A DNA stretch of 64,000 nucleotides from positions 2,206 through 66,205 of the forward strand of contig JACQZG010000007.1 of the NCBI GenBank assembly GCA_016213935.1, given 5' to 3'. The stretch is from Nitrospirota bacterium. Lineage in GTDB: Bacteria > Nitrospirota > Thermodesulfovibrionia > UBA6902. The position numbers were made by a program, and so were the translations under genes. This document shows positions 1 through 64,000 of this stretch, piece by piece. The notes below the pieces were generated by a model. It had not been told where the DNA came from. It did no database searches and was given only the letters and a program-made list of their open reading frames with translations. The first letter of the stretch is position 1. Every line of letters starts with the position of its first letter.

Positions 1-1504
1 ACGTAGGCAGGACCCCGAGCAAAAGGCATGAAAGCGCGGCCAATATCATGCCTGAGCGCATGAACCAGTCTGCCTCATGCACGCGTGGCATATGGCGGCC
101 TCGCCAATGCCCAAGAAAAGTCACGCCGAACGCCTTTACAAAGCATGCGGCGGCAAGGGCGGCTGAGAGAGCCAGAAGAGCCGCGCCGAGAGGGATGAGA
201 AGGCGCAGCAAAGGGCTCGGTAAAACCGGTGAAAGGAGAAATGCCTGAAAGGTGAGCCACTCTGAAACAAACCCGTTGAAGGGGGGCAACGCTGAGATAG
301 ATACGCAGCCTATTAGAAATAGCGGGGCCGTCCATTTCATGCGGTGAATAAGCCCGCCCATCTCCTCCATGTCGCGTTCCCCCGTAGCGTGAAGCACGGC
401 GCCCGCGCCCATAAAGAGAAGCCCCTTGAAGACCGCGTGGTTCATTGTGTGATAAAGCCCTGCTATGAGGCCGAGAGCGGCGAGCATCGGCATATTGAAT
501 GACGTGAAAATCATAGAGAGCCCTATGCCGACGAGTATGATGCCTATGTTCTCTACGGAATGATAGGCGAGGAGCCTCTTAAGGTCATGCTGCATTAAAG
601 CGTACAGCACGCCCATGACAGCGGAAATCAATCCGAATATAAGTACGAGCGCTCCCCACCACCACGGAAAACCTCCGAGCAGATCAAATGAGACACGCAC
701 TATCCCGTAAATAGCGGTCTTGAGCATCACGCCGCTCATCAAGGCGGACACGTTCGATGGAGCAACAGGGTGCGCCTCAGGAAGCCAGACATGCAGGGGG
801 ATGACCCCTGCCTTTGCGGCGAACCCGAAGAATGCTAAGAGGAATGCCGCTGTCGCCCATTTAAGAGGAACATCCGCCTCTCTCATAGCATCAAACGTGT
901 AGCCGCTGAAGCTCTCGAAACCGGTTGCAAGCCCGGCCATGATCCCGAATGACAAGAGTATTGCTATCGCGCCGACATGAGCAACGATGATATAGAGAAA
1001 CGCGGCCTTCCTGTTTTCAAGGTTCTCATCTTCAAACATTACGAGGAAGTATGAGGCCGCTGCCATCGCCTCCCATGAGATGAGAAAAAAGAGCGCGTCA
1101 TCCGCAATGACAACCATCATCATGCCGGCAAGGAAGAGAGAATAAAAGATAACGAGGTTTGTTACCGGCCTTTTTCCTAAATATCCTTTGACATAACCTA
1201 TCGAGTAGAGCGAAACAAAGAAAGAGAGCAGAGATATGACGGTAATGAAGAAGCCTGAGAGCGGATCAAGCCTCAGATGAAACGGAAGGTCAGGCAGGCC
1301 CAAAGGAATAATGAACTTGTTTGTGATTCCCGCGCCAACAGTCCATACGCCCCCGGCAATACCAAGGATTGATGCTGCGGAAAAGGCGAAGAACGATAAA
1401 TTTATCAGCAGGCGCTGACTGCTCTTCAAGAGAGGAATAAAGAGAATAAAAGAAAATAATATAACGATCGACGAAGCTGTCAGCCCGAGAGGCCCTATTC
1501 CCAA
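1..1504 (-). CDS. hyfB: Hydrogenase-4 subunit B-like antiporter-type membrane subunit (HyfB/NuoL family), 3' end outside window
   Basis: Not in the ORF track because its stop lies outside the window. Manual minus-strand translation from TTG at 1504 (GAGGG upstream) gives LGLPDLPFHLRLDPLSGFF, AGVIPLHVWLPEAHPVAPSNVSALMSGVMLK, DLKRLLAYHSVENIG and NHAVFKGLLFMGAG, typical Mrp/HyfB motifs. Confidence 0.85.
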   Translation of the reverse strand, partial: MGIGPLGLTASSIVILFSFILFIPLLKSSQRLLINLSFFAFSAASILGIAGGVWTVGAGITNKFIIPLGLPDLPFHLRLDPLSGFFITVISLLSFFVSLYSIGYVKGYLGKRPVTNLVIFYSLFLAGMMMVVIADDALFFLISWEAMAAASYFLVMFEDENLENRKAAFLYIIVAHVGAIAILLSFGIMAGLATGFESFSGYTFDAMREADVPLKWATAAFLLAFFGFAAKAGVIPLHVWLPEAHPVAPSNVSALMSGVMLKTAIYGIVRVSFDLLGGFPWWWGALVLIFGLISAVMGVLYALMQHDLKRLLAYHSVENIGIILVGIGLSMIFTSFNMPMLAALGLIAGLYHTMNHAVFKGLLFMGAGAVLHATGERDMEEMGGLIHRMKWTAPLFLIGCVSISALPPFNGFVSEWLTFQAFLLSPVLPSPLLRLLIPLGAALLALSAALAAACFVKAFGVTFLGHWRGRHMPRVHEADWFMRSGMILAALSCLLLGVLPT

Positions 1505-1755
1505 TTTGCTGCCCTCATTTCAAAAAACTCCTGAACTCCTTTGCGGCCTGAAGCAGGTATTAATTCCAATCTAACGGCCGGCTGACATGTGGTTTTTCTT
1601 TTTACGCCTGTCGGGCAACGTTATTATATCATAAAGATAAGGCTGCAAATAATCCGGCCGTTACCATTCAGGGTTTACACAATAATTTTCCGTGTGATAA
1701 TATAAGTGTTCAAAAATACATATCTATTTTAAAAATATTTATTCAGGAGAAGGGC

Positions 1756-2736
1756 TTGAAGATAGCTATCGGAATTGACATTGGCGGGACGAACATAAAG
1801 GCGGTTATAGTCTCGGAAGGCGGGGCGGTGCTCGCGAGCCGAAAATACCCGACACCCGCGGCGCCTAAAGACAAATCAAAAAACGCCGCCGAGAATTTTA
1901 CAGGCATAATAAAAAAATTCTTAAAGGAAGAATCGGTGGCGCCGCTTCTGAAAGATGAAGCCGGGGTCTCAAAGATCGTGGGCATAGGCATCGGAGTCGC
2001 CGGCCTTATAGACAGCAATAAAGGGGTTATCATCGAATCGCCTAACATTCCCGCGATCAACGGTCTAAACATCAAGGAAACATTCCAAAATGAGTTTTCA
2101 ATCCCGGTTACCGTTGACAACGACGCCAACACCTGCACTTACGGCGAAAGATGGGTTGGAGCGGGCAAGAATTTCAACAGCTTCATCGTCCTCACGCTCG
2201 GCACCGGCCTCGGAAGCGGCTACATATATAACGGCGAACTCTTCAGAGGCTCTTTTGAAACCGGCCATATGGTCATAGAGCCGAAAGGCCGGCTCTGCAC
2301 CTGCGGCAACCTCGGCTGTATAGAATCATACGCGTCGGGCAGGGCAATTCTCGAGAGCACGATAGCTTCTCTTGAAAAAGGGACAAAAAGCATGCTGACC
2401 GAATTCTGCGGCAGTAATTTTTACAAAATAACCCCCGAACTTATATACAAGACAGCCCTCGAAGGCGACAGCCTCTGCAGGGAGGTCTTCAGAGAGTTCG
2501 GCCACTATCTCGGGATAGGCATAGCAAACCTCATAAATCTCCTTAGCCCTGACGCGATAATAATAGGCGGCGGCCTTGTAGGCGCGTGGGAGCTCTTCAT
2601 CGAGGATCTTCGGCAGGAGGCCTCAAAGCTCGCCTTTGACCCTCTGTATTCCCGCGTCAAGATAGTTAAAAGCACTCTTACCGAGGAGTGCGGCTCCATA
2701 GGCGCCGCAGGGCTCATCTTCAAGGCAGCCGGTTAA
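1756..2736 (+). CDS. ROK-family sugar kinase (glucokinase-like)
   Basis: GIDIGGT, DNDAN, TLGTGLG and the [10 protein letters not shown] zinc motif. Confidence 0.9.
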
Positions 2737-2741
2737 TCTTC

Positions 2742-4532
2742 ATGCCTGCGGACAATATTCGAAATTTCTGCATCATTGCCCACATCGACCACGGCAAATC
2801 CACGCTCGCCGACCGAATACTGGAATACACTCACACGATATCGGAAAGGGATATGACAAAGCAGGTGCTCGACAGCATGGACCTCGAGAAGGAGCGCGGC
2901 ATAACCATAAAAGCAACCCCTGTGAGGATACAATACAGCGCCATTGACGGGAAAGATTATATATTGAACCTGATTGATACCCCGGGGCATGTAGACTTCG
3001 CTTACGAGGTCTCGCGCAGCCTCGCCTCATGCGAAGGGGCCATACTCGTCGTTGACGCGACGCAGGGAGTCGAGGCGCAAACCGTCGCGAACGCCTACCT
3101 TGCCGCAGACCACAAGCTCGAGATCATCCCCGTTATAAACAAGATAGACCTTCCCGGGGCAGACCCTGAAAGGGTGAAGGAGCAGATAGAAGAATCTCTC
3201 GGCATAGACTGTCAGGACGTGATACTCGCCTCTGCCAAAGAAGGCATCGGCACAAGGGACGTGCTGGAGGCGATAGTCAGAAAGACCCCCCATCCGGCAG
3301 GCAAGCCTGAGCTTCCGCTTAAAGCGCTGGTCTTTGATTCATGGTTTGACAACTACCAGGGGGTCATCGTGCTTGTCAGGATATTTGACGGCACAGTCAG
3401 AAAAGGGGTGAACATTAAATTCATGGCGACCGCAAAGTCCTTTGATGTGCTTGAGGTCGGAATATTCAGCCCTGGCATGAAGAGCTGCGATACGCTCAAA
3501 GCGGGAGAGGTCGGCTATATAATAGCGGGCATAAGAAATGTCGCTGACACAAGGGTCGGCGATACCATCACGGAAACGGAGAGGCCGGCTTCCGAGCCGT
3601 GCCCCGGATACAAAGAGATAAAACCGATGGTCTTTTCCGGCCTTTATCCGACGGAAACAAACCAGTATGAAGCCCTTAAGGAGGCGCTTGAAAAGCTTAA
3701 GCTCAATGATTCCTCATTTAATTATGAGCCGGAATCCTCAACAGCGCTCGGCTTCGGCTTCCGCTGCGGCTTTCTCGGCCTCCTCCACATGGATATCGTA
3801 AGGGAGAGGCTTGAGAGAGAATTTAACCTTGTGCTGATAAACACGGCGCCCACGGTCGTCTACAGGGTCACAAAGGCTGACGGCGAGGTTATCACCCTTG
3901 ACAGTCCCGCGAAACTGCCCGCCCAGTATGAAAAGATAGAGGAGCCTTTCGTAAAGACGGTTATCTTTGTGCCTTCAAAATACTTAGGGTCTATTTTCGA
4001 TCTCTGCCGGGAAAAGAGCGGGATACAGAAGGATTTCTCGTATATCGGCAAAGACAGGGTTATAGTGACTTACGAATTTCCGCTGAGCGAGATCCTCTGG
4101 GACTTCTATGACAAACTCAAGTCATCCTCAAGCGGCTACGCGTCCATGGATTACGAGTTTATCGGCTACAAAGAGTCAAAACTGATAAAGCTCGACATAC
4201 TCCTCAACGGCGAGGCGGTCGACGCTCTCTCGATGATAACAAGGAAAGATAAGGCTTACCAGAAAGGAAAACAGGTCGTAGAACAGCTCAGGGAGGTTAT
4301 CCCGAGGCAGATGTTCGAAGTGGTTATACAGGCGGCGATAGGAAGCAAGGTGATAGCGAGGGAAAGCATAAAGGCTCTGAAGAAGAATGTCATCGCAAAA
4401 TGCTACGGAGGCGACATCACAAGAAAGAGAAAGCTTATCGAGAAGCAGAAAGAAGGAAAGCGCCGCATGAAGCAGGTCGGCAGGGTCGAGATTCCTCAGG
4501 AAGCATTTTTATCCGTGCTTAAAGTAAAATAG
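2742..4532 (+). CDS. lepA: Elongation factor 4 (LepA)
   Basis: [41 protein letters not shown]. Start placed at ATG 2742 (MPADNIRNF). Confidence 0.97.
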
Positions 4533-4548
4533 GTGAGCTTGCCGAAGG

Positions 4549-4603
4549 GTGGATTCTGAGCCTGCCCCGTACTTGATGCGGGGGTCAAGCCGGAGAACGA
4601 CAA
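4549..4603. repeat. Short intergenic palindromic (REP-like) element with nested hairpin insert
   Basis: GGATTCT...GGTCAAGCCGGAGAACGAC frame with an internal CCCCGTACTTGATGCGGGG hairpin, between lepA and lepB. Confidence 0.5.
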
Positions 4604-4617
4604 AACAGGTTAAGCGT

Positions 4618-5346
4618 TTGAAAAAAAAAGAGAGTAAGAACAAATCAAAACTGAGGGAATATGTTGAAGCGGTAATCATTGCCGTTGCCCTCGCCCTGAT
4701 AATAAGGGGGGTTGTTGTTCAGGCCTTCAAGATACCCTCAGGCTCAATGATTCCCACGCTCCTTATAGGAGACCATATCCTCGTAAATAAGTTCATATAC
4801 GGGCTCGAGGTTCCTTTCAGCGACAACCGGTTTCTCATCTTCAGGGCCCCAAAAAGAGGGGATATCATCGTCTTTTCATTCCCGGGCAATGAAAAGATAG
4901 AGGAATGCACAAGCATGGGAAATAATATCTCTTCACGGATAAGCAGGGCATGGAAGACGAATAACCCTATGCAGCTCTTCACAAGCGACTGCCGCGATTT
5001 CATCAAACGCGTGATAGCCGTTGGCGGCGATACTGTCGAGATAAAAGAGAAAGTTGTACATATTAACGGCCGGCCGCTTTCCGAGCCGTATAAGGTTCAC
5101 AGTGATTCCGGCGTGATGCCCGAGGATATGGGGGCAAGAGACAATTTCGGGCCTCTCAAAGTCCCTTATAACAAATTCTTCGTCATGGGCGATAACCGCG
5201 ACAACAGCCATGACAGCCGCTTCTGGGGCCTGGTCGGCATGGATGAGATAAAAGGCAGTGCCTTCATAATATACTGGTCATGGGACGACATGGGAGGTTT
5301 TTTAGAAAAAGTAAGGTGGGGCAGGATAGGCAAAATCCTTGATTAG
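4618..5346 (+). CDS. lepB: Signal peptidase I
   Basis: AFKIPSGSMIPTL, DFIKRVIA, GDNRDNSHDSRFWG; follows lepA. Start uncertain: TTG 4618 preferred because the longer ORF from 4549 translates the repeat. Confidence 0.93.
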   Translation: MKKKESKNKSKLREYVEAVIIAVALALIIRGVVVQAFKIPSGSMIPTLLIGDHILVNKFIYGLEVPFSDNRFLIFRAPKRGDIIVFSFPGNEKIEECTSMGNNISSRISRAWKTNNPMQLFTSDCRDFIKRVIAVGGDTVEIKEKVVHINGRPLSEPYKVHSDSGVMPEDMGARDNFGPLKVPYNKFFVMGDNRDNSHDSRFWGLVGMDEIKGSAFIIYWSWDDMGGFLEKVRWGRIGKILD

Positions 5347-5381
5347 CCTTCTGCCGCTTTTCACTAATAAAGGAGGATGCC

Positions 5382-5717
5382 ATGTTTAAAAAAATATTTG
5401 TGGCGGTTGTCGCTATATGCGCCTTTTATTCTTTCTACCTGACTTTCCTGCCTAATTATAACTACCATATGTTCAACAATGAACTTACCGAGACAATGAA
5501 GATAGTCCCACCTGTTGAAACGCCGAAAAACGTAATGAAGCGCATCATGAGGCTTGTGGAAGAATACGACATACCGGTTGCCGAAGAAGATATCGAACTC
5601 GAGCTTGTAAACAACAGTTATATTACAAGACTGAGCTGGGAAGAGACGGTCAACTACTTCCCCTTCTACATCCTTTATCAGAAGGTCTTTGAATATTCCA
5701 TTGACACGGGTAAATAA
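5382..5717 (+). CDS. Small membrane-anchored hypothetical protein (possibly DUF4845-like)
   Basis: Strong RBS (AAGGAGG), N-terminal hydrophobic helix, position after lepB. Confidence 0.6.
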   Translation: MFKKIFVAVVAICAFYSFYLTFLPNYNYHMFNNELTETMKIVPPVETPKNVMKRIMRLVEEYDIPVAEEDIELELVNNSYITRLSWEETVNYFPFYILYQKVFEYSIDTGK

Positions 5718-6352
5718 TGTTTACAGGGCTCATTGAGAGGCTGGGTAGCGTAACAGCTATAGAGAAGGCGTCCGGAGGGATAAGGCTCTCGGTAAGGCCT
5801 TTGTCAGAGATGAAGATCCGTATCGGCGACAGCATAGCAGTAAACGGAGTCTGCCTTACGGCCACGAATGACAAAGAGGTCATAACATTCGATGTCTCCC
5901 CGGAGACGATGAAAAGCACAAACCTCGGTGAGCTTAAGGCCGGGCAGAAGGTTAACCTTGAGCGCGCCCTCACTCTGTCGGACAGGCTCGGGGGGCATAT
6001 AGTGACGGGGCATGTCGACGCGGTCGGGAAGATAACCGAGAGAAGGCCTGAGAGCGATTACACTTATTATACTTTTGAAGCGCCTCCGGAAATATTAAGG
6101 TATATCGTCAAGAAAGGTTCAGTGGCGGTAGACGGCATCAGCCTTACGGTGACCGGATTTGACGGCAGATCCTTCAGTGTTGCCATAATACCCCACACCC
6201 TGACAGCCACGAATCTCGGCGCCAAAAACAGGGGCGACAGCGTTAATATCGAAACCGACATCCTCGGCAAGTATATTGAAAAGTTCGTCGGGAATACAGA
6301 GAATAAGAAGGGGCTTGAGGAGCTTCTCAAAGAAAAAGGATTTGCGGAGTAA
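5717..6352 (+). CDS. ribE: Riboflavin synthase (alpha chain)
   Basis: MFTGLIE start, [29 protein letters not shown]. Confidence 0.95.
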
Positions 6353-6365
6353 AAGGAATAACCCA

Positions 6366-7583
6366 ATGCAGAGCCAATACAAGTTCAACACCATCGAAGA
6401 CGCAATAAAAGATATCAGACAAGGGAAGATGGTCATCCTTGTCGATGACGAGGACAGGGAGAACGAGGGCGACCTGACGATAGCCGCAAGCAGGATAACC
6501 CCTCAGGCCGTAAACTTCATGGCCAAATACGGAAGAGGGCTCATATGCCTCTCGCTTACCCAGGAAAGGGTCGAGGAGCTTCGCCTTCCAATGATGTCGG
6601 AGTTCAACACATCACGTTTCGGCACCGCTTTCACCGTCTCCATCGAGGCAAAGAAGGGTGTTTCCACAGGCATATCGGCCGCAGACAGGGCTACGACAAT
6701 AAAGACAGCGATAAATCCAAAATCCGGGCCTGAAGATATATCAAGGCCGGGACATATATTCCCGTTAAAAGCGCAGCCGGGCGGCGTCCTTCAGCGCGCG
6801 GGCCAGACCGAAGGCTCGGTCGACCTTGCCAGGCTTGCCGGCCTCTGCCCTGCAGGAGTCATCTGCGAGATAATGAATGACGACGGCACAATGGCGAGGG
6901 TTCCCCAGCTCTCCAAGTTCGCGGTTAAGCACAAGCTCAAGATGGTCACGATAAAAGACCTGATAAAATACAGGATGAAGAATGAGAGCCTTGTAACAAG
7001 ACTCGCAACCGCAAAGGTGCCTACAAAATATGGCGGGGAGATGACAGCCATTGTCTTTGGCAATATTGTGGACAACTCCGAACATATCGCCCTTGTCAAA
7101 GGCAGGATTTCCCCTGATGACAATATCCTCGTGAGGGTCCATTCCGAGTGTCTCACTGGCGATGTCTTCAGTTCAAAGCGGTGCGACTGCGGAGGCCAGC
7201 TCCATAAGGCGATGACAATGATCAAGAACGAAGGCAAGGGGGTACTTCTCTATATGAGGCAGGAGGGGAGGGGCATCGGCCTTGCCAACAAGCTAAAGGC
7301 TTATGAACTTCAGGACCAGGGCCTTGACACTGTTGAGGCAAACATCAAGCTCGGTTTCAAGCCCGACCTCAGGGATTACGGCATAGGCGCTCAGATACTC
7401 GTCAATCTCGGCGTGAGGAAGATGCGGCTCGTAACCAACAACCCGAAAAAGATCATCGGGCTCGAAGGCTACGGCCTCAAGATAGTTGACAGGGTTCCCA
7501 TAGAGACCACGCCTCATAAAAAAAATATCAATTATCTTAAGGTAAAGAAGAAGAAGCTCGGGCATCTTCTGGAAAAGATCTGA
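6366..7583 (+). CDS. ribBA: Bifunctional DHBP synthase / GTP cyclohydrolase II
   Basis: [38 protein letters not shown]. Start placed at ATG 6366. Confidence 0.96.
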
Positions 7584-7653
7584 AACCAATTAACAATTTT
7601 TAATGAGATGTTATCCATAACTATTCATTGTTCATTGAACTAAGGAGGATATC

Positions 7654-8115
7654 ATGAAAACTTTTGAGGGAGACCTTCAGGCAAAGGGGTTAAAGTTCGG
7701 CATAGTCGTAAGCCGTTTTAACGATTTTATAACCAAGAAGCTTCTCGATGGCGCACTCGACGCCCTCCTCAGGCACGGCGCGGCTGAAGACGGCATCGAT
7801 GTGGTCAAAGTGCCGGGTGCATTCGAGATACCGCTTGCGGCAAAGAAGCTTGCAGAGAAGAATAAATATAACGCCGTCATCTGTCTCGGCACGATAATAC
7901 GGGGGGCGACCCCGCATTTTGAATATGTCGCGTCAGAGGCGACAAAAGGCGTTGCCTCCGCATCGCTTGAGACCGGAGTTCCTATATCATTCGGCATACT
8001 CACGACAGACACCATTGAGCAGGCCGTTGAGAGAGCGGGCACAAAGAGCGGAAATAAGGGATGGGACGCCGCGCTTGTCGCCATAGAGATGGCGCAGCTC
8101 TTAAAGAAGCTATGA
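7654..8115 (+). CDS. ribH: 6,7-dimethyl-8-ribityllumazine synthase
   Basis: [32 protein letters not shown]. Confidence 0.97.
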
Positions 8116-8120
8116 ATCCG

Positions 8121-8185
8121 GCTTTCAGCCTTCAGCTTTCAGCAGAAAAAATGAACAACGGCTTTATCCTGACAGCTGACCGCTA
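8121..8185. repeat. Short heptamer tandem repeats in inverted arrangement
   Basis: GCTTTCA GCCTTCA GCTTTCA GC ... CTGACAG CTGACCG CT between ribH and nusB. Confidence 0.55.
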
Positions 8186-8199
8186 TATGCTATCTTTTT

Positions 8200-8622
8200 A
8201 TGAGTAGGCGCAGGGCGAGGGAGTATGCCCTCAAGCTCCTCTTTCAGGCCGAATTCACGGAGAACGGGCTTTCGGACGAAATATGGAAAAGCTTCTGGTC
8301 AGGCCATAACGCGGACGAAAAGCTTAAAGATTTCACCCGAGCCATTACCGAAGGCACACTTAAACACATAAAGCACCTCGATGAGATAATTACCAAAGCC
8401 GCGGATAATTGGTCTGTCGACAGGATGTCAGCCGTTGACAGAAACATCCTGAGGATTGCCGCATATGAACTCATCTACCGCGACGACATCCCGTATGCAG
8501 TCACGATTAACGAGGCTGTGGAGATCGCGAAAAAATATTCCGCGGAAGATTCCGCCTCCTTCATCAACGGCATCCTCGACAGGATATTCAAGCTCAAACC
8601 CAAAAAGAGCTTAGCATTTTAA
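8200..8622 (+). CDS. nusB: Transcription antitermination factor NusB
   Basis: RRRARE, DRNILR, INEAVEIAKKY, FINGILD; follows ribH. Confidence 0.96.
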   Translation: MSRRRAREYALKLLFQAEFTENGLSDEIWKSFWSGHNADEKLKDFTRAITEGTLKHIKHLDEIITKAADNWSVDRMSAVDRNILRIAAYELIYRDDIPYAVTINEAVEIAKKYSAEDSASFINGILDRIFKLKPKKSLAF

Positions 8623-8659
8623 CTGCTTCATCTTTCTCTTCCTGTCGTATAATTGATAT

Positions 8660-9385
8660 ATGAATTTAGCGTTCATCTCCGACGTGCACGGCAACATCGA
8701 GGCCCTCGGCTCCGTGATGGAGGAGATCAGAAAAGACAAGGCTGAAAAAATATTCTCTATCGGGGATATCGTGGGTTACGGCCCGAATCCCAATGAATGC
8801 ATCAACGCGCTGAAGGATGACGCTGATATCATTGTCGCGGGCAACCACGACTATGCCGCGGTGGGAATGACGGACATAACTGATTTCAATGATTACGCCA
8901 AAGCCGCCATACAATGGACAGAAAGCGTGCTGAGTGAAGAGAACAAGGCCTTTCTCAAAGAACTGCCTCTCTCATCCTCTATAAAGAAAAGCGGCATGCT
9001 CCTTGTCCACGCCTCGCCCAAAGACCCGCTTGAATGGGAATACGTGACAAACGCCGGCGAAGCCGACGCCAACTTCAGCTTCTTCTCGGAAAAGGCATGC
9101 TTCATCGGGCATACTCATACCCCGGCGATAATCGAGCTCTCTCCGGAAGGAAAGATTAATTTCTTCAGGAACGGCTCAGAGATAAAAGATGGACACAGGT
9201 ATATTATTGACGTGGGAAGCGTGGGCCAGCCGAGAGACGGAAACCCTGAAGCCGCTTACGCCCTGTACTCCGGCGGCGCGGTGGAGATAAAAAGGGTTCC
9301 GTATGATATATTATTAACGCAAAAAAAAATGAGGGAAGCGGGGCTGCCTTCGTATCTTATCGAGAGGCTTTCAGAAGGAAGATAA
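8660..9385 (+). CDS. Calcineurin-like metallophosphoesterase
   Basis: SDVHGN, GDIVGYG, GNHD, GHTH, GSVGQPRD. Confidence 0.9.
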   Translation: MNLAFISDVHGNIEALGSVMEEIRKDKAEKIFSIGDIVGYGPNPNECINALKDDADIIVAGNHDYAAVGMTDITDFNDYAKAAIQWTESVLSEENKAFLKELPLSSSIKKSGMLLVHASPKDPLEWEYVTNAGEADANFSFFSEKACFIGHTHTPAIIELSPEGKINFFRNGSEIKDGHRYIIDVGSVGQPRDGNPEAAYALYSGGAVEIKRVPYDILLTQKKMREAGLPSYLIERLSEGR

Positions 9386-9401
9386 ACACAGGGAGGAGAA
9401 T

Positions 9402-10694
9402 TTGATACCGCGTTATTCAAGGCCCGGGATGGCAAAAATATGGGAGCCGGAGAATAAATACCAAAAATGGCTCGATGTTGAGATAGCCGCGTGCGAGGCA
9501 TGGGTAAAAAGAGGCGCGATACCAAAAAAGAGCCTTGCTGTTATCAAGAAGCGGGCAAAGTTCAGCGTTGAGCGCATCGACAAAATAGAAGAGACGGTGA
9601 AGCACGACGTCATCGCCTTTCTCACGTCCGTAAATGAGAATGTCGGGCCCGATTCCCGTTATATTCACAAGGGATTGACGTCATCAGATATTCTTGATAC
9701 CGCGCTTGCGCTTCAGATGAGAGAAGCGGCGGATATAATTATCAGTGACATAAACGATCTTCTCGTTGTTCTGAAAAATAACGCGCTGAAACATAAAGAC
9801 ACTATCCAAATGGGCAGGAGCCATGGCATTCACGCCGAGCCTGTGACATTCGGCCTCACGTTCGCGATATGGCATGAAGAGATGAGGCGCAACCTTATCC
9901 GTATGAATGCCGCGAAAGAGACTATAAGCTATGGGAAGCTCTCCGGGCCTGTCGGCACCTTCTCAAACATCCCGCCTTCGATCGAGGCACATGTCTGTAA
10001 AAAGCTGAAGCTGAGACCCGCACCCGTCTCGACGCAGATAATACAGAGAGACAGGCATGCGGAGTATATGAATGCCCTCGCCCTCATCGCGGCCTCGATA
10101 GAGAAGATGGCTGTTGAGATAAGGCATCTTCAGAGGACAGAGGTGCTTGAGGCTGAAGAGCCCTTTTCAAAAGGGCAGAAAGGCTCGTCGGCAATGCCCC
10201 ATAAACGAAACCCTGTCGGCAGCGAAAACCTGAGCGGGCTTTCAAGGGTTGTTCGCGCAAACGCTGTAGCCGCTATGGAGAATATTCCTCTATGGCACGA
10301 GCGGGACATCAGCCATTCTTCTGTTGAGAGAATAATAATTCCCGACAGCACGATACTCGTCGACTACATGCTTGCGCGCCTGACCGGCATACTCAAAGGC
10401 CTCATCGTATACCCTGACAGGATGAGAGAGAACATTGACAAAAGCTTCGGCCTCTTCTTCTCCCAGAAGGTTATGCTCAGGCTCACTGAAAAGGGGCTCT
10501 CACGCGAAAAGGCATACGCGCTTGTGCAGAATAATGCTATGCGCAGCTGGAAAGAGAGAAAGGACTTTAAAAACCTCCTCAAAAAAGACGCCTTTGTCAA
10601 AGAGTATCTTTCGGATAAAGAGTTAGATAAGATATTCAGCCTGAAAGATTACACGAAAAATGTCGGACAGATATTCAAGAGGGTCTTTGGGTAG
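9402..10694 (+). CDS. purB: Adenylosuccinate lyase
   Basis: GSSAMPHKRNP signature, GRSHGIHAEP, WHERDISHSS. Confidence 0.97.
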   Translation: MIPRYSRPGMAKIWEPENKYQKWLDVEIAACEAWVKRGAIPKKSLAVIKKRAKFSVERIDKIEETVKHDVIAFLTSVNENVGPDSRYIHKGLTSSDILDTALALQMREAADIIISDINDLLVVLKNNALKHKDTIQMGRSHGIHAEPVTFGLTFAIWHEEMRRNLIRMNAAKETISYGKLSGPVGTFSNIPPSIEAHVCKKLKLRPAPVSTQIIQRDRHAEYMNALALIAASIEKMAVEIRHLQRTEVLEAEEPFSKGQKGSSAMPHKRNPVGSENLSGLSRVVRANAVAAMENIPLWHERDISHSSVERIIIPDSTILVDYMLARLTGILKGLIVYPDRMRENIDKSFGLFFSQKVMLRLTEKGLSREKAYALVQNNAMRSWKERKDFKNLLKKDAFVKEYLSDKELDKIFSLKDYTKNVGQIFKRVFG

Positions 10695-10723
10695 TTAATT
10701 ATTCCCTCTTTGACAAAGATGAG

Positions 10724-10882
10724 TTATCTGCCGGAGAGCGCGTTAAGAAACTCTTCCCACCATTTCAACTGGGTTTCCATAAAAAGCGGCCTTTCGGGCG
10801 CGGAGAAGTATATAAATGCCATCACCGCGGCGGCCAAAAGGCAGAGTATCGGGAAAATTTCTTTTTTAATATTGTCATTCAT
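10724..10882 (-). CDS. 52-aa single-TM micro-protein, last gene of the GT cluster
   Basis: Manual translation MNDNIKKEIFPILCLLAAAVMAFIYFSAPERPLFMETQLKWWEEFLNALSGR*. ATGA overlap with the upstream stop. Too short for the ORF track. Confidence 0.65.
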   Translation of the reverse strand: MNDNIKKEIFPILCLLAAAVMAFIYFSAPERPLFMETQLKWWEEFLNALSGR

Positions 10883-12876
10883 CTGTTTTCCGCATTAATG
10901 AGCTTCATGATATTGTAATTGCCGTCAGAGTAAACCACTCTGAATTTTTCCCTGGGCCTGCCGAACCATCCTCCGATATTGGCGAGCGCCTTCTTCTCCT
11001 TCTCTATCCATTCATCTTCTTTGGAAGCCTTCCTCAGCAAGACATAAGTGACATTATTCTCTTTAAGGCTTTTAAACCACTCAGCGTACTTTTCAGACTT
11101 TAAATATATTATCTTGTTAGAGAACCGGCTGTTCCAGAGGGGCGAGAGAAACAGGGGCTCAAATGTATAAGCAAGCGTCTCTCCTTCTGAGACATTGTCA
11201 TGTATCCATTTCCATTGGCTGTATTCCTGCTTAGCGTGAAGGTCTATATTAAAAGGCGCGTGCCTCGATATGGTCCGTTCACTCTGAGGCAGTTTCAGGA
11301 ACTCAATTATTTTATCAGGCATCACGCACGGCGAGTTCGCTGTGAGAAAGGTATATGAAACAAGCAGAAGGGCGGTAAGCCTGAGGGCTGAAGCCCTGCT
11401 TCCGAGGCGGTCAAGCACGAAACCGAAAGAGAGCGCCCCAAGCGCCACGATGAATATCACATACCTTGTATTCCAGTTCCTCGGGTGAGCGATAAAGACC
11501 GCGATGAGCAGAGCCGTTATAAAGAGCCAGTCGAATCTTTTTTTAACAATGGAGTAAAAGACGGCATAGGCAAGGCTCGGAAGAAAGAGGATGAACCATA
11601 AAGGGCCAAAGCCGCTCAGCCTTGAATCATAAAGATAATACTCTACCCTCTCCATCCAGACATAAAACAGGCTGATAACAGAAGAGGAGTTTTCTATAAG
11701 AGAAGGGGCAGGGTCTATCATCCCTTTATAAAGCCCCTTGAGGAGCGTCCTGTTAAAGACCGTTATCTCCATGGGATAAACAGGGTTGCCGTAAAGAACG
11801 GCGTTCTTTATGTACCAGTAGCTTCCGAGAAGGAGCATGGGAAGATAGAAATATATGCCATATAAGGCGAGGCTCTTTTTAAGAAGACGCTCTTTCCCCC
11901 GCATCTTCACGGCTTCCTGAACAGCGATGGCAAGCGAGATGATGATGACAAACAATGGCCCTGAGCCTTTTGAGCCGAAGAGGATCCCCGTACTGATGCC
12001 GGCAAGCAGGATGGGAACCTGCCTCTCAAAACCCGGTTCAGGGATTGAGGCAAGGCTCTTGAAACCGCTGTTTTCGTACAGAAGAAAATTTATCGCGGCA
12101 ATCAGAAGGACCGACACCGAGACATCGACATAATTTGTCGTGGATTGAAGAAGTATTATCGGCGTGAAGAAGAAGAGCAGGGATGAATACAGCGCATGCT
12201 TATCGTTTATCCTCAGCTTCACGGCGATGCTGTAGGTTGTGACGATTCCTATTATCGTAAAGGGAAGCTGGCTTAGGTCAGCGATGACATCGCTTTTGAG
12301 GAATATGACGTTCCAGAGGAAGAAGAGCTCCATGTTTTTCGGGAAGATATTTATAAATGTGTCTATCATAAAGTTCGCGGGATTCTCCTGAATAGCGCCG
12401 CTCTGCATTATCTGGCCGACTATCGGCAGATGGTACCAGAGGGCGTCCCACGTATAGGAAGGGAAGAGATAGCCGAGAAAAATAAGCCATGCGGTTTCTG
12501 ACAAAAAGAGGAGGAATATAATAAATAATATAAGGTCTGATTTTATAATTTTGAAAAGCCATGCGATCTTTTCTTTTGCTTCTTTCCATGCCTGCCCAAT
12601 CTGAAGGCCTTTATTTTTCAATGACAAAAATATGAAGACAATGGAGGATATCGAGCTGTTCAATATAAAAAGAGGGGCTGCGTGGAGTTGTTTGAAGATG
12701 ACGCCGAGCACAAGCTCTGTCGCTATTATCTGCGCCAGCGAAAGCATGAATGCCCCGATAAGCCTGTCGGCAAATGAAACAGAAGACCTTTTTCTGAAGA
12801 GGAAGAAGTGCCAGGACAAAGCAAGATAGAGATTTATCGCGGCAGCAAGCGGGAGGTCAATTGGCCTGATTTCCAT
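10879..12876 (-). CDS. Polytopic membrane protein, probable GT-C fold glycosyltransferase (ArnT/PMT-like)
   Basis: Many hydrophobic segments; WDALWYHLP loop after the first TM block; YWYIKNAVLYGNPVYP; RY motif; soluble C-terminal domain. Confidence 0.65.
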   Translation of the reverse strand: MEIRPIDLPLAAAINLYLALSWHFFLFRKRSSVSFADRLIGAFMLSLAQIIATELVLGVIFKQLHAAPLFILNSSISSIVFIFLSLKNKGLQIGQAWKEAKEKIAWLFKIIKSDLILFIIFLLFLSETAWLIFLGYLFPSYTWDALWYHLPIVGQIMQSGAIQENPANFMIDTFINIFPKNMELFFLWNVIFLKSDVIADLSQLPFTIIGIVTTYSIAVKLRINDKHALYSSLLFFFTPIILLQSTTNYVDVSVSVLLIAAINFLLYENSGFKSLASIPEPGFERQVPILLAGISTGILFGSKGSGPLFVIIISLAIAVQEAVKMRGKERLLKKSLALYGIYFYLPMLLLGSYWYIKNAVLYGNPVYPMEITVFNRTLLKGLYKGMIDPAPSLIENSSSVISLFYVWMERVEYYLYDSRLSGFGPLWFILFLPSLAYAVFYSIVKKRFDWLFITALLIAVFIAHPRNWNTRYVIFIVALGALSFGFVLDRLGSRASALRLTALLLVSYTFLTANSPCVMPDKIIEFLKLPQSERTISRHAPFNIDLHAKQEYSQWKWIHDNVSEGETLAYTFEPLFLSPLWNSRFSNKIIYLKSEKYAEWFKSLKENNVTYVLLRKASKEDEWIEKEKKALANIGGWFGRPREKFRVVYSDGNYNIMKLINAENR

Positions 12877-12914
12877 AATGAAGAAAAAATATTCCGAATA
12901 TGCCTATTGCCCGG

Positions 12915-13613
12915 CTATTCCCCGGTCAGTTCGTGAAAAATGCCGAACTCCTTTTCAGCCTTATCTTTCATTCCCCGGGCTTCATAAATAAGCCCCATGT
13001 CATAATGCGCAAACGGCAGGTCGCTTTTTGCCTTTACCGCTTTTTTGTATTCAGCCAGGGCATTATCCAAGTCGCCCCTTTGCCTGTAGATATACCCCAT
13101 GTCATAATGCGCGTAAGCAAGCCCGCTGTCCAGGCTGAGCGCCTTTTTATACTCTTCCATCGCATTATCCAGGTCGCCCCTTTGCCTGTAGATATACCCC
13201 ACGTCGTAATAGATATGAGGGTTTGCCGGGTTGATTTCCTTAACCTTGTTATACTGCCTCAAGGCATCTTCCGCTAACCCTTTTTCCTTATAAACATACG
13301 CGAGGTCATAATTTGCGTCAGGATGGTTAGGAAATATCTTAAGCAGTTCTTTGTATCTTTTTTCCGCCATATCGTAATTCTTCTTCTCTTTATAGATCAG
13401 CCCGAGCTGATAACGGGAATAAGCGTCGCCGGGATTAATCTCAACGGCTTTTGAATAGTTTTTTATGGCGGCATCGCCCTGAGCAAGGGTCTGAAAGAAG
13501 ATGCCTGCCAGGGTATATCTGTTTTGAATAGTGTAAAGCGCGAAGACAAGGACGAGCAAGCAGGTTAAGAGTAAGAGAAACAGCTTTATTTGGAAGCCCT
13601 TCTTATTGGCCAT
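12915..13613 (-). CDS. Membrane-anchored TPR protein
   Basis: N-terminal TM helix followed by 34-aa repeats (AHYDMGYIYRQRGDLDNA..EYKKA). Confidence 0.9.
   Translation of the reverse strand: MANKKGFQIKLFLLLLTCLLVLVFALYTIQNRYTLAGIFFQTLAQGDAAIKNYSKAVEINPGDAYSRYQLGLIYKEKKNYDMAEKRYKELLKIFPNHPDANYDLAYVYKEKGLAEDALRQYNKVKEINPANPHIYYDVGYIYRQRGDLDNAMEEYKKALSLDSGLAYAHYDMGYIYRQRGDLDNALAEYKKAVKAKSDLPFAHYDMGLIYEARGMKDKAEKEFGIFHELTGE
13060..13210. repeat. Near-identical direct repeat at 102-bp period within the TPR gene
   Basis: GCATTATCCA(A/G)GTCGCCCCTTTGCCTGTAGATATACCCCA at 13060 and 13162. Confidence 0.85.
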
Positions 13614-13621
13614 TTAATAAA

Positions 13622-13658
13622 TTTTAAGGCCGTCCCTTTTCAGGATACGGCCTCAAAA
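13622..13658. terminator. Hairpin with T/A tracts between the barrel-like and TPR genes
   Basis: TTTT-a-AGGCCGT...ACGGCCT-c-AAAA. Confidence 0.45.
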
Positions 13659-13687
13659 GTTATGCTTACACAATGTGTCCGGCACGA

Positions 13688-14698
13688 TTAATGCATATAC
13701 ACGAATGCGGCTGCGTAAGTAGTGCCTTCACCGGCATTTTTCGTCCTGAACCAGTCAAATCCGGCCACATCCCTGTTGAGAGAGAGGACAAGCTGTGTCT
13801 GCGGGGTAAGCGAGATAGCAAGCCCTACGCCGAGGTTTACCGCCTCCGGTTCAAGCCCGAGGGTGTCTTTTATCAGCTTGCGGTCGCCGTCTTCAGCCGC
13901 GCCTCCGTAATAAGTCATATAGGCATTAAGCAGTTCATCCGACACGTTGGCATTGCCGATCGATTTTGTATACTCAAGGCTTCCTCTCAATTCAACTTTG
14001 GGGTGCAAGGCATAACCTCCGCCGAGGAAGAACTTGATCTGGTCTGAATACCTGAAGTCATAAGATGTTGTCCTGTCAAGGTCCGGATTATTCGGATCCC
14101 AGGCATCTATGCTCCTATTCTCAAACTGATATTTATAGCCGAGGTTGCAGAGCAGATAGCCTTTGCCAATGCCCTTGCCGAACATGAAATCAAGCTTGGC
14201 GCTGTAATGGCCGTCCCCGTTGCTCAGGTGCGAGAGCGGAAACCCGTAGTCGTAGGCCTCGGGTATCGTAAATGTGCTCTGGATAGAGAACTGCGTATCG
14301 CCCAGTTTGAAGAGGTTGGGGGCAAGGTTGTATCTTAAACCGACGTCAATGTCGCCTATGCCGCTCGGCCCTCTTTCGCCCGCGTATTTGAGGGCATCAT
14401 CGGATGTCGGCTGTTTATAGGCAAAAGAGGTAAAAATGGTGAGAGTGTCGATCACGCCGTATTCAGTGTAAAACCCGACGTCTCTTGAACTGAATTTCGA
14501 TGACGGCCTTCTCTCCACCACGTCAGAGCCTTCATTCGCAACAGTTGAATATACATTTTTTGCGAGGTAGTAGCTGTATGTGAGCTGGTTGTATGAATGC
14601 CCTTTTGCCTGTGTCCATGCGGAATATGCGTTGCCGCTTTTGAGCAGGCCTGCCGCAAAAAGAATAAACAATAAAAGGTAAATTCTTTTCATTAACAT
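13688..14698 (-). CDS. Exported protein, probable outer-membrane beta-barrel
   Basis: Signal peptide (..AYS|AW), alternating aromatic strands, GIGDIDVGLRY motif seen in MetA-pathway-like barrels, C-terminal AAAFVYMH. Confidence 0.6.
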   Translation of the reverse strand: MLMKRIYLLLFILFAAGLLKSGNAYSAWTQAKGHSYNQLTYSYYLAKNVYSTVANEGSDVVERRPSSKFSSRDVGFYTEYGVIDTLTIFTSFAYKQPTSDDALKYAGERGPSGIGDIDVGLRYNLAPNLFKLGDTQFSIQSTFTIPEAYDYGFPLSHLSNGDGHYSAKLDFMFGKGIGKGYLLCNLGYKYQFENRSIDAWDPNNPDLDRTTSYDFRYSDQIKFFLGGGYALHPKVELRGSLEYTKSIGNANVSDELLNAYMTYYGGAAEDGDRKLIKDTLGLEPEAVNLGVGLAISLTPQTQLVLSLNRDVAGFDWFRTKNAGEGTTYAAAFVYMH

Positions 14699-14762
14699 AT
14701 ACCCCCTATGAAATAGTTTTCAATTATAAATTATTAAAATAAATATTACAATAATATCGTAA

Positions 14763-16277
14763 TCATGCGGCCATGGCAGCCTGCCTGCCGCCTTCATTGC
14801 TGCCAATCGTTTTATTGAAAGGCAAGCTGCTTCGTATTGCCTGCAAGATTGAGAGGAAGGCCACGTAAAAATATCCCATCTGAAAGATCATGAGAAACGG
14901 TATGGAAATATATATATGATTTTTATATGCAAAATATATATTAAATGTAAAGTAGATTCCTAACAAAAGTTCAAATATCACAAGAAAACTCATGTTCACC
15001 TTGTATTTTTTGTTCGCCCACATGTCATTCTTTTCTTCGATCATGTATTTTGGAGTGCGCCTGAATTCCGTCTCTTTATTGAAGGCCGCCTCAAGCACCG
15101 CCTTTGAATTGTTGACAGAGAGCCCTATCCCGAGCGACATGAGCATGGGAAGATAAAGAAGCCTTGACCTCCAGTCTTTGTACGCCTCTTTCTGTGAGCA
15201 GATGTAGAAGAAGGATATCCCAACCGTTGCCACAAGGAGGAAAGGGACATCGGTCACGAGCATCTGAAACCATCCGATATTGATCCTTGCGACCATGGAG
15301 GGATACATCAGAACTGAGAGCAGAAGCATGAGCAGATAAGAGACATTATTTGTGAGATGGAAAAATGCCTCAATCTTTACCTTCAAAGGCAAATCACTTT
15401 TTAATATGGCGGGCAGCAGTTTTTTGGCTGTCTGGATTGAACCCTTTGCCCACCTGTGCTGCTGGCTTTTGAATCCGTTTATCTCAACAGGAATTTCAGA
15501 AGGCGATATCTCATCTTTTAAAAATACGAATCTCCAGCCTTGCATCTGCGCCCTGTAACTCAGGTCGAGGTCTTCCGTGAGCGTGTCGTTCTGCCATCCG
15601 CCCGCGGAATATATAGCCTCTTTTCTCCATATGCCCGCCGTGCCGTTAAAGTTAAAGAACCTTCCTGACCAGTTCCTTCCCGCATGCTCAATGACAAAGT
15701 GGCCGTCAAGCATCATCGCCTCAATGCGCGAGAGGAATGAGTAGCCTCTGTTCAGGTATGTCCATCTCGTCTGAACCATTCCGACGGCCTTTTCGGAAAA
15801 ATAATGGATGGTCTTCATGAGCATATCGCTTTGAGGTACGAAATCAGCGTCAAATATCGCCACAAAGTCGCCTTTCGCAGCCTTCAGCCCTTCGGCCAAT
15901 GCGCCTGCCTTATAGCCTGTTCTGTGAGGACGGTGAAGATAGCTGATGTCATACCCCTTCTCCCTGAATTCATTGACGCATCTTTCAGCCAGTTCTTTTG
16001 TTTCATCTGTGGAGTCGTCAAGGACTTGTATGTCGAGCAGTTCCTTTGGATAATCTAAACCGCACGATGCGGTTATCAGCCTCCTTACGACATACATTTC
16101 GTTATAAACCGGAAGCTGGATAGTGACCTTGGGAAGGGCGTCTAACCTGCCTTTAAGCACAGGGCGGTCCTTCCGGTGCCTGTAATAAAGATAGACCATG
16201 AAATAACGGTGTGACGCATAGGTAAAGACCGTTATCAAAATAATAAAATATATAGTTAGGAATAGGTAAAGAAGCAT
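14763..16277 (-). CDS. Processive GT2 glycosyltransferase (cellulose-synthase-like, CslA-type)
   Basis: QVLDDS, GYKAGAL, FDADF, TEDLDL and QQHRW (D,D,D,QxxRW) with C-terminal TM helices; no PilZ domain seen. Confidence 0.88.
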   Translation of the reverse strand: MLLYLFLTIYFIILITVFTYASHRYFMVYLYYRHRKDRPVLKGRLDALPKVTIQLPVYNEMYVVRRLITASCGLDYPKELLDIQVLDDSTDETKELAERCVNEFREKGYDISYLHRPHRTGYKAGALAEGLKAAKGDFVAIFDADFVPQSDMLMKTIHYFSEKAVGMVQTRWTYLNRGYSFLSRIEAMMLDGHFVIEHAGRNWSGRFFNFNGTAGIWRKEAIYSAGGWQNDTLTEDLDLSYRAQMQGWRFVFLKDEISPSEIPVEINGFKSQQHRWAKGSIQTAKKLLPAILKSDLPLKVKIEAFFHLTNNVSYLLMLLLSVLMYPSMVARINIGWFQMLVTDVPFLLVATVGISFFYICSQKEAYKDWRSRLLYLPMLMSLGIGLSVNNSKAVLEAAFNKETEFRRTPKYMIEEKNDMWANKKYKVNMSFLVIFELLLGIYFTFNIYFAYKNHIYISIPFLMIFQMGYFYVAFLSILQAIRSSLPFNKTIGSNEGGRQAAMAA

Positions 16278-16402
16278 AAAAATAATTATATGATAAGGAG
16301 TTAGTTGACGGAATTATAACACAGGAAAATTTTTCTTAGCAATCTTTGTTGAATATATATTGCCGGGGATCTCCCTTAAAAAGTTCCGCGATTAAAAAAC
16401 GC

Positions 16403-16431
16403 TTGATTTTTGTATCCGCAGGCAATATAGT
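16403..16431 (+). promoter_or_regulatory. Sigma70-type promoter of arsR with an overlapping palindromic operator candidate
   Basis: TTGATT (16403) - 17 nt - TATAGT (16426), with TTTTTGT-N8-GCAATAT at 16407-16428. The ATG lies 8 nt past the -10 with no RBS, so the mRNA may be leaderless. Confidence 0.55.
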
Positions 16432-16439
16432 TATGGTAT

Positions 16440-16772
16440 ATGGATACTGAAAATATTTCTTATCTGAAATCATCGATCAAATGGACTGCCATTCTCAAAA
16501 CGCTTGCCGACGAAACACGGCTTCAGATAATCCACTGCCTCCTGAAGCAGGAAGCCTCTGTGCAGGATGTGGCAAACTCGCTGAATTTGAAGGTTTATAA
16601 TGTCTCCAAGCACCTTAAGATCCTTGAATCATCCGGCCTGGTTATCAAGAGAAAAGACGGCACACACCGCATTTACAGCATCTCGGAAAGCATAAAGGAC
16701 CACCTCTCCGAAGACAAACAGGTCCTTGACCTCGGCTGCTGCAAGTTCATCTTCTCCGGTTTGAATAAGTAA
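16440..16772 (+). CDS. ArsR/SmtB-family transcriptional regulator with C-terminal Cys-Cys
   Basis: LKTLADETRLQII, VSKHLKILESSGLV winged HTH; LDLGCC at residues 96-101. Confidence 0.92.
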   Translation: MDTENISYLKSSIKWTAILKTLADETRLQIIHCLLKQEASVQDVANSLNLKVYNVSKHLKILESSGLVIKRKDGTHRIYSISESIKDHLSEDKQVLDLGCCKFIFSGLNK

Positions 16773-16829
16773 TCTCTGTTATTTTATAAGGCCGTTTGTC
16801 TTTTACCCCGCGTTCGGCTAAATTAGACT

Positions 16830-19800
16830 ATGGCGCGCGGCAAGAGAAGATACGGCATGCTGATAGACCTTGATAAATGCGTCGGGTGCTACGCGTGCCA
16901 GGCCGCCTGCAAACTTGAGCATGGCATCCCGTTCGGCGTATTCCGCTGCAGGGTGGAGACATACTCCTCGGGCGGATTCCCTGACGTGAGAAAGGTATTT
17001 ATCCCGCGTCTGTGCAATCATTGCGATAATCCCCCGTGCATAAACGCGTGCAGTGAAAAGGCACTCGTAAAGAATCCGGACGGCATCGTCGAATTCAATA
17101 AAGAATTATGCGTCAACTGCGGCCTGTGCTATGAAAAATGTCCTTATAACGCCATTGATACAACCGGCAATGAACCGCAGAAATGTGATTTTTGCAAGGA
17201 GAGGCTCAGGGAAGGCGAGCTTCCAGCGTGCGTTAAAAGCTGCATGGGCAAGGCTATGCTCTTTGGTAACCTGCGTGACACCGGAAGCGGAATATCGGCC
17301 GCTCTCAGGAAAAACCGGCTTTCTGTCATCAGGTCTGAAGAAGAGACAGGGCCTTCTGTATTTTATATTCACAAGGGAGAGATTGAGTTTGCGCCGTTAG
17401 GCCGTTATGAGAAGAAAGAAGAGCCTGCTGCTCACGGCGCTCCATCAAAAAAGACGTCTTTTGAACATACGCCGAGCAAGAAACTCATAAACACCGCTGA
17501 TGTCATGTGCCCTTCCGAATGCGGCATATCGGTAGAAGTCGAAAACGGCATTGCAAAGAAGATTTACGGGAATCCGCATTCTCTCGTCAATAACGGGACG
17601 CTCTGCGCAAAAGGGGCGTCCGGGCTTCAGATGACCTATTCCCCCCACAGGATAAAGACGCCTCTCATGAGAACCGGAGAGAGGGGAGAGGATAGATGGA
17701 AGAGCATATCATGGGACGAGGCATTATCCTGTATTGCCGCGAAACTCGTAAGCATCAAGGAAAGATACGGCCATGAATCGGTCTTTCTCGATGTCGGCGA
17801 TGTTACTGACCGCGAGCCTTTTTACAGATTGTTTCACGCTTTTGGCACTCCCAACACCTTTAACCACGGAAGCATATGCGACCCTAACAGAAAGTGGGGG
17901 CAGTACATCATGCTTGGCGACGAAAGGCCGCTGCCCGACCTCCAGAGGCCCTTCCTCACCCGCGATGAGAATGGCGAGATTGTACTAAGGCAGGGACATG
18001 ACGCGAAGCTTGTGCTGAGCATCGGCTCAAACCCTTTTGTGGCGACAAGGTTCAATTACATGTCAAACGGCATTCCCGGGGCCAAATCGGGGAATGGCTG
18101 TAATTATATCGTCATTGACCCTGCTCACACGAACTCAGCCTCAAAGGCCGATATCTGGTCTCCTATCATTCCCGGCTCGGACGCGGCGCTGCTTGCGGGC
18201 ATACTTCATTACATAATCAAAGAGGATGACCCTTCAGACAAAGACAAAAAATACATTGACCATGAGTTTATTGAGAGATATACGACAGGATGGGATGACT
18301 TCAGGTACGCCTTTCTCCTTCAGGCTGAAAAGTCCGACACTTCCAACGGATACAAATTCTTTACCCCTGAATGGACTGAGGAAAAGACAGGCATAGCAAA
18401 AGAAAAGATGGAGCGCATCGCGCATCTTTCAGGCGTCACAAAACCGATGGCGGTTGAGATAGGGATGCACGGAACGGCTCATCACACGAACGGTGATGTG
18501 ACCTCAATACTGATGTCGGCAATCTGCCTCATAACCGGCAATATTGATGTTCCCGGCGGGGTTGTATTCATAGATTCGCAGAAGGCAAAGAAAGGCATTG
18601 CTGCTACAGGCAAAGCTTTTCTCGAGAGAGAGGTCAAAAGAAAGGTATCGGGCAAAAATGTAAAAGGCAAACTCTCGGAACTGAACAAAGACGGCTACGG
18701 CGATTATCCCGCAGCGTTTAAGGGCGTCCTTGCTGACCTGCCGCGAAAGATACGGGAGGGGGTCAAGCTTAAGCACGGGCCTTTCAAGGGGTATGAATAT
18801 CCCGTAAAGGCTTTTGTGACAAGGGCCGGCAATCCTGTAATAACTGCAGGCAGCGCGCCGGACTGGACAGAAGCGCTCACATTAAAGAGTTCAGACGGCG
18901 AATATAAACTTGAACTCATGGTCTTTATAGACACCCATATCAATGTCACGGGGAAATACGCGGACATCATTTTGCCCCAAGCAGGATATCTCGAAAGGAT
19001 GGGGCTTAGCGATGTATACACGATGAGCCCGGAGATCGCCCTGAGGGAGCAGGTGATAAAACCTCTTTATGAATCAAAGACGGATTTTGAGATTATGACA
19101 GCCTTATCCGAAGCCCTTATTCAAAACGGCGACCCTGATATAAAGAGGGATGACTTCAGCGGAAGGTATGAGAATGAAGAGAGCTTCATAAATGAGATGC
19201 TCGGCGATGCTCCAGGATTTCACAATATAGGAAGCCCGCTTCCGTATCCTGACATACCCGAGGGCGCTCTCATCCTCGGCAGGCCTGACAATCCGAGCGC
19301 CGTATGGGGCAAAAAAGTGATAAAAGAAGGGGCGCCTCTTACCGTGCAGTGGCTGCGGGACAACAACGGCGTGGCGGTATGGCCGGCGGGATATTACAGA
19401 TACAGGAAGGCTGATGGTACTCTGTCCGGGATATATCCGAAGACTCCGTCGAGAAAATTTGAATTCGGGTTCGGATATACCGAAGGCATCAACAGGCGCT
19501 TCAGCACTTCTTTGCCAACGACTTTCTACTGGGCAGAACCTAAATGGAATCCAAAGAATTCAGAGTATTCCGAACTTAATAAGGAATATCCGTTTCAGCT
19601 AATAAGCGGAAGGGTGCACCACTCGATGACAATGACGGCTGTCTGCCCCTATCTCGCTGAGACAGAGACCGAGTGCATGAAACTGATGAATGAGAAGCTT
19701 GATTATCATATCCCCGGCAATGCGGAAGTATCCCCGCTTTTCGGCCTCTCTGGCGGTAAAGATGTATATTTCAAAAAGGGGAGTGTCTCAATACCCGTGC

Positions 19801-20114
19801 TTGCCATCAACAGGGCTGACGGCGAAAGGCTCTCTATAAAGACAGGGGATATGGTAACTCTTCAGAATCCCCTCGGCAGGTCAGGCAAAGGCAGGGTTTA
19901 TTTGCCAGAGGAGATAATGCCGGGGGTTATAAAGACGTCTTTCGGCCCCGGAGGGCAGAAGGCTTCGGGCACAGGCCTTTTAAGCGGCGCCTCAAGCTAT
20001 ACAATAAACATAAATGAATTCACAGACCCTGAAAATATCAGCCCATATACGGGAATGCCCGGTTTCGGAGATATAATGGTAAAAATCATTAAAAGCGGGA
20101 ATGGAGATTCTTGA
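16830..20114 (+). CDS. Fused 4x[4Fe-4S] electron-transfer domain plus DMSO-reductase-family molybdopterin catalytic domain
   Basis: N-terminal CVGCYACQAAC, CNHCDNPPC, CVNCGLCYEKCP, KCDFC..PACVKSC (NrfC/PsrB-like), then DVMCPSEC..LCAKG, RIKTPLMR, ISWDEAL, NHGSICD, YADIILP and a C-terminal molydopterin dinucleotide-binding domain. No twin-arginine signal. Confidence 0.9.
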   Translation: MARGKRRYGMLIDLDKCVGCYACQAACKLEHGIPFGVFRCRVETYSSGGFPDVRKVFIPRLCNHCDNPPCINACSEKALVKNPDGIVEFNKELCVNCGLCYEKCPYNAIDTTGNEPQKCDFCKERLREGELPACVKSCMGKAMLFGNLRDTGSGISAALRKNRLSVIRSEEETGPSVFYIHKGEIEFAPLGRYEKKEEPAAHGAPSKKTSFEHTPSKKLINTADVMCPSECGISVEVENGIAKKIYGNPHSLVNNGTLCAKGASGLQMTYSPHRIKTPLMRTGERGEDRWKSISWDEALSCIAAKLVSIKERYGHESVFLDVGDVTDREPFYRLFHAFGTPNTFNHGSICDPNRKWGQYIMLGDERPLPDLQRPFLTRDENGEIVLRQGHDAKLVLSIGSNPFVATRFNYMSNGIPGAKSGNGCNYIVIDPAHTNSASKADIWSPIIPGSDAALLAGILHYIIKEDDPSDKDKKYIDHEFIERYTTGWDDFRYAFLLQAEKSDTSNGYKFFTPEWTEEKTGIAKEKMERIAHLSGVTKPMAVEIGMHGTAHHTNGDVTSILMSAICLITGNIDVPGGVVFIDSQKAKKGIAATGKAFLEREVKRKVSGKNVKGKLSELNKDGYGDYPAAFKGVLADLPRKIREGVKLKHGPFKGYEYPVKAFVTRAGNPVITAGSAPDWTEALTLKSSDGEYKLELMVFIDTHINVTGKYADIILPQAGYLERMGLSDVYTMSPEIALREQVIKPLYESKTDFEIMTALSEALIQNGDPDIKRDDFSGRYENEESFINEMLGDAPGFHNIGSPLPYPDIPEGALILGRPDNPSAVWGKKVIKEGAPLTVQWLRDNNGVAVWPAGYYRYRKADGTLSGIYPKTPSRKFEFGFGYTEGINRRFSTSLPTTFYWAEPKWNPKNSEYSELNKEYPFQLISGRVHHSMTMTAVCPYLAETETECMKLMNEKLDYHIPGNAEVSPLFGLSGGKDVYFKKGSVSIPVLAINRADGERLSIKTGDMVTLQNPLGRSGKGRVYLPEEIMPGVIKTSFGPGGQKASGTGLLSGASSYTININEFTDPENISPYTGMPGFGDIMVKIIKSGNGDS

Positions 20115-20141
20115 CAAAACTCTTTTTGCTTTGTGAAGATA

Positions 20142-20163
20142 TACTTGCACATGGCGGCAAGTA
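20142..20163. promoter_or_regulatory. Perfect palindrome TACTTGC-N8-GCAAGTA upstream of the ABC ATPase
   Basis: Read directly; it overlaps TATACT (20140) and lies downstream of TTGACA (20111). Confidence 0.55.
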
Positions 20164-20191
20164 ACCCACCGTTTTTACCGGAGAGTCAGTA

Positions 20192-20950
20192 TTGATAAAA
20201 TTCATCAATGTCAATAAGTGGTTCAAGGAGCACCAGGTCTTAAAGAACGTCAACCTCGAGATATCCAAGGGCGAAGTCGTAGTTATATGCGGCCCGAGCG
20301 GCGCAGGCAAGAGCACCCTCCTCAGAACAATCAATAAGCTTGAGCCGATACAGAAAGGTGATATCGTCATCGAGGGAGCCCATCTTTCCGACAATACCAT
20401 TAACATAACATCAATGAGGGCTGACATAGGCATGGTCTTTCAGCAGTTCAATCTCTACCCGCACATGTCGGTAATCAAAAACATCATGCTCGCGCCCGTG
20501 AAGGTGAGGAAGATAAGCAAGAAGGAGGCACATGACAGGGCGATGCGCCTGCTTGAGAAGGTAGGGCTCGCGCATAAGCGCGACTGCTATCCCAACCAGC
20601 TCTCAGGCGGAGAGCAGCAGAGGGTCGCCATAGCGAGGAGCCTCGCGATGGAGCCGAAGATAATGCTTTTTGACGAGCCGACCTCCGCGCTCGACCCGGA
20701 ACTCATTAACGAGGTGCTGGATGTCATGATATCGCTTGCCGACGAGGGCATGACCATGGTGGTCGTCAGCCATGAGATGGCCTTTGCACAGCAGGTTGCG
20801 AACAGGGTTGTCTTTATGGACAACGGCGAGATTATCGAGATAGGCGTTCCCCCTAATATCTTCATCGATCCACAGCATGAAAGGACAAAGGCGTTCATGA
20901 GCAACGTCCTTCATATGCCCGTTTTCTGCTATAACGAAGAGAGGAAATAA
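20192..20950 (+). CDS. Polar amino-acid ABC transporter ATPase (GlnQ/TcyC-like), orphan
   Basis: [43 protein letters not shown]. No permease or binding protein adjacent. Confidence 0.92.
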
Positions 20951-21035
20951 AGCAGGAATTTTCACCCTTGCAAAGCCCTCTGAACCTCCTTCCGTAATTT
21001 GACTTTTCATAGGTATTGAAGTAAGGTAAGTATGT

Positions 21036-21112
<77 letters not shown>

Positions 21113-21122
21113 AACAAATTCA

Positions 21123-21153
21123 AGGACTTGCGGTTTTCCGTGAGTCTTTTTTT
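21123..21153 (+). terminator. Intrinsic terminator after the tRNA
   Basis: AGGACTTGCGG-TTTT-CCGTGAGTCT followed by a T run. Confidence 0.7.
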
Positions 21154-21405
21154 GCGAAAAACGGGGTTTTTTCTGACGGAGGCGGATAATATGAAATCCG
21201 TCACTAATGTTCCTGTCCGAAGAAAAACAGGTCGCTCTGCTCTTTGCGTTTGCTTTTAATTTCAGCCACAACATCTTCCACGGCATGCCTTTTCAGCATC
21301 TTTGCGCGCTCGCTTATTATTTCAGCTTGACAATATAGCGATAATCTATTGATATAAAAGCTCCATATATGATACGCTAACATACCCTTGCAGCTTTGCC
21401 GGGGA

Positions 21406-21483
21406 ATACACACGCCCATCCAATGCTCTCTCTCTGGGTGTTCCGACTAATCGGGATGGAGAGGGAAAGGGCGGAGGAAAAAC
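21406..21483 (+). ncRNA. rpsB 5' leader (t44-like S2 autoregulatory element)
   Basis: ACACACGC...CTCTCT-GGGTG...GGAGAG...GGCGGAGG pattern directly upstream of rpsB, as in known rpsB leaders. Confidence 0.65.
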
Positions 21484-21498
21484 TAAGGAGGCACACAC

Positions 21499-22302
21499 AT
21501 GGTAGTAACAATGAAGGAACTTCTGGAGTCGGGTGTCCATTTCGGGCATCAGGTAAAACGCTGGAACCCGAAGATGAAGAAGTATATTTTCGGGGCGCGC
21601 AACGGCATTTACATCATCGACCTTCAGAAGACGATCAAGATGCTTGAGGACGCGTATCACTTTATCAAGGATGTTTCGAGCAGGGGAGAAGCTATTCTTT
21701 TTGTTGGCACAAAGAAGCAGGCCCAGGAGGTTGTTCTTGAAGAGACACTGAGGGCCGGCTGTTTCCACATCAACCAGCGCTGGCTCGGCGGCCTGCTCAC
21801 CAACTTCAAGACGATAAAGCAGAGTATCGAGAAACTGAAAAAGATAGAGAAGATGAAGGAAGACGGCACATACAGCCTTCTCACCAAGAAAGAGGTCGCG
21901 AAGTACGAGAAAGAGAGGGTCGGGCTTGAGAAGAACCTTTCAGGCGTAAAAGAGATGAACAGGCTCCCGGGCGCGATGTTTATAATCGACCCGAAGAAGG
22001 AGAGAATAGCTGTCGCTGAGGCGAAAAAACTCTCAATTCCGATAGTGGCTGTGGTTGACACGAACTGCGACCCTGACGAGATAGATTACGCTATCCCGGG
22101 CAATGATGACGCCATAAGGGCCATCAAGCTTGTGACGTCCAAAATGGCTGACGCGGTTATAGAAGGGAAAGGGATATGCAGCAAGACTGCCGAAGAAGAG
22201 GCTGCCGGAAAGGGCGCTGTTGAGAGCGAAATCCCCGTTGAAGAGGCGCTGATGGGCGGTATATACGATGAAGACGAAGAGGAATATAAGGAGGAAGTTT
22301 AA
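21499..22302 (+). CDS. rpsB: 30S ribosomal protein S2
   Basis: [26 protein letters not shown]. Confidence 0.98.
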
Positions 22303-22304
22303 GG

Positions 22305-23168
22305 ATGAGCTTTAGCGCAAATGATATAAAAGAGCTGAGGGAGCAGACCGGCGCGGGCATGATGGAGTGCAAAAGGGCGCTGACCGAGAGCGGGGGGGAT
22401 TTTCAGAAGGCCGTTGACCTGCTCCGGAAGAAAGGGCTTGCCGCCGCGGCGAAGAAGGCAGGGCGCATAACTTCAGAAGGCATTGTTGCCCTTAATGTGA
22501 GCGGTTCGGCCGGCGTGCTTCTTGAGGTCAACAGCGAAACCGACTTTGTCGCAAAGAATGAAGAGTTTCAGAAATATGCCCTGGAAGTTGCGGGGCTCGT
22601 TGCGGAAAGGAATCCCGCGGACATCGAATCCCTGCTCAGCATGCAGCTTGGTAATATAACTGTGGAGGCGAGGCGCCAGGAGCTTATACAGAAGATAGGC
22701 GAGAACATCTCTCTTCGCAGGTTCGTCCGTTTTGAGACGAACGGCAGGATAGCCTCTTATCTTCACGGCACGCGGATAGGCGTGCTGGTGGAGCTTGAGG
22801 GCGGAGATGAACAGTTGGGGAAGGATACCGCGATGCAGGTCGCCGCGTCTAATCCGTTATACTTAAGCAGGGAAACGGTCCCGTCTGAAGATCTTGATAG
22901 GGAGCGCGCGATTTTCGAGGCGCAGGTGAAGGAGTCTGGCAAGCCGGCCGCGGTCGTCGGCAAGATAGTCGAGGGAAAGCTTGAGAAATTTTTCGGCGAG
23001 GCCTGCCTCATGGAGCAGGTCTTTATAAAAGACCCAGACGGTAAATTGAAGGTGAAGGATATCCTGAAGGGAGCGTCGATACGCAGGTTCGCCCGTTTTC
23101 AGGTGGGCGAAGGGCTTGAGAAGAGAAAAGAAAATTTCGCCGAGGAGGTCGCCTCGCAGCTTAAGTAG
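22305..23168 (+). CDS. tsf: Elongation factor Ts
   Basis: LREQTGAGMMECKRAL, EVNSETDFVAKN. Confidence 0.97.
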   Translation: MSFSANDIKELREQTGAGMMECKRALTESGGDFQKAVDLLRKKGLAAAAKKAGRITSEGIVALNVSGSAGVLLEVNSETDFVAKNEEFQKYALEVAGLVAERNPADIESLLSMQLGNITVEARRQELIQKIGENISLRRFVRFETNGRIASYLHGTRIGVLVELEGGDEQLGKDTAMQVAASNPLYLSRETVPSEDLDRERAIFEAQVKESGKPAAVVGKIVEGKLEKFFGEACLMEQVFIKDPDGKLKVKDILKGASIRRFARFQVGEGLEKRKENFAEEVASQLK

Positions 23169-23180
23169 GGCTATTTATAT

Positions 23181-23936
23181 ATGGCACGTGCACGGTACAG
23201 GCGTGTGTTGCTCAAATTAAGCGGGGAAGCCCTGATGGGCGGCAAGTCTTTTGGCATAGACCAGAAGATAGTCCGCTCCATAGCGTCCGAGCTTAAGGAG
23301 ATCTTCCGCTCAGGCACGCAGATCGCTGTTGTCATCGGCGGAGGCAATATATTCAGGGGGCTCGAAGCGAGCTCCGAGGGGATGGAGAGGACCACCGCTG
23401 ATTACATGGGGATGCTGGCAACGGTTTTGAATTCCCTTGCCCTCCAGAATGTTCTCGAAGGCATGGGGGTTCCGACAAGGGTGCAGTCAGCCATAGAGAT
23501 GAGGGAGCTTGCGGAGCCTTATATCAGGAGAAAGGCCGTAAGGCATTTGGAAAAGGGGAGGTTCGTGATATTCGCCGCGGGCACGGGAAACCCGTATTTC
23601 ACGACCGACACAGCCGCCGCTCTAAGGGCGGTTGAGATAGGGGCGGATGTGATACTTAAGGCGACAAAGGTGGACGGCGTTTACAGCAGCGACCCGGTGA
23701 AAGACCCTTCAGCTGAAAAGTTCAGGGAGATATCTTATATCGATGTCCTCAACAAGAAGCTCAAGGTCATGGATTCAACCGCAATATCTCTTTGCATGGA
23801 CAACAACCTTCCGATAATAGTCTTCAGCCTTTTAAAGAGAGGCAATATTAAAAAGATACTTGAAGGCCAGAAGATCGGCACCTTGGTGAAAGGGGGAGCG
23901 GTTTATGGAAAAAGAGGCAAAAAAAAGAATAACTGA
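23181..23936 (+). CDS. pyrH: Uridylate kinase
   Basis: [25 protein letters not shown]. Confidence 0.98.
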
Positions 23937-24462
23937 GAGGATGGAGAAGGCCCTCGAGTCCCTGAAAAAAGACCTGGCGGGCATAAGGACAGGCAGGGCG
24001 TCGCTCTCCATACTTGACGGCATACTTGTCAATTCCTACGGCACGCCGTCGCCGATTAATCATGTCGCCACATTAAGCGTTCCAGAGAGCAGGCTCATCA
24101 CTATACAGCCCTGGGACGTCAAGATGATATCCGAGATAGAGAAGGCGATTCAGAAATCCGACATCGGCATCAACCCTTCAAACGACGGCAAGATAATAAG
24201 GCTGGCGATACCCCAACTCACAGAGGAGCGCAGAAAAGAGATTGTTAAGCATGCCCACAAAAGGGGCGAAGAGGCAAAGGTGGCACTGAGGAACATACGC
24301 CGCGACGGCAATGAAGAGATGAAGGTGATGGAGAAGGAGAAGCACCTGAGCGAAGACGAGACAAAGCGCGCGATTGACGACATACAGAAGATGACCGATT
24401 CGTTCATTAAGAAAATAGATGAGGTAATTTCGCACAAAGAGGCTGAGATAATGGAGGTGTAG
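23905..24462 (+). CDS. frr: Ribosome recycling factor
   Basis: [23 protein letters not shown]. Confidence 0.97.
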
Positions 24463-24513
24463 CCCCGGCTCGGTCCTTATGAAAATTTTTGCATAATCAC
24501 TTAAATAGTGTAA

Positions 24514-25551
<1,038 letters not shown>

Positions 25552-25553
25552 CC

Positions 25554-26777
25554 ATGGAAGGCAAACAATTCGCGCCGATAAAAGGGGTACTCAATAAGCT
25601 CTCAATAAGAGACCTGAACATCAAGGGCAAGAGGGTCTTCATACGCGTTGATTTCAACGTGCCCCTTGACAAGGACCTCAACATCACAGATGACACAAGG
25701 ATACGCTCCGCGCTTCCGACTATAAATTACGCGATTGACGAAGGCGCAAAGATAATACTTGCCTCGCATCTCGGAAGGCCCAAAGGGACAGAGGATAAAC
25801 GGTACAGCCTTGCCTCTGTCGCGAGAAGGCTCCAGCGCCTTGTGAAGAAAGAGGTCACCTTCCTCGATAACTGCATCGGCCCGGAGGTTGAGGAAGCCGT
25901 TAACAAAATGTCCGAGGGGGATATCGTCCTTCTTGAAAACCTGAGGTTTCACAAGGGCGAGGAGAGCAATGACGAGGAGTTCGGCAGGGCGCTCGCGAGG
26001 CTTGCCGATTGCTTTGTCAATGACGCGTTCGGCGCGGCGCACAGGGCGCACGGCTCGATCACCGGCATAGCAAAGCACCTTCCTTCAGCCGCAGGCTTCC
26101 TGCTTCAGAAGGAAATAGAGTATCTTCAGGGTGTGATCAACCGGCCTGTAAGGCCCTTTGTCGCCATCCTCGGCGGGGCAAAGGTCTCCGGCAAGATAGG
26201 AGTCATCAAGAATCTTCAGGACAAGGTTGACAAGGTCATTGTGGGCGGAGGAATGGCCTATACTTTTTTAAAGGCATTAGGGCATCCGGTCGGCGAGTCG
26301 ATGGTCGAGAATGAGATGCTTGATCTTGCAAATGAGATCAGGTCGCACGCCCTTTCAAAAGGAATCAAGTTCTATATCCCTGTTGACTGCGTGGTTGCCC
26401 AGAACATGGAGCCCGGAGCAGAGGCAAAGGTTGTGACAGCGCAGGAGATCCCGGACGGATGGAAGGGGCTTGACATAGGCCCGGCGTCTGCGAGGCTCTT
26501 TTCAGAGGCGCTCTCAAACGCGAAGACTATATTATGGAACGGCCCCATGGGAGTTTTCGAAGTTGACGCGTTCTCGCGCGGCACCTTTGCGATTGCGCGC
26601 GCGGTCGCGGATGCATATGCTCTTACAATCGTGGGCGGAGGCGACACTGCGCTTGCGGTAAGCAGAGCCGGAGTCTCAGAGAGCATGTCATTCATCTCAA
26701 CCGGCGGAGGGGCATCCCTTGAGCTTCTTGAGGGCAAGGCGCTTCCCGGCATCGAGGCGCTGACGGACAAAAAATAA
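25554..26777 (+). CDS. pgk: Phosphoglycerate kinase
   Basis: RVDFNVP, SHLGRP, LLENLRF, WNGPMGVFE, STGGGASLE. Confidence 0.98.
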   Translation: MEGKQFAPIKGVLNKLSIRDLNIKGKRVFIRVDFNVPLDKDLNITDDTRIRSALPTINYAIDEGAKIILASHLGRPKGTEDKRYSLASVARRLQRLVKKEVTFLDNCIGPEVEEAVNKMSEGDIVLLENLRFHKGEESNDEEFGRALARLADCFVNDAFGAAHRAHGSITGIAKHLPSAAGFLLQKEIEYLQGVINRPVRPFVAILGGAKVSGKIGVIKNLQDKVDKVIVGGGMAYTFLKALGHPVGESMVENEMLDLANEIRSHALSKGIKFYIPVDCVVAQNMEPGAEAKVVTAQEIPDGWKGLDIGPASARLFSEALSNAKTILWNGPMGVFEVDAFSRGTFAIARAVADAYALTIVGGGDTALAVSRAGVSESMSFISTGGGASLELLEGKALPGIEALTDKK

Positions 26778-26780
26778 TTT

Positions 26781-27230
26781 TTATTTCTTCTTCATGTGCC
26801 GCTCAATCTCTCTCTTTGCCTCTTTTTGTTTTATCGTCTCCCTCTTTTCATACTGCCTCTTTCCTTTTCCGAGGCCGATTTCCATTTTAGCTTTACCCTT
26901 TTTGAAATATATCTTAAGAGGAATCAGGGTGAGCCCCTTCTCCCTTATCCTGCCGCCGAGCTTCTCTATCTCCCTTTTGTGAAGAAGGAGTTTTCTTGTC
27001 CTTAACGGCTCATGGTTGTTGATATTGCCGTGGCTGTAGGGGCTTATGTGGCAGTTAAAGAGAAAGGCTTCCCCGTTTTTTACGAGGACGTAACTGTCCT
27101 TCAGGTTCGCCGCCCCCGCTCTCAAAGATTTTACTTCAGTGCCCTGAAGCGATATTCCAGCCTCAATAGTTTCCTGTATCGAGTAGTCGTGATATGCCTT
27201 TTTATTCGTCGCGGCGGCTTTGATTTCCAT
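26781..27230 (-). CDS. smpB: SsrA-binding protein
   Basis: [26 protein letters not shown]. Confidence 0.98.
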
Positions 27231-27367
27231 TTGTAAGAAAGGATAACTTAGGGGGGTGTGTAAGTCAATTCTATCTTTTGGAAAAGACTTTGTTCATAAA
27301 ACCGAGGGCTTTGTTGATAAGCAGGCGGCCTTGCTCTGACATATTTTATAATCTCCGACTTTCTAAA

Positions 27368-27715
27368 TTACCAGTTCAATTCAGATGAGTATCCTGTTTT
27401 AGCCTTTTCTCTGCGATACCGCCGGCAGTTTCTGTATGCAGGCGAGAAGATATACAGGAGAAGGGTATGGAGCGTCTTTACCGCAATAGTGAAAACTGCT
27501 CCGAAGAGAGCGCCGAGAAAACAGCCGAAGAAGAGAATAAACAATACTGTTTCATATAAACTTTTAGCCAGATATATGCCGAAGAGAGAGCCTCCCGCAA
27601 TGCCGACGGCTGAACTTATGCCAAAGGCGTAATTCCGTATCTTCTTCTTTTTCGCGTAAATGGAATCAAACTCTTCTTTAGTTATCCCAAACTGCTCAAA
27701 TTCCGTTTCTGCCAT
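27368..27715 (-). CDS. Hypothetical two-TM membrane protein
   Basis: Two Gly-rich hydrophobic segments; co-oriented downstream of the murU-amgK fusion. Confidence 0.6.
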   Translation of the reverse strand: MAETEFEQFGITKEEFDSIYAKKKKIRNYAFGISSAVGIAGGSLFGIYLAKSLYETVLFILFFGCFLGALFGAVFTIAVKTLHTLLLYIFSPAYRNCRRYRREKAKTGYSSELNW

Positions 27716-27733
27716 TTTTTCAGAGTATGATTG

Positions 27734-29590
27734 TCACAGCCTGCTTATAAGCTGATACAGCGCAGGCAACTCTTCTTTTAAAGGTTCTATATCTTCCTTG
27801 AGCAGCCTCACCCCCTCAGGCACATGCTTGAGAAAATACTTCTTTTCTTTGACTGACGAGAGGAAGGCGTAGGCGCCGAGCGCCTGCATGTGCCTCTGAA
27901 GCCTGCAGTACGGGATGCTCTTTATAAAACCTTTGATGCCGAATGTCTTCTTCCCCCTTTTGCCGGCCTTTTCAACATAGTATCTAAAGAGGCGGCCCCT
28001 GAGGCTCTCACTCAGCCTGTGATAGGGATCCCAGAGAATGGAGACGACATCATAGGCGGACGGCCCCATCCTCGCTCCCTGAAAATCTATCATTTTCAAC
28101 TCCCCGTTTTTAGTTATCATAATATTCTGAGACTGGAAGTCGCGGTGCATGACTGTCTTAACGAAAGAGTCGCAGACCGAGGCAAGATGCTCAAACTCCC
28201 TCTCAAGCAAGGGCGAATGGAGATTACTCATCCCTCGTACCCCCCTGATGAACCTCTCCATGAAATATTCTGTCTCCCACCTGAAATGCCCATAATCGAA
28301 TATTCTCTCGCCGAGGATCGGGCAGTCCATCATATTTAGAGTGGCGTCGACATGGAGCAATATGAGCATATCAAGGGCTTTTCTGTAAATGCCCTCTTCC
28401 GCTTTTTCGTCTCTCGGGCACCTGAGCCAGTTGTAAAGAGAGGCGTCGCCGAGGTCTTCGAATACCGCCGTCTTTTTTTCAGGGTCATGGCTCTCAAGCC
28501 AGGGCGTGGGGATGGAGTATTTCCGGAAGAAGAGCGAAAATTCGATATGCCTCTCAAAATCAGGGTCATCCTCGCCGCACTGCATAAGCACTGATGTCCT
28601 CTCCCCGCTTTTGATTCTGTAATAACTTCTGTCAGACCCTCCCCTGCCTATGAGCACAGGGCCTTCTCCCGCAGCTTCAGGCATTTCTGTTTTGATTATG
28701 AAATCACGCCCAAGAATGCACCCTTCATACAGACCGCCGTCCTCAGCCCTGCCTCCGGGAAGAAGCACGCTGTTTTTTAAGACTGCACCGCGTCCCAACA
28801 AGGCGTTCTCTTCGACAATCACATAACCGGAGGCTTCCATGTCCCCGCATCCTTTAATGGAAGCATGCGCATATATCATCTCTCCCTCTCTCCGCAGCAT
28901 CTCAAAGACTGTCTCTGCGTATCTTGCGGGCGTGCCGATATCGCTCCAATAACATCCGCTGACATCAACCGTGCCGACCCTGTATCCTTTTTCAACGGCA
29001 TGAAGCCAGCCGTCCACAAGGCTTGACGCGCCTTCCGGAAGGAGTTTCAGAAATTCGGGCTCATAGACGGAGATGCCTGTATAAGCCATGAGTTTTGATT
29101 TTCCAATGTCATCTTTATCAATAATGCCCACGCCTCGTAATAATCCGTCATCGTTGATGGCAACAGTGTTGAATTCAGGATAATCATGTACCGCGAGCGT
29201 TACAAGGTTTCCGGAATCAAAATGGCGGCGCAGTAATTCTTCAAGGTTCATGTCTGAGATTATGTCTGAATTGTGCAGGAGAAAAGGCAATTCTGAGAGG
29301 AAGCCTTTCGCGTTCCATAAAGCGCCGCCTGTGCCGAGAATCGTCTCCTCGGGAAATAGGGCGACATTCTGCGAATAGGGCGAAGAACTAATCCATTGTT
29401 CAATCTCTTCTCTCTTATAGTGCAGGTTCACGCCTGTCTTCTGAACGGGCAAAGAAAAGACGCGCTCAAGAACTCTTTCAAGAATAGGTTTGCCTAACAG
29501 AGGGACAAGAGGTTTGGGGATATGGTTTGTTATCGGCCTCAGCCTTTCGCCGAGGCCTGCCGCGAGGATGAATGCGTTAAAGTTTTTCAT
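27734..29590 (-). CDS. Fused nucleotidyltransferase (MurU-like) / anomeric sugar kinase (AmgK-like)
   Basis: N-terminal LAAGLGERLRPIT..PKPL, HNSDI, WSDIGT; C-terminal GSDRSYYR, EDLGD, HRDFQSQNI, IDFQGAR, QRHMQALGAY. Confidence 0.85.
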   Translation of the reverse strand: MKNFNAFILAAGLGERLRPITNHIPKPLVPLLGKPILERVLERVFSLPVQKTGVNLHYKREEIEQWISSSPYSQNVALFPEETILGTGGALWNAKGFLSELPFLLHNSDIISDMNLEELLRRHFDSGNLVTLAVHDYPEFNTVAINDDGLLRGVGIIDKDDIGKSKLMAYTGISVYEPEFLKLLPEGASSLVDGWLHAVEKGYRVGTVDVSGCYWSDIGTPARYAETVFEMLRREGEMIYAHASIKGCGDMEASGYVIVEENALLGRGAVLKNSVLLPGGRAEDGGLYEGCILGRDFIIKTEMPEAAGEGPVLIGRGGSDRSYYRIKSGERTSVLMQCGEDDPDFERHIEFSLFFRKYSIPTPWLESHDPEKKTAVFEDLGDASLYNWLRCPRDEKAEEGIYRKALDMLILLHVDATLNMMDCPILGERIFDYGHFRWETEYFMERFIRGVRGMSNLHSPLLEREFEHLASVCDSFVKTVMHRDFQSQNIMITKNGELKMIDFQGARMGPSAYDVVSILWDPYHRLSESLRGRLFRYYVEKAGKRGKKTFGIKGFIKSIPYCRLQRHMQALGAYAFLSSVKEKKYFLKHVPEGVRLLKEDIEPLKEELPALYQLISRL

Positions 29591-29614
29591 CGAATAAGAG
29601 GTCTGTTTCAGGCA

Positions 29615-30790
29615 CTATTTATAGATAAGATATCTCTTCCTGACACTTCTGTTAAACCTGTCACATTCTTCTCTCCACCGCTTTTCCATATCATTCAGGG
29701 AACGGCCGTTCTCAATATCCCTGCGAAGCCTGTCTGTGCCGGCAAGTATGTCTATCGGCAGTTTCTTCTTCTCATATTCATACGGCGGCTGTTTCCATTT
29801 AAACTTTCCGGGATAAAGCTTATGCGCGGCCTTCAGTATCGCGACGCCGGTTTTAAACGGCTTAAAGATATTTCTCTCCGTCACATGTATCTGCGCGCCT
29901 CCGCATAACCTGCCCGCGTGTTTTTGAAATGTCGGCTGAAAGTGCATCGGCCTGAAGAATACTCCGGGCAATTTGTATGAATTCAGTTTTTTTATCATTG
30001 CATCAGGGTCAATAAACGGCGCGCCGAATATCTCAAAAGGCCGTGTGGTGCCGCGGCCTTCGCTCAGGTTTGTTCCTTCAAGCAGGCACATGCCCGGATA
30101 AACAAGGGCTGTCTCTATTGCCGGCATATTCGGCGAGGGCATAACCCACGGCAGGCATGTTTCGTCAAAGAACATCTTCCTCTTCCAGCCCTGCATCGGA
30201 ATTACGTGAAGATCCAGTTGCGGGTAATATGTATCTTTAAGATAAAGAGCAATCTCGCCTGCCGTCATCCCGTGGCGAACAGGCAGGGGCCGTTGCCCGA
30301 CAAAAGATGCGTACTGCATATCCAGCACAGTGCCTTCAGTAATGCTTCCTCCAAGAGGGTTCGGCCTGTCGAGTATAACAATCCTTCTGTTCTCTTCAAG
30401 GCATGCCTGCATACACAGCTCCATTGTCCAGATAAAAGTATAGTAACGCGAGCCGACATCCTGAATGTCTATTACCAGCGCGTCAATGTTTTTAAGCATT
30501 GAGGGCGAGGGCTTGCGCGTGTCGCTGTAAAGGCTGTAAACAGGGATGCCGGCCTTTTCATCGGTAAAACCCTTCCACTCTATCATGTTGTCCTGAGTCT
30601 CGCCGCGTATTCCGTGCTGAGGGCCGAAGAGGGCTGAGAGTTTTATCTTTCCTGAATTGGAAAAGAGTTCAACGGCATGACTTAAATTTTGGTTTACAGA
30701 CGCTGGGTGCACTACAAGCCCCGCGCGCGCGCCCGTCAATTCTTTAGGCCATTCTTTCTCAAATAAATCGAGACCTGTCTTAACGCTCAT
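29615..30790 (-). CDS. namZ: Exo-beta-N-acetylmuramidase NamZ family (DUF1343)
   Basis: LFGPQHG, DIQDVGSRYYT, LDRPNP, SEGRGTTRPFE. Start placed at ATG 30790 (MSVKTG); no signal peptide. Confidence 0.88.
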   Translation of the reverse strand: MSVKTGLDLFEKEWPKELTGARAGLVVHPASVNQNLSHAVELFSNSGKIKLSALFGPQHGIRGETQDNMIEWKGFTDEKAGIPVYSLYSDTRKPSPSMLKNIDALVIDIQDVGSRYYTFIWTMELCMQACLEENRRIVILDRPNPLGGSITEGTVLDMQYASFVGQRPLPVRHGMTAGEIALYLKDTYYPQLDLHVIPMQGWKRKMFFDETCLPWVMPSPNMPAIETALVYPGMCLLEGTNLSEGRGTTRPFEIFGAPFIDPDAMIKKLNSYKLPGVFFRPMHFQPTFQKHAGRLCGGAQIHVTERNIFKPFKTGVAILKAAHKLYPGKFKWKQPPYEYEKKKLPIDILAGTDRLRRDIENGRSLNDMEKRWREECDRFNRSVRKRYLIYK

Positions 30791-30903
30791 TATTTTCTTT
30801 CTCCGCTCGATTTGTAATTTTTTGTATCTTGAAATGTCATTAAAGTTTAATTTCAATGACATTATATGGCTATTGAAAAATAATGGCAACGGAGTGAGAT
30901 GTT

Positions 30904-31326
30904 TTATCGGGGCAAAGGGAATCTCTTCAGGATAATAGCGTAAAACTCTTCAAAGTCTTTAAGATCCTCGGTCAATATTGATTTGAGTATATTCACATCT
31001 ATTGTTTTGTAATCATGCACTGCTATATTTCTGAAGCCTACCATTGATTGCATCTTTTTCATGAGGGTTTCATCGATTATGCCTGCCTCGTTCAGAAATT
31101 TAAAATTCTCTTTTATCTGAAATGCGAGGCCCAGTCCCTCAGAAGCGGATATATGAGCTGCGATATCAATAACTGATTCTATCGCTCTCTGGAGATTAAG
31201 AATAAAAATATCCTGCTTATCAATATCGTCAAGACTCTTGGGGTCAAGGCCGGTTACTCCCCTGATTCGCTTCAGGCATCTTTGTATATTGCCTGTCTTT
31301 GCAAGAATAATATCCATGTCAGGCAT
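30904..31326 (-). CDS. HEPN/DUF86 RNase toxin (HepT-like)
   Basis: RNIAVHDY matches RX4HXY. Confidence 0.88.
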   Translation of the reverse strand: MPDMDIILAKTGNIQRCLKRIRGVTGLDPKSLDDIDKQDIFILNLQRAIESVIDIAAHISASEGLGLAFQIKENFKFLNEAGIIDETLMKKMQSMVGFRNIAVHDYKTIDVNILKSILTEDLKDFEEFYAIILKRFPLPR

Positions 31327-31714
31327 AGATCCTGCCTTTTAACATCTTTTCTTCAGCCTCTTTTCTTATATGCTTAAGATCATCGTACTCTTTCACTGTT
31401 CTTACATAAAAGTCGCAGTATGCGGCATCGCCCTTTTTCAGCAATTCCCCGTTTTTCAGCACCTGCATCCTGATAATCGGCGAAGAGTCATTCAGAACAA
31501 CTATATCGACTTGCCTGCCGGCGGCCTCTGACACCTCAGCTGTTATCTTCAGGACATCTTGAAACCCCGGCGCGTTGCCGAATAACAGGCCGATGTCAAT
31601 ATCGCTCTCTTCAGTCAGGCGGCCGCTGACTGCGGAGCCGAAGATAAAGGCAAGAAGGACATTGTCTCTGTCTTTGAAATATTCTTTTAATGTTTCGAGA
31701 TTATTTGCGCTCAT
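31319..31714 (-). CDS. Minimal nucleotidyltransferase antitoxin (MntA-like)
   Basis: FGSAVSGRLTEESDIDIG matches GSX10DXD; overlaps the HEPN gene. Confidence 0.88.
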   Translation of the reverse strand: MSANNLETLKEYFKDRDNVLLAFIFGSAVSGRLTEESDIDIGLLFGNAPGFQDVLKITAEVSEAAGRQVDIVVLNDSSPIIRMQVLKNGELLKKGDAAYCDFYVRTVKEYDDLKHIRKEAEEKMLKGRIYA

Positions 31715-31839
31715 ATATTTAAAATTATTCTTATTCTATTATATCACTTGCCTTTTCCCATCTGAACTGTTTATGCGGCAAATACGCGTGGGATATTATA
31801 AGCCTTTTGATTTCTTTTCATGCTATTTCGAAAGCCCGC

Positions 31840-32310
31840 TTAAACCATCTCATCCCCGTTTCCGCCTATCTCCATGCCCATCAACACAGCGTCTTCCTGC
31901 GGTTTGTGATAGTAGTTCTTTCTTCTCCCTATGACCCTGAAGCCGTGCTTTTCGTAAAGCATTATCGCGTGCGACGACGCCCTGACCTCCAATGTTATGA
32001 AATCCGTCTCTTCCTGCATCGCCTCGAGTTCATCAAGCGCTGTTTCAAGCAGCATGCTCCCTATCCCCATTCTCCTCCAGGGAGGGGCAACGGCGAGGTT
32101 CAGTATATGCGTGATATCGAGCATGACGCGCAGGCATATGTAGCCGACGATATGGCCGTTGAGTTCGGCTATCTTCAATATCGAGTGCGGCTCCATGAGT
32201 TCATGGTCAAACGAGTTCATGCTCCACGGCGTGCTGAATGACTCATTCTCAATGGCGCATATTTCGGGCAGGTCTGCATACAGCATGTCTCTGATGATTA
32301 TGCTTTCCAA
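31840..32310 (-). CDS. rimI: Ribosomal-protein-alanine N-acetyltransferase
   Basis: HILNLAV, RRMGIG, LEVRAS, RKNYY..EDA; follows tsaB. Confidence 0.92.
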   Translation of the reverse strand: MESIIIRDMLYADLPEICAIENESFSTPWSMNSFDHELMEPHSILKIAELNGHIVGYICLRVMLDITHILNLAVAPPWRRMGIGSMLLETALDELEAMQEETDFITLEVRASSHAIMLYEKHGFRVIGRRKNYYHKPQEDAVLMGMEIGGNGDEMV

Positions 32311-32981
32311 CGTATCTCCGCTTCTGACTTTCTGATGTAAAAGGGCGTAAGACCCGCGGGGTCGACACCCTCTCCCCTGCCAAGCATCTCAACAGCGATC
32401 TCAGCGACGCTTGATGCGGAGGGAGAAAAAAGGGAATATTGAGGGAATACGGCGTCATCTCTTAAGGCTCCGGCAATAATATTTTTATATTTTGCCGCGC
32501 CGTCGCCCGTGAATAATGCAGGCCCGTCTATTCTCTTTATGAATTGAGAAGGGGCCGCCGCCTCTTCGGGGATGATCTTTTTACATATGCCGTTTTCCCA
32601 TTTATAGAGAGCCGTGTAGACCTCATCCCTCCGGGCATCGAGCATAGGGCAGATGAAATAAGAGCAGAAAGGGAACCTTCTCGCAAAGGCATCGAGAGTT
32701 GGGACAGGCAGAAGCGGTTTTTTTGCCGCGAAGGCGAGCCCCTTTGCCGTGCTCAGCCCTATCCGAAGGCCTGTGAATGAGCCCGGCCCTATGGATACGG
32801 CAAAAGCGTCAATATCATGAATTGAAAGAAGGGAGCTCTTTAAGAGCCAGACGATGGAATCCATCAATCTTTCAGAATGGGTTATGCTCACGTCAAGCCT
32901 CACCTCGCCTACAAACGCCTCATCTGTCACAACGGCGATGCTTCCGGCTTTGGTGGCTGTTTCAATCGCGAGCAGATTCAT
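32298..32981 (-). CDS. tsaB: tRNA t6A biosynthesis protein TsaB
   Basis: LAIETAT, HSERL, GPGSFTGLRIG, DARRDEVY, PFYIR. Start placed at ATG 32981. Confidence 0.95.
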   Translation of the reverse strand: MNLLAIETATKAGSIAVVTDEAFVGEVRLDVSITHSERLMDSIVWLLKSSLLSIHDIDAFAVSIGPGSFTGLRIGLSTAKGLAFAAKKPLLPVPTLDAFARRFPFCSYFICPMLDARRDEVYTALYKWENGICKKIIPEEAAAPSQFIKRIDGPALFTGDGAAKYKNIIAGALRDDAVFPQYSLFSPSASSVAEIAVEMLGRGEGVDPAGLTPFYIRKSEAEIRWKA

Positions 32982-33074
32982 GAAAATTAGTTTAACCAAA
33001 AGGCTGAAAGAGAGCAAACGCTCGTAAATCACGGTTTGAAGGGCATGCTCTTTAATCTGTTATAATATCATTCT

Positions 33075-34787
33075 ATGTCGCCGCTTAAAAAATATATTGC
33101 CGAGCCGAAGATAGCCTACTTTTCAATGGAGATAGGGCTCAAGGATGAGATCCCGACCTATTCCGGCGGCCTCGGCGTGCTTGCCGGCGATACGGTAAAA
33201 TCAGCCGCTGACCTGAGCCTCCCTTTTGTCGCCGTCACCCTTGTGAGCAGGAAGGGTTATTTCCGCCAGTCTCTTGACGCTTCGGGCTGGCAGACGGAAC
33301 AGCCTGCTTTATGGGAGCCTTCTGAATTCACCTCAAAGACAGACGCGAAGGTTTTTGTTGATATCGAAGGGCGGAAAGTCTTCATACAGTCATGGGCATA
33401 TTTTGTCGAAAGCCCGAGAAACGGGAGCGTGCCTGTCATATATCTTGACACCGACCTTCCCGAGAACAGCCCTGAGGACAGGAGGCTGACCGACCACCTC
33501 TATGGAGGAGACGAGGGGTACAGGATAAAGCAGGAGATGATACTCGGCATCGGCGGCGTCAGGATGCTCAAGAAGCTCGGCTTCAAGATAAAAAAATATC
33601 ACATGAATGAAGGGCATGCCGCCTTTCTTACGCTTGAACTGCTTCATGAGTTCAAGAGGAATATCGAATCGGTCTGGGACGAGGACAAAATATGGGATAT
33701 AGAGGCGGTCAAAGACCTCTGCGTATTTACAACGCACACTCCTCTCGAGGCAGGGCATGACAAATTCTCATACGAGCTTTATGACAAGGTCTTCGGCTCT
33801 TATTTCCCAAAGCATATACTTAAGCAGCTTGCCGGAGAGAAGAATGTGAATATGACTCTTCTCGGCTTCAACCTCAGCGATTATGTCAACGGAGTGGCAA
33901 AAAGGCACGGCGAGGTCTCGCAAAACATGTTCCCCGGGTATCACATAAACGCTATAACTAACGGCGTCCACTCATACACATGGACGTGCGGAAGCATGAA
34001 GAGGATTTTTGACAAGTATCTTCCCGGATGGGCTAATGAACCGGAAATTTTCGTAAGGGTCGGGGCAATCCCGGACGAAGAACTTTGGGGCGCGCATCTC
34101 GAGGCGAAAAAAGGGCTTATCGATTACGTAAACTCGATTTCAGGCGCGGGCATGGATTACGAGACGCTGACAATCGGGTTTGCAAGGAGGGCTACTGCAT
34201 ATAAAAGGGCTGACCTTCTATTTTCGGATATCAACAGGCTTGAGAGGATAGGTGCCGGCAGGATACAGGTCATCTACTCGGGCAAGGCCCACCCGAAAGA
34301 TAATGAAGGCAAGCACCTCATTCAGAAAATATTCTCATCGAGGGATAGGCTTAAAGGAAAGGTGAAGATAGCTTTCGTTGAAAACTATAACATGGAGATT
34401 GCGTTAAGGCTTGTCTCAGGCGTGGATATCTGGCTCAATACGCCGTTAAGGCCGCTTGAGGCATCCGGCACGAGCGGCATGAAGGCCGCGCATAACGGGG
34501 TAATGAACTTCAGCGTTCTTGACGGGTGGTGGATAGAGGGGCATATAGAGAGCTTTACCGGCTGGTCCATAGGCCCGGCGCCGACTGAAGTGACGCCAGA
34601 CGCTGATATGAACAGAATTGACGCTGATGACCTTTACAATAAACTTGAACGCATCATAATTCCCACCTTTTATAATGACCGCAAGACATGGATAAGGATC
34701 ATGCAAAACGCCATAGGCAAGAACGCCTATTACTTCAACAGCCACAGGATGATGCGTAGGTACGTGACAGAGGCATACATCAGGTAG
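33075..34787 (+). CDS. glgP: Alpha-glucan phosphorylase (short form)
   Basis: YFSMEIG, YSGGLGVLAGD, HMNEGH, ARRATAYKR, EASGTSGMK (PLP lysine). Confidence 0.95.
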   Translation: MSPLKKYIAEPKIAYFSMEIGLKDEIPTYSGGLGVLAGDTVKSAADLSLPFVAVTLVSRKGYFRQSLDASGWQTEQPALWEPSEFTSKTDAKVFVDIEGRKVFIQSWAYFVESPRNGSVPVIYLDTDLPENSPEDRRLTDHLYGGDEGYRIKQEMILGIGGVRMLKKLGFKIKKYHMNEGHAAFLTLELLHEFKRNIESVWDEDKIWDIEAVKDLCVFTTHTPLEAGHDKFSYELYDKVFGSYFPKHILKQLAGEKNVNMTLLGFNLSDYVNGVAKRHGEVSQNMFPGYHINAITNGVHSYTWTCGSMKRIFDKYLPGWANEPEIFVRVGAIPDEELWGAHLEAKKGLIDYVNSISGAGMDYETLTIGFARRATAYKRADLLFSDINRLERIGAGRIQVIYSGKAHPKDNEGKHLIQKIFSSRDRLKGKVKIAFVENYNMEIALRLVSGVDIWLNTPLRPLEASGTSGMKAAHNGVMNFSVLDGWWIEGHIESFTGWSIGPAPTEVTPDADMNRIDADDLYNKLERIIIPTFYNDRKTWIRIMQNAIGKNAYYFNSHRMMRRYVTEAYIR

Positions 34788-34861
34788 CCGACGTGAAGAC
34801 TTATCCGGTGGATTTTTAAGGTTTTTTGTAATATGATTTATTATCATGCAGGTGCGGAAAC

Positions 34862-36208
34862 ATGAATGAGATGGATTACATATTCGAGCGCATAGAGAGA
34901 AAGCAGAAGGATTACCTGAGGTATGACTTCACGCTGACGGAGAATAACGCGCTCAAGACCTTTTTCGACCTTTCTCAGGAGCTTGACAGGATCGAGGATT
35001 TTTACAGCGTATGCGTCGCCATCGTAAAGAGTTTTTTTAATCTTAACGCCGCGCTTTACGTCGTAAACCACAGGCTCAACTCTCTTGCGCTCGTCTCTCA
35101 TGTGGGAGACAAGCCTTATGAGCTTAACGCCAGCCCGCCCCCGCATATCATACCTAAAGAGTATCCTTATTATACAGACGACCGGAGCCTCATCCTGACG
35201 ATACGCGGCAAGAAGTCTTTGATGGACCAGATACCTTTTCATATCGAAGACGACATATTGGGGATTCTTGAGGTCTACCCCCTCGACGGGATAGACAAAC
35301 ATGTCGAGCTCTTCTTCGTGAAATACGCGAACCGCATAGGGTTTAACATCCATAACAGGTTCCTTGTCGAGAGAAACATAGAGCACCTTAAATTCATCCG
35401 CTCCCTTGTGGCTGACATAGAGCACAACATCATAGTCCCTAACATGGTCTACAAGCTTTTTCTCAGGGGGCTCAGGAAGAAGATTGAAAAGAACATCGAG
35501 ATCGAAAAAGATGCGAATCAGAAATTGGCCGGCGCGGATACCGCCGTGCCTGACATGAATACCTGCCTTAAGGAGATATCTGACGTCAATCAGGGCCTTA
35601 TACTCGAGCTTGAGAATATAGAGAAGCACTATAAGAACATGAGCCTCTTCATCGAGACGCTCTTTCGCAAGAGCCATTTTGACCAGGGGAGGCTGACGCT
35701 CAGGATAACCCCCTGCAATATCAAAAAGGATGTCGTGCTTCCTCAGCTTGAACGCTTCCTCGCGCAGTTTGAAAAAATGGGGATATCGCATGACGACCGG
35801 CTCAGCGGCATTCCCGATGCCGAGGTCATCACGGTTGTGGATGTGGGGATCATAGCGCAGGTCTACGCGAACCTCTTCTCCAACGCGCTTAAATATACTC
35901 AGGAGGTCATCACCTACGGCGGAGAGAAGAAGAAATACATCTCATACGGCCATGAGATAATACATGATTTCTTCGGTCCCGGCAAAAACGGGGTTAAGCT
36001 TAATGTCTTCAGCACAGGCCCTCATATCTCTCCTGATGAGCGCGAGAGGCTTTTTGATGAATCGTACAGGGGTTCAAACACGGAGGGAAAGCCCGGCACA
36101 GGGCACGGCCTCTCCTTTATAAAGAATGCCGTTGAGATACACGGCGGGATTGTAGGCTACGAGGCCACGCAGTACGGTAATAATTTTTACTTTATCCTGC
36201 CGAAATGA
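34862..36208 (+). CDS. Cytoplasmic sensor histidine kinase with atypical H-box
   Basis: DIEHNIIVPN, NLFSNALKY, STGPHI, GTGHGLS; GAF-like N-terminus; no TM segment. Confidence 0.8.
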   Translation: MNEMDYIFERIERKQKDYLRYDFTLTENNALKTFFDLSQELDRIEDFYSVCVAIVKSFFNLNAALYVVNHRLNSLALVSHVGDKPYELNASPPPHIIPKEYPYYTDDRSLILTIRGKKSLMDQIPFHIEDDILGILEVYPLDGIDKHVELFFVKYANRIGFNIHNRFLVERNIEHLKFIRSLVADIEHNIIVPNMVYKLFLRGLRKKIEKNIEIEKDANQKLAGADTAVPDMNTCLKEISDVNQGLILELENIEKHYKNMSLFIETLFRKSHFDQGRLTLRITPCNIKKDVVLPQLERFLAQFEKMGISHDDRLSGIPDAEVITVVDVGIIAQVYANLFSNALKYTQEVITYGGEKKKYISYGHEIIHDFFGPGKNGVKLNVFSTGPHISPDERERLFDESYRGSNTEGKPGTGHGLSFIKNAVEIHGGIVGYEATQYGNNFYFILPK

Positions 36209-36350
36209 CCGTTAACGCCCCGCTTCACGCCGGCTGTTTCATAACTTATTCATTTCGCGCTATTATATTATGCTGTAATTTGGCCCGTATAATCCGAGAT
36301 TTGACTTCAATAATCATTAATGCTAATTTAGACATCCGGGAGATAGTGCT

Positions 36351-37832
36351 TTGAAAGATAAGGATAATAATATATTTTACGCGGTTTGGAATTTATTCGC
36401 CTCCATCAAGCTCGCCATAGTCGTTCTTCTTCTTCTTGCCGTGACATCCATTGTAGGCACGGTGGTTCCGCAGGAAGCGGACAAGGCGATAGAGTTTCTC
36501 GCGGACGTGGCCGGAGAGAATAACGCTCCTGCAATTTATAACCTTTTCGTAACGCTTGACTTCATAGACATGTACCATTCATGGTGGTTCAAGCTTCTTC
36601 TTGTGCTCTTCTCCGTTAACCTGCTCGTCTGCTCTTTAGACAAGCTCCCGAGGATATGGCATATAATTCAGACGCCGGTCCACCCGCTCGGGGAGCAGGC
36701 GATAAAGAACCTTCAGGTCAGCAGGGAGATAAAGATAAAGGGCTCTTTGCAGGAAGTAAAAGACGGCTTTCTCAACAACCTGAAGGCGGGAAGGTATATT
36801 CCCCTTGAAGCAACTGATGCCGGCTCTGTTCAGTTCTATTCGCAGAAAGGGCGCTACACCCGGTTAGGGGTTTATGTAGTCCATCTCAGTATACTTCTTA
36901 TTTTTGTCGGCGCCCTGGTCGGCTTCCAGTTCGGGTTTGACGGGCAGTTGAACCTTCCGGAAGGCACAACATCAAGCTCGGTTTACACCTTTGACGGCGA
37001 GAGAATAGACCTTGATTTCCTTATCAGGTGCAACTGGTACGAGACGACTTATTATAAGGAGAGCTTCAGGCCGCAGGAGTTTGAGAGCGAACTGGTGATA
37101 ATCGAGGATGGCAAAGAGGTGATGAGGAAGATTGTTGAGGTTAATGACCCGCTCACGTATAAAGGGATTACCTTTTATCAGGCGAATTACGGAAGCGCCC
37201 TTCAGTTCTATCCGAACATTAATTTTTATCAGTCAAATTACGGAAAGATACCTGTCGGCCTCGGAGAATTCATCTTAAAGGTCGCGCCTGCCGGAGGGCA
37301 GGAGCAGGCCGTGAGATTGAAATTTGGAGAGGCATTTGACATTCCGGGCACAGGCATTAAGGCCACGGTTGTTGACTTCTCCCCGGCTCTTGGCAGGGAC
37401 CCGAGATCCGGCAACCTCTACACATTTGACGACCAGATGCTCAACCCGGCCGTCGCGATCGAGATAAAAGAAGAAGGCAAAAACGCCTACACCGGATGGT
37501 TTCTGAAGCGCGACCCGGGAACATGGATAATTCCCGGAGGCCATAAGATAGAGTTTGTCGAATTCTGGGGGCTTGAATATACCGGCCTTCAGGTCTCAAA
37601 AGATCCGGGCGTGTGGATTATTTATCTTGCATGTATTATCATGACCCTTGGGCTTTATGTGGCATTCTTCATGAGCCACAAGAGGATATGGATTATGCTG
37701 TTGAATGAAAAGAACTCGGTCAGGGTGCTTGCCGGCGGCTCCGCAACAAAAAACAGGCTCGCGTTTGAGCAGGAGATAGAGAGCATATTATCAAAGACCT
37801 CTGAAGCTGTCGAGGGAAGGAGCAGGAAATGA
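36351..37832 (+). CDS. resB: Cytochrome c biogenesis protein ResB/Ccs1 (system II)
   Basis: ASIKLAIV, GTVVPQ, YHSWWF, HLSIL, VNDPL, KDPG. Confidence 0.92.
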   Translation: MKDKDNNIFYAVWNLFASIKLAIVVLLLLAVTSIVGTVVPQEADKAIEFLADVAGENNAPAIYNLFVTLDFIDMYHSWWFKLLLVLFSVNLLVCSLDKLPRIWHIIQTPVHPLGEQAIKNLQVSREIKIKGSLQEVKDGFLNNLKAGRYIPLEATDAGSVQFYSQKGRYTRLGVYVVHLSILLIFVGALVGFQFGFDGQLNLPEGTTSSSVYTFDGERIDLDFLIRCNWYETTYYKESFRPQEFESELVIIEDGKEVMRKIVEVNDPLTYKGITFYQANYGSALQFYPNINFYQSNYGKIPVGLGEFILKVAPAGGQEQAVRLKFGEAFDIPGTGIKATVVDFSPALGRDPRSGNLYTFDDQMLNPAVAIEIKEEGKNAYTGWFLKRDPGTWIIPGGHKIEFVEFWGLEYTGLQVSKDPGVWIIYLACIIMTLGLYVAFFMSHKRIWIMLLNEKNSVRVLAGGSATKNRLAFEQEIESILSKTSEAVEGRSRK

Positions 37833-38935
37833 GCAGTTCAAACTTTTACAACATATCGAACCTGTTATATTTCATAGCGATGGCCGCTTATATAAGTTAT
37901 GTCGGGTTTAAAACCAGGGGCATAGCTTTAGCGGCTTCAGGCATTACGATTGCCGGCTTCATCAGCCATACATTATCTATGGCCGTCAGATGGGCGGACT
38001 CGCATGTCTTCTGGGTCAGCGCGGTGCCGACATCAGGAACGGTTGAGGCCTTACTGAGAAGCGCGCCGCTGAGGAACCTCTTCGAATCGCTCAACTTTTT
38101 TGTATGGGCATTGATAGCGTTTCACCTTATCATTGAGTTTAAATACAAGAACAGGTCGCTCGGCGCATTTGTCCTCCCTGTAGCGGCGCTCGCCCTTGCA
38201 TTTATAGATGTATCAGGAATGTCAAAGGAGATAGAGCCTCTTGTGCCCGCGCTTCAGTCAAACTGGCTCCTCTTCCATGTCTTTTTGAGCTTCATAGGCT
38301 ATGCGGCATTTGGCGTTTCGTTCGGAGCCGCGGTCGCATACCTTATAACAGTCACTGAATCAAGAAACGAAAAGCCGTACATATTCGGCAGTATTGTCAT
38401 CGGCATCTTTCTCGTTGTACTCATTGCCATGGGCATCGATTTTCTCACTCTCACCGCTTCACAGCGCGGCGAACTTCTCCAGAGCTATTTTCTAAAGGCA
38501 ACGTTTAAAAACTCTTCAGGGCTCATTGCCGTCGCAAGCTATATAATCAGCCTGGCTTTTGTCGCGGCGGTATGGAGGTTTGGCCTCGGGCTCAAAAAGG
38601 TGCTTGAAGGGCTTGCGTTAAACAAGAATACACTTGACGAAATAACTTACAAAAGCATAGCTGTCGGCTTCCCTCTCTTCACGATAGGCGGCGTCATAAT
38701 GGGCGCCATCTGGGCAAACAGCGCGTGGGGAACTTACTGGAGCTGGGACCCCAAAGAGACATGGTCTCTCATAACATGGTTTGTTTACGCTGTCTATCTT
38801 CACGCGCGCCTTGTCGCGGGGTGGAAGGGGAAGAAGGCGGCCATCCTCTCAATAATAGGCTTTGTCGCGGTAATATTCACTTACCTCGGCGTGAACCTGG
38901 TGCTCTCAGGACTTCATTCCTACGGAAGTTCATAA
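37829..38935 (+). CDS. ccsA: Cytochrome c biogenesis protein CcsA/ResC
   Basis: WWD domain GAIWANSAWGTYWSWDPKETW, PALQSNWL..H, GLHSY. Confidence 0.95.
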   Translation: MSSSNFYNISNLLYFIAMAAYISYVGFKTRGIALAASGITIAGFISHTLSMAVRWADSHVFWVSAVPTSGTVEALLRSAPLRNLFESLNFFVWALIAFHLIIEFKYKNRSLGAFVLPVAALALAFIDVSGMSKEIEPLVPALQSNWLLFHVFLSFIGYAAFGVSFGAAVAYLITVTESRNEKPYIFGSIVIGIFLVVLIAMGIDFLTLTASQRGELLQSYFLKATFKNSSGLIAVASYIISLAFVAAVWRFGLGLKKVLEGLALNKNTLDEITYKSIAVGFPLFTIGGVIMGAIWANSAWGTYWSWDPKETWSLITWFVYAVYLHARLVAGWKGKKAAILSIIGFVAVIFTYLGVNLVLSGLHSYGSS

Positions 38936-38980
38936 CGGCTTAACGGCACAGAGTTTTTTTGATTCTTCCTCATTGTTGTT

Positions 38981-39013
38981 TCCCCTCTAAAAAGAGGGGG
39001 TAAAGGGGTGTGT
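38981..39013. repeat. Short palindromic element CCCCTCT-AAAA-AGAGGGG plus tail
   Basis: TCCCCTCTAAAAAGAGGGGGTAAAGGGGTGTGT; may also act as a hairpin after ccsA. Confidence 0.5.
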
Positions 39014-39044
39014 CATAATCTCCCGCAATCTCATTCTGTTCGCT

Positions 39045-39087
39045 GTCATTCCCGCTTGCCTGTCTGCCGGTAGGCAGGTCCGGAATC
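39045..39087. repeat. REP-like palindrome with nested 20-bp palindrome
   Basis: GTCATTCCCGCTTG [CCTGTCTGCCGGTAGGCAGG] TCCGGAATC. Confidence 0.6.
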
Positions 39088-39213
39088 TTCTTGTTTCAGT
39101 ATCCCTCATGAAGGTATTTTATGCTTGATGGATTAATGCCTAATGGCTATAATGGATTCATCAACAAGCAAGGAGCTTTTTAACTGTTAATTGTTAGCCA
39201 TAAAGAGGAAACA

Positions 39214-39873
39214 ATGCCGTATCAAAACAAGATTCGAGAAATCATATCTCAGTCTGAAACATATCACAAGGCATTTTATAAGGCTGAGACCTTTCGTGGC
39301 CCCAGTCTCTATTTTCATCGACGCGCTCTTGAAACGAGACAACCGCCTGGATCACTTGTGCACTTGGAGTATGTATATGCGACACTGTCTGCATGGGGAA
39401 TGCATCGGATGGGCAAAGGCGGCTCCAAGATGCAACATTTTGACGTATTTAGACAAAGTATTGTATCTATTCAAGATATGCTCTCAGAAGCACAAAAATA
39501 TGATTTTCGTGAAATGAACAATCAGAAATGGGCAATTCTTGAACAAACATTTAAAAGCATAAAAGTCATGGCCAGCGGAACAAGTCTTGTTGGCAATTCT
39601 AAGGTCATGCATCATATGTTGCCTAATATAGTGCCACCAATTGATCGTGAATATACTCTCAGGTTTTTAAGAGGCAATACCAACATAACGAATGGTTTGG
39701 ATTCCGAATGGCTGCTTATGAGAGGAATCATCGAAAATTTCTTTATCCCAGTTGCCTCTGATAAGGATTTTGAATCTAAGGCAACGGGATGGATAGCATG
39801 CGGGGATGACTATCTATGGGATACATCGATTATAAAGGTTGTGGATAATCTTGTGATTGGGTCGAGAAAATAA
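39214..39873 (+). CDS. Hypothetical protein with HhH-GPD-like motif (possible DNA glycosylase fold)
   Basis: LSAWGMHR and SKVMHHMLPNIVPPIDREY resemble the K..L....P...P.D motif of HhH-superfamily proteins. AT-rich. Confidence 0.5.
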   Translation: MPYQNKIREIISQSETYHKAFYKAETFRGPSLYFHRRALETRQPPGSLVHLEYVYATLSAWGMHRMGKGGSKMQHFDVFRQSIVSIQDMLSEAQKYDFREMNNQKWAILEQTFKSIKVMASGTSLVGNSKVMHHMLPNIVPPIDREYTLRFLRGNTNITNGLDSEWLLMRGIIENFFIPVASDKDFESKATGWIACGDDYLWDTSIIKVVDNLVIGSRK

Positions 39874-39903
39874 GTGAACGAACTAATTAACTAAAAGAGA
39901 GCT

Positions 39904-40545
39904 ATGAATCTTTATCTCCACAAAATATCTTCAACAGTTCTTCTCCTGCTCTTACTTGCCTTCATTCCTGCCCTTGTTTTTGCTGATGCAGAAAACATCT
40001 TTAAAGAAAACAGCAAAGCTGTCGTGGTTATCGTTACCCTTGACAACAATGGTGATGTAACTCAGGGAAGTGGATTCATTGTCAGGGCAGACGGCGCAAT
40101 CGTTACCAACTACCATGTCATAAGCAATGCAACAGATATAAAGGTAAAGGCAGGCGACAAGACTTTGGATGTTGAAGGACTTATCTATAAAGATGAAGAG
40201 AATGATCTTGTAATCCTAAAGGCGAAAGGCGAGAAACTCCCTGTAGTGAAGACAGGAAATTTTGAGAAGACAAATGTTGGTGAAAAGGTCTATGTAATAA
40301 GCAGTCCCGAAGGACTTGAGAATACCATCTCAGACGGGATTTTAAGCGGAATAAGGGACATTGACGAGAAGAGAAAGGTTCTTCAGATAACGGCTCCTGT
40401 TTCAGCAGGCAGTAGCGGAGGGCCTGTCTTTAATAAAGATGGAGAAGTCATAGGTATTGCAACATTTATCATACAGACGGCACAGAATCTTAATTTTGCT
40501 ATGCCTATTAATTTTTTCAGATACTCCTCGTTGTTCGGCAGTTAA
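39904..40545 (+). CDS. Exported trypsin-like (S1C) serine protease, apparently C-terminally truncated
   Basis: Signal peptide, GSGF, VTNYHV, NDLVIL, GSSGGPV. Ends abruptly after NFAMPIN and overlaps the convergent ORF. Confidence 0.82.
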   Translation: MNLYLHKISSTVLLLLLLAFIPALVFADAENIFKENSKAVVVIVTLDNNGDVTQGSGFIVRADGAIVTNYHVISNATDIKVKAGDKTLDVEGLIYKDEENDLVILKAKGEKLPVVKTGNFEKTNVGEKVYVISSPEGLENTISDGILSGIRDIDEKRKVLQITAPVSAGSSGGPVFNKDGEVIGIATFIIQTAQNLNFAMPINFFRYSSLFGS

Positions 40546-41991
40546 ATGAAAAGTTGCAAATTTAGGCTGCATCGTGTTGTTTTTTATGGAGTATACAATT
40601 GGCCCAATGTCTTCACCAAATTCAATTCTCTTTGAATTAATATTAGGAAGGCTAAAAGACTCTACGGACATTTCTATTTCTCTGCTTTTAGAGCCTATTG
40701 AAAATTCAGTTAATAGACCCAGATTTTGAGCTGCCTCGTTAATCTCTTTCATGGCGTCAAGCATATCTTGACGAGAAGCGCTTTCTGGAGATATTGTGCG
40801 AAGTCCTAATTTTTGCTGATAATTATCTAACTCTGTCCGGATAATATCTCTAATCTGTTTGATTCCTTTACGATTTAAATTAAAGCCATAATGGGTAGTT
40901 CCTTCCGCCAATAAAATAATATCTTCCAGTTTAGGTTCAAGGACTAAATAGCCACAAAATCTTTTATGAATTGTATGGTGAGGATTAACATTTTTTGATA
41001 TGCCTCCGATTTTCATTCTTTTTCGCTGTATCCAAATTTCTCTTAAATCCTCGTCTATATGATTTGGAGCAACTATGTATTTAAGTTCTTTAATCCGGTA
41101 TGTTTCATTCCCAATAACAACAGGAATGAGTTCCTTGCTGTAAACCCTATAACCATTTTGGTTATCTCTACAATCTGCTATTGATTTTAACGGATCTGTC
41201 AGGGCAACTAATTTTGAATTATCTTTGTGCTTAACATAAATCTTTGCACCGAACTTGATAATCTCCCACCATGTTTCCTCTATCATTTTAATAAAATCGT
41301 TTGAATAATCATTGTCATTGCTTGAAATAAACGAATTTTTGATTGCCTCTACTACCTCATCTTTTAAATTAAGAACTGTTATTCTTGTTCCGCTAAAAGT
41401 GAGTGGCATTAAAGCGCTATTGGTTGCTTTTTTAATAAATTCTTTTGCTTCATCACCTTGAAACGGAATGCGTTGTTGAACAAGTTTTGTCCCAACAATT
41501 TTTCTGTCGAATGCGATATATTGCTTATCAGTATTTCTTAGAGAATCACAGACTATAGATGCTGTTTTTGATGCCCCTTGAAAAATTAATTTTCCTCTGC
41601 CGAAACTACCAGCACCTAAATTGCCCCCTGATTCAAATCTTGTCAAAAAACGGCTTAGGTTTTGTTCGTGAGTAAGTTTCCTTTCTGCTGACATCTGTTC
41701 AATTTCCTCTACAGAACGTATATCTCCTGTCAGCCCTGTTGTTCCCTCATCCCAAAAAGTCAATGCTGGTAGCCCGTTAATTTCTAAAAGTTCAAACGTA
41801 AACTTCCAATTGTTACAAGCACGGCTTTCATTTTTAATCAGCCTTGCGCCGAAACCATTCTGAACAGCATCTTTTTGAAGTCCATGTGCTAACCCTTTAC
41901 CACTTCCTTCATATTCCCTAACTACTTGATCAATTTGATGGAGATCATTTTGAGGCATACTTACATATTGATGTCCAATGTCTCTTTCCAT
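40402..41991 (-). CDS. GHKL (HATPase) domain protein, probably 3'-truncated
   Basis: KDAVQN, DEGTTGLTG, GSFGRGK and GTRITV match the Bergerat-fold motifs. The last ~35 aa read the antisense of the protease gene. Confidence 0.7.
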   Translation of the reverse strand: MERDIGHQYVSMPQNDLHQIDQVVREYEGSGKGLAHGLQKDAVQNGFGARLIKNESRACNNWKFTFELLEINGLPALTFWDEGTTGLTGDIRSVEEIEQMSAERKLTHEQNLSRFLTRFESGGNLGAGSFGRGKLIFQGASKTASIVCDSLRNTDKQYIAFDRKIVGTKLVQQRIPFQGDEAKEFIKKATNSALMPLTFSGTRITVLNLKDEVVEAIKNSFISSNDNDYSNDFIKMIEETWWEIIKFGAKIYVKHKDNSKLVALTDPLKSIADCRDNQNGYRVYSKELIPVVIGNETYRIKELKYIVAPNHIDEDLREIWIQRKRMKIGGISKNVNPHHTIHKRFCGYLVLEPKLEDIILLAEGTTHYGFNLNRKGIKQIRDIIRTELDNYQQKLGLRTISPESASRQDMLDAMKEINEAAQNLGLLTEFSIGSKSREIEMSVESFSLPNINSKRIEFGEDIGPIVYSIKNNTMQPKFATFHLTAEQRGVSEKINRHSKIKILCRLYDKCCNTYDFSIFIKDRPSATAC

Positions 41992-42036
41992 GAACGTCTC
42001 CTTACAGATAATGACGACTTTTAAATAATGTTAATT

Positions 42037-42255
42037 TCACAACCTAAACCTCTCCCTTTTCCCCGCCAAAAATTTCCCCTTTGTCAATTTCAACTGCTTA
42101 TCAAGCTCAGAAAAAATCTTATTTATCTCCTCTTCAGTGTATTCATAAGAGCTTTTATTGGAGCAGTTGCCGAGGATTCTTATCTTTTCAAGAATATCGT
42201 TTGTCCGCTTAGCTGCTATCCGTTTAAATCGTTCACTTCTGCTTTCCTGTTTCAT
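42037..42255 (-). CDS. Small basic helical protein
   Basis: ERFKRIA..RTN.IL..IRILGNCSNKSSYEY.EEE..KIF pattern, which I recall from small conserved proteins at the head of restriction/defence loci; GGAG RBS. Confidence 0.75.
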   Translation of the reverse strand: MKQESRSERFKRIAAKRTNDILEKIRILGNCSNKSSYEYTEEEINKIFSELDKQLKLTKGKFLAGKRERFRL

Positions 42256-42380
42256 AAACTCCGCTGTTTAGTTAAAATATGGTTAAATTATAATTAACTA
42301 TTTTGCAATTGTCAAGATAATAATTTGTTATAACATGTAAATATCAGAACTATTTACATTGAAGTATAATCTGACACCCC

Positions 42381-45029
42381 TCAATGTGCCCCTTTGCATA
42401 ACGGCTTATGGAAACAGTATCTGCACTCCTGCGAATTATGAGGCTCAGGAGAGAATATGCCTTTTTTGATATTGCCGACTATCTCCTCTGCCTTTATGAG
42501 CGCGGCTCCAATATATTCATCCATTTCATTGTTGGACGGATACCATGTGACGCCTCCGTCTTTTAAGGAATAAACGCCCGCTCTTTCAACAATGCCAGCG
42601 CTCTCCTTCTGCCATATCGCGGCATAAAGAGGAAGCTGAAGGCTCTCTTTATCAGCAACGCCTGTCTTGTAATCAATTATCCTCACCGTCTGAGAATTCT
42701 GTGTTCTGTGTTCCCGGTTTTTAGTTCTTACATCTATCCTGTCTATCTTTCCCTTAAGCTTCAGGATGCCTATCTCGGCGGCAACTTTCTTCTCAACCTG
42801 AAAAGGCATGAATCCGTCAGCCCTCATCTTCTTCTCCTGCTCCCTGAGTTCAGGCAGGAGACGCCTGAATATATCATGCGCGGCCTTTGACCAGAAATCG
42901 CCGACTGGAAATCTCCTGAGCGCAAGCGCAAGCCCTTCAAAGAGCCGCTCATCCATGCACTCAATATCAATTTCGCCGTCCTTGAATAGGTGCTCCATCG
43001 TCTTATGTGCGAGGGTGCCCCAGAGCCTCGCCTCAACCTCAAACTTCGGCGGCTCTTCAACGGTAATATTCAATACCTTCTCAATATAGAACCTTTGCGG
43101 GCATCTCCTGTATGAGTCAATGTCGGTTACGCTTATGAACCCTTTAAAGCAAGAGCCAGCGTCTATCCTTGCGGAAGATACTCCCGCTCTCTCTCTACGG
43201 ACTCCGCGCATCCCCTCCATGACATGAATCTCTTCTTCGGAAAATATATTCGGCGCTGAAGAAGGCCTAACCGCATCCCAGTCAAGGAAAGGCGACGGCA
43301 GAAGCAGGTTATCTCCCTCTGCGGAAGGGCAGGAGATATAAGGCTCTCTTCTTGATGAATGGAGCATCATATTGAAATAACGCCTCTGCCTGTTTATGAA
43401 GTATTCGAGATAAGGCAGGCCTAATTCCTTTTTCACCCTCTCGGGCAGTATCGGGTCAATGGAAGGTTTGGAAGGGAGGTCGCCCTCTATCACCCCGCCG
43501 AAGAAGAGCGCTTCAGGCTCAACTCCGGCGGCGAGTTCAAACGGTATAAGGCGGACCCCGCCGTCTTTTTTAGAGAAGGCCTTCATATCTCTTAAGAGAT
43601 TTCTGATGAGAGAGAGAGGCTGGCTCTCAAAGTTCGGGGTTTTGCCGCAGATTTTATGAAACTGCCTGAGTTCTGCAAACCGCGCCTCTACCATGTCCGT
43701 GATCTCCGTATGCGCGGCATTGTCAAAGAAGCCGAGCCTCTTTAGCGCCTCTTCAAGCGCGTCAAGAAATTCCGGCAGTCTCTTCTTCCTCTTAACATTC
43801 TCAGTCAGGCTTATGATATCCTTTATCCAGTTCTGAATATCCTCTATCCTCATAGCCTCTTCTTCCGAGATATTATCTGTCATAGAGCTGAGGATGGTAT
43901 CTTTCATCGAAAGCCATGAGCCCTTTCCCTTGATAATGCCCGCTTTGTATGAATACGCGACAGCCCGCTCCTTTACAAGCGGATTGATCTGAGGCAATGA
44001 AGGCGATGTGAGGAGAGCGAGGAAGTCATAGGACGGATAATCTTCCTCAATGCATGTGAGGAGGCTCTCAAGCGCGACAACAGGGCTTGAGGATGAGAGG
44101 TCATTCTCTTCTATGCTCAGAGGAACGCGGTGCTTTACAAAGACCCTCTTCACTGTCGGGGCATATTTCCTGATGTCAGGGAATGAAACGACTATGTCTG
44201 AGGCAAGAGCGCCTTCAAGAAACATCGCTTTTGACAACTTTGCTATTGACTCGGCCTCCTCCTCAATCGAAGGGTATGAAGAATGCGGAGATTTTCCCCT
44301 ATGAACTTTTGAATCAAGCTTTATGACGGTGAAGCCTTTTCTGTCAGAAAGAGATTTATATATGCCGCTGCTGCTATCGGCAAGCAGGAAGAGGTTCTCC
44401 GCCCTTTCAATTAACGCTGTTATGGCTTCAAGCTCAAGCGTGGTCGGGTCAAAGAAGCCGTCAATCACGACGACTGGCAGATCCTTTGATTCTTTTATGG
44501 CGGTGATGCTCATCGTCAAGACATCATCAGCATCGGCAATCCGCCGTTCTCTCTTCCAGCCTTCATATCTCATCAAGTTCTCTATAGCATCCGAGGCCCG
44601 CTTCGCCGCCTTCTCCTCAAATATCAGAGATACTGCCTGCTCCCTGATCTCAGAAAGTTCTTTCCCCGGCATATAATGCTTCAGCTTTCTGTATAAATCT
44701 GATAGAAGGCGCGTATAGCCTGCGTTCTTTTCAGAGAGTATCTCAGCGATAATGAGAGGCCTTATATGCTCCGAGATGATACTATCGTCATATTTCTCAT
44801 TGAAGATGCGCTCCGCGTATTGCTTTAACGTTGAGGTTTGGAAAGGTATATACGCCGGCCTCTTCAGATAATCATGAAAATCCCTTTCAGCTTCGCCGAC
44901 TATAAAACTGTTTGGGCAAATGTAGAGCACAGAGGAGAAATCGTTTCCCGTGCAAAGCGATACGATCTCTTTAAAGATGTGCTCTCTTTTTCTTCTCGCA
45001 CCCAATGATACTGTGAAGAGGGTCTTCAT
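42381..45029 (-). CDS. addB: AddB/RexB-like protein (inactive helicase plus PD-(D/E)XK nuclease with Fe-S cysteines)
   Basis: IDGF, YRRCP, GTLAH, GKIDRID, IIDYKTG, QLPLYA, CRYC..PLC. Confidence 0.8.
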   Translation of the reverse strand: MKTLFTVSLGARRKREHIFKEIVSLCTGNDFSSVLYICPNSFIVGEAERDFHDYLKRPAYIPFQTSTLKQYAERIFNEKYDDSIISEHIRPLIIAEILSEKNAGYTRLLSDLYRKLKHYMPGKELSEIREQAVSLIFEEKAAKRASDAIENLMRYEGWKRERRIADADDVLTMSITAIKESKDLPVVVIDGFFDPTTLELEAITALIERAENLFLLADSSSGIYKSLSDRKGFTVIKLDSKVHRGKSPHSSYPSIEEEAESIAKLSKAMFLEGALASDIVVSFPDIRKYAPTVKRVFVKHRVPLSIEENDLSSSSPVVALESLLTCIEEDYPSYDFLALLTSPSLPQINPLVKERAVAYSYKAGIIKGKGSWLSMKDTILSSMTDNISEEEAMRIEDIQNWIKDIISLTENVKRKKRLPEFLDALEEALKRLGFFDNAAHTEITDMVEARFAELRQFHKICGKTPNFESQPLSLIRNLLRDMKAFSKKDGGVRLIPFELAAGVEPEALFFGGVIEGDLPSKPSIDPILPERVKKELGLPYLEYFINRQRRYFNMMLHSSRREPYISCPSAEGDNLLLPSPFLDWDAVRPSSAPNIFSEEEIHVMEGMRGVRRERAGVSSARIDAGSCFKGFISVTDIDSYRRCPQRFYIEKVLNITVEEPPKFEVEARLWGTLAHKTMEHLFKDGEIDIECMDERLFEGLALALRRFPVGDFWSKAAHDIFRRLLPELREQEKKMRADGFMPFQVEKKVAAEIGILKLKGKIDRIDVRTKNREHRTQNSQTVRIIDYKTGVADKESLQLPLYAAIWQKESAGIVERAGVYSLKDGGVTWYPSNNEMDEYIGAALIKAEEIVGNIKKGIFSPEPHNSQECRYCFHKPLCKGAH

Positions 45030-45330
45030 CGGCGGTCTATGGCGGATTTGAGGGAGGAGAGTTTGCTTAAGATTTCTTTGCCTGTAAAATCAGACATTTT
45101 CATTTAGCATTCATTTCTTATGACCTCTCAATGCCTTTGTTTATAAGTTTACTTAATTATGAAAAATAAAGGCAATCGTGATATGGGCGATGGCTGTCGA
45201 GGGCAGTCCATCCATCTGAAGAACGCTTAACCAGAAAAGAGGTAGTTATAATTGATCATGCAGCTGAGAAAATGGGCGTTAGCACTGAAGAATTATTAGA
45301 AAGGATGGGGAACAATGAGAAAACTTAAGC
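45026..45330. pseudogene. Small gene remnants between addB and the phosphohexomutase
   Basis: Minus-strand 25-aa ORF 45103-45026 (MKMSDFTGKEILSKLSSLKSAIDRR) resembles an MNT antitoxin N-terminus. Plus-strand start-less frame ..EVVIIDHAAEKMGVSTEELLERM.. Confidence 0.3.
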
Positions 45331-45334
45331 CGTT

Positions 45335-46951
45335 CTACATCCCCAAAGCATCCTTTGTCATCTTCTCTGCGGCGGCGAATACGGCCTTCTTCCCCTCCTC
45401 AGTTCTTGCCTCAATGTAAAATCTCACCTTCGGCTCAGTGCCCGAGGGACGTATCATAAGCCATGAGCCGTCATCAAAGACGAGCTTTGTGCCGTCAACA
45501 GTGATGACATTTTTTACGGTCTTTTTACTGCCGCCGATATCAACTACCGTCCCCTCTTTGTATCTCTCCCTGATGGCCGAAAGCTTTTTCTGTAAGCCCT
45601 CTCCGGCAAGTGACGGGTCAACAGCGATGCCCGCGCGGTCAGGATAATACCAGCCGAATTCATCCATTATATCTTTGAGGTATTCACTCAGGTTTTTGCC
45701 TGTGACCGCCATCATTTCAATAGCTATGAGTATGCCGAAGAGGCCGTCCTTCTCAAGAGTGTTGTTAAATCCCGATATGCCGTCAGACTCCTCAAAACAG
45801 ACTATCGCCCTCTCTTTGGCATTGCGGAGCATATACGGCCTGAAGTTTTTGAAACCGACCTTTGTTTCTTTAACAGGAATGTTCAGTTTCCCGGCAATGG
45901 CGTTTACGAGGTTGCTCGTTCCTACGGATTTTGCAACAACGCCTGAAATCCCTTTGTGAACATGAAGAAAGTGCAGAGCCATGGCGCCGAAATAATTCAT
46001 CGCTATCTGCATATCCGGGTCTGCGTAGCGTATGCGGTCTCCGTCAGGGTCAAGGATAGCCCCAAGCCTGAACTTCTCATCGCTTGCGCTCAGCACCTTT
46101 TCCACTCCTCTCATATTGCTTGCCGAAGGCTCCGGCGCCACGCCGCCAAAGAGAAAATCATCCTCTGTCCGCAGATATTTTATTTTTTCACTCTCGCCGA
46201 TTATCCTTCTGATACGCCCCCTCGTTGCGCCGTGGACATTATCGATACAAATTAAAGAGTCCTCTTTTGCGATGAAGTTCTTAATCTTTTCTATGTCAAG
46301 AGTTTTTCTCTCTGTAATGAATTTAATGTAGAGACCGGTAAGGTCTGTCTTCTCAATTCTTTCAGGCTCCTGCCTCGTTATCACAGGTGATTCTGACATC
46401 ATGCCGTTGGCTATTTCTTCTATCCTTGAAGTAATTTCAGCGCCTGCAGGCCCGCCGTCAGAAGGGTTAAATTTGAATCCGCCGTAATTCGCCGGATTGT
46501 GTGAAGGCGTGAGATTGATGGAGCACGCCGCGTTCAGCATCTCGATGCCTGCTGAGAATTCGGGCGTGGCCGCCTCTCCCGCGTACCGTGTCCTGATGCC
46601 CTCCTTCTGCAAAAGTCCTATAACTTCTCTTGCAAATTCAGGCCCTAAAAACCGGTTGTCATGCCCTACGATGACGCCCCTTTTCTGAATATCTTCAAAG
46701 CCTGATACCCCCATCGCCTTCATGACGGAAGGAGACCCTTCCCTGAACATTCGGATAATGGCAGAAGTCACGACCCTGACGTTATTGAATGTGTAGTCAG
46801 TTCCTATCTCCCCTCTCCAGCCTGAGGTGCCGAACACAATATTCGCGGGTTCGTTGTTCTCACGGGCGAATTTCTCAATTTCAGAGAGTATCCCCCTGTT
46901 CTTGTTGACATCAGACAGTATCTTTTTCCAGCAAGAAGAAGCGGTTGTCAT
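45335..46951 (-). CDS. Phosphoglucomutase/phosphomannomutase family protein
   Basis: FGTSGWRG, TPSHNP, DPDGDR, VGFK, EES, RPSGTEPK. Confidence 0.93.
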   Translation of the reverse strand: MTTASSCWKKILSDVNKNRGILSEIEKFARENNEPANIVFGTSGWRGEIGTDYTFNNVRVVTSAIIRMFREGSPSVMKAMGVSGFEDIQKRGVIVGHDNRFLGPEFAREVIGLLQKEGIRTRYAGEAATPEFSAGIEMLNAACSINLTPSHNPANYGGFKFNPSDGGPAGAEITSRIEEIANGMMSESPVITRQEPERIEKTDLTGLYIKFITERKTLDIEKIKNFIAKEDSLICIDNVHGATRGRIRRIIGESEKIKYLRTEDDFLFGGVAPEPSASNMRGVEKVLSASDEKFRLGAILDPDGDRIRYADPDMQIAMNYFGAMALHFLHVHKGISGVVAKSVGTSNLVNAIAGKLNIPVKETKVGFKNFRPYMLRNAKERAIVCFEESDGISGFNNTLEKDGLFGILIAIEMMAVTGKNLSEYLKDIMDEFGWYYPDRAGIAVDPSLAGEGLQKKLSAIRERYKEGTVVDIGGSKKTVKNVITVDGTKLVFDDGSWLMIRPSGTEPKVRFYIEARTEEGKKAVFAAAEKMTKDALGM

Positions 46952-47120
46952 GATATTCCTCTTTTATGAATACTGAATTATATCATATGAAATTATTAGA
47001 GCTTATATGTCCGCATAATTGTTTTGCTATGTTTGACATAAGTCAGGGTAAAGTATTAAATTATTAAGCTTCATTGGCAGGCAATTACGCCTGCTAATTT
47101 TTTCTCTAAAGAATAATAAA

Positions 47121-48248
47121 ATGTGCAGGCTTGCCGCCATAACATCAGATAATTATTTTTCCCCGATGGAAAACATAGCCGCCCTCGAAACAATGAAGGA
47201 GGGGCATGATGGTTCAGGCATGGGCCTTATCCTCAAAGGGCTCGGCGGGGAGTTCGAAGAACTGAAAGAGTTCCCCATTCTCTCAGGAATATGTTCAAAA
47301 GAAGGGCTTCATGCCCTTGACGCTTATATGAACAAGGTGGGTTTCCAGCTTAAGTATACATGGACGCCCAAGACGAGGCCTGTAAAAGGCATAGACGCCA
47401 GGGATTATTACTTCGCGAGAGTATATGATTATCCCGATGCTGTCAAAGAGAGGCCTGTTAAGGAGAAAGAAGACCTTCTTCTAAGGACAAGGCTGGCGCT
47501 GAGAAAGCTCGGAGAGGATGACGAATCCATAATCGTATTCTCTTTTTATCCTGACATTCTCGCGTTGAAAGAGGTCGGGGACCCGCTTCAGCTCGGCAGA
47601 TTTTTCGGCCTTGAGAAAGACCCGCTCAAGGCAAAGATTATCTTCGCGCAGGGAAGGCAGAACACCAATTACGCCATAAATCTCTACGCGTGCCACCCCT
47701 TCTTCATACAGGGGTACGGCACGATGACGAACGGCGAGAACACCGCCTTTATCCCAATTAAGGAGTTTCTTCAGGGAAGAGGCGTGCCGGGATACATCGG
47801 CTACAACAGCGACAGCGAGGTCTTTGCGCACATCCTGCATTACACCTGCAAGCATCTCGGCTATCCGCTCACATACTACAAAGACATCACAACCCCGCTT
47901 AAGACCGAAGAGATAGATATGAGGGAAGACGGCGAAGCGGTAAGGCTTCTTAAGATGTCCCTCAGGCCTTTATGCATAGACGGCCCGAACTGCACCATGG
48001 GGTTTACGCCTGACGGCACGACATTCATGCTTCAGGACGCGAAGAAACTAAGGCCCGGCGTAGTCGGCGGCAGAAAAGGAAAATTCGGCCTTATGTCAGA
48101 AGAGTGCGGCCTTGACAGCGCGATACCGCAGAGAGACAGGCCGCTTGATGTCTTCCCCATGAAATACGATATGGCCATAATAGAGCCGGACGCAAAAGGA
48201 GTGAAGTTATGGAACCAGCTTCAAGGTTGGACAACAATCACAGGCTGA
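47121..48248 (+). CDS. Glutamate synthase, class II glutamine amidotransferase subunit
   Basis: N-terminal MCRL nucleophile Cys, GRQNTN, HPF, NGEN, SDSEV, DGP, LRP. Confidence 0.88.
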   Translation: MCRLAAITSDNYFSPMENIAALETMKEGHDGSGMGLILKGLGGEFEELKEFPILSGICSKEGLHALDAYMNKVGFQLKYTWTPKTRPVKGIDARDYYFARVYDYPDAVKERPVKEKEDLLLRTRLALRKLGEDDESIIVFSFYPDILALKEVGDPLQLGRFFGLEKDPLKAKIIFAQGRQNTNYAINLYACHPFFIQGYGTMTNGENTAFIPIKEFLQGRGVPGYIGYNSDSEVFAHILHYTCKHLGYPLTYYKDITTPLKTEEIDMREDGEAVRLLKMSLRPLCIDGPNCTMGFTPDGTTFMLQDAKKLRPGVVGGRKGKFGLMSEECGLDSAIPQRDRPLDVFPMKYDMAIIEPDAKGVKLWNQLQGWTTITG

Positions 48249-49870
48249 CATTAAAGGATTTTCCTTATATTGTCAGATGGAGAGACGAGAGGTGCACAAG
48301 GTGCGGAAGGTGCACTGCCGTATGCCCCATGTTCTCCATCGAGCCTGCAGTCGTTGTCAGGAGGAGCGTCCATTCCGAAGGCTCTGTCCCGGCGCCAATA
48401 GCAGTGAGAATGACAGCGGCTGTTGTCAGGCAGTCAAATGACATAGAGCGTTACTGCACAGGCTGCGCCACCTGTACGCTTGTCTGCCCCAACGAAGCTA
48501 TTGAACCGGAATTCAACCCCCAGCACAAGTTCCTTTTTCATAAAAATAAAGGCGGGCACCCGTACAGAAGGGGCGGGAGGAGGAATGACCCTCAGGTCTC
48601 GACTCTTGACCGGCTCAAATTCACAAGGATATCGATGCTCACAGACCCCGCTCTCGACGCCGGAAGGCACGAGTTCAGGATAAGGACATACCTCGGAAGA
48701 ATACTTCCTGCCGAAGAGCTTCCCATAAAGTCCGTAAACGGCAGCCTCAAAGTCGACAAGGGTTCAGGCAGCTTCATCCCCCCGGTAAGAGAAATATACC
48801 CGATAATGATAGGGAGCATGTCAATAGGCGCGCTCTCGCCGAACATGTGGGAAGGGCTTGCCATGGGGATCACTTACCTCAATGAGGTCGAGGGCATGCC
48901 TGTTGTCATGTGTTCGGGCGAAGGCGGAATGCCCGCAAGGCTCCTCAGGTCAAAGTTCCTTAAGTATTTCATACCCCAGATTGCGTCCGGCTACTTCGGC
49001 TGGGATGAGATCGTGAGGGCATTGCCGCACATGATAGAAGACCCGTGCGCGATCGAGATTAAGTATGGCCAAGGGGCAAAACCGGGCGACGGCGGGCTTC
49101 TCATGGCGCATAAGGTGTTAAAACTTATCTCTGAGATAAGAGGCGTCCCGATGGGAGTGGACCTCCCTTCCCCTCCGACTCACCAGACAAAATACTCGAT
49201 TGAAGAGGCGGTCGCCAAGATGATACAGTCCATGTCAATGGCATGGGGATTCAGAGTGCCGGTCTATCCGAAGATATCAGGAAGCAAGACCTCAAAGGCT
49301 GTGCTCAACAACTTGGTCAGAAACCCTTACGCGTCCGCTTTTTCGCTTGACGGCGAAGACGGCGGGACAGGCGCGGCATACGACGTTTCCATGAACAGCA
49401 TGGGGCACCCTATAGTTTCGAATCTTAGGGAATGTTATCTCGACCTTGTTAAACAGGGCAAGCAGAACGAACTCCCGCTTATCGCCGCCGGAGGCATCGG
49501 GAAGAAAGGGAATCTCGCCGCAAACGCGGCCTCTCTCTTTATGCTCGGGGCATCGGCGGTTTCAATAGGCAAATACATAATGCAGGCCGCGGCGGAATGC
49601 CACGGCGACGAATATAACCGCTGTAATGTCTGCAATATCGGCAAATGCCCGAGAGGCATAACAACGCAGGACCCGAAGCTATACAGGCGGCTCGACCCTG
49701 ATAAAGTGGCGGAGAGGGTTGTAGAGGTATTTAAATCTGTTGACGTGGAGCTTAAAAAGATCTTCGCGCCTATGGGGAGGAGCACTGAACTGCCGATAGG
49801 CATGTCAGACGGCCTTAGCGCGGATGATCCGGCAATTGCCGAGAGGCTCAAGATAAGTTACGCGTGTTAA
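48209..49870 (+). CDS. Glutamate synthase FMN-binding subunit with N-terminal ferredoxin
   Basis: Two CxxCxxCxxxCP motifs, MSIGALS, SGEGG, QIASG, EIKYGQGAKPGDGG, CNIGKCPRGITTQDP. Confidence 0.92.
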   Translation: MEPASRLDNNHRLTLKDFPYIVRWRDERCTRCGRCTAVCPMFSIEPAVVVRRSVHSEGSVPAPIAVRMTAAVVRQSNDIERYCTGCATCTLVCPNEAIEPEFNPQHKFLFHKNKGGHPYRRGGRRNDPQVSTLDRLKFTRISMLTDPALDAGRHEFRIRTYLGRILPAEELPIKSVNGSLKVDKGSGSFIPPVREIYPIMIGSMSIGALSPNMWEGLAMGITYLNEVEGMPVVMCSGEGGMPARLLRSKFLKYFIPQIASGYFGWDEIVRALPHMIEDPCAIEIKYGQGAKPGDGGLLMAHKVLKLISEIRGVPMGVDLPSPPTHQTKYSIEEAVAKMIQSMSMAWGFRVPVYPKISGSKTSKAVLNNLVRNPYASAFSLDGEDGGTGAAYDVSMNSMGHPIVSNLRECYLDLVKQGKQNELPLIAAGGIGKKGNLAANAASLFMLGASAVSIGKYIMQAAAECHGDEYNRCNVCNIGKCPRGITTQDPKLYRRLDPDKVAERVVEVFKSVDVELKKIFAPMGRSTELPIGMSDGLSADDPAIAERLKISYAC

Positions 49871-49894
49871 ATAGCGCGGAAAATTAAAGAGAAT

Positions 49895-52231
49895 ATGAAA
49901 AAAGTTACGTTACAGGGAACCATCAACGGGAAGCGGACCCCCTCAAGGATTCTCGAGGAAGAGATACAGGATGCCGTTCGCCGGGGCGCGAGAGAGCTTC
50001 ACGTCATCGCAGACGGCCAGCACGGCATCGGCGGACGCATATGGCCTGCCGGCGAGCCGGTGAATATAACTGTTGAAGGCCCGGTCGGCCAGCGTCTCGG
50101 AAGCATGGGGATGTTCGGCACGAAGATAGTCGTAAACGGCGGGGCTTCGGACGATGTGGGCTGGATTAACTGCGGCGCAGAGATAACCGTGCTCGGCGAT
50201 GTCACCAACGGCGCTCATAACGCCTGCGCGCAGGGAAAGCTCTATGTGCAGGGCGGCGGCGGCGCAAGATGCGACACGATGTCAAAGCATAATCCGAGGT
50301 TCGACCCGCCCGAGTCATGGTACTTCAGGGATGTGGGCGACACATTCGCCGAATTCAAGGCCGGCGGAATAGCGGTCGTCTGCGGAGTCAACCCGAGAAA
50401 CCCTAAAAACATCCTCGGCTACAGGCCCTGCGTGGGCATGGTTGGCGGGGTCATATACTTCCGCGGCCCTATTGATGAAAGTTACTGCAAAGCGGATGTT
50501 AAGCTCCTCGACCTCACCGAAAAAGACTGGGAATGGCTGGCCGAAAACATAAAGCCGTACCTGAAGGCGATAAACAGGACTGAATACCACAAAGAACTCA
50601 CACGTTCCATAAAAGACTGGAAAAAATTTATCCCCTATACCGCGCAGGAGAGGGCGAAGAAGAAGTCGTTAAAGCTCTCCATCTCCGAATTCCGCGGCTC
50701 GATATGGGAAAAGAATGTGGGCAAAGGCGGGATCTTCGCGGAATATCTGACTCATCCCCTTACGGTTCTGCCTTACATCACTACAGGCGAAGAGAGGCGC
50801 TACAAGCCCCTCTGGAATAACCTGAAGTATTCACCTCCGTGCGAATTTAACTGCCCAACCGGCATCCCGACATATAAACGGACGCATTTTATAAGAGAGG
50901 GAAAACTCGGCGCGGCCCTCGAACTTGTCATGCAGTATTCTCCCCTGCCCGCGACAGTATGCGGCGAGATATGCCCTAACCTCTGCATGAACGCCTGCAC
51001 AAGGGCAAGGCTTGATAAACCGATTAATATAAAAGAGCTTGGGAAGGCGAGCATTAAAGCAAAGATACCTAAGCCGAAAAAGAACACGGGCAATAAGGTC
51101 GCTGTCATAGGAGGAGGCCCGGGCGGGCTCTCCGCGGCATGGCAGTTGAGGCTGCACGGCCATGAGGTTGAAATATTCGAGGCAGAGAAGAAGCTCGGGG
51201 GTAAACTCGAATACTGCATCCCGAGGGAGAGGCTTCCGCAAAAGGTTTTTAAGAAAGAACTTGAAAATATCGGCCTCCTCGGCATAGGGCAAAATCTGGG
51301 TGTTAAGGTTGACAGGAAAAAATTCGCCGAGATCTATAAGAAATTCGATGCCGTCATCGTGGCATGTGGAGCGCATAGCCCGAGAAAACTTAATGTGCCC
51401 GGAATAGATGACATGGTAACAGCCTATGATTTCCTAAAGGGCATTAACATGGGAAAGTTCCCTGACCTCAAAAATAAGAAGGTCGTCGTTATCGGCGCGG
51501 GCAATGTCGGCATGGACGTTGCCGCGAGCGCGTTCAGATGTGGAGCGAAAGGCGTAACCGCTGTAGATGTCCAGAAGCCCGCCGCATTCGGTGAAGAACT
51601 TGAGATAGCAACATCACTTGGAACAGAGGTATTGTGGCCAAAGTTCACTGAAAAATATGTGAAGAAAGAGAAGAAGATATATTTCAAAGACGGCGCATCG
51701 ATTGACGCAGACCTTGTGGTCGTCTCTATTGGAGACACTCCTGAAACGGCATTTCTGCCCCAGGGCGTGCAGGTCAACCAGAACGGCTGGGTTGAGGCTG
51801 ACGAAGCCGGGCATACCTCCGACGCAAAGATATTTGCCATAGGCGACGCCACAAGCCTCGGCCTCGTAACGCATGCCATCGGGCACGGAAAGAGGGCGGC
51901 TGACGCTGTCAATGCGATGCTCTCCGGCATATCCTACAACAGGCCGGCAATCAAGCCCGTCATCTCTTATGAAAAGATAAAGTCCGCGTATTATGATGTC
52001 TGCAGGGGCGAGAAGGCTACCCTGAAATCCGAGGCCGAACGCTGCATGTCATGCGCCGCGTGCCGCGACTGCCATATGTGCGAGGCTACCTGTTACTACG
52101 GGGCGATAAGCAGGAAGGAACTTTCCGGCGGCGCGTATGAATATGTCGTTGACGCCGGCCTCTGCATAGGATGTGGATTCTGCGCGGGCATCTGCCCCTG
52201 CGGCGTGTGGGAGATGGCGGAGAATGTTTAG
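49895..52231 (+). CDS. Glutamate synthase GXGXG domain fused to a GltD-like FAD/NAD(P) oxidoreductase and ferredoxin
   Basis: GQHGIGG, beta-helix GXGXG repeats, PCEFNCP, CGEICPNLC, GGGPGG, GAGNVG, C-terminal CIGCGFCAGICP. Confidence 0.9.
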   Translation: MKKVTLQGTINGKRTPSRILEEEIQDAVRRGARELHVIADGQHGIGGRIWPAGEPVNITVEGPVGQRLGSMGMFGTKIVVNGGASDDVGWINCGAEITVLGDVTNGAHNACAQGKLYVQGGGGARCDTMSKHNPRFDPPESWYFRDVGDTFAEFKAGGIAVVCGVNPRNPKNILGYRPCVGMVGGVIYFRGPIDESYCKADVKLLDLTEKDWEWLAENIKPYLKAINRTEYHKELTRSIKDWKKFIPYTAQERAKKKSLKLSISEFRGSIWEKNVGKGGIFAEYLTHPLTVLPYITTGEERRYKPLWNNLKYSPPCEFNCPTGIPTYKRTHFIREGKLGAALELVMQYSPLPATVCGEICPNLCMNACTRARLDKPINIKELGKASIKAKIPKPKKNTGNKVAVIGGGPGGLSAAWQLRLHGHEVEIFEAEKKLGGKLEYCIPRERLPQKVFKKELENIGLLGIGQNLGVKVDRKKFAEIYKKFDAVIVACGAHSPRKLNVPGIDDMVTAYDFLKGINMGKFPDLKNKKVVVIGAGNVGMDVAASAFRCGAKGVTAVDVQKPAAFGEELEIATSLGTEVLWPKFTEKYVKKEKKIYFKDGASIDADLVVVSIGDTPETAFLPQGVQVNQNGWVEADEAGHTSDAKIFAIGDATSLGLVTHAIGHGKRAADAVNAMLSGISYNRPAIKPVISYEKIKSAYYDVCRGEKATLKSEAERCMSCAACRDCHMCEATCYYGAISRKELSGGAYEYVVDAGLCIGCGFCAGICPCGVWEMAENV

Positions 52232-52271
52232 CATGTCACTGGCATGGGGTTTCAACTCCATGCATCCTTCA

Positions 52272-52301
52272 TTGACAAGAATTACCGGTTTTAAGTAATA
52301 T
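52272..52301 (+). promoter_or_regulatory. Sigma70 promoter
   Basis: TTGACA at 52272 and TAATAT at 52296, upstream of a ~145-nt leader. Confidence 0.55.
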
Positions 52302-52449
52302 ACTTCGTTCCGCGGTTTTACCGTCCTGAAGCATTCGGCTTTCAATCCATTGAAAGAGGAAACATCGCAGGATAGCAATGCGCCGGGCGCATATGAGCGG
52401 CCGGCATGCGTTTTGGATAGAACTATATATAAAAAAGGAGGTGTGGAAA

Positions 52450-52602
52450 ATGGCCGGAAAATCTAAGACAAACGTCTCAGCGCGCGCAGAATCAAAGAGT
52501 GTTTCAAAGATCTGCAGCCTCTGCGGCAATAAGGTGGAAGTAGTCATGGCTTACTCTCCTACCGGGAAGAAGAGCATGAAGCGTTTATGCTGCGGTAATT
52601 AA
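52450..52602 (+). CDS. 50-aa basic Cys-containing micro-protein (CxxC...CC)
   Basis: Strong RBS AAGGAGGTG; MAGKSKTNVSARAESKSVSKICSLCGNKVEVVMAYSPTGKKSMKRLCCGN; followed by a GC hairpin. Confidence 0.7.
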   Translation: MAGKSKTNVSARAESKSVSKICSLCGNKVEVVMAYSPTGKKSMKRLCCGN

Positions 52603-52612
52603 TAAACTATAC

Positions 52613-52648
52613 GCCTCCCGCGGTAAAGATATTATTCCGCGGGGGGCG
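52613..52648 (+). terminator. GC-rich hairpin after the micro-protein gene
   Basis: GCCTCCCGCGG...CCGCGGGGGGC. Confidence 0.55.
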
Positions 52649-52756
52649 GTTACCCGCCAAATTATTCTCAATCTGTCCCGTTAATCTTCATCCGCCTGAA
52701 AGAATACACTATTCCACTAATGTACAAAAAACTACACTTTTGTCGTAAAATATTAA

Positions 52757-54292
52757 ATGCCTTCAGGCAGGGCCTCAGACACTGAACTTATAGAGCGAAA
52801 GAATAAAGAGCTTGCCGCCATACTTGAGGTGAGCAGGGTGCTGACCGCCTCTTTCGACCTTGAGAACAACCTCTCATCGGCAATGTCCACACTCGGAAAT
52901 ATGCTTGACCTTCAGCGCGGATGCGTCTTCCTTCTTGACCAGCTTTCAAAAGAGCTGAGCATAGTGGCGGCGCACGGCCTCACCAAGCAGAATATTGAAA
53001 AGGGCAAATACCGTATAGGCGAAGGAATCGTGGGGAGGGTCCTTGAGCAGAAGAGCCCGATGGTGATATCCAATATAGGGAAAGAGCCTCTGTTTCTAAA
53101 TAAGACCGGTTCAAGGCCTGAGAAGGAGGGCATCTCTTTCTTATGCGTCCCCATAAAATTTAAAGACGAGCCTCTCGGCGTCCTGAGCGTTGACAGAATA
53201 TATTCAACTGAACACGGCAGTGTGGACGATGACTTGAGGGTCCTGAATATAATCGCGTCGCTCATAGCGCAGTTTGTGAAGCTCCGGGAGAGTTTTGTAG
53301 AGGTGGAGAAAGAGAAAGAACACCTTAAAAGGGAGCTTAAGGGCAAGTACAGCATAGACAATATCATAGGCCTCTCGGACAGGATGCAGGAGGTCTTTGA
53401 GGCGGTTCACAGGGTTGCGCAGTCAAAGGCGACCGTGTTGCTCAGAGGCGAAAGCGGGACAGGCAAGGAGCTTATCGCGAAGGCGATACACTACATGAGC
53501 GCGAGGAGCAAGGGGCCGTTTATCAAGTTTAACTGCGCTTCGATCCCGGAGGGGCTTCTTGAGTCAGAGCTCTTCGGCCATGAAAAGGGCGCGTTCACCG
53601 GCGCCATCTCAACGAGAAACGGCAAGTTCGAGCTTGCTAACGGCGGAACTATATTCCTCGATGAGATAGGCGACCTTCCGATACTGCTTCAGCCGAAGAT
53701 ACTGCGCGTGCTTCAGGAGAGGGAATTCGAGCGCGTCGGGGGGCATAAGGCGATAAAGGTTGACATAAGGATAATCACAGCTACAAGCAGGGACCTTGAG
53801 AGCCTTGTCTCGCAGGACAGGTTCAGGGAAGACCTCTACTTCAGGCTCAATGTGATTCCCATCCTCCTTCCGCCTCTGAATCAGAGGGGCGAGGACATCC
53901 CGCTTCTCATAGAGCATTTCCTTAAAAAGTTCAACGAGGAGAACAGGAGGTCTGTTTGCCTGGATAAAACCGCGATGCAGATATTCCTTGATTACGGCTG
54001 GCCCGGCAATGTGAGAGAACTTGAAAATACCATCGAGCGGCTTGTGGTCATGTCACCAAAAGATAAAATATTCGCTTCAGACCTTCCCATATCTTTAAGC
54101 CTCCGGCGTCCGAAAACCTCAAGAGGCGAGATGTCACTAACAACCGATTTGAAAGAGCTTGAGAAGGTGAATATCATGGATGCGCTTGAAAAGACCGGCT
54201 GGGTTCAGGCAAAAGCAGCGCGCCTCCTCGGCATCACATCAAGACAGATCGGGTATAAGATGAAAAAGTTGGGGATAGAGGTTAAGGGGTAA
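52757..54292 (+). CDS. NifA-like sigma54-dependent activator (GAF-AAA+-HTH)
   Basis: GAF ([15 protein letters not shown]), [29 protein letters not shown], Fis-type HTH. No nif structural genes in the window. Confidence 0.93.
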
Positions 54293-54294
54293 CA

Positions 54295-54986
54295 CTAAAT
54301 ACTATTTATATACTCCAGGCAAACCTCTTTATCCACAAGGCTCTCAAGAACGAGGTCAGCGCCGGCATCATTAAGTTCATCCATGCTGTAAGGGCCTGTG
54401 GCTACGCCTACTGCGTGAGCGCCGTGTATCTTTGCGCATCTGACGTCGCGGGGCGTGTCGCCGATGACAACGCTTTTTTGAGGCACAGCCTGCACGCCTA
54501 TCTTTGAGAACTTCTCAATCGCTATGGGAAGGAGCATATCCCTGTCTTCATGGTCGCTTCCGAACGCGCCCGCGGAAAAATATTTAAAAAGCCCGAACGG
54601 CTCCAGCTTTATTCTTGCCCCTTGTTCGAGGTTCCCGGTCAGAAGCCCGAGAGGAACCGAATCCGATTCAAGCGCGTCAAGTATTTTAATCACTCCCGGC
54701 TTCATCGCTTTCCACGGGTTATTTATCTCCCTGAAAAGTTCTTAAGGTATTTTTCCCTGAGAGCATCGACCTCTCCGTTTACGCAGGGAATGCCGTGAAT
54801 GCCTAATGCTTTCTTCATTATCTGAATATCAGTCATTCCGGCCATCTTAATCTCCCGGAAAGCGTCTTCAATTCCGAAAAGCTCTTTAAACGCGATATTC
54901 AGCGACCTCGTCCCTGCCCTGCCTGAATCGATGAGCGTCTCGTCAATGTCAAAAAGAATAAGCTTGTTATTCATCATTTTTATCAT
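54295..54986 (-). pseudogene. HAD-family hydrolase split by a 1-nt frameshift near 54735
   Basis: Motif I FDIDETL in 54986-54723; LLTGN and IGDTPRD in 54705-54295. Adding one base in AAGAACTTTTCAGGGAG restores KNLFREINNPWK. Confidence 0.8.
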
Positions 54987-55127
54987 AGAACAGAGATTGC
55001 GAGAGATGCAATTATTGAATAATTCAAAGGAGAATGTCTATAATCAAAAAGTGCTTCCTCTGCCAAGAAACAATCGGGGCAATCATTTTTATAAATCAGT
55101 GTAATCTTTTTTAATAAGGAGCGATAA

Positions 55128-55892
55128 ATGATCAAGGTCGGAATTATCGGAGGCTCGGGGCTTGACAACCCTGATATATTGAAAGACGCAAAAGAATTTA
55201 AGGCGCAGACCCCGTACGGCCCGCCGACATCAACGCTCATCGCCGGCTCGATAGATAAAGTAGCTGTGGCAATAATAGCGAGGCACGGCAGAGACCACTC
55301 GATATACCCTTCAAAGGTGAACTTCAGGGCAAACATCTGGGCGCTGAAAGAGCAAGGCTGCACCCACATCCTCGCATCTACGGCAGTCGGCTCTCTGAGG
55401 GAAGAGATCGCACCCGGGCATCTCGTATTCCCGAGCCAGTTCATTGACCACACAAAAAAGAGAGAGGCCACATTCTTTGACGAAGATGTCGTTGTCCATA
55501 CGCCCATGGCAGAGCCTTTTTGCCTGAATCTTATTGCCCTGCTCTCCTCATCGGCTAAAGGTCTCGGCCTCCCGTTTCACCCAAACAAAACCGTAATAAC
55601 GATCGAGGGGCCGAGATTTTCGACAAAGGCGGAGAGCCATATGTTCAGGAGCTGGAACGCGGATGTGATAAACATGAGCACAGTGCCTGAGGTCAATCTC
55701 GCGAGGGAGAAGAAGATTCATTACGCCGCGATAGCCATGTCAACGGATTATGACTGCTGGCATGCGGAGGAAGAACCTGTCACATGGGAGATGATACTTT
55801 CAACAATGAAGAAGAACGCAGACAATGTCATAAAGCTTTTCCTTGATGTTATACCAAAGATTAAAGCATATGAGGATGACTGCTTAAGATAA
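55128..55892 (+). CDS. mtnP: S-methyl-5'-thioadenosine phosphorylase
   Basis: GIIGGSG, ARHG, EGPRFSTKAES, NMSTVPE, TDYDCW. Confidence 0.93.
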   Translation: MIKVGIIGGSGLDNPDILKDAKEFKAQTPYGPPTSTLIAGSIDKVAVAIIARHGRDHSIYPSKVNFRANIWALKEQGCTHILASTAVGSLREEIAPGHLVFPSQFIDHTKKREATFFDEDVVVHTPMAEPFCLNLIALLSSSAKGLGLPFHPNKTVITIEGPRFSTKAESHMFRSWNADVINMSTVPEVNLAREKKIHYAAIAMSTDYDCWHAEEEPVTWEMILSTMKKNADNVIKLFLDVIPKIKAYEDDCLR

Positions 55893-55924
55893 AATTTTTC
55901 AAGTGTAAAATAAGGAGGAAGCGC

Positions 55925-56458
55925 ATGAGCATTAAATCTAAAATCAGGACCATTCCGGACCACCCCAAGAAGGGCATCATGTTCAGAGACATCACGACTC
56001 TCATAAAAGACCCTGTGGGCTTCAGGCTCGTCATTGACAGCTTCACGCAGAGATATATAGAGGACGGCGTCAAGTTCGACATTATCGTAGGCATCGAAGC
56101 AAGGGGATTTATCATAGGCGGCGCCCTCTCCTATACGCTCGGGAAGGGATTTGTGCCGATTAGAAAGATAGGCAAGCTTCCTGCCGAGGTCGAGAGGCAT
56201 GAATACGAGCTCGAATATGGCACGGACACTGTCGAGATACATAAAGACGCCATAGCAAAAGGCGCGAGGGTGCTTCTTGTTGACGATCTCCTTGCCACGG
56301 GAGGCACAGCACTTGCCGCCGCCGCGCTTATTGAAAAACTCGGAGGAAAGGTTGCGGAGATGGCATTTATCGTTGACCTTCCGGATGTCGGAGGCCACAA
56401 AAAACTTACTGACAAAGGATACAGCGTTCACTGCCTGACAGAGTTTGAAGGGGATTAA
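55925..56458 (+). CDS. apt: Adenine phosphoribosyltransferase
   Basis: PKKGIMFRDIT, EARGF, LEYG, VDDLLATGGT. Confidence 0.96.
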   Translation: MSIKSKIRTIPDHPKKGIMFRDITTLIKDPVGFRLVIDSFTQRYIEDGVKFDIIVGIEARGFIIGGALSYTLGKGFVPIRKIGKLPAEVERHEYELEYGTDTVEIHKDAIAKGARVLLVDDLLATGGTALAAAALIEKLGGKVAEMAFIVDLPDVGGHKKLTDKGYSVHCLTEFEGD

Positions 56459-56580
56459 ATCCAATGCCTTTTGAGCTGCCGCATCGGGCTTTAATATATT
56501 ACTCAAAAAAATTACACAACTTTTTTGTTGAATGTGGTAACATATGGCCTTTATTTTGACGACAGAGAGCTTTTTGGAAA

Positions 56581-56874
56581 ATGGATAAGAGACGCCATTC
56601 AAGGCTTAACATCAATCTCAGCGCCGAACTTATAGACGGCGAAAAGAAATATAACGGTTTTATCGAAAACTTCTCAAACGGCGGGCTTTGTATAAGAAGC
56701 GCGCCCCATGAAAAGTTTGAAAACATAGGCCCCGGCGACAAGATAACGGTCAGGTTTCAGGCCAATCCTAAAGATATATTGACTATGTGCTACAGGATTA
56801 AATGGCTGTCGATACTCGAAACCACCCCCATCGGCTCTATTTGTAAAATGGGCGTGGAATACTGCACGAATTAA
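56581..56874 (+). CDS. Stand-alone PilZ domain protein
   Basis: RRHSR (RxxxR) and NFSNGG ([DN]xSxxG). Confidence 0.8.
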   Translation: MDKRRHSRLNINLSAELIDGEKKYNGFIENFSNGGLCIRSAPHEKFENIGPGDKITVRFQANPKDILTMCYRIKWLSILETTPIGSICKMGVEYCTN

Positions 56875-56959
56875 ATAACCCCGTTTCGGGCCCGGCCATT
56901 CCCGCCTCTTCATAACTCTTTTGACATTTATTGATACTGCAGGGGTGTTATCATAATAC

Positions 56960-57589
56960 ATGACATTTAAAATCGACCTCCATGTCCATTCAAAATACAG
57001 CGGCGATACAGATTCAGAGCCTGAAGAGACGGTTCTTCACGCAATCGCTTCAGGACTGCGCGGCATAGCCTTTACGGAACATTATTCATACGCTTCATCT
57101 GAATTCGCTGATGAACTGAGAGGAAAATATCAAGAAAAAATACTCATCCTCAGAGGCGTTGAGTTCTCTGCCGCGGAAGGCCACTGCCTCATATTCGGCG
57201 TTGACACTGACAGGCTCGATATTAAGAATGCGTCAGTAACAGAGCTTATCCCTGTTGTAAATGAGAAAGGCGGAGTGGCCATACCGGCTCATCCCTTCAG
57301 AGTAGCAAACAGCATGGGGGATAAGATAAAAAACCTGAAGGGGCTCTATGCCATAGAGGGATATAACGGATACTCCCATCACTCTCAAAACCTGAAGGCC
57401 CTCACCCTCGCGGAAGAGATGAATCTGCCGTACACGGGCGGCTCTGACGCGCACCTCTCACATGAAGTAGGCTCATGCTTCACAGAGTTTTACAATCAGG
57501 TCACATATGAAAACTTCCTCCATCTCCTCAAAAAAGGGAACTTCAGGGGAGTCGATACAAGAAAGGTGAGCCGGGCCTGGCCGTTTTAG
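56960..57589 (+). CDS. PHP-domain metal-dependent phosphoesterase
   Basis: DLHVHS, FTEH, GVE, GH, AHP, GGSDAH. Confidence 0.9.
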   Translation: MTFKIDLHVHSKYSGDTDSEPEETVLHAIASGLRGIAFTEHYSYASSEFADELRGKYQEKILILRGVEFSAAEGHCLIFGVDTDRLDIKNASVTELIPVVNEKGGVAIPAHPFRVANSMGDKIKNLKGLYAIEGYNGYSHHSQNLKALTLAEEMNLPYTGGSDAHLSHEVGSCFTEFYNQVTYENFLHLLKKGNFRGVDTRKVSRAWPF

Positions 57590-57649
57590 AAAGCCTTTTC
57601 ATCAGCCTCCTCTTTCACGTTTTTTAAGATCCTGCCAAATATTATTCAG

Positions 57650-57761
57650 TACAATAATGTCTGACCGTTTCATTTGCGTACTTTTTAATACCTTATTGTA
57701 GTTGCTCATTGGGTCACTTCTTTTAAAAATCAATGGGTTATAACTTGGCATGTTTCTGGCA
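57650..57761 (+). promoter_or_regulatory. Sigma54 promoter with IHF site and candidate upstream activator sites
   Basis: TTGGCATGTTTCTGGCA (GG 57747-48, N10, GC 57759-60). AATCAATGGGTTA at 57728-57740 matches WATCAANNNNTTR. TACAATAA (57650) and its inverse TTATTGTA (57693) lie upstream. Confidence 0.8.
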
Positions 57762-57773
57762 ATATATATTTTT

Positions 57774-57959
57774 ATGAGATTGCTGAAAGAGAAGATTGAA
57801 AACTACGAAAAGAGCGCGATAGTAAATGCCCTGATCGAATGTGGCTGGGTGAAGTCAAGGGCGGCAAAAATGCTGGGCATCACCGAGAGAATGATTGGCT
57901 ACAAGATAAAGAAGTACCGGATTCGAAGAGAAGGAATAGGGTTGAGAGTTAAAAGTTGA
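57774..57959 (+). CDS. Stand-alone Fis-type HTH protein similar to the C-terminus of the NifA-like activator
   Basis: EKSAIVNALIECGWVKSRAAKMLGITERMIGYKIKKY versus [37 protein letters not shown]. Start placed at ATG 57774, downstream of the sigma54 site. Confidence 0.75.
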   Translation: MRLLKEKIENYEKSAIVNALIECGWVKSRAAKMLGITERMIGYKIKKYRIRREGIGLRVKS

Positions 57960-58019
57960 AAGCTGCGAATGAGAGGCATATTGAACAATGCCTAAAAAAA
58001 TAAAAATCAGGAGGATAAG

Positions 58020-58720
58020 ATGAAAATTTTCAGAGTTGTTGCAGTAAAAATGATTTTACTTGTAATGTTTGCAGGCATCGCTTCTGCCACACCGTCAACA
58101 CAGATATGGATACCATCGTCCGATATTCAGGCGTTTAAAAGACGGAAACACAGGACGGCGTTAACGAAGCGACCGTCACAAATTTAGGTTTGACTGTCGG
58201 TGTATTGCCTTTTGAGAAGTTTCAGGCTGAGATCGGAGCGGATTACAGGGATGCCAACGGCAATCATGAATATCCCCTGCTCTTCAACGCGAAGTTCGGA
58301 ACACCTGAAGGCGTGTTATTTGAGGGTTCGCCTGCAATAGCGGTTGGAGGATATGATTTCGGAACAGAGAGCGATGTAAGCGACTATAACCTTGTCTACG
58401 GCATTGTGGCAAAGACCTTCGGAAAAGCGGGCAGAATATCGGCGGGATATTATTCCGGCAATAAAGACCTTCTGCTCGACATTGACGGCAACGAAGATGA
58501 CAGCGGCCTGCTCTTTTCATGGGACAGGAACATTCCGGAAATATCTGACAAGCTCTGGGCCGCTGTCGATTATCAGGGCGGGAAGAACGGTTATGGCGCA
58601 TTGAGCTTCGGTGCCGCGTGGAAGTTCGCTCCGAATGTAGGCGTGATATTCGGCTATGACATTTACAATGAGAGCGCTTATAAACCGACTGCGACCATAC
58701 AGTTGGATGTGGATTTTTAA
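58020..58720 (+). CDS. Putative outer-membrane beta-barrel/porin, frame broken near 58140
   Basis: RBS AGGAGG plus ATG 58020 gives a signal peptide and ATPSTQIWIPSSDIQAFK; a second frame continues TETQDGVNEATVTNLGLTVG to C-terminal IQLDVDF (terminal Phe). Confidence 0.7.
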
Positions 58721-58738
58721 TATAAGGAGGGAAATTGG

Positions 58739-60049
58739 ATGAAACGATTATTGAGTATTTTATTTGCAGCGCTGACACTATTGAGCATCGCGGGTTTTGC
58801 TTTTGCTGAGGGGGTGGCGGCGGCAAAGATTGACACCGGCGATACCGCATGGGTTCTGATCTCAACCGCGCTTGTCATGCTGATGACGCCGGGGCTCGCG
58901 CTTTTCTACGGAGGCATGGTGAGGCGGAAGAACGTGCTTGGAACGATAATGCAGAGCTTTATCGCGCTCGGAGTCGTAACAATCATATGGGTGCTTTACG
59001 GGTACAGCCTTTCATTCGGGCCGGATGTCGGACATATAATCGGGAACCTTGACTGGATCGGTTTAAAAGGCGTGGGGCTTGACCCAAATCCTGATTACGC
59101 GGCAACGATACCGCATCAGGCCTTCATGATATTTCAGATGATGTTTGCCGTCATCACTCCCGCGCTTATAACGGGTGCGTTTGCGGAGAGGTTCAAGTTC
59201 AGCACGTATCTCGTCTTTCTTGTGGTCTGGGTAACTTTTGTATACTTCCCGCTCGCTCACTGGGTATGGGGCGTCGGAGGGTGGATAAGGAATCTCGGAG
59301 CGCTTGATTTCGCGGGCGGGCTGGTTGTTCACATAAGTTCAGGCGTATCAGCACTGGCGGCGGCGATAGTTGTCGGAAAGAGAAAGGGCTATGGCAAAGA
59401 AGCGATGATGCCGCATAACGTCACAATGACGCTTCTCGGAGCCGGGTTATTGTGGTTCGGGTGGTTCGGGTTTAACGGAGGAAGCGCGGTCGCGTCAGGC
59501 GCTCTCGCGGCATCAGCCTTTGTTGTTACGCATATCGCTACTGCGGCGGCGGCATTATCATGGACGTTTGCCGAATGGAAGCACAGAGGAAAACCGACAG
59601 CCCTCGGCGCTGCATCGGGAGCGGTTGCCGGGCTTGTCGCAATCACGCCGGCATCAGGATTTGTCGGGCCGATGTCATCGATCGTCATCGGGCTTGTGGC
59701 GGGAGCCCTCTGTTACTGGGCGGTAAATCTCAAGACGAAATTAGGCTATGATGATTCGCTCGACGCGGTCGGAGTTCACGGCGTTGGCGGAACATGGGGC
59801 GCGATAGCAACCGGCCTTTTTGCTTCAAAGGCAATAAATGCGGCAGGCAGTGACGGTTTATTTTTCGGGAATCCGTCTCTCCTGATAAATCAGTTGATAA
59901 GTATAGGCGCCGCATGGGTGTATTCCTTTGTGGTCACACTGTTCATATTAAAGGTTCTCGATGTAATGATGGGGCTGAGAGTTGACGAAGAGAGTGAACT
60001 TGCCGGATTAGACCATGCTCAGCATGGGGAAAGCGGATATATGCTATAG
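58739..60049 (+). CDS. amtB: Ammonium transporter (copy 1)
   Basis: Signal peptide, DTGDTAW, FQMMFA, DFAGG..VH, WFGWFGFNGGS, DDSLD...VHG. Confidence 0.97.
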   Translation: MKRLLSILFAALTLLSIAGFAFAEGVAAAKIDTGDTAWVLISTALVMLMTPGLALFYGGMVRRKNVLGTIMQSFIALGVVTIIWVLYGYSLSFGPDVGHIIGNLDWIGLKGVGLDPNPDYAATIPHQAFMIFQMMFAVITPALITGAFAERFKFSTYLVFLVVWVTFVYFPLAHWVWGVGGWIRNLGALDFAGGLVVHISSGVSALAAAIVVGKRKGYGKEAMMPHNVTMTLLGAGLLWFGWFGFNGGSAVASGALAASAFVVTHIATAAAALSWTFAEWKHRGKPTALGAASGAVAGLVAITPASGFVGPMSSIVIGLVAGALCYWAVNLKTKLGYDDSLDAVGVHGVGGTWGAIATGLFASKAINAAGSDGLFFGNPSLLINQLISIGAAWVYSFVVTLFILKVLDVMMGLRVDEESELAGLDHAQHGESGYML

Positions 60050-60091
60050 CTAAAAGCTGAGAGCTATCAGCTTATTAAGGAGGATAATACA

Positions 60092-60430
60092 ATGAAGATG
60101 GTTTCAGCCGTTATAAAACATTTCAGGCTCGACGAGGTGAGAAAGGCCCTAACCGACATAGGCGTTGAGGGCATGACCGCAACAGAGGTCAAAGGGTTTG
60201 GCAGGCAAAAAGGGCATATGGAAGTTTACCGGGGCGTTGAGTATGAAGTGAGGTTTCTGCCCAAGGTCAAGATCGAAGTGGCGGTGCCGAAAGAGAAGGT
60301 TGAGGATGTGCTAAGAGCAATACAGGATAGCGCAAGGACAGGCGAGATAGGCGACGGAAAGATATTCGTCTATTGGATTCAGGCGATACTGCATGGATTC
60401 TTGTGTCAACCGCGCTTGTGCTCTTTATGA
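60092..60430 (+). CDS. glnK: PII nitrogen regulator with aberrant C-terminus
   Basis: GFGRQKG, YRGVEY, TGEIGDGKIFV. After 60373 the usual RIRTGE tail is replaced by out-of-frame amtB sequence. Confidence 0.88.
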   Translation: MKMVSAVIKHFRLDEVRKALTDIGVEGMTATEVKGFGRQKGHMEVYRGVEYEVRFLPKVKIEVAVPKEKVEDVLRAIQDSARTGEIGDGKIFVYWIQAILHGFLCQPRLCSL

Positions 60431-61593
60431 CGCTGCCCGGGCTTGTGATGTTCTATGGCGGGCTCGTGCGCACAAAAAATGTACTCTCCATATCGCTTCA
60501 GTGCTTTGCCATCACCGGGATAATCTCTGTCCTTTGGCTCGTTGCCGGCTACAGCATCGCATTTTCCGACGGAAATGCTTTTTGGGGAGGGCTTTCAAAA
60601 CTCTTCTTTGCCGGAGTTGCCGAGAACTCGATGAGCGGCAGCATACCCGAGACGCTCTTTGCGATATTTCAGATGACATTCGCGATAATCACGCCCGCGC
60701 TCATTATCGGCGGCTTTGCCGAGAGGATGAGGTTTTCGGCAATATTGCTCTTCTCTTCACTATGGCTGATATTCGTTTACTGCCCTGTTGCCCACTGGGT
60801 CTGGGGCGGCGGATGGCTCCAGAAGATGGGGCTGCTCGACTTTGCAGGCGGGACTGTTGTTCATATAACAGCAGGCGTCGCCTCACTCGTGGCCGCTCTT
60901 GTGATAGGCAAGCGCGACGGTTTCCCAAGCTCTTCAATGCTGCCTCACAATATGACGATGACTGTTGCTGGCGCGGGAATGCTTTGGGTGGGATGGTTCG
61001 GCTTTAACGGCGGAAGCGCCCTTGCCGCAAACGGAAATGCCGCAATGGCGATGCTCGTCACGCATATTTCCGCATCAGCAGGCGCAATGTCATGGATGTT
61101 TCTTGAATGGAGAAAGTTCGGCAAGCCCACCGCCCTCGGCACTGTAACAGGCATGGTGGCGGGGCTCGGCACAATAACTCCGGCCTCAGGCTATGCTGGG
61201 CCCGCGGGCGCACTTGCCATAGGAGTCATAGCAGGGCTTTTATGCTTTCATGCCGTAATGTACATGAAGAACATTCTTAAGATAGATGATTCGCTTGACG
61301 TCTTCCCTGTTCATGGAATAGGCGGTATAACAGGCACTCTTCTTGCCGGGGTATTCGCTTCAACAGGGCTCGGGATATTCAGCGGCCAGGGTTTTGCCGA
61401 AGGTGTGAGCAGTATTTCCGGACAGCTATTCGTGCAGTTTGTCGGTGTTGTTTCAGTTGCTTTATACACGGCGATTGCCACCTATGCTATTCTAAAAGCC
61501 GTAAATGCCGTGACAGCCCTCCGCGTATGCAAAGAATGCGAGGTTCAGGGGCTTGACGTCTACGGCCACGGAGAGCAGGGGTATATCCTTTAA
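60373..61593 (+). CDS. amtB: Ammonium transporter (copy 2), N-terminus apparently missing
   Basis: DSGDTAW, FQMTFA, DFAGGTVVH, GWFGFNGGS, DDSLDVFPVHG. No RBS or signal peptide before the TTG. Confidence 0.93.
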   Translation: MDSGDTAWILVSTALVLFMTLPGLVMFYGGLVRTKNVLSISLQCFAITGIISVLWLVAGYSIAFSDGNAFWGGLSKLFFAGVAENSMSGSIPETLFAIFQMTFAIITPALIIGGFAERMRFSAILLFSSLWLIFVYCPVAHWVWGGGWLQKMGLLDFAGGTVVHITAGVASLVAALVIGKRDGFPSSSMLPHNMTMTVAGAGMLWVGWFGFNGGSALAANGNAAMAMLVTHISASAGAMSWMFLEWRKFGKPTALGTVTGMVAGLGTITPASGYAGPAGALAIGVIAGLLCFHAVMYMKNILKIDDSLDVFPVHGIGGITGTLLAGVFASTGLGIFSGQGFAEGVSSISGQLFVQFVGVVSVALYTAIATYAILKAVNAVTALRVCKECEVQGLDVYGHGEQGYIL

Positions 61594-61596
61594 GAG

Positions 61597-63588
61597 ATGT
61601 CTGTCCTGATAATTAAAAACACTGCGTCGGAAGGCCCGGGCACGATTGAGGATTATCTGAAGGAGAAAGGGATTGCGTACTCCATTCTCAGCCTTTTTGA
61701 CTGCAAAGCCGAGATACCGGATCTCAGAGGCTTCTCCCATCTCGTTGTAATGGGCGGCCCGATGGCGGTTTATGAGATGGAAGAGCACGCTTTTCTCAGT
61801 TATGAGGCCGCTATTATAAGGGCGTTCATTAAAACAGGCAGGCCTGTGCTTGGCGTCTGCCTCGGCGCGCAGATGATAGCATATTCGCTGGGAGCAAAGG
61901 TTTATGCCGGGAGCGCGAAAGAGATCGGCTGGTATAAGGTCGCGATTACTGAAGAGGGGATGAAAGATGCGGCATTCTCCGGGCTCGCATTGCCTGACGA
62001 AAAGTCCGCTGAGGTATTTCAGTGGCACGGCGACACATTCGACCTGCCCAAAAACGCGGTGAGAATCGCCTTGTCTGATTTATACCCTAACCAGGCATTC
62101 AGGTTTGGCAGTAATGTTTATGCCCTTCAGTTTCATATTGAAGTGACGCCGGGAATGATAACGGAATGGTTTCAGGATGAAAAAGGCGTTGGGATTGAGA
62201 ATACGCTTAAAAAAAGCGATGAGATATATCCCGAATACAGAAAGAGGGCTCAGAAATTTTATGAGAATTTTGCCGTGCCGATTGACGAACTTAAGGAAGA
62301 GATTTTCGAGGAGGGGCTCGGGTTTGACGGCTCATCCATCAGGGGATGGCAGGCTATAAACACCTCGGACATGCTCATTATTCCCGACCCGAATACAGCC
62401 TTCATGGACCCGTTCATGAAGTACCCCACGATAAGCTTGATCTGCAATATCGTGGACCCGATAACAAAGGAGTTTTACACGAGAGACCCGAGATACATAG
62501 CTCAGAAGGCTGAGGCGTACCTGAAATCAACAGGCATCGGCGATACCGCGTACTTCGGGCCTGAGGCGGAATTCTTTATCTTTGACGGCATCCGCTTTGA
62601 CCAGAACGCGCACAGCGGCTACTACTATATTGATTCCGCAGAAGGAATCTGGAATTCAGGCAGGGAGGAGAACCCGAACCTCGGTTACAAGCCCCGTCAT
62701 AAAGAAGGTTACTTTCCAGTTCCTCCCACAGACAGCCAGGTTGACATGAGGACAGAGATGGTCATGGAGATGATCAAGTGCGGAATCTATGTTGAGAGAG
62801 AGCACCACGAAGTCGCCACCGCGGGACAGGCTGAGATTGACATGAGGTTTGATTCCCTCGTCAATATGGCTGACAAGAACATGCTCTTCAAGTACATCAT
62901 CAAGAACGTTGCAAAGCGCCACGGCAAGACCGCTACATTTATGCCGAAGCCGTTGTTCGGCGACAACGGTTCAGGCATGCACGTTCATCAGAGCATATGG
63001 AAAGGCGGAAAGCCGCTCTTCGCAGGCAACGGATACGCGGGGCTGAGCGACCTCGCTATTCACTATATCGGCGGGGTGCTGAAGCACGCGAAGGCGCTTG
63101 CCGCGATAACCAATCCGACCACAAATTCATACAAGAGGCTTACTCCCGGATTCGAGGCGCCGGTCAATCTCGCTTACTCGGCAAGAAACCGCTCGGCCTC
63201 AATAAGGATACCGACCTACTCGGCAAGCCCCAAGGCAAAGAGAGTTGAGGTGCGCTTCCCTGACCCGTCATGCAATACCTATCTCGCCTTCTCAGCCATG
63301 CTGATGGCAGGCATTGACGGCATTGAGAATAAGATCGATCCGGGCGAGCCTTTGGATAAAGACCTTTACGACCTGCCGGCAGAGGAGTTAAAAAATATCC
63401 CTCAGATGCCGGCGAGCCTTGACGAGGCGCTTGATGCCCTTGAGAAAGACCACAAGTTCCTCATGAAAGGAAATGTCTTCACTGAAGACGCCATCCGGAA
63501 ATGGATAGATTACAAGAGGAGCAACGAGGTTGACGCGCTCAGGCTGAGGCCGCATCCGTACGAGTTCTTCCTGTATTATGATATTTAA
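61597..63588 (+). CDS. glnA: Class I glutamine amidotransferase (61597-~62270) joined in frame to an N-terminally truncated type I glutamine synthetase (~62270-63588)
   Basis: GATase: MGGPM, GVCLGAQ, WHGDTF, QFHIE. GS: [48 protein letters not shown]. Confidence 0.88.
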
Positions 63589-63600
63589 TCCTGTTCGTCT

Positions 63601-63662
63601 CCTCCCTTTTCGCCACGGCAAATCCGCCGAGTGCGGAGACGGGAGGGGACTCAGGGGAGGGT
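63601..63662. repeat. Composite palindromic element after glnA
   Basis: CCTCCC..[CGCCACGGCAAATCCGCCGAGTGCGGAGAC]..GGGAGG-GGACTCAGGGGAGGG, with inner hairpin TCCGC/GCGGA. Confidence 0.45.
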
Positions 63663-63669
63663 AAAAAAC

Positions 63670-63704
63670 AAAAGGCTCAGGCTGCCTTTAGCCTGAGCCT
63701 TTTT
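63670..63704. terminator. Bidirectional intrinsic terminator
   Basis: AAAAGGCTCAGGCT-loop-AGCCTGAGCCTTTT between convergent genes. Confidence 0.85.
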
Positions 63705-63734
63705 ACGACTGTCCAGGTTCCGGGGGCCGCCTTA

Positions 63735-64000
63735 CTATCCTGAGGGATATAAGAATTTAAAAACATACGGAGAGCTTTGACTCCCGAAGATAATAATGCT
63801 TCCATTATGCAGCGGATACCGTGTCCTTTTATTATCTCCGCCGATATGATCGCCGTCAACGACCGTTCCGCACATGCTTCCCCTGTCAAATATCTCATAC
63901 GCGCCGTCATCTCTCTTTTCAATCTGAAGGTGCTCTCTTGATATCTGAAGCTTCTCCCCCAAATCATGAAGATAGCAGTCGTTATGCGGGGAAGTGCCGT
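63735..64000 (-). CDS. FHA-domain protein, C-terminal part (5' end outside window)
   Basis: Frame open to the window edge: HNDCYLHD..QISREHLQI..DRGSMCGTVVDG..L..G..I.FG, an FHA pattern. Confidence 0.75.
   Translation of the reverse strand, partial: GTSPHNDCYLHDLGEKLQISREHLQIEKRDDGAYEIFDRGSMCGTVVDGDHIGGDNKRTRYPLHNGSIIIFGSQSSPYVFKFLYPSG

Follow-up and report, generated by a model that had tools for sequence, protein, structure and literature searches.

An ArsR-linked, single-chain Fe-S/Mo(W) oxidoreductase of groundwater Nitrospirota as a candidate redox partner of a polar-amino-acid-type ABC importer

We analysed a 64,000-nucleotide stretch of a Nitrospirota genome (contig JACQZG010000007.1; hereafter the window), in which an ArsR-family gene stands directly in front of a gene that joins an Fe-S module and a molybdopterin catalytic module in one chain. 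On balance, this ArsR-controlled, cytoplasmic, single-chain Mo/W-bisPGD oxidoreductase probably works in redox partnership with an ABC importer of the polar-amino-acid type. The literature that we searched yielded no description of a cytoplasmic Fe-S/Mo(W) fusion working with an amino-acid-type ABC importer. Coordinates are positions in the window, and all features lie on its plus strand.

A fused oxidoreductase encoded behind an ArsR gene

The two open reading frames described in a first-pass annotation of this DNA, at 16440-16772 (110 aa) and 16830-20114 (1094 aa), are both present. The longer one encodes a fused Fe-S/Mo(W)-bisPGD oxidoreductase, as judged from the ORF, Pfam and NCBIfam matches, homologues and a structural model, and it has the B-then-A order that had been read from it, with four Cys groups followed by molybdopterin domains. 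Pfam matches cover Fer4_11 (residues 55-147), Molybdop_Fe4S4 (226-271), the Molybdopterin oxidoreductase domain (274-761; PF00384, E 4.9e-36; 17649-19112) and the dinucleotide-binding Molydop_binding domain (989-1080; PF01568; 19794-20069). The DMSO reductase superfamily domains all score above their cut-offs (PF00384, 124.9 bits; PF04879, 42 bits; PF01568, 35.2 bits), and the protein belongs to the Mo/W-bisPGD (DMSO reductase) superfamily.

The PsrB/NrfC-like module at the N-terminus carries four [4Fe-4S]-type Cys groups, read from the translation between residues 17 and 138 (16878-17243): C17/20/23/27, C62/65/70/74, C94/97/100/104 and C119/122/134/138. An alignment of 27 family members shows no substitution at any of the 16, and the module matches the PsrB chain 2vpw_B with 137.9 bits. 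Since the first cluster motif already begins at residue 17, the enzyme lacks a Tat signal, as had been claimed; the motif begins at or before residue 69 in 101 of 119 homologues, with a median of 16. A linker follows at residues ~191-221 (17400-17492), the place that the A subunit's Tat signal, now lost, would have held. It is variable across the family alignment A1 and forms the sole low-confidence part (pLDDT 60-80, blocks 201-220) of an AlphaFold2 model built from a 128-row alignment, with a mean pLDDT of 95.6 and a pTM of 0.95. In a Foldseek search with the model, ArrA 6cz7_A comes out on top (E 9e-41), and TM scores normalized on the target, 0.81 for PsrA 2vpw_A and 0.75 for ArrA, make the two fits equally good.

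Alignments place the FS0 cluster site at D224-x2-C227-x3-C231...C259 (17499-17606), with Asp replacing the usual first Cys in 114 of the 119 homologues and Cys retained in four. Asp224 may be compatible with either a [4Fe-4S] cluster with an Asp ligand or a [3Fe-4S] cluster. Cys350 (17877-17879), within the motif HGSICDPNRKWG, is the probable Mo/W ligand; it is invariant in 27 sequences, the motif occurs in 115 of the 119 homologues, and the residue aligns with a Cys of ArrA 6cz7_A and of two proteins above the PhsA cut-off, which we take to be the metal ligand in ArrA/PsrA. The proposed correspondence of NHGSICD with ArrA was borne out by HMMER, which pairs 'fnhgsicd' with 'ISHSSVCA' of 6cz7_A.

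The fused gene is real and widely conserved across groundwater Nitrospirota. Logan contigs from X1 (16300-18697), X2 (16599-19634) and X4 (17369-17639) span the junction without indels within 17380-17500, giving the read support that had been sought, with the proviso that all four runs examined come from one study and the source sample may be among them. A search for the fusion elsewhere returned 119 homologues from many sources, 101 of them B-A fusions and 13 bearing an extra N-terminal ABC permease, these two forms being 58-73% identical to the enzyme. Because contigs span the junction and the fused homologues lend independent support, we regard the fusion as genuine; that two genes were joined by an assembly or gene-calling error, an idea that the 62-contig, metagenome-type source assembly might invite, has virtually no likelihood with the identical fusion in 114 of 119 homologues of many origins.

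The 110-aa product of the upstream gene is an ArsR/SmtB-family repressor (NF033788, 76.8 bits against a cut-off of 55; PF01022, winged-helix HTH_5, 42.4 bits), and it does carry the vicinal Cys pair reported near its C-terminus, C99-C100 in the motif VLDLGCCKF. In 19 loci an arsR gene immediately precedes the enzyme gene, and 18 of these keep the CC motif; C33 is not conserved among them. A three-Cys As(III) site of type 1, 2 or 3, as these are defined in the available excerpt of PMC11868830, was rejected, only the C99-C100 pair being conserved, and the position matching the CadC/ArsR 'CVC' reads 'SVQ'. A BigR/SqrR persulfide sensor was likewise rejected (NF040642, 39.5 bits against 155; N-terminal Cys33 not conserved). 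According to the same excerpt, the type-2 site consists of C95/C96/C102, as in AfArsR, and methylarsenite elicits a response in a two-Cys relative; type-2 repressors, including the two-Cys SpArsR, share with the regulator here the ArsR/SmtB fold and a vicinal C-terminal Cys pair (PMC11868830). This likeness to AfArsR and SpArsR is not a residue-level alignment, the match to 6j05 being confined to residues 15-82, and the regulator here differs from AfArsR in lacking the third Cys and from the type-2 repressors in controlling a molybdoenzyme instead of an efflux pump or ArsC. Just 5' of arsR, a consensus scan found a promoter-like site, TTGATT-17-TATAGT (16403-16431), which is weak by itself because the number of such sites equals the shuffle expectation. 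By eye, and uncounted, stretches like CTTGATTTT...ATATAGT/ATATATT were seen 5' of arsR in several related loci.

ABC importer genes around and within the enzyme family

The view of the enzyme as self-contained did not hold. An ABC transporter ATPase gene of polar-amino-acid type (GlnQ/TcyN-like; PF00005; 20192-20950) begins 77 nt 3' of the enzyme gene; its product lies below the equivalog cut-offs for GlnQ (335 bits against 379) and TcyN (298.9 against 406). L023, the closest locus from metagenomes, carries this ATPase gene too, with two permease genes after it whose products score above the TIGR01726 cut-off. Another contig of the genome analysed here, C44, encodes an SBP_bac_3 binding protein and two PF00528 permeases (60%, 33% and 60% identical to the parts in related loci), the single such set found. 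These genes stand behind a PhnD-like/kinase/sigma-54 sensor trio. Judged by their sequences, the ATPase in the window and the C44 parts are a polar-amino-acid (PAAT) ABC importer set. In keeping with the predicted Mo/W-bisPGD cofactor, moaA adjoins the importer genes on C44, and Moco genes lie within the loci of a second enzyme subgroup, type B, which is 47-50% identical to type A.

In the permease-fused homologues, permease (residues 20-225), Fe-S (255-445) and Mo (from 480) modules succeed one another. The fused part is permease 2, in frame with the enzyme, and it retains an EAA-type motif, presumably the ATPase-coupling loop; the cytoplasmic tail of permease 2 is conserved in type-A forms, fused or unfused, including that of this genome. 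The binding protein retains an Arg and an Asp that align with the residues by which amino-acid-binding proteins contact the alpha-carboxylate and alpha-amino groups, and that we assume to act likewise. A binding protein, an ATPase and two permeases are encoded around the enzyme gene in all nine type-B loci. Among the type-A loci, at least one ABC part lies within four genes in 12 of 43, and in five of the 14 that have at least two genes on both sides; one locus encodes a sensor kinase with an SBP_bac_3 domain 3' of the enzyme gene. The in-frame permease fusions and the importer genes in all nine type-B operons lead us to favour the importer as a part of the enzyme system.

Several observations count against this link. 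In 31 of the 43 type-A loci, many of which are short contigs, ABC parts next to the enzyme gene were not seen, and the same is true of nine of the 14 with at least two genes on each side; the importer genes of this genome are divided over two contigs. The lack of adjacent ABC genes in most type-A loci, and the frequent setting of the enzyme gene amid housekeeping genes (rpsB-tsf-pyrH-frr in the window and likewise in L006 and L046, pheA-aroA-cmk in other loci), could mean that the permease is a mere membrane anchor, or the ABC neighbourhood mere synteny, without import-coupled catalysis. We nevertheless give the anchor or synteny explanation little credence, as the coupling loop is intact in the fused permease, binding protein and ATPase genes accompany the enzyme in both subgroups despite their divergence, and the ATPase gene is still beside the enzyme gene in the window, though the permease genes sit elsewhere. 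Because a single such set was found, the importer may also be the organism's general polar-amino-acid transporter.

A Tat-exported sister family and the question of substrate

As first suggested, the enzyme belongs to an uncharacterised family, falling below the NCBIfam equivalog cut-offs for PhsA, ArrA and TtrB. Assignment to PhsA/PsrA was rejected on score (NF012032, 255.7 bits against 694), on the missing Tat signal, the fused B module and the absence of NrfD among the neighbours, and on a 45-row tree, in which P0142 and P0164, the two rows that exceed the PhsA cut-off, are placed in a distant clade. ArrA (NF041714, 148.5 bits against 1600) and the TtrB type (169.1 bits against 416) were rejected as well. 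The anticipated placement near PhsA/ArrA had to be revised: the true PhsA rows and the ArrA-like row lie farther from the enzyme than a Tat-exported family with split subunits, typified by P0123 and 44-48% identical over the catalytic module, which forms one clade with types A and B (SH-aLRT 100).

Loci of this sister family encode a sensor trio, an ACR3-like transporter, B, A and a TorD-like chaperone. The ACR3-like gene adjoins the enzyme gene in all three loci examined; one product scores 301.3 against the TIGR00832 cut-off of 282.8, a second shares 92% identity with it across 226 aa, and the third is a relative at 29%. The trio is of the AioX/ArxX/ArrX kind (PtxB, 81.7 bits; ArrX, 65.8 bits), by comparison with the available excerpt of PMC5908839. 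The trio on C44 is 45/46/58% identical to that beside the Tat-type enzyme in genome G013, and seven of eight genomes with the Tat-type enzyme encode strong orthologues of the binding component at a distance of 4-10 kb from that enzyme. The P0123-type enzymes share with the fusion here the Asp-for-Cys FS0 site, where the next outgroup rows have Cys, the H-G-S-I-C-D..R-R/K motif and the gene order B then A. They differ in that B is a separate 221-aa protein (38% identical to the Fe-S module of the fusion), in that the A subunit bears a twin-arginine signal (MQVSRRVFLKYAG...), and in that a TorD/NarJ-type chaperone follows, in place of the ABC importer as partner. By eye, the next genes resemble tatA/tatC. 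Tree and gene order suggest that neighbouring B and A genes fused in a Tat-exported family and that the export signal was lost, giving rise to the enzyme. As had been noted, neither NrfD nor TorD genes lie nearby (16 neighbouring ORFs scanned); TorD/NarJ (PF02613) was not found in the whole genome, which is 96.4% complete, and its two NrfD genes are on contigs C2 and C3.

The P0123-type layout is probably that of anrXSRBAD, the Anr antimonate respiratory reductase operon of Geobacter sp. SVR. This tentative equation of P0123 with AnrA leans on 14 of 110 shared words and on the title of Kambara et al. 2024. The enzyme here departs from the Anr-type layout, with its fused B-A chain and with neither signal nor PF02613 partner in place of an exported A, a separate B and a TorD-like D; orthologues of the adjacent X-S-R trio stand on C44 before the ABC genes, away from the enzyme gene.

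Among characterised systems, Thermus PsrABC and PhsABC (PDB 2VPW) share superfamily and subunit logic with the enzyme (115.1 bits against PsrA 2vpw_A), and a rhodanese partner recurs in psr operons, as in the loci here (excerpt of PMC12142623). Psr and Phs differ in being periplasmic, three-subunit enzymes with an NrfD-type quinol oxidase anchor. ArrAB of Shewanella sp. ANA-3 (PDB 6CZ7) resembles the enzyme in its H-x-S-x-C...K segment and, through the ArsR-type regulator and the arsenic-style sensor trio, in the wider system; it has two subunits and is periplasmic, whereas the enzyme here is single-chain and cytoplasmic. Closest in location are the PsrA2B2-type polysulfide reductases proposed in Campylobacterota, Psr-like, cytoplasmic and without a Tat signal; their subunits are separate, and the available excerpt (PMC10045233) reports no permease fusion, ABC coupling or ArsR.

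The clues to the substrate conflict: a rhodanese, one TauE and DsrAB speak for sulfur, while a pnictogen is suggested by the Cys pair of ArsR and by the sister clade with its ACR3 link. In 13 of the 43 type-A loci, a gene for a small rhodanese lies in divergent orientation between arsR and the enzyme gene; this genome has a copy of 60% identity and also encodes DsrA (above cut-off) with DsrB adjoining. In one locus a TauE/SafE-family gene lies between arsR and the rhodanese. These sulfur-related genes, PhsA as the top NCBIfam model and the unfused cytoplasmic PsrAB of Campylobacterota (excerpt of PMC10045233) would fit a soluble cytoplasmic polysulfide/thiosulfate-type reductase for inorganic sulfur, in essence what the first-pass annotation had proposed, taking sulfane sulfur or thiosulfate from the rhodanese, with the nearby ABC genes incidental. 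Such a reductase seems unlikely to us, given the low PhsA score, the distant clade of the two rows above that cut-off, the in-frame permease fusions and the type-B operons.

A similarly doubtful alternative is a cytoplasmic arsenate/antimonate reductase, a Mo-dependent analogue of ArsC for inorganic As(V)/Sb(V) induced through ArsR by its trivalent product, the amino-acid-type importer being unrelated or an oxyanion carrier. The conserved Cys pair (compare the excerpt of PMC11868830), the ACR3-like transporters beside the sister clade, its AioX/ArxX/ArrX-like trio (excerpt of PMC5908839) and ArrA as top fold match argue for it. Against it stand the low ArrA score, the equally good PsrA fold match, a binding protein resembling an alpha-amino-acid binder, and the location of ACR3, which was not found among 703 ORFs of the family's own loci and is encoded elsewhere in this genome. 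The enzyme also reads 'VGDVTD' at the segment aligned to 'RGRY' of ArrA, a stretch that we assume to have a functional role. For the importer-linked enzyme that we favour, an organosulfur substrate with an S-S bond, such as S-sulfocysteine or cystine polysulfides, is a possible but tentative choice, a pnictogen(V) species is about equally so, and what likelihood remains falls to other substrates.

Proposed mechanism and meaning

In the working model, the importer would bring in a compound that combines an alpha-amino-acid handle with a reducible group, and the enzyme would reduce it on the inner side of the membrane. Electrons from a cytoplasmic donor would enter the four [4Fe-4S] clusters (residues 1-190) and pass through the Asp/Cys3 FS0 cluster to the metal centre ligated by Cys350. 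The arsR-enzyme-ATPase operon would be freed when the Cys-Cys pair of ArsR binds a soft, thiophilic species; candidates are As or Sb in the trivalent state, an organo-arsenical and sulfane sulfur. More speculatively, and with low probability in our estimate, the system could be an 'import-and-reduce' machine, in which the permease of a type-I ABC importer is docked or fused to a terminal Mo/W reductase and reduction of an amino-acid-borne group takes place at its exit from the pore. Taken furthest, the idea would have as substrate a pentavalent organo-pnictogen amino acid, for example one with an arsonate or arsinate group; a two-Cys ArsR would suit the sensing of a trivalent organo-pnictogen product, because two thiols suffice.

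If true, this would be the first enzyme for reducing pentavalent organo-pnictogen amino acids in the cytoplasm and the first member of the DMSO reductase superfamily tethered to a transporter. Nearly as new would be a machine of this design that takes S-sulfocysteine or cystine polysulfides as substrate and supplies sulfite or sulfide to Dsr.

A single-chain enzyme of two fused modules

The oxidoreductase gene (16830-20114, + strand; 1094 aa) lies between genes for an ArsR/SmtB regulator (16440-16772, +; 110 aa) and an ABC ATPase (20192-20950, +; 252 aa), with the housekeeping genes rpsB, tsf, pyrH, frr, gap, pgk and smpB around it, in an assembly of 2.2 Mb and 62 contigs (G000; 96.4% complete) that encodes DsrA, which scores over its cut-off, with DsrB adjoining. 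Relatives of the enzyme carry the source labels Nitrospirae or Thermodesulfovibrionia. By Pfam, the protein comprises a four-cluster Fer4_11 module (B) followed by the Fe4S4, Molybdopterin and Molydop_binding domains of the DMSO reductase superfamily (A); four groups of four cysteines can be read from the translation of the Fe-S module, and 16 of 16 are invariant across 27 aligned family members. Since the first cluster motif starts at residue 17, a Tat signal would not fit ahead of it, in agreement with the cytoplasmic location proposed in the first-pass annotation. The proposal that this is an uncharacterised family likewise held up, as the enzyme falls below every NCBIfam equivalog cut-off (PhsA, 255.7 against 694; TtrB, 169.1 against 416; ArrA, 148.5 against 1600).

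The fusion itself was borne out in metagenomic data: Logan contigs of runs X1, X2 and X4 span the Fe-S/Mo junction with zero indels. All four runs are groundwater metagenomes from a single study, and the source sample is possibly among them; none of the listed runs was of RNA. The same architecture recurs elsewhere. Among the 119 best homologues (58-73% identity, from many sources), 101 show the B-A fusion with the first cluster motif starting at residue 69 or earlier (median 16), 13 are proteins of ~1360 aa that carry an additional N-terminal ABC permease (permease 20-225, Fe-S module 255-445, Mo module from 480), and five are shorter and lack the first cluster motif. A first AlphaFold2 model, built with 27 close homologues, was dropped (mean pLDDT 55.1). 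The second, built with 128 diverse rows, reached a mean pLDDT of 95.6 and a pTM of 0.95, with uncertainty only at the linker (~201-220), so that the two modules are predicted to pack as a single body.

In the Fe-S cluster motif of the A module (FS0), Asp224 (window 17499-17501) replaces the first cysteine. Aspartate occupies this position in 114 of the 119 homologues and in the Tat-exported sister family described below, while the next outgroup has cysteine, a distribution suggesting that an Asp-ligated or three-iron cluster is a trait of the clade. A search of genome contigs for related loci returned seven, one of which (L006) holds a true family member. Upstream in the window, ORFs of 665 aa (10879-12876, -) and 336 aa (13688-14698, -) have no Pfam or NCBIfam match; both clusters (c8 and c6) recur upstream of arsR in metagenome locus L023, together with a TPR protein and a family-2 glycosyltransferase, and c6 is additionally found in L026, L027, L029 and L039. 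An Rfam scan of the window returned a tRNA only, and no riboswitch.

Importer genes around the enzyme

The enzyme had initially been described as self-contained, but the ABC ATPase gene downstream, of the GlnQ/TcyN/EhuA kind, and the permease-fused homologues speak otherwise. We clustered 703 ORFs from 59 metagenome loci, L006, L013 and the window, and annotated cluster representatives. In type-A loci, which hold close relatives (at least 57% identity), ArsR was found no more than four genes away from the enzyme gene in 17 of 43, a small rhodanese in 13 of 43 and at least one ABC part in 12 of 43; for the 14 loci with at least two genes on each side, the counts were nine, five and five. The pairing of enzyme and ArsR seen in the window is also present in other loci. 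In type B, a second subgroup at 47-50% identity, the gene order is constant in nine of nine loci: binding protein, enzyme, 501-aa ATPase, permease, permease.

Matching parts in G000 lie on another contig, C44, where a binding protein and two permeases are 60%, 33% and 60% identical to those of the loci; with the loci's parts as queries, no second binding-protein/permease set was found in this genome. Permease 2 retains an EAA-type coupling loop. Its cytoplasmic tail is conserved in type A only (G..D..S..P....R.[DE]L.L.P), in fused and unfused forms and in the G000 copy. A complex prediction of enzyme residues 1-950 with the 41-residue G000 tail scored 0.00, which speaks neither for nor against binding. 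The best alignments of the binding protein are to amino-acid binders (AncQR at 143 bits, then a Thermus amino-acid binder, GlnH and LAO), and it retains an Arg and an Asp at positions that presumably hold the alpha-carboxylate and alpha-amino groups in such proteins. A tungstate or molybdate transporter was considered and rejected, the permeases and ATPase matching GlnPQ/TcyLN/Ehu and not Mod/Tup/Wtp.

Directly after the window's ATPase gene stands a tRNA-Met (CAT; 21036-21112). Since the closest metagenome locus, L023, has two permease genes at the same place, the importer operon seems to have been disrupted here, next to the tRNA gene. On C44, a convergent moaA, a gene of molybdenum cofactor biosynthesis, lies right behind the binding-protein and permease genes (L090 8676-9695, -).

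The type-B ATPase (for example L054:9997-11502; the same gene in L055-L063 and L070) is 501-502 aa long and ends in an SBP_bac_3 domain in nine of nine loci, with no further Pfam domain between the two. This domain would be cytoplasmic if the protein has no transmembrane segment, and would then perhaps pass substrate to the enzyme or regulate it. In one locus (L067:2405-4579) the enzyme gene adjoins that of a sensor kinase whose SBP_bac_3 domain is periplasmic, and a NusG-like paralogue of 172-175 aa occurs near enzyme or importer genes in several loci from both subgroups (L033:2657-3175, L054:5041-5568, L061:16811-17338). Flanks of type-B loci (L056, L057, L059, L061, L070) form long same-strand clusters containing molybdenum cofactor genes (MobA, MobB, MoeA, MoaC and a Mod-like ABC), a fused ETF, a PNPOx-like protein, a pair of nitrogenase-component-1-like genes, a homocitrate-synthase-like gene, aconitase-family subunits, a class-III aminotransferase, a radical SAM protein, DHDPS and an AMP-ligase; these clusters may hold an amino-acid-derivative pathway, and a candidate electron donor for the enzyme.

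A Tat-exported sister family and its sensor

When all 1.84 billion representatives were searched, the family came out as one 50% cluster (P0072); the next match, P0123, is a 948-aa protein of 44% identity with a twin-arginine signal. We built a tree of 45 rows, hand-picked from the homologue and representatives lists and from five type-B loci. Type A, type B and P0123 group in a single clade (SH-aLRT 100), with the branching among the three unresolved; the quick tree method and several long branches leave deeper nodes unsure. Two proteins over the PhsA cut-off and one ArrA-like protein sit in other clades; the nearest relatives are of the Tat-exported P0123 type and not PhsA or ArrA.

Across 201 sampled genomes of the phylum, the fused form occurs in two (G000 and G146) and the Tat-type form in eight, with none seen to hold both. 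Tat-type genes are ordered as PhnD-like binding protein, histidine kinase, sigma-54 regulator, ACR3-like transporter, B (221 aa), A (with the Tat signal) and a TorD/NarJ-like chaperone, followed by genes that we judged by eye to be tatA- and tatC-like. The transporter of G114 exceeds the ACR3 cut-off (301.3 against 282.8); its counterpart in G175 shares 92% identity with it over 226 aa, and the one in G013 is a relative at 29%. No ACR3 was found among the 703 ORFs of the fused family's own loci. G000 has a canonical ACR3 (453 bits; L115 1432-3005, contig C19) outside any ars operon, with a 170-aa ORF, P-loop-kinase-like by eye, on its 3' side and a ComEC-like gene adjoining. The operon anrXSRBAD of Geobacter sp. 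SVR reportedly serves antimonate respiration, and the P0123 family is probably of this type; our literature search for the anr operon returned unrelated papers only.

The first three Tat-type genes form a sensor trio whose binding component matches the phosphonate binder PtxB (81.7 bits) as well as ArrX (65.8) and AioX (38). According to PMC5908839, the Aio, Arx and Arr systems rely on such proteins to sense arsenite or arsenate. Ten of the 201 genomes hold an orthologue of the binding component at E 1e-80 or better, and eight of the ten carry one or the other enzyme form; in seven of the eight Tat-type genomes the orthologue lies 4-10 kb from the enzyme gene. In G000 the trio, 45/46/58% identical to that of G013, stands on C44 immediately ahead of the genes for the binding protein and the permeases. 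These gene neighbourhoods suggest that one kind of sensor works with the periplasmic enzyme in some genomes and with the cytoplasmic enzyme's importer in G000.

Regulator, substrate clues and meaning

The window ArsR lacks cysteine at the classical 'CVC' site. Its vicinal C-terminal cysteines, which had been pointed out before, lie in a segment, VLDLGCCKF, that is kept in 18 of 19 orthologues, 19 being the total number of loci that hold this ArsR cluster; Cys33 is not conserved. According to a passage of PMC11868830, type-2 ArsR proteins bind As(III) through Cys95, Cys96 and Cys102 in C-terminal helices, and a relative without the third Cys answers methylarsenite only. A vicinal pair might just as well respond to sulfane sulfur or oxidants; a BigR/SqrR-type reading was rejected because the N-terminal Cys is not conserved. 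The search for an ArsR operator yielded just one weak 11-nt inverted repeat over the promoter, and by eye no palindrome common to the 19 arsR upstream regions was seen.

Clues to the substrate fall into three kinds. Sulfur is indicated by PhsA as the best HMM of the enzyme, Dsr in G000, the recurring rhodanese with a C-x4-C loop (G000 orthologue on contig C51, L091:5903-6340), a CysRS fusion in one locus and a TauE/SafE-family gene between arsR and rhodanese in another single locus (L050:5861-6607). This rhodanese is 116-150 aa long (L026:9432-9884, -, and 12 other loci), with the loop Y-C-K-H-x-x-C-x-A-S-K-K, whose second Cys is presumably at the position of Arg in sulfurtransferases; its best NCBIfam matches, all weak, are rhodanese-related selenoprotein families. 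A pnictogen is indicated by the Cys pair of ArsR, by the sister family's link to ACR3 and its ArrX-like sensor, and by the best Foldseek match, ArrA; the fold match to PsrA is equally good. Importer type and binding-site residues point to an amino acid. We infer that an amino acid bearing an S-S(O3) or an As(V)/Sb(V) group would reconcile all three.

Enzymes of the DMSO reductase superfamily that respire S, As, Sb or Se compounds are periplasmic, Tat-exported, multi-subunit complexes, whereas the fused family is a single cytoplasmic chain that has genetic ties to an ABC importer and is physically joined to an ABC permease in 13 of 119 relatives. In the literature searched, we found no description of a B-A fused or permease-tethered molybdoenzyme of this kind; the matches concern periplasmic or unfused Psr, and a cytoplasmic, unfused PsrAB is proposed in a passage of PMC10045233. 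Conservation of the ArsR Cys-Cys pair, the sister clade's ACR3 link, the orthologous sensor trio before the G000 importer genes and the conserved permease-2 tail are new here. Taken at the level of gene content and order, the arrangement suggests that the substrate is drawn in and reduced inside the cell, as sulfate is in these sulfite-reducing Nitrospirota. The sister family, linked to ACR3 and probably reducing antimonate, supplies a definite list of substrates for assays. Should the coupling prove real, it would be a new way to link transport with redox chemistry, and would imply that anoxic groundwater and sediments hold an electron acceptor, organic or metalloid, or a sulfur source that has gone unrecognised.
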